A DNA stretch of 64,000 nt from Octopus vulgaris (taxonomy: Eukaryota). The stretch is taken from contig OX597830.1 in NCBI GenBank assembly GCA_951406725.2, forward strand, positions 78,678,001-78,742,000. The letters run 5' to 3'. Under the pieces are notes generated by a model that did not search any database, was not told the origin of the DNA, and was given only the letters and a program-made list of their open reading frames with translations. The position numbers and the translations under genes were made by a program. Positions 1 to 64,000 of this stretch are shown one piece after another (the stretch's first letter is position 1; every line of letters starts with the position of its first letter).

Positions 1-900
1 GATGTCATCCCTGATGAAACTGGGTATGTAAGTACATAATGGTTTCAAAACAATGTCAATAAAATTGCTTAGACGGTGTGTAGGGCATGCTGGACCAGCT
101 ATAATAGGTCTAAGTTTTAGGTCTTTTGGATGTAATAATTTTATGTACTCACTTTCTTGTTCTTTTACTGCCTGTTGAATGTTTTTTGATTTGTGTATTT
201 TTGGTAAGCCGTAGAAGTTGCTGGGTTTTGGTTCAAAATTGGTGATGTAGTCTTTTTCATTATCCGTAAGTGAGTTGTGGTGTGTTGAAATCAGGTTGTT
301 GATCTTTTTCATGATGTGGTGGTCTATATTTGCGGGTATTTCACAATAGAAGGTTGTATCCTTCAGTTGGTCTTCAACCAAATCCTTATAGTATTCGGTA
401 TCCATAATAACAATTGCACCACCTTTATCTGCTTGTTTAATTATTATTGTTTGATCGTTTTGTATACGTTTACATGCAGACATCTCTGATTTGCTAATGT
501 TTGGCCTAACATTGGTATTGCGTCTAAGGGGAAATTTAGACAGGATATCAATGTATTGGTCAAGGTAGTTATTTCTTCCTTTTGGTGGGGTGAAATTTGA
601 TTTATTCCTTACTAGGGATTCATCAATCTCATTACTTTTGTTAGCGAAGAATTCTACAAGTCGTAATTTTCGACAGAATTTTTGGATATCCTCCTTTAAT
701 TCTTGGTGGTTGGCTGTTGGTGTAGGTGTGAATTTCAGTCCTTTTGACAGAAGTTGGATTTCATCATTGTCAAGATCTCTTTTTGATAAATTAATTATTT
801 TAGGATCTATACGTTCAGTTGTTTGGGGTATGTTTCCTCTTGGATTTTTTCTTTCTCCGGTGTTTGTTGTCCTGACGTAAAAAAATGGATTTTTTTCTGG
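1..900 (-). CDS. PLE RT N-terminal part (minus copy, truncated by window edge)
   Basis: Mirror of 2836-3735: IINLS...LLSKGLKFTPTP, KQADKG, FYGLPKIHK, RPII. Confidence 0.85.
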
Positions 901-2051
901 TTATGATTTATATTCCTGTTGATGTTTGCTTGATGAATTTTGCGTTTTGGTTGTGGTACTTTACTTGGTTTCGTTATGTTTTCTGTCTTGTTTTTGGTAT
1001 TATGTATGCTACTTTTCAATTTCTTGTTAGCATTGTTTTTAACCACCTGGAGAAATGATCTGGGTTTACTTCTAGATCTAGATCGGTTTTTTGTCCAGTT
1101 TCTTGTGGGTAATCTCTGTTGAGGTCTTGAAAATGATCTCCTGTTATTTCTACTGCTAATGGTCTGTTCAAAACAATATCTATTTTGTTTGTGCTTTTTG
1201 TTCATGTTGTGTGCATTAGGGTGTTTGCATACAAAATGGGAAGAGTTCTTACCGTAGTTCGTCTTCGATTCGTGGTGAAACGGGTGTTCATGTTGCCACG
1301 TGTTCTGGTGTATGTTGCGTTGGTGAGGTTGTCCACTTTTAATGCTATTTCTCGGAGTTCTGGTGTCTTTACCGTAATTTGTAGCATATTTGTCGAGAAA
1401 TAATTGTTTCCGCTGCCAAAACTTTCTTGATCTGCTTTCTTCTTTTGAGATATCTCTGATCCATAGTTCTCGCATTTTTTCTGCTATATTGCCGGTCGTT
1501 AGTTTGGATATTTCATCTCTGATTTGATCATCGATAGCTTCGTATTTGGCTTTGTAGCGGGATTGTTTAGACAGGGTAATGGAGATGTCGGTCCTGAATT
1601 TTATCAAACTAAGGTCCCATCGAAGTTTAGTTTCTTCCTCTGGTTCTCCTGCAATTTCTTTAATTAGGTACTTCCGAGGAAGTATGGGTGCCGCTAAAGA
1701 TATCCATTTCGAATGTATTTCAGCATATTTTTCGCATTTATATGCCTTCCAGAAGTTTTGTTTTCTTATGTTAAGGAGTTTTTTCCATGTCTTCTGTATC
1801 TCTTCTCTTTTTCGGTGTGCCTCTTTTTCCAGATTTCTTTCGTTTATTTCTGACATCCAAGGAGGTTGTGGTAGGCTTTCTCTTGTAGATTTTATAATTG
1901 TTGGTATCATTTCAGCTAAATTCTTAATTTCAGAGTTTATGTGTTCATTTCCAAGTTTTCCGTCTGTAGACTGTTTTTCTATTTCCTTTAAAATAGAGGA
2001 TTGTGTGTCAATCATCGTGATGAGTGTTGATAATTTCGATGAAATTTCCAT
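807..2051 (-). CDS. PLE ORF1: 414-aa helical/coiled-coil-like N-half with Trp motifs, basic R/S/N-rich C-half
   Basis: Uninterrupted, non-repetitive 414-codon ORF directly upstream of the RT frame; RSRSRSKPRS tract. Frame stays open 9 codons upstream of the ATG to the pLTR junction, so the true start may be missing. Confidence 0.75.
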   Translation of the reverse strand: MEISSKLSTLITMIDTQSSILKEIEKQSTDGKLGNEHINSEIKNLAEMIPTIIKSTRESLPQPPWMSEINERNLEKEAHRKREEIQKTWKKLLNIRKQNFWKAYKCEKYAEIHSKWISLAAPILPRKYLIKEIAGEPEEETKLRWDLSLIKFRTDISITLSKQSRYKAKYEAIDDQIRDEISKLTTGNIAEKMRELWIRDISKEESRSRKFWQRKQLFLDKYATNYGKDTRTPRNSIKSGQPHQRNIHQNTWQHEHPFHHESKTNYGKNSSHFVCKHPNAHNMNKKHKQNRYCFEQTISSRNNRRSFSRPQQRLPTRNWTKNRSRSRSKPRSFLQVVKNNANKKLKSSIHNTKNKTENITKPSKVPQPKRKIHQANINRNINHNQKKIHFFTSGQQTPEKEKIQEETYPKQLNV

Positions 2052-2116
2052 TAGAATTCTTTCGGATATAGTAGAATGTTAAATGAAATAGTAGAATGTT
2101 AAATATTCATTCTGAT

Positions 2117-2161
2117 TGAACTAGTACTTTCATGCATTGAATTCTGCAATCATCGGGTTCA
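2117..2161 (-). ncRNA. Minimal type I hammerhead ribozyme (CCGAUGA core variant)
   Basis: Minus strand reads TGAAC-CCGATGA-TTGCA gaattcaa TGCAT-GAAA-GTAC-TA-GTTCA: stem I TGAAC/GTTCA, palindromic helix III AGTACT. Confidence 0.75.
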
Positions 2162-2204
2162 TGTAGTAGTGTTGACAGTCATGCTTCACAATTTGATCAA
2201 ATCA

Positions 2205-2929
2205 GATGATCAAATCAGAGATGAAATATCCAAACTAACGACCGGCAATATAGCAGAAAAAATGCGAGAACTATGGATCAGAGATATCTCAAAAGAAGAA
2301 AGCAGATCAAGAAAGTTTTGGCAGCGGAAACAATTATTTCTCGACAAATTGCTACAAATTACGGTAAAGACACCAGAACTCCGAGAAATAGCATTAAAAG
2401 TGGACAACCTCACCAACGCAACATACACCAGAACACGTGGCAACATGAACACCCGTTTCACCACGAATCGAAGACGAACTACGGTAAGAACTCTTCCCAT
2501 TTTGTATGCAAACACCCTAATGCACACAACATGAACAAAAAGCACAAACAAAATAGATATTGTTTTGAACAGACCATTAGCAGTAGAAATAACAGGAGAT
2601 CATTTTCAAGACCTCAACAGAGATTACCCACAAGAAACTGGACAAAAAACCGATCTAGATCTAGAAGTAAACCCAGATCATTTCTCCAGGTGGTTAAAAA
2701 CAATGCTAACAAGAAATTGAAAAGTAGCATACATAATACCAAAAACAAGACAGAAAACATAACGAAACCAAGTAAAGTACCACAACCAAAACGCAAAATT
2801 CATCAAGCAAACATCAACAGGAATATAAATCATAACCAGAAAAAAATCCATTTTTTTACGTCAGGACAACAAACACCGGAGAAAGAAAAAATCCAAGAGG
2901 AAACATACCCCAAACAACTGAACGTATAG
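2205..2929 (+). pseudogene. 5'-truncated, frameshifted ORF1 copy
   Basis: Matches minus-copy ORF1 from DDQIRDE onward, except a 1-nt deletion near 2350 (gacaaat-tgc vs gacaaatatgc). Confidence 0.85.
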
Positions 2930-5116
2930 ATCCTAAAATAATTAATTTATCAAAAAGAGATCTTGACAATGATGAAATCCAACTTCTGTCAAAAGGACTG
3001 AAATTCACACCTACACCAACAGCCAACCACCAAGAATTAAAGGAGGATATCCAAAAATTCTGTCGAAAATTACGACTTGTAGAATTCTTCGCTAACAAAA
3101 GTAATGAGATTGATGAATCCCTAGTAAGGAATAAATCAAATTTCACCCCACCAAAAGGAAGAAATAACTACCTTGACCAATACATTGATATCCTGTCTAA
3201 ATTTCCCCTTAGACGCAATACCAATGTTAGGCCAAACATTAGCAAATCAGAGATGTCTGCATGTAAACGTATACAAAACGATCAAACAATAATAATTAAA
3301 CAAGCAGATAAAGGTGGTGCAATTGTTATTATGGATACCGAATACTATAAGGATTTGGTTGAAGACCAACTGAAGGATACAACCTTCTATTGTGAAATAC
3401 CCGCAAATATAGACCACCACATCATGAAAAAGATCAACAACCTGATTTCAACACACCACAACTCACTTACGGATAATGAAAAAGACTACATCACCAATTT
3501 TGAACCAAAACCCAGCAACTTCTACGGCTTACCAAAAATACACAAATCAAAAAACATTCAACAGGCAGTAAAAGAACAAGAAAGTGAGTACATAAAATTA
3601 TTACATCCAAAAGACCTAAAACTTAGACCTATTATAGCTGGTCCAGCATGCCCTACACACCGTCTAAGCAATTTTATTGACATTGTTTTGAAACCATTAT
3701 GTACTTACATACCCAGTTTCATCAGGGATGACATCGACTTCCTGTCCCATCTTCCCAAAACAACAGAAACAAATTCAGTTTTACTAAGTTTTGATGTGGT
3801 AAGCCTCTACACCAATATTCCACACGATTTAGGAATAAAGGCGATTAAATACTGGTTAGAAAAACATAGAGAAGTGATTCCCAGCAGATTCACAGTGCCA
3901 TTTATATTAGACACAGTCAAACTTATTCTAGAAAATAACACATTCTTCTTCAATGGAAAGAATTACATCCAAATTAGAGGCACGGCGATGGGAACGAGGT
4001 TTGCTCCCGTTTACGCCAACTCTGTAATGGGATACTTAGAAGAACAACTCTACCAAGAGGTGGAGGTAAACTATGGCACTGGATTTAGAAAGTATATTGA
4101 AAAGGCATGGAAGAGATACCTAGACGACTGTTTCATAATCTGGACAGAATCTCTAAATACTCTGGAAGAGTTCAATATCCTCCTGAACAACCTACACCCA
4201 TCTCTCAAATTTACAAAGGAGATGAGTAGTACCAAATTACCATTCCTGGATATAATGGTAATTAAAAAAGACACCACCATCACCACAGATATATACTATA
4301 AACACACAGACACACATCAATACCTAAATTTTAAGTCGTGCCATCCACCACATACAAAACGTAACATCCCATACTGCCTAGCCAGAAGAATTTGTACTAT
4401 TGTAGAAGATGCAAATATCAGGAACAAACGCCTAATAGAACTAAGAGAATTTTTGCTCAAACAAAAATACCCATCTCTACTTATAGAAAATGGCATACAG
4501 CGGGCTATAAAAATACCTATACAACAACTTAGGACAACCCAAGGAAGAGGAAAACAAGAACAAGTCATACCATTCATAGTGACACACAACCCATGTCACC
4601 AGAATATCTTCAACATTGCCAAAGCAAACCTACCAATCATTGCCCAAAGTAATGAATTAAAAGACATAATCAAGGATCGAGCTATGGTACTTAGTAAAAG
4701 ACAGCCTAAAAACTTGAAAACATTACTAACAAAGGCAAAATTTGACCTCAGCAACAAAGACCAAACATTCACGGTATCTAAATGCAATGATAGCCGATGT
4801 GGCACATGCCAATTCATACATACCGGTCAATATATAAACACAAAAACCGGGAAAATATTCACAAACGCGAATATGAACTGCAAAAGCAGAAATTTAATTT
4901 ACTGCATCAAATGCCCAAATTGTGAAGAAATATATGTAGGTCAGACGGGAAACGCACTATTAGAACGCTCACGTGTACACCGGCAACAGATTAGAGACCC
5001 AGAATATATATATAATATTTCCATTCTACAAATTACACAGCCCAAGTGAAATCGAGAGGAAAATCAGAGAAAAGAATTTTATTGATAAATTCGAACCCAA
5101 GCTAAATAAGCAATAA
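2836..5116 (+). CDS. PLE reverse transcriptase + Cys-rich linker + GIY-YIG endonuclease (Neptune-like); C-terminus broken near 5010
   Basis: Frame open from 2836, before the first ATG at 3253. Motifs: INLS..KGLKFTPTP, DKG, FDVVSLYTNIP, GTAMGTRFAP, YLDD, YYKHTDTHQYL, CxxxRCxxC, LIY..YVGQT. Terminal IFPFYK...EKNFIDKFEPKLNKQ* lies in another frame (5015-5116). Confidence 0.95.
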
Positions 5117-5430
5117 TAATAATACTTAGAGGTATTACTTCCACTGCTACGACCATGACCACTAACAACAACAACAATACTAAAGGTGATCAAGAGGAAG
5201 ATAGCAGGAAAATTATCTTATTTAGGGTTAAAAGTTCTATTGCCACCACCATCACCACTAGCAACAATAATTAAGGTGCTGACAATGATGATGATGACAA
5301 TTGAAATATAAAAATATAAAAATCTCTGACAAAGGATATTTACAACATTTCTAAAAATAACCCAACAATTGCTGCTTCGGCCAGGGTCAAGATACAGGAC
5401 TCTTGACCTGTCCAACAAAGCGTGATGCCT

Positions 5431-5576
5431 AAACCAATCAGCTCAACCAACCAATCAGCTTAAGTAATTGAGTGATACTACACACTGATTGGTCAGAATA
5501 CAGTTTGCAAAACCTAGCACTCTGGAGCCTACCCAGCTGTATTTATAGCACAGAATCACTCATCTTGCTACAGTCA
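5431..5576 (+). promoter_or_regulatory. Putative Pol II promoter in pLTR
   Basis: CCAATCAG at 5434 and 5451, reverse CTGATTGG at 5485-5492, TATTTATA at 5540-5547, Inr-like CAGTC about 25 nt later. Confidence 0.6.
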
Positions 5577-5610
5577 AAAATTGTGAAGCATGACTGTCAA
5601 CACTACTACA

Positions 5611-5655
5611 TGAACCCGAAGATTGCAGAATTCAATGCATGAAAGTACTAGTTCA
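5611..5655 (+). ncRNA. Minimal type I hammerhead ribozyme (CCGAAGA core variant), predicted cut after 5650
   Basis: TGAAC-CCGAAGA-TTGCA gaattcaa TGCAT-GAAA-GTAC-TA-GTTCA. Differs from the 2117-2161 copy at the variable N7 position. Confidence 0.75.
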
Positions 5656-5817
5656 ATCAGAATGAATATTTAACATTCTACTATTTCATTTTATTTTATT
5701 CAATTATAATATATTATCTTATAATATATCATTATAAGATTGTAAATAAAACGTGAAAATCAGACAAGGTTGGAATTCTTTTTATTAATATATTCTTCTA
5801 TACACAATCACACACAC

Positions 5818-5866
<49 letters not shown>

Positions 5867-5873
<7 letters not shown>

Positions 5874-6173
5874 ATCACGTGACCGACCAGGCTATCAGAT
5901 GTTACTACACATCGCTGGTCACAATGCGCTTCGCACTGTTTTAGCCTTCAAATGACGCCGCCCCGCTGGCTAAGCGAGCAGGCCAACAGAAGAAAGAGTG
6001 AGAGAAAGTTGTGGCGAAAGAGTACAGCAGGGATCGCCACCACTCCCTGCCGGAGCCTCGTGGACCTTGCAGGTGTTTTCGCTTAATAAACACTCACAGC
6101 GCCCGGTCTGGGAATCGAGACCGCGATCCTACGACCGTGAGTCCGCTGTCCTAACCAATGGGCCACTGCGCCT

Positions 6174-6177
<4 letters not shown>
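5867..6177 (-). mobile_element. tRNA-derived SINE (family C)
   Basis: Minus-strand head GTGGAGGCGCAGTGGCCCATTGG...GGTCTCGATTCC with A/B-box-like motifs; head similar to 52373 and 47516. Confidence 0.7.
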
Positions 6178-6270
<93 letters not shown>

Positions 6271-6296
6271 TATATATTATATATATTCGCACACAA

Positions 6297-6688
6297 ATAT
6301 TCTTTTCTATTGTAGGCACATGGCCCTAAATTTTGAGGGTGAGGTCCAGTCGATTAGATCGACCCCAGTACGCAACTGGTACTTAATTTATCGACCCTGA
6401 AAGGATGAAAGGTACAAAACCGCGGCGGAATTTGAACTCAGAACAAAGACACAGGAAATACCTAACTACCCACAAGAAGCTAAACACAGAGGGGACAAAC
6501 AAGGACAGACAAACGGATTAAGTCGATTATATCGATCCCAGTGCGTAAATGGTACTTATTTAATCGACCCTGAAAGGATGAAAGGCAAAGTCGACCTCAA
6601 CGGAATTTGAACTCAGAACGCAGCAGCGGACGAAATACCACAAAGCATTTCGCTCGGCGTGCTAACGATTCTGCCAGCTCGCCGCCTT
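6297..6688 (-). mobile_element. SINE family A, one partial plus one full copy
   Basis: Head AAGGCGGCGAGCTGGCAGAA...GAGTTCAAATTCC and core CTTTCATCCTTTC..GGTCGATAAA..AGTACCAG recur more than 10 times in the window. Confidence 0.8.
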
Positions 6689-7233
6689 GCACGCACAAAT
6701 ATTAATATATGTATGGATAGACTGATAGATAGATAGATAGACAAAGAGAGAGAGAGAGAGATGAACGAAGTGCTCGTCTAACACGACGTTATTCCTTCTA
6801 ATTTCAGTAGTTCTTAGCTTCAAGCATTGCTTTATTTTCTTCTTATGTTTCACTCGATTTTCTTTCAGGTCTTCTTATTCTTAGTTATCTCAAATCTTGC
6901 TTCTTTTCCTTGCTTATGTTGCGATATCATAGCACATCTTTTTCTCGTTCATTCACATTACTTGATTCATAATTTTCATCTTTTCTTTTCCTACTCTTCG
7001 ATATCGAGCAATTTCTCTGTAGTTGAGAATGTTTTCATCCGTCTTGTCTTGCAGTTATCTGTTGTATATTTAGCACATCAGTTTCTCTTTGCATTCATTC
7101 CCTTACACTAGTTCATTATTTTCGCTGATTCAGGGACTTCCCCTCTCTCTCTTCCCTCTCTCTCTTTCTCTCCATATAAATATACATACATACATACATA
7201 CATATATATATGTATATATATATATATATATAT

Positions 7234-7710
<477 letters not shown>

Positions 7711-7715
7711 TATAC

Positions 7716-7804
<89 letters not shown>

Positions 7805-7849
7805 ATTTATATCATTATATGATTGAACGTCACGCATCCTCTATCCAAG

Positions 7850-7885
<36 letters not shown>

Positions 7886-7892
7886 CTTATTA

Positions 7893-8130
7893 GTACTGAG
7901 TCGGTTACAACGACAAGTATTCCAGCTGATCCGATCATCGAAACAGCCTGCTCGTGAAATTAACGTGCAAGTGGCTGAGTACTTCACAGACACGTGTATC
8001 TTTAACGTAGTTCTCAGGGAGATTCAGTGAGACACAGAGTGTGACAAGGCTGGCCCTTTCAATTACGCGTACAACTCATTTTTGCTAGTAGTGGACTGGA
8101 GCAACGTCAAATATGGTGTCTTGCTCAAAG
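7893..8130 (-). mobile_element. Headless SINE fragment
   Basis: Minus strand starts CTTTGAGCAAGACACC...CTCCAGTCCACT, similar to the core of 52373-52610. Confidence 0.5.
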
Positions 8131-8189
8131 ATATATATATGAGTGTGCGTGTGTGTTTTATGCAATATGGAAGGATATAAAATTTTTTT

Positions 8190-8370
8190 AATCTTTACTG
8201 CCCACAAAGAGCTACGCAGAGAGTGGACAAACAAGGACAGACAAACGGATTAAGTGGATTATATCGACCCCAGTGCGTAACTGGAACTTATTTAATCGAC
8301 CCCGAAATGATGAAAGACAAAGTCGACCTCGGTGGAATTTGAACTCAGAACGTAGCGATAGACAAAATAA
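8190..8370 (-). mobile_element. SINE family A, 5'-truncated
   Basis: Shares core and tail with 6455-6688. Confidence 0.75.
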
Positions 8371-8820
8371 ACGAAGATGAAAAAATGAAGGATGTTTCGA
8401 ATAAACAAAGAAGGGAAGAAAGAACGAAAAATAAAACAGATACAAGCGATGAAAAAATATGAAAAAGAAGAAAACACAGACATAACCATCTCCTGATTCG
8501 AAACATTCATGCCTCGTTCAAAAAACAAAGAAATATATCAGAAATAAACCAACCAGCTGTAAAGTGACTGAAGTCCGAGATGAAGTAAATAATTATGTCG
8601 AAATCAGCATAGAACAATGAAAGCAGATGTCACCAATCTAACTGTTGGCAGGATCAGTTGTAAAGTAAAATGGCGGAACAACAACATTGTATAAATGGAC
8701 GCCATTTTGGTTGTTGCCTTCATTTTGTTTTCGCTTTGTATTTTTTGTTTGATGTTTGTTTCATTTTATTTTTGACGATCACACGTGTCCTATAAGCGAA
8801 ACAATTGCGCCCTTTATCAG

Positions 8821-8821
<1 letters not shown>

Positions 8822-8904
<83 letters not shown>

Positions 8905-8907
8905 TAC

Positions 8908-8976
<69 letters not shown>

Positions 8977-10234
8977 CCTCACCATCATCATCTTCATCGT
9001 GATATTCTTCTCATCTCGTCACCCTTGTGGCAAATATAAAAAAAAGTGATTATTATCATTGATTTCTATGCACTCTCGCGCAAAATTTGCTGCCTGGTGA
9101 CAAGGTTTAGAGAACTGTCGTAATTGTCATCATCAGCATCATCACCGATATCATCATCATAATCATGCCCATCATCATTGTCATTATCATCATCACTGTC
9201 ACCACCATCACCATCACTGTCATCATAATCCCCACCACTACCACCAACATCCTTCTCCTTCTCTTCTTTCACCTCCTCCTTCTTCTTCTCATCATCATCA
9301 TCATGCTCATCATCATTGTCATTATCATCATCACTATCATCACCATTACTCTCATCATAATCGCCACCACTACAAGCAACATCCTTCTCCCTTCCTCCTC
9401 CTCCTTCTCGACATCATCATTATCAGCTTCATCATCCTCATCATCCTCATCTTCCTCATCCTACTCATCCTCATCTGCATCCTCCTTCTTCTTCTTCTCA
9501 TCATCATCATCATCATTATCACCGTCATCCTCCTCATCTTCCTCGTCCTACTCATCCTCCTCATCCCCACCCCTCCTCATCTCCATCCTCCTTCCTCATC
9601 TTCATCCTCCTCCTCATCATCATCATCATCATCATTATCATTATTATTGATGTTATTTTTATTATTTACTGATGTTGTTGCTACATATTTTGGCAATGTT
9701 GTTTGGCAATGGTGCTGGTCTTAGTGGCAGTATTAATATAGGTATGAGTGGGGGTGTTGGAGGTGATGGTTGTCGTTGTGACGGTGGTAGTAGTGGTGGT
9801 GGTGGTGGTGGTGTTGCTGGTAGTGGTGGTGGTGGTGGATGATGATGGTGGTATTAGTGGTAGTGAATCTGGTGGTGCTGGTGCTGGTGCTGCTGGTAGT
9901 GACAGTGGTTGATGGCGTTGTGGTAGAGGTAGTGGTGGAGGTAGTGCTGGTGATGACATTGTCACGGGTGTGGTTGAAGTAAGCGGTTGACAAAACCAAA
10001 TTGTGAGATGTCACTGTCAAAACATATCTGGAAGCTCATCGCCCGTGTTTTTTTTTGTTGTTGTTGATATTGTTTTCCTGCTGTTGTTATTGCTGTTGAT
10101 GTTTTTTCTTTTGTTGTTCCTGATATTGTTGTTGTTGTTGTTGTTGTTGGCGTTGTAAGTCATGTTGTTGCTCTCGATGTTCTCATTGTTGTTGCTGTTG
10201 TCGTTCTTGTTTTGTGATAACGGTGAGGTTTCAT

Positions 10235-10292
<58 letters not shown>

Positions 10293-10725
10293 GGTGGTGG
10301 TGGTGGTAGTGGTGTTGGTGGTGGTGGTGGTGGTGGTGTTGGTGGTGGTGGTGGTGGTGGTAGGTGTTGCAGTATTGGCAGTGTTGACAATGATGGCAGT
10401 GGTAATGGTGATAGTGCTGGGCTGGTGGTATTGAAGTTGTCATTAACTACTCTCCGTCGAAAAAATTGTTGTTGTTGTTATTGTTGTTGCTGTTGGTGGT
10501 GGTGGTGGTGGTGCTGCTGCTGCTACTGGTTGTGGTGGTGATGATGGTAGTCGTGGTAGATGTGGTACTGGTGGTAATCATGGTGGTTATTGTGGTGGAG
10601 ATGGTGGTGGTACTGGTAGTGGTAGTGGTGATGCTGGTGGTAAAGGTGGTGGTAGTCATGATGGTAATGGTGGTGGTGGTGGTGGTGGTCGTCGTCGTCG
10701 TCGTGATGGTTGTTTTGGTGGTGGT
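8822..10725. repeat. Compound trinucleotide arrays (ATT, CAT/CCT, GGT, TAG, GTT)
   Basis: Directly visible; source of the homopolymer ORFs. Confidence 0.9.
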
Positions 10726-11177
10726 GATCCCAAGATAAACCCTGAGAGGACAGGACGGCATAACCGTGACCGACCTGACTTTGCCCTTTGCAAAATAAAC
10801 ACAGCGCCACATTATTCAACGTGAGCATTCTAAGTACGGAAAGTGTGATTTTAGAGAGATTTGGTTGTTATTTCTGGAAGGACGACCGACCACATAAGGG
10901 TTCCTTCATCAACTCTCTAGCCTAAGGATGTTTGTGATACTGGTCAGAAGTGAACTTGGTACCTTTTAACACGTGGTTGAAAGAGCGGCAACAGCAGCAG
11001 TTGCAGTAGCAGTAACAGCCGTTCAAGAATTTGGACCAGGAGATCTCCATTTCCAGCGATTTCGAGGGCCACCTCCCAGTGGTGTCGGGTGTTTTCTTTC
11101 TTCTCCAAGGTCTGGGGTCTCCCGCCCCTAAGCCCTAGACAATCACCCTTACCCGTCTTGTTACTTAACAGCAGCAG

Positions 11178-11230
<53 letters not shown>

Positions 11231-11439
11231 TTGGTGGTAGGTTGAAACGGACGGGAACGAGAGCAAAGTCAATTTTTTAAAACTAAAACAATAAAACTAT
11301 ATCGGTCGATTCTAAAAGCAATTCAAGGAATTCTGCCGTTATCCCAAGCTGAACCAAAACCATTCACCATTCATTATACAACCATCACCATTCTTACCAT
11401 CAACCATACCACTGCCAATACAATTACCGCTAATATAAC

Positions 11440-40945: not shown

Positions 40946-41259
40946 GGTATCAAATAGCATTCAACATAAATTCTTGATTTGCTAGAATTACCTCCACCTC
41001 GAGTGAATGAATCTTAATTACGAAATGGTAATTGAACCAATTCCATTTGATGAGAGATAAAATCAAGATTCAAAAATTCTTCAAAGTTGATATTCCATTA
41101 GAGAAAAGAGACAGCCTTATTGTTAAGACATAAGAGAACATCCGTAGATAATTGTTTCTACCTCAATAACAGTCATCAGAACGATAACTTTCAATTTCCA
41201 GAAGACAAACGACTTAGATTTATATGAAGAGGAGCAGAACACATTTATGGCCTTTGTAA

Positions 41260-41290
<31 letters not shown>

Positions 41291-41945
41291 CAGTATGCTC
41301 GTGCATGAGAGAGATTTTGCAACCAAGCAGATGCACCCAAGAACGCTGTAAATTATATGTCTTACATAATAAATCAAAGTATTACCATTTCTCTTTGATT
41401 CCATACTTGAGTATCAAGGAATTTGTTTCATTTCAGTTTGGCTGTCGCTATTGATGTTATTTTTGTTTTTTGCTGTTGTTGTTGCGGTTTGTGTTGCTGT
41501 TGTTCCTTTTGTTCGTAACTCTACTAGAACTCAGCAGCCAAATTAGAAAATTCTTTATTCTTGCCTTGCCCTCATCCACATACCTCCCTCTTTTTCTTTT
41601 ACTTCCTCCCATCATCAGCATCTGATGGTCTTCTTTATGACTATAACCATCTCTGCCACCACTTCCACTTCCAACAGCAACACTAACAATAACAACAACA
41701 ACAACGAAATTAACACCGTAGGCACTTTTTTACTCTTTTTACCCTTTCATTTGTTTCAGTCATTTGACTGCGGCCATGCTGGAGCACCGCCTTTAGTCGA
41801 GCAAATCGACCCCAGGACTTATTCTTTGTAAGCCTAGTACTTATTCTATCGGTCTCTTTTGCCGAACCGCTAAGTTACGGGGACGTAAACACACCAGCAT
41901 CGATTGTCAAGCGATGGTGGAGAGGGACAAACACAGACACACAAG

Positions 41946-42090
<145 letters not shown>

Positions 42091-42253
42091 CTAATGTAGG
42101 ATAAAAGGTTAAATTTATAAATAATTTACAATATAAGGGCAAAAGAAAAATTCTAATGCCAAATATGCCGAAAAAAAGACAAAAATTGTCAATAACCATT
42201 TTAATTTGTGCGTCTCGAAACAAACCGATAGAAATTTCTAAAAAATCCGTTAT

Positions 42254-42311
42254 TACCGTATTGATCCAATTTCGGGGTTAATTCATAAGAATTTTCCCCT
42301 CTTCAGCGATA
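42254..42311 (-). ncRNA. Type I hammerhead ribozyme, canonical core
   Basis: Reverse complement of 45261-45318. Confidence 0.85.
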
Positions 42312-42697
42312 AATACGTGAGATATAAGTGAAATACTTACTCATACCCATGGAAAAAGCAAGCACTAAGTCCCTAGCAGACCTAAGTACCCCAGATGCTG
42401 ATGATGGGAGGAAGTAAAAGAAAAAGAGGGAGGTATGTGGATGAGGGCAAGGCAAGAAAAGAGGAAATAAAGAATTTTCTAATTTGGCTGCTGAGTTCTA
42501 GTAGAGTTGCGAACAAAAGGAACGTATTTATCGCTGAATTAACCCCGAAATTGGACCAATACGGTAATAATGGATTTTTTAGAAATTTCTATCGGTTTGT
42601 TTCGAGATGCACAAATTAAAATGGTTATTGACAATTTTTGTCCTTTTTTCGGCATATTTAGCATTAGAATTTTCCTTTTGCCCTTATCTTGTAAATA

Positions 42698-44430
42698 TCT
42701 CTTATTATAAAAGGCAGATTATATCTGCCTCCCTTTGGGAGTTATACAAATCTACAATATAGGATTTCTTCAATTACAATTTACCTAGCATTTTTAAGAG
42801 TACAACGCATCGCGTCATGCCAGGTCCAGTTTTTAAAATTTAAACTCCAATTAAGCAAAATTTACAGAAAACTCACATTCTGGTGTGTGTGTCAAATGCT
42901 TTTCTTAGTCTTGTTTACAGCACACGCAAACGCACACACACAGTGTGCAACGAATAAAGTGAAACTAGATGTAATATTTGTTTCTCTCTATCATGCTGAT
43001 AGATACATGAGTAAAATGTATGGGAAGCTAACAGATAAGAGTGAGTGAAAATGTTCTTGGAAGAGAGTAAATTAGCGACAGTATGAAACAGTGTTTATGT
43101 ATAAACAGACGACACTTATGTAAACCCTTTCGTTACCAAACCGCCCGAATTTACCTATTCATATTTAAATGAGAATATCAGAGTAAATCTCTTTAGTACA
43201 TTCGTGAAAACACGTATTATACTTCGTAAACACTTCAAATACAGTTTTGTACAAAAATCGAAGTGTAATTTTAATTCCGTGAATTATGGGAGATTTTTTT
43301 CCAAAATTTGTTCCTATTGTGTTTTCAAAATTTGTAATTCTGACAAAAAATGGATACGAATTTCATTATATCAAGCAGCGAGTCAGAATTCGAAGGATTT
43401 TCTACTGAAGACCTTCATAAATCTAACTCTATGACTGAAAAAAAAAAGCATCTTTATATAAGAGTGAAGTTGTGTGTCTGTCCCGTTCGATTTAGATTCG
43501 TAACTACTCCCACATTTTGCGGTGCAGTTTAACCAAAAGCGGGTATCTTATAGTCGTGATTCATATCGAGCCCTTCTGGGTATTAGCGCGCGTCTACGAT
43601 GAGTCTACGATTTAAAAAAAATTTACCATCATATTTTTCCATTTTAATGCATTTTTTTCGCTTTTATATAAGGGAAGTAACTCTCTAAAAATATCTACGA
43701 TGTGTCAACGATTTAAAAAAAAAATTTACCTTAATTTTTTTTCAATTTTTAATGCATTTTTTGGCTATTTTTTGGCTATAACTCTCTAAAAATGCTTATA
43801 TAGTTATTTCCCTTACAAACCCGAGCAACGCCGGGCGATACTGCTAGTCTTATGATAAAAGGCAGATTTTCTCTGCCTCTCACATAGTTTGTTTTTAATA
43901 CAATTGTACAATATAGAATTTCTTCAATTGGAATTTACCTATGATTTTTCGAAGTAGATTCCATTGGGTCATGGCATATAAAGTATTTTCAATTTCACCC
44001 CCAATTAAGCAAAAATTCAAGAAAACAAAATATTTTACGATTTGCCTCTCTAATTTCAACTGCTTCACTCCTATTACCACACTTTCACCTACTTTCTCTT
44101 TGCAAGTGTAACGATTTGCATCTCTAATTTCAACTGCTTCACTCCTTCTATTACGACACTTTCTCCTACTTTCTCTTTGCAAGTGTACCTTCAACCACTA
44201 CTCAAAAAAATACACAGGAAACAGAAACAAATAAATACATAACGATTTACTCCTCACACAATTTCTTCAATTGGAATTTACCTATGATTTTTCGAAGTAC
44301 ATTCCATTCTATATGTTATAAATTAAAATTGGTTTTTAATTTACTTTCTGTCGCAAAGTCTTGGTAGTATTAATTTGCGAGCGTACTTCAGTTGTCAATT
44401 GTTGAAAGAAAGAAATTGTAAGCTAAGAAG

Positions 44431-44463
<33 letters not shown>

Positions 44464-44567
44464 TGTGTGTGTGTGTCTGTGTGTGTGTGAGTGTGTGTGT
44501 GTGTGCGTGTAGGAAGTGAAGGATAAAAATATGGCAAGAAGTGGACAGATGTACATATATACATACA

Positions 44568-44598
<31 letters not shown>

Positions 44599-44979
44599 TA
44601 ATGTGTGTTACCTCTCTCTATATAAAGCTGAAGTTGTATGTGTGCGCCAGGTTTGGTAACCTTCAACTAACACTATCTCCTCCGAGACCCTACGGTGCAA
44701 GTTGACCAAAATTGAGAGTATGATAGAATAAGGGTTGCTCTTCCTTCCGTAGAAGATAAAATTCAAATCGGACCATGTTAACACTAAAGATTATTTACAT
44801 GAAAATCCCTATTTTTTACGATTTTTCACTGCTGTATCGCCACTTTTCGGTGTATTTCAACCAGAAAAATGTTCACTTGAAGAGAATAACAAGCTACATA
44901 ATGCAAAATTTTTACTTTTCAAAAATTCCAATTCCTGCGGGTCGAAAAAAACCTGAGAAACGCCGGGCGATACTGCTAG
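42698..44979 (+). mobile_element. Tandem composite Helitrons (42698-43847 and 43848-44979)
   Basis: Related 5' ends TCTTAT(T/G)ATAAAAGGCAGATTT near 42698 and 43848; internal units 43451-43847 and 44612-44979 each end hairpin + CTAG. Confidence 0.7.
43121..43450 (+). mobile_element. Possible piggyBac-like left-end fragment
   Basis: TAAA-CCCTTTCGTTACC terminus, followed by acidic start MDTNFIISSSESEFEGFSTEDL. Confidence 0.35.
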
Positions 44980-45260
44980 CTATTTACAAATTTAACCTTT
45001 AAAGGTATTTTATGATATGCTGGCCATTGATAAAAATTTTTCCGGGAAAAAAATTTTATCCTACATTAGTTATAAATTGAATAGTGTTCACTTCCGGAAT
45101 CTCTCACTCTGTGAAAGTTTCAAGTTCGAGTCACACGTATTTCGAGATGTGCCGAAGATTTTCTATTTTGGATATATTTGGGGTACTTAGGTCTGCTAGG
45201 GACTTAGTGCTTGCTTTTTCCATGGGTATGAGTAAGTATTTCACTTATATCTCACGTATT

Positions 45261-45318
45261 TATCGCTGAAGAGGGGAAAATTCTTATGAATTAACCCCGA
45301 AATTGGATCAATACGGTA
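45261..45318 (+). ncRNA. Type I hammerhead ribozyme, canonical core, predicted cut after AUA 45313
   Basis: TATCG-CTGAAGA-GGGG aa AATTC ttat GAATT aa CCCC-GAAA-TTG gat CAA-TA-CGGTA. Confidence 0.88.
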
Positions 45319-46351
45319 ATAACGGATTTTTTAGAAATTTCTATTGGTTTGTTTCGAGACGCACAAATTAAAATGGTTATTGACAAAATTTTGTCTTTTT
45401 TTCAGCATATTTGGCATTAGAATTTTTCTTTTCGCCCTTATCTTGTAAATTATATATATAAATAGATATAGATATATACGTATATACATATATACATATA
45501 TACACACACATATATGTATACATATATACGACGGGCTTCTCTCAGTTTCCGTCTACCAAATCCACTCACAAGGCTTTGGTCGGCCCGAGGCTATAGTAGA
45601 AGACACTTGCCCAAGGTACTACGCAGTGGGACTGAGCCCGAAACCACGTGGTTGGTAAGCAAGCTACTTACCACACAGCCACTCCTGCGCCTGTTCATGT
45701 CTTTCTTGTTCATATCTCTCATACTATTTTTTCGTATCATTGTAGTTGTAACTATTCTTATTGTTCTTCACGTTGTCGTCATCACTATAATAGATAATGC
45801 CTTCATTACTGTTGTTTTCGTTGTTGCTCTTGTTAATATTCGTGTTGTTCTGATTACTATATATAGTCTTGTCAGTAATGTTTTTTCTTGCTGTTGCTTT
45901 TGTCGTGACTGTCTTTATTGTTGTTGTCGTTGTTGCTGTTGTAGCTGTTAATATTTTCGATTACCGTTCGTTTGTTTTCAATCTTCCTGTAAATAATCCC
46001 ACACATCCAAGAATATCGTCTGCCGGCGTCATATCAAATATAAGTTATTTGTTATCTGATAGCTAAGCGATATCTATTCATCGATGTATTTAAATATGTC
46101 ACTGACCGTCTATTTATGTGCCTATTTCTCTATAAAACGCATACATAATATATATATATATATATATATACACTGTTTATAGTCAGTGTCAATATTCGTG
46201 TGAAACTATCTATAAGATATTATTTATATCGCGTTAATGACTAAACACTCATGTTCACATACACACACAAACATAAACACACCACACATACAGAGATACA
46301 TATATATAAGTACGTGTGTAAGTATATTTGTATGTATGTATGTATGTATGC

Positions 46352-46382
<31 letters not shown>

Positions 46383-46410
46383 CATGTATGTATGTATGTA
46401 TGTATGTTAT

Positions 46411-46966
46411 GTCAGGTCACTTTCGAGTGCTGCCGGTAACATGTAACCCAGTACAACCTGTTGCATGGTCGGGTCGTCGGCGACTAAACCGGCAACCCCA
46501 CCAAGCTTGCTTGGTGAGGAGGGTGTTTATTGGACACCCTGCGGGATTAAAAACAAAACCCGTCAAAGGGCGGAGGAACTCTTGAGAGTCAACGGCCATC
46601 CAATAAATGTCTTAAGGCTGTATCATGCGTGGAGACATAGAAATAATCGGACTGAATACCCGATCGCGCGGTTAAACCATTGGGAGTAAAGGACTCCTAG
46701 CCTTTGTTAGGGCATCCTTCTAGGAGAAGGTAACTCAGGTAACTGGGATAACTCCGACTTAAAACCTGCGGCTCAGTAGTTACCGATGACGTTGACTTGT
46801 TCTTCTTTTCGGATTATGGCTGCTGTTGCTTAGTGAGTGGGATTGACTCAGTGCACAGCCTTTCCTCACTTAAAAAAAAATCTTTTTGCACAGGTATTGC
46901 ACGATAACAACATTGATTAAGCTTCGTGCAATGGCCATACTCGATAATGAGGGGGCAGCCGCCATG
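46411..46966 (+). mobile_element. Non-autonomous RTE derivative (structured 5' UTR fused to LINE 3' end)
   Basis: Last ~50 nt (TTAAGCTTCGTGCAATGGCCATACTCGA..) match the 3' UTR after the zinc-finger ORF at 49510-49558; no ORF in between. Confidence 0.7.
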
Positions 46967-46990
46967 TGTGTATGTATGTATGCATGCATG

Positions 46991-47362
46991 CAAGCGAGAA
47001 TCGGGAACGTGGAAATACCTGGGTTAGCGTCGATGCGCACGGTTGGCCCATTGAGAGTGGGAGACCTTTCTGTTGTTGTCACAGCATCTCTCTAGGAGTG
47101 AAAAACTCTGAGAGAAAACCTGCGACACTGAAAATATTCGATGATGTCGATTAGTTCTTTACGAATTTATATTGTCCATGTTCAGAGAGTGGGGTTGGAT
47201 TTGTGCAAATCCTTTCCCCCACTATAAAAAAATCATCTTGCACACAGGCATCGCTTGAAAAAAGTAAGGCCCATCTCAAAAATGGCTGATCGTAGCCTTC
47301 GCATGTGTGAGACTTTCGATCAGGCGATGGCAATACTCGAACGCGAGTTTGCACCCATCATC
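46991..47362 (+). mobile_element. Second, diverged RTE-derived element
   Basis: Motifs colinear with 46660-46966 (TCTAGGAG..AACTC, AAAACCTGCG, CGATGA, ATGGC.ATACTCGA). Confidence 0.6.
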
Positions 47363-47397
47363 CTCGGAAGAATATTTGCATGGACATATATATAAAC

Positions 47398-47484
<87 letters not shown>

Positions 47485-47846
47485 TGTGTGTGTCTGTGTA
47501 TATGTGTGTGTGTATGAAGGCGCATGGTCTAGTGGTTAGAGTGTTGACCTCATGATCAAGAAGACTCGGTTTCCATTCTTGGATCGAAAGACAAGTTTCG
47601 AATAAGGCACATGATTTCATGTTACTTCAACTAACTCAACTGAAAATGAGGATCAGTCAAGTACTGATCCACCCCTGTTTCTCCCCAACTGTGTGTGTGT
47701 GTACCCCCCCCCCCCGCATGTGTGTGTATGTGTTGACATCCGCGTGTGTGTGTGAGTGCTTGTGTGTGTGTGTGTGTGTGTGTGAGTGCTTGTGTGTGTG
47801 TGTGAGTGCTTGTGTGTGTGTGTGAGTGCTTGTGTGTGTGTGTATG

Positions 47847-47909
<63 letters not shown>

Positions 47910-48249
47910 GTAAATATATGTATATATTAATGTGTCTGCATATGTGTGTGCGTGTGTATGAGTGTGTGTGTGTGTGCTGACTGATCTTATATATGTAGAT
48001 ATGAACTGATAAATCATTTGTGTATCGATGTACTGTGATTGTGTTTGTGTTTGATATTTTGATGCAGCAAGCGACAATGTCTCACTCTTGTCTTTTGTCT
48101 TCAAATAGATCGTCAGACATATTGGCGCAATTACAGTTATAGACACATAAACAGACTCTCACACACGCACATAGAGACAACAATAGAAACACGTACTCAT
48201 GCGCACAAACGCACATATACATACATACACGTATGTATGTATCTGTGTA

Positions 48250-48445
48250 CTACACGCATTTTTCTCTCCTTGTTTCTCTCCTTGTTTTTTTATGTGTATC
48301 TTTCTATCGAAGAGCGTAGGCTCGAAACGTAAAATACTTTTTCTATTCCTGAACGCTATACTAATATATTTGTTTGTTTGTACTCCAGCTGCCTTCGTCT
48401 TTTGTTTATTTTCGTAAACTTTCCCTTTATAATAAAAGAAAAAAT
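48250..48445 (+). mobile_element. Short pLTR-like element, same family as 37461-37725
   Basis: TCTTT-CTATCGA-A-GAGC gtag GCTC-GAAA-CG-TA-AAATA at 48299-48336. Confidence 0.55.
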
Positions 48446-48462
48446 ATATATATGTATGTATG

Positions 48463-48496
<34 letters not shown>

Positions 48497-48839
48497 TGTA
48501 TGTATGTATGTATGTATGTATGTATGTATGTATGTATGTATTGCATATACAAAAACACACATGTATAGAGAGTAAAGACAAGCATAAAATGAAAACACTC
48601 TGATTCAAAAGAATAAAGTAACAGGAGTTGAAATATCAAATGAAATGTAAAGAAGGAAGGAGTGAATAGTGTAAGTGGGGGATTAAGAGGCTAGAAATCG
48701 ATGCTGGGGATGTCGTAGAAATTCTGCAACAATTACGTCTTACTCTTTCCGTAGGTATGGCAAGGAAGAGAATCCTGATGTCTCACATGTGATCTTCCAG
48801 TAGCAACCCTTTCCAACCAAGGGTTGACTATAGTCCGTC

Positions 48840-49207
48840 ATCTTCCACATAACCATCTGAATTGAGCCCTGTTCAAAGATGTGGGGATCAATTTCCGCAT
48901 GTGAACGCAATCAGAGCCCCTCCTATTTCCCTTCGTAGTTTCCGCTGAAGCTGTCCTTGTCACGTTTTGCACGGTATTTACAGAGCATTGAATAGCAGTC
49001 ATGATTTCGGAATTTTGGCACTCGAAGCGAATCATTTTGATACATGTAGCTGTTTTCCGATATTCAGATGGTTTCAGGTCATCCACTAACTTTTTTCTCA
49101 ACTACAAGTTTAATCTTTATATGCTGTTGACTGATCACCATTACATGAAGCAGTTCCTGAAAAAAAGAGACATAAAAATCTGTCAAGTTTAACCCGAAAA
49201 CCATGTA
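48840..49207 (-). pseudogene. Possible Tc1/mariner 5' remnant (HTH region)
   Basis: NSEIMTAIQCSVNTVQNV resembles an HTH; TA-CATGGTTTTCGG terminus. Confidence 0.3.
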
Positions 49208-49223
49208 TGTATATATATATGTA

Positions 49224-49558
49224 TGTAGCTGGACTCAAGAGTCATCTTCGTAGTCATAAAGCGAGACAGATGAGTGACAACCTGATCACTGATGGTGGTG
49301 TAACACACCATACTAATCATATCTGTCGGGCATGTGGAAGAGAGTGTAATTCGGCAGGAGGACTTAAACGACATGCAAAGGTACATGAAGCCCAGTTACA
49401 ACTACAGCCGGTTATTACCAGTAAAGATCTTAGTTGCCAATTTTGTACAAGACATTGTAGATCTTTAGCTGGGCTAAAAAGCCACATTCGATCACAGCAC
49501 CAGTAACAGTTAAGCTTCGTGCAATGGCCATACTCGAAAACGAGGGGCCAGCCATCAT
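49224..49558 (+). pseudogene. 5'-truncated RTE-clade LINE end encoding tandem C2H2 zinc fingers
   Basis: AGLKSHLRSH, CRACGRECNSAGGLKRHAKVH, CQFCTRHCRSLAGLKSHIRSQH*, then a short 3' UTR and a (TATG)-like tail. Confidence 0.7.
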
Positions 49559-50120
49559 GTGTATGTATATGTGTACACATAGCTGTGTGTGTATGTGTGT
49601 GTGTGTGTGTATGAAAAAGCGAGTGTGATTCAATAATGTACCATGCATTCTCTAATTGCTTTAGATGCCTATGTTGTTACGAGCAGACAAAATGACAGTC
49701 ATGTCCATTTGACTCTTGACCCGTCCGATCACCGACAAAGTGACATCGAGGGATATGAAATCGTACCAGCACCAAACTGGTATTCATTTTCAGCGGAGTG
49801 AACTGGAACAGTAAGAAATGAATTTACTTTCTCAAGAACATAACGCGCAGCCGATCCAGGAAGCGAATAGACGATCTTAAAATTCGTAAGCGGAACACCA
49901 ACACTACGAGACCACTTGAAGTAAAACACACTCATGCACACGCATAGAATACACACATATACGCACACGCACATGAACGCATAGACACCGGGCCCGCACT
50001 CACACATAGGCGTAGATATATGAGGAAGGAGAGCAGTTTCGCTTATACATAAACATATAGATAGAAATAAGCATATATACGTGAGCCTCTATGTTTGTAG
50101 GTAGGTAGGTAGGTAGGTTT

Positions 50121-50197
<77 letters not shown>

Positions 50198-50199
<2 letters not shown>

Positions 50200-50335
50200 T
50201 GTTTCTTTATTAGCAACACAGGGCTGAACACAGAGGGGACAAATTACAAAGTAGAGCTTTTCTTTTGGGGGAGAAATAAAGTGGGGGTAGGTCTTCGATC
50301 AAAAGGGATCGTAAAAAAAGAAAGAAAAAAGAAGA
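50198..50335 (-). mobile_element. Short Tx1-like LINE 3' end in (GATA)n
   Basis: Homologous to 23449-23580. Confidence 0.65.
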
Positions 50336-50379
50336 TAAATAGATATGTAGGTAGGTAGGTAGGTAGGTAGGTAGGTAGG

Positions 50380-50460
<81 letters not shown>

Positions 50461-50529
50461 GTCAAAAGTAAAGAAGAATGCTTCTTAGCGTACATAGATT
50501 GTTGCTGTATCGGCAAAAATAACAACACC

Positions 50530-50564
<35 letters not shown>

Positions 50565-50583
50565 CAACAACAACAACAACAGC

Positions 50584-50656
<73 letters not shown>

Positions 50657-51109
50657 GCAACAGCACTAATAATGATTGTAATAACAATAAGAAGAAGAAA
50701 GGATGAAGGGAGCCGGTGCTATCTGTTACCAGTAAGCAGTATCAATTGACAAGAAGTACGTAATCATAGTTAATGTCTTTATAAGGCTTTTACAGATCGG
50801 CTAATGGTGGTCTCTAACCAGAGAAGAACGACTGATATGGATTGATAGTGACGTCTATAGCTTCATAGACCGCATTCATAAGAAGCTTGCTAATAAGTTA
50901 AATGTCACAGGAGAAATGCTTGAGAAGGATAAGGCCTTTAGGTACATAACGGCAACAACAACAACAACAAAGACGTAAGCAACAATACCGACAATAACTA
51001 CAACAATAACAATGGCAGAAGGCTAAGTGAGTGCGAACCTGCGAAATATTTGGTACCAAGTAATTTATGTCTCTCCCCCTCTCTCTCCTCCGCTCTCTTT
51101 CTGCCTCGT

Positions 51110-51144
<35 letters not shown>

Positions 51145-51429
51145 CCCTCTCTCTCTCTCTCTCTCTCACTCTCTCTCCCTCACGTATACACGCGCACTTG
51201 CACACACAGGCGCGCACGCAAACACTTATGTGTATGTGCGTGCATGAGTGTTTGTATATGTATACATATATGAATAAAGATATATATATATACATATCAA
51301 TACATAAATACATGTATGTATATATATTCATGCATCTATGTATACATGTGTATACGCATGCGTATGCGCATTATAATATCTTATATTATATTATATTATA
51401 TTATATTATATTATATCATATTATATTAT

Positions 51430-52365
<936 letters not shown>

Positions 52366-52371
52366 ATTATA

Positions 52372-52610
52372 CGTGGAGGCGCGTGGCTTAGTGGTTAGGG
52401 TGTTGAAGTCATGATCGCAAGGTCGTGGTTTCGATTCCTGGACCGGGTGATGCGTTGTGTTCTTGAGCAAAACACTGTTCCAGTCCATCCAGCTGTCAAA
52501 AATGAGTAATCCTGAGACGGACCGGCGTCCCATCCAGGTGGGGAATGTCTACACCACTGAAACCGGGAAACCGGCCCTTATGAGCCTGGCATGGCCCGAG
52601 AAGGAACATT
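52372..52610 (+). mobile_element. tRNA-derived SINE (family C-like head; shorter copy at 47516-47670)
   Basis: A box TGGCTTAGTGG, B box GGTTTCGATTCC, (ATT)n tail. Confidence 0.7.
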
Positions 52611-52724
52611 ATTATTATATTTATTACATTTTTAATGTCCATAAGGATGTAAATAAAAGAAAAAACGATGACGTGCTTCTTAGTGGTTACATAACAAATA
52701 GATATTTAAAAAATATATGCATTA

Positions 52725-52909
52725 GGCGCAGGAGTGGTTGTGTGGTAAGTAGCTTGCTAACCAACCACATGGTTCCGAGTTCAGTCCCACTGCGTGGCAT
52801 CTTGGGCAAGTGTCTTCTGCTATAGCCCCGGGCCGACCAATGCCTTGTGAGTGGATTTCGTAGACGGAAACTGAAAGAAGCCTGTCGTATATATGTATAT
52901 ATATACATA

Positions 52910-52940
<31 letters not shown>

Positions 52941-53135
52941 CTGTGTGTCTGTGTTTGTCCCCCTAGCATTGCTTGACAACCGATGCTGGTGTGTTTACGT
53001 CCCCGTCACTTAGCGGTTCGGCAAAAGAGACCGATAGAATAAGTACTGGGCTTACAAAGAATAAGTCCCGTGGTCGATTTGCTCGACTAAAGGCGGTGCT
53101 CCAGCATGGCCGCAGTCAAATGACTGAAACAAGCA
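52725..53135 (+). mobile_element. SINE family B, full length (inverted tail fragment at 53278-53435)
   Basis: Complete head-core-microsatellite-tail order. Confidence 0.88.
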
Positions 53136-53446
53136 AAAAAAAAAAATTAGAATGAAATACATCACTGCTACCACGATGGAACACATAAGAACACAGTTCT
53201 CCAGCAACGAAATGCAGGGAAATGCAGCAACGAAATGCAGAGGGAAAGGTCAAATAAAACAAGAAATACATATATACTTTTATTCTTTTACTTGTTTCAG
53301 TCATTTGACTGTGGCCATACTGGAGCACCTCCTTTAGTCGAATCAAATCGACCCCAGGACTTATTCTTTGTAAGCCTAGTATTTATTCTATCGGTCACTT
53401 ATGCGATGTTGGTGGGGACAAACACCGATACACACTGTATACATAC

Positions 53447-53503
<57 letters not shown>

Positions 53504-54222
53504 TATATACAGACATATACATACTTACGTAATATTTATTAAAGCTAAAAAAAGTCTTTATAAACTGTAACTCAGATTTTCACGTGACCATTTGTCGGCA
53601 GTTTTATATATATATATATATTATACATATATATATATATAAACATACATACATATATACATTACATATATATGTATAAATATGCATAATTATATAAATG
53701 TACATACACCCACAACCACACACGTATGTATGTACGTATGTATGTATGTATGTATGTATGTATGTATGTATGTATGCATGTATGTATACTCATACACTCT
53801 TGTATAGGCGCATATGAGCATTCGTGCTTGCGCACATATATCTATATCCCTACACACACACACACACACACACATACACACACACACACATACACACACA
53901 CATACTCACACACACATACACACACATACTCACACACACACACACATACACATATATGTATATCAAAATATTATTGCTATTTGGCTCCGATAGATCTGGC
54001 AGCAGGCAACTTTCCGATTCCTCAATAATTATCATCCAATCATATTTCGAAATAAAGATTCACCCGTCACGACCTGCTTCTATTTAATGTCTGTCCTGGA
54101 GTCAAGAGAACAGCCATGTTCTCGCTTGTTCTGCCTTTCATCGCTGACCTTTCAACTCCTCAACGGGTAGAGAAATAAATGAACACATAAATGAATAAGA
54201 CTGACAGACAGACAGCCAGACA

Positions 54223-54371
<149 letters not shown>

Positions 54372-56137
54372 CTTATAAACCAAAACAGCACCAAAAACTC
54401 CATGTAGAATGCAGCAGGATTTGGAAATATAGAGACACTATCTGAACGTTTACACTACATGTTTATGCCATATACTACGTCGATTTGTATGCCGGAAAAT
54501 ACGATAGGACAATACTATATTATGCATAACAATGTTGTAGAGAGGAATACGTTACTGTGCAAAACAATACTAAAGAGTACAATTCTATAGCATACTTTAC
54601 AATGTGGTGACCGTACAATACTGTACAATGTTATACAATACAATATTGTAAAATGTTTTAGTGGATTTGTTCATTAATTTCTTCAATATTAGTTAGACTG
54701 CGGGCGAAAGTGAAAATTAGCCCGTTAACATATATAGATATATTATGTGTGCGTGTGAATGTGTGTGTGTGTGTGTGTAAGTTTCCATACTTTTTATTAC
54801 TCGGTACGTTTTCGCTTACATATGTACAACAATTATTTGAATAAAAATTAAACAGTATACAAGATGCAGTGAATGTGGTGGTAAAAGGTTTCATTGCATA
54901 AAATATTTTACATATTTATATAAAAATCGCTCATGGTTCTTAAAAAACAAAACACAGAAAGTTGAAAAAGTCAGAATTCATTATTATGAAATCGATCGAA
55001 AGGGTTTTGTATAGTAGCTGAGGTTGTTCTGGTTGGGAATTCAGTATCTCAAGTTTTTAAGACATTCAGTCAAAACTTCTAGAACCTTCGACGGGACTGA
55101 TTGGATAACACACCAACCGATCTAATTGGTCGAAGAAGGTCCACGTAAGCGTTAATGTTTTTTATGGTAAACACATTTAATTTCTCGTAACTAGCCTTTA
55201 CTTTTATTGGCAATATAGCGAATTTAAGGGAGATGGTTCGATACTTGGCAAAAGCCTCGCTGCATTACAATACCATACAATAAAGTACAGTTCTGAACAT
55301 AATGCAATAGAGTACACAAGAGCACAATACAATGTAAATACAGTACACAGTATTACAGTACAGGACAATACAATGCGACGCACAGAGAGCAGTATAATAG
55401 AGAGCATCATAATGTTACAATATAGTACAACAGAAATACAGTATTCACAATAAATATGACACGGTAAAGCAGTACACTGTACAATATGATACGGTGCACC
55501 ACAGTGCAATAGATTTAAGCGTAATGCAACACAATACAACACTGTATTACACAGAATAATACAATATTGCATATTATACTATAATATAGTATAATACAAT
55601 ACAGAAAAATATATAGTGTAGCAAGCGAAAAGGTTTAGTTTCCGCTAACTAACATGGCGTCATTATTCTCTCTTTAAGTATGATGGATGGTTGAAATATG
55701 GCGGTGTCTTTAGTTTACAATCTGTTGCGTCTAATGACCTTATGCTAAATACAACGTACGTTTGTGTGGTGGATGGTGTATGGCTCGCTGTATGCATGTG
55801 TGGGTGTTTGTTTGTTTGTGTGTGTGTGTGTGTGTATGTGAGTGTATGTGTGCATATGTGTGTGTGTGTATGTGTGAGAGAGAATGTGAATGGTAGTACT
55901 TATGTGTGAGTGTTTTTGTGCATGCGCATTTGTGTGTGAGTGTTTATGTTAGTGGTCGTATGTATGGGGAACGGAGTGTCCATCTGAATTCGTATATATA
56001 TATATCTATATATGTGTGTATTTGTGTCTGTGCCTGCATGCTTGTGCATAAGTATATATACGTATGTATGTGAGTGTCTCTCTCTCACTTTCTCTCCTCC
56101 TCTCTCTCTCTCCACTCTCTCTTTCTCTCTCTGTATG

Positions 56138-64000: not shown

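Follow-up and report, generated by a model that had tools for sequence, protein, structure and literature searches.

The window, a 64,000-nucleotide stretch of the Octopus vulgaris contig OX597830.1 (positions 78,678,001 to 78,742,000), opens with two copies of a PLE arranged head to head (Table 1). The two copies are nearly perfect mirror images, with a single base of difference between positions 1-1532 and the reverse complement of 2205-3735, and the minus-strand copy extends about 2 kb past the left end of the window (contig L031). Both ends of the locus adjoin (TA)n. A 47-nt deletion at 5001/5002 truncates the endonuclease in both copies, with loss of the second His of the CCHH motif. The presence of the same deletion in both arms (window 1-5820 and L031) suggests that the locus stems from one insertion event from a defective RNA.

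Table 1. Positions of the PLE features in the window, with the basis of assignment where given
Feature	Position	Strand	Basis
ORF2 (RT) of the minus-strand copy, -1 frame, runs off the window	1..900	-	
5'-clipped ORF1, equivalent to residues 17-430 of the 430 aa in the family	807..2051	-	
Slippery heptamer U_UUU_UUU in the ORF1 register (His-Phe-Phe); predicted -1 frameshift site	879..885	-	
Basic, N/Q-rich, predicted disordered tail of ORF1	891..1355	-	Composition, pLDDT<50
Conserved all-helical core of ORF1, family residues 80-248	1356..1862	-	Alignment and AlphaFold2
N-terminal heptad/coiled-coil region of ORF1, family residues 17-68	1896..2051	-	Alignment, profile
Inverted piece of 3' pseudo-LTR between the head-to-head copies; hammerhead-like motif at 2117-2161	2068..2194	-	
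Second, 5'-truncated ORF1 copy, 1-nt deletion near 2349	2205..2929	+	
ORF2 with RT, CX4CxxC linker and GIY-YIG; first ATG at residue 140	2836..5049	+	
Slippery heptamer of the plus-strand copy	2851..2857	+	
3' pseudo-LTR and tail, minimal-hammerhead-like motif at 5611-5655, ends in (TA)n	5578..5820	+	

Intact copies of the same family (family A) are organised as 4,271-nt tandem units consisting of ORF1 and a 775-codon second frame with the RT, a CX4CxxC linker and a GIY-YIG domain, which PMC8557442 gives as marks of the Neptune/Nematis type. RVT_1 and GIY-YIG matches were obtained for all three intact ORF2s, above the cut-off in three cases for GIY-YIG and in one for RVT_1. The CX2-5CxxC linker finger and the CCHH motif can be read in ORF2 of families A and B and of contig L057, and pseudo-LTRs, tandem units and a head-to-head inverted pair are all present.

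The two stems of the hammerhead-like motif fold as expected, but at a z of no more than -0.18, its core is CCGAAGA in 60 of 62 matches, compared with the CUGANGA consensus, and the pseudo-LTR has no Rfam hammerhead match. L054, an old copy, has the canonical CTGAAGA core, and so do contigs from two other organisms, as a variant at L043:6423. Beyond the element, positions 6340-6660 of the window hold two short repeat copies that may resemble an octopus SINE. The flank at L043:6590-7400 is without contig cover in all four runs, from which we infer nothing.

ORF1 and its genomic copies

On the minus strand, ORF1 runs for 414 codons from an ATG at 2051 and contains both tryptophan motifs quoted in an earlier note on this DNA, which had described the ORF as intact. 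We searched the octopus's own 2.8-Gb genome with it and scored 101 of 4731 candidates. All 101 match, the 27 top-scoring ones at 100% identity; hence, the ORF1 reading is not due to chance, and the ORF picked out in the earlier note is real. It is not intact. Of the 30 best copies, 27 have a further in-frame ATG, in a GCCAAC context, 16 codons before this start, and their protein is 430 aa long; the ORF1 of the window is thus a 5'-clipped copy (414 of 430 aa) that has lost these 16 codons.

The copies of this very young family are >99% identical. Between families, a pN of 0.35-0.45 was obtained against a saturated pS of 0.71-0.79, which supports constraint on ORF1 at the protein level; selection had been proposed in the earlier note as a check on this ORF. 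Since dS is saturated in five of the six between-family comparisons, dN/dS takes a value only for family A against the piece found in L057, for which it is 0.21 in a local alignment that favours conserved parts.

Domains and predicted fold of the ORF1 protein

The N-terminal region has the heptad pattern of a coiled coil. The hydrophobic share at the a/d positions 16, 19, 23, 26, 30, 33, 37 and 40 ranges from 0.65 to 0.97 in a 130-row alignment. In a PDB sequence search, positions 13-69 of the ORF1 profile match a designed coiled coil (E=2e-4 with the later profile A4; no match with the earlier alignment A2). The core that follows has residues conserved at 90% or more (W105, R112, P141, K143, E152, D190, W213 and E221), and AlphaFold2 models it with a pLDDT of 96.8 and a pTM of 0.88, as helices only. 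The tail (residues 249-403 of 430) carries a net charge of +32, 23% N+Q and nine RS/SR dipeptides, and in 91 of the 95 long relatives a net positive charge is found over the final 150 residues. Heptad-like helices and a basic disordered tail had both been proposed from the letters alone, and both agree with these data; the RS dipeptides proposed along with them do occur, but they are not family-conserved in alignments A1 and A2. Within the tail, a short conserved motif, [YF]xxVV[KR], is found at residues 347-354 (about 1038-1061 of the window, minus strand), with Tyr or Phe in about 80% of the aligned rows.

Esterases are reported in Neptune-like PLEs of fish and molluscs in the excerpt of PMC5408684, and ORF1 gave no esterase match. 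The ORF1 of the window matches no Pfam family at E<=1, and no Pfam family recurs among its relatives, each being matched by at most 4 of 140 members (E<=10), in line with the earlier note, whose author recognised no domain. A conserved Cys/His pattern of the CCHC zinc-knuckle type is absent from alignments A2 and A3, as are such Pfam matches from 130 members. There is no RRM either, as outside the helices of the core the protein is coiled coil or predicted to be disordered.

Fold searches against PDB and BFVD returned no match at E<=0.001. The best structural matches are generic helical ones (Z 9.7, rmsd 8.7, 152 aligned; Z 9.4, rmsd 5.3, 145 aligned; Z 8.7, rmsd 6.3, 122 aligned), so a new fold is not demonstrated. 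The LAP2alpha domain PF11560, which derives from a DIRS ORF1, came up as a tentative lead in an atlas of protein clusters, with feature scores of 0.81-0.85 and 145-149 of 256 features in common; 11-25% of the proteins in the clusters concerned carry it. It is not among the listed Pfam matches of ORF1 relatives, and a genome search for it returned nothing, as did its controls.

The junction between ORF1 and the RT frame

The last ~90 nt of ORF1 overlap the RT frame, which lies in -1, and a run of seven T within the overlap is in the slippery register, so that the 0 frame contains a heptamer of the form X_XXY_YYZ, after which the -1 frame is open. The earlier note was right to place ORF1 in a PLE but missed both the overlap and the slippery run. 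The ORF2 frame opens four codons before the His codon of the heptamer, and its first Met comes 135 codons after the heptamer. In families A and B and in L057, this first Met of the -1 frame is located downstream of a conserved IINLS motif.

Two overlapping frames are present in all 30 best copies, which were chosen by ORF1 similarity, as well as in family B and L057. The split state prevails in the family: among the 101 scored matches, 86 run to ORF1's own stop, six have fused frames of >1,100 aa and one has a frame of 633 aa. The six fused copies (L032, L035-L038 and L040) have single-base insertions in or beside A-runs. As the copies share no private variants, they do not form a fused subfamily and have independent origins. 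The junction is spanned with 0 gaps by contigs X15, X18 and X19, whose runs carry the labels of two other organisms.

Young copies of family A have the T7 run (L043:3606-3616), and six of six older ones read T6A (L054-L056 and L103-L105), three of which were found by a T6A pattern and three by a looser T6A pattern. The change between T6A and T7 keeps a valid slippery heptamer. According to the available part of PMC3458567, U6A alone gives 4-6% -1 frameshifting in reticulocyte lysate, and PMC4373837 gives the site of HIV-1 as U UUU UUA with GGG after it.

A crude scan for a downstream stimulatory structure found none above shuffles in families A, B, C and D. For the 60-120 nt downstream of the heptamer, z-scores range from +0.97 to -1.09 in A, from +1.09 to -0.52 in B and from -1.08 to -1.95 in L057, with -2.16 in one old A copy. 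In an equally crude pseudoknot scan, only L057 stands out, as a candidate (1 of 60 shuffles), and no pseudoknot was seen at the other five of the six junctions scanned.

Related families and linkage to RT

ORF1 is linked to RT at the DNA level in five families (A, B, C, D and contig L057), in keeping with the earlier note, which had tied it to a PLE RT; the motifs of this RT are of Neptune type. Similarity in the core of ORF1 was the sole basis on which L057 was picked up, as 1 of 198 pattern matches. Identity is 47% over its piece of ORF1 and 55% over ORF2. L057 has T_TTT_TTA in register, its RT-EN frame is intact and overlaps ORF1 in -1, and proteins named Mytilus edulis match its ORF1. Family B (L089:1341-5182 and L093) is a second young, intact family of the same layout, with an ORF1 of 535 aa (31-32% identity) and an ORF2 of 775 aa (54.5%). 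Families C and D (L108-L131) are older and decayed, with ORF1 relatives upstream of RT and mostly T6A at their junctions. The pattern that led to families B, C and D included the heptamer (149 matches, compared with 70 for the reversed control); these families therefore support the layout and are not independent evidence for the heptamer. Collections of viral contigs and genome contigs yielded no related loci.

Probable footprint of the slippery site in ORF1 relatives

A profile built from six sequences matched 645 protein clusters at E<=0.001 and 325 at 1e-10; part of the weak tail of the longer list may be compositional. RT motifs are present in two of the best 150 relatives, P0073, which is a Mytilus gene model, and P0156, in which RT precedes ORF1. 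A weak search for longer fused ORF1-RT proteins found none. One relative, P0159, is filed under a Solemya velum gill symbiont assembly and is probably host DNA.

We collected 157 relatives and used the 95 of at least 330 aa, leaving out the 62 shorter ones. An F[LF] pair is found in the last 60 residues of 81 of the 95, compared with 14 of 95 for the preceding 60 residues and with a mean of 10 and a maximum of 18 in shuffles. The residue before this pair is K, Q, E, M or W in none of the 81 if the last match is taken and in one if the first is taken, against a background of 21.8% (p=2e-9, which is overstated since the relatives share ancestry). The codons of these five residues cannot end in U. 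Of 103 FL pairs elsewhere, 58 come directly after one of them. None of the 95 long relatives has FF[RS], the other register, and the residue after the FL pair has a G-starting codon in 59 of 79 cases (background 19.6%).

The 14 long relatives without F[LF] in the last 60 residues comprise three gene-model chimaeras, two proteins with FL further upstream, four with [YD]FR and five others. The four (P0098, P0104, P0106 and P0125) read [YD]FR where close kin read FL, and they possibly use a different slippery register or represent broken copies.

The FL pattern is the expected trace of a conserved U_UUU_UUA(G) and is hard to explain by protein function, which makes frameshifting likely. We consider it probable, on these sequence grounds, that the element is a two-ORF EN+ PLE whose RT-EN frame is reached by a -1 frameshift at a conserved U_UUU_UU(A/U).

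Alternative explanations

Three other routes to the RT frame were weighed. The RT might be translated separately, by re-initiation or from a non-AUG codon, or the polymerase might add a base by slipping on the T-run. Separate translation has a precedent in LINE-1 ORF2, which is translated after ORF1 ends, and the failure to find a downstream stimulator would suit either process, as a homopolymer would suit transcriptional slippage. However, neither explains why the U_UUU_UUA register and the following G are fixed. Moreover, the octopus ORF2 overlaps ORF1 rather than following it, and junction contigs show no indel at the site, which speaks only for the presence of an unaltered form. We regard these routes as unlikely.

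Alternatively, the T-run followed by AG might be a 3' splice site, and splicing would then place the RT frame behind a start codon further upstream. T6AG does look like an acceptor in B, C and L057, and most FL pairs have a G-starting codon after them; the consulted portion of PMC8557442 reports introns in PLEs, and Mytilus gene models (P0011, P0073, P0177 and P0180) join ORF1 to RT near the junction. Yet an acceptor need not keep one ORF1 register, and the relatives show 79 FL pairs against no FF[RS]. AG directly after the run is impossible in 20 of the 79, and family A reads T7-ACG. The gene models join the frames at different points, and uninterrupted stand-alone ORF1s occur in the same clusters (P0179 and P0181). 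Contigs X1, X2, X7 and X6, from runs that we guessed to be RNA, also bridge the junction unspliced; as contigs drop rare forms, they attest to the presence of an unspliced form only. Splicing thus appears quite improbable as the route to RT.

Finally, that the element is a single long ORF, the split having arisen in a non-autonomous master through mutation or an error at a homopolymer and the rare fused copies acting on this master in trans, would fit the fused frames in 6 of 101 copies, the single ORF described for canonical EN+ PLEs and the A-rich linkers that, in the part of PMC8557442 available, often frameshift by mutation in Naiads, but it is largely refuted and very improbable given the independent origins of the fused copies, the same -1 split and heptamer in families about 55% identical in RT, the scarcity of RT motifs among the best 150 relatives and the lack of fusions in the search, a weak one, of longer proteins.

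Comparison with known systems

Family A shares many features with the Neptune-clade EN+ PLEs described in the accessible sections of PMC8557442 (Craig et al. 2021, after Arkhipova 2006), namely a C-terminal GIY-YIG with CCHH, the CX2-5CxxC linker, pseudo-LTRs, tandem or inverted copies and (TA)n flanks. The RT motifs, compared by eye, also resemble the Neptune rows of Fig. S1 as seen in that source. In contrast, the Neptune EN+ PLEs have one ORF in those sections, whereas the octopus element has a separate ORF1 upstream in a -1 overlap. The consulted parts of PMC8557442 and PMC4209133 give canonical EN+ PLEs one ORF, and those of PMC6431247 distinguish PLEs with one ORF containing RT and EN from PLEs with two ORFs and no EN. 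Judged by motifs compared by eye, the octopus element is best described as a two-ORF variant with Neptune-type motifs, not a canonical one.

A frameshifted coiled-coil ORF1 has already been noted for some PLEs. Athena is probably the clade in which a frameshift with a pseudoknot sets ORF1 apart. The EN-minus PLEs Athena/Terminon and Coprina have a coiled-coil ORF1 upstream of RT, as in the octopus element, a likeness of layout only. Unlike them, the octopus element has a GIY-YIG domain, is found beside microsatellites on many contigs and shows no pseudoknot at five of the six junctions scanned; Athena and Coprina lack an endonuclease and bear telomeric repeats at their ends, whereas the octopus element is flanked by (TA)n. 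The legend of Fig. 1 in PMC8557442 and its preprint, as far as available, mentions, without naming a clade, that a frameshift with a pseudoknot may divide ORF1 off in PLEs.

Our literature search found no description of a frameshifted ORF1 in EN+ PLEs; the search covered papers, repeat databases being outside its scope, and a prior description is possible. The parts consulted of PMC3846280 and PMC7943196 contain nothing on such an ORF1, and those of the frameshifting review PMC5009743 do not contain the word 'Penelope'. There is an appreciable, if minor, chance that the layout has already been recorded somewhere.

Retroviral and LTR gag-pol systems such as that of HIV-1 (U_UUU_UUA) have the same heptamer, often followed by G, and a structural-type ORF upstream of the RT ORF. 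The octopus element differs from them by the absence of a zinc knuckle, a protease and an integrase, and our searches recovered neither a stable downstream stem-loop nor a recognisable capsid fold. The LINE-1 ORF1p has an N-terminal coiled coil, an RRM and a basic C-terminal region, and its ORFs are separated by a spacer. The octopus ORF1 likewise has an N-terminal coiled coil and a basic C-terminal region and is located upstream of an RT ORF. However, it has no RRM, and the ORFs overlap at a slippery site rather than being separated by a spacer. The analogy to LINE ORF1p or Gag drawn in the earlier note is thus confined to the layout, since beta-strands are missing from the core model and the protein lacks a zinc knuckle.

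Proposed mechanism and implications

Should the RT-EN frame be reached by -1 frameshifting as we propose, most ribosomes would stop and release the 430-aa ORF1 protein, and the few percent that slip at the heptamer would produce a fusion of ORF1 with RT and EN, about 1,175 aa long. The length of the accidentally fused copies (1,199), minus 24 codons before the ATG, equals that predicted for the fusion. We consider it very probable that -1 frameshifting yields mostly ORF1 and a small share of the fusion.

The earlier note took ORF1 for a putative multimerising RNA chaperone. From the layout, and by analogy with Gag, we infer an oligomeric RNA-packaging role for ORF1. The protein would oligomerise through its N-terminal coiled coil and bind the RNA of the element through the basic tail together with the conserved basic/aromatic helix. 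The rare fusion protein would enter the particle along with it, much as Gag-Pol enters that of Gag. A coat of ORF1 oligomers around the RNA, with the fusion assembled into it, seems reasonably plausible to us.

It is tempting to extend this scheme to a large, so far undescribed lineage of EN+ PLEs with a gag-pol strategy, that is, an RNA-packaging protein made in excess, a new helical domain and a structure-independent -1 fusion on U_UUU_UUA_G. We propose such a lineage tentatively, as a possibility somewhat short of probable. If it is real, a Gag-Pol-like stoichiometry would exist in the retroelement group closest to telomerase. A widespread EN+ group would then have a dedicated structural protein whose ratio to RT is set by ribosomal frameshifting.

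The lineage would also add many natural U6A frameshift sites seemingly devoid of a strong stimulator, and ORF1 defines a conserved domain missing from Pfam. For annotation, ORF callers miss the N-terminus of RT, the site is spanned by predicted introns in gene models, and the frameshift may be 'corrected' away when a consensus is built.
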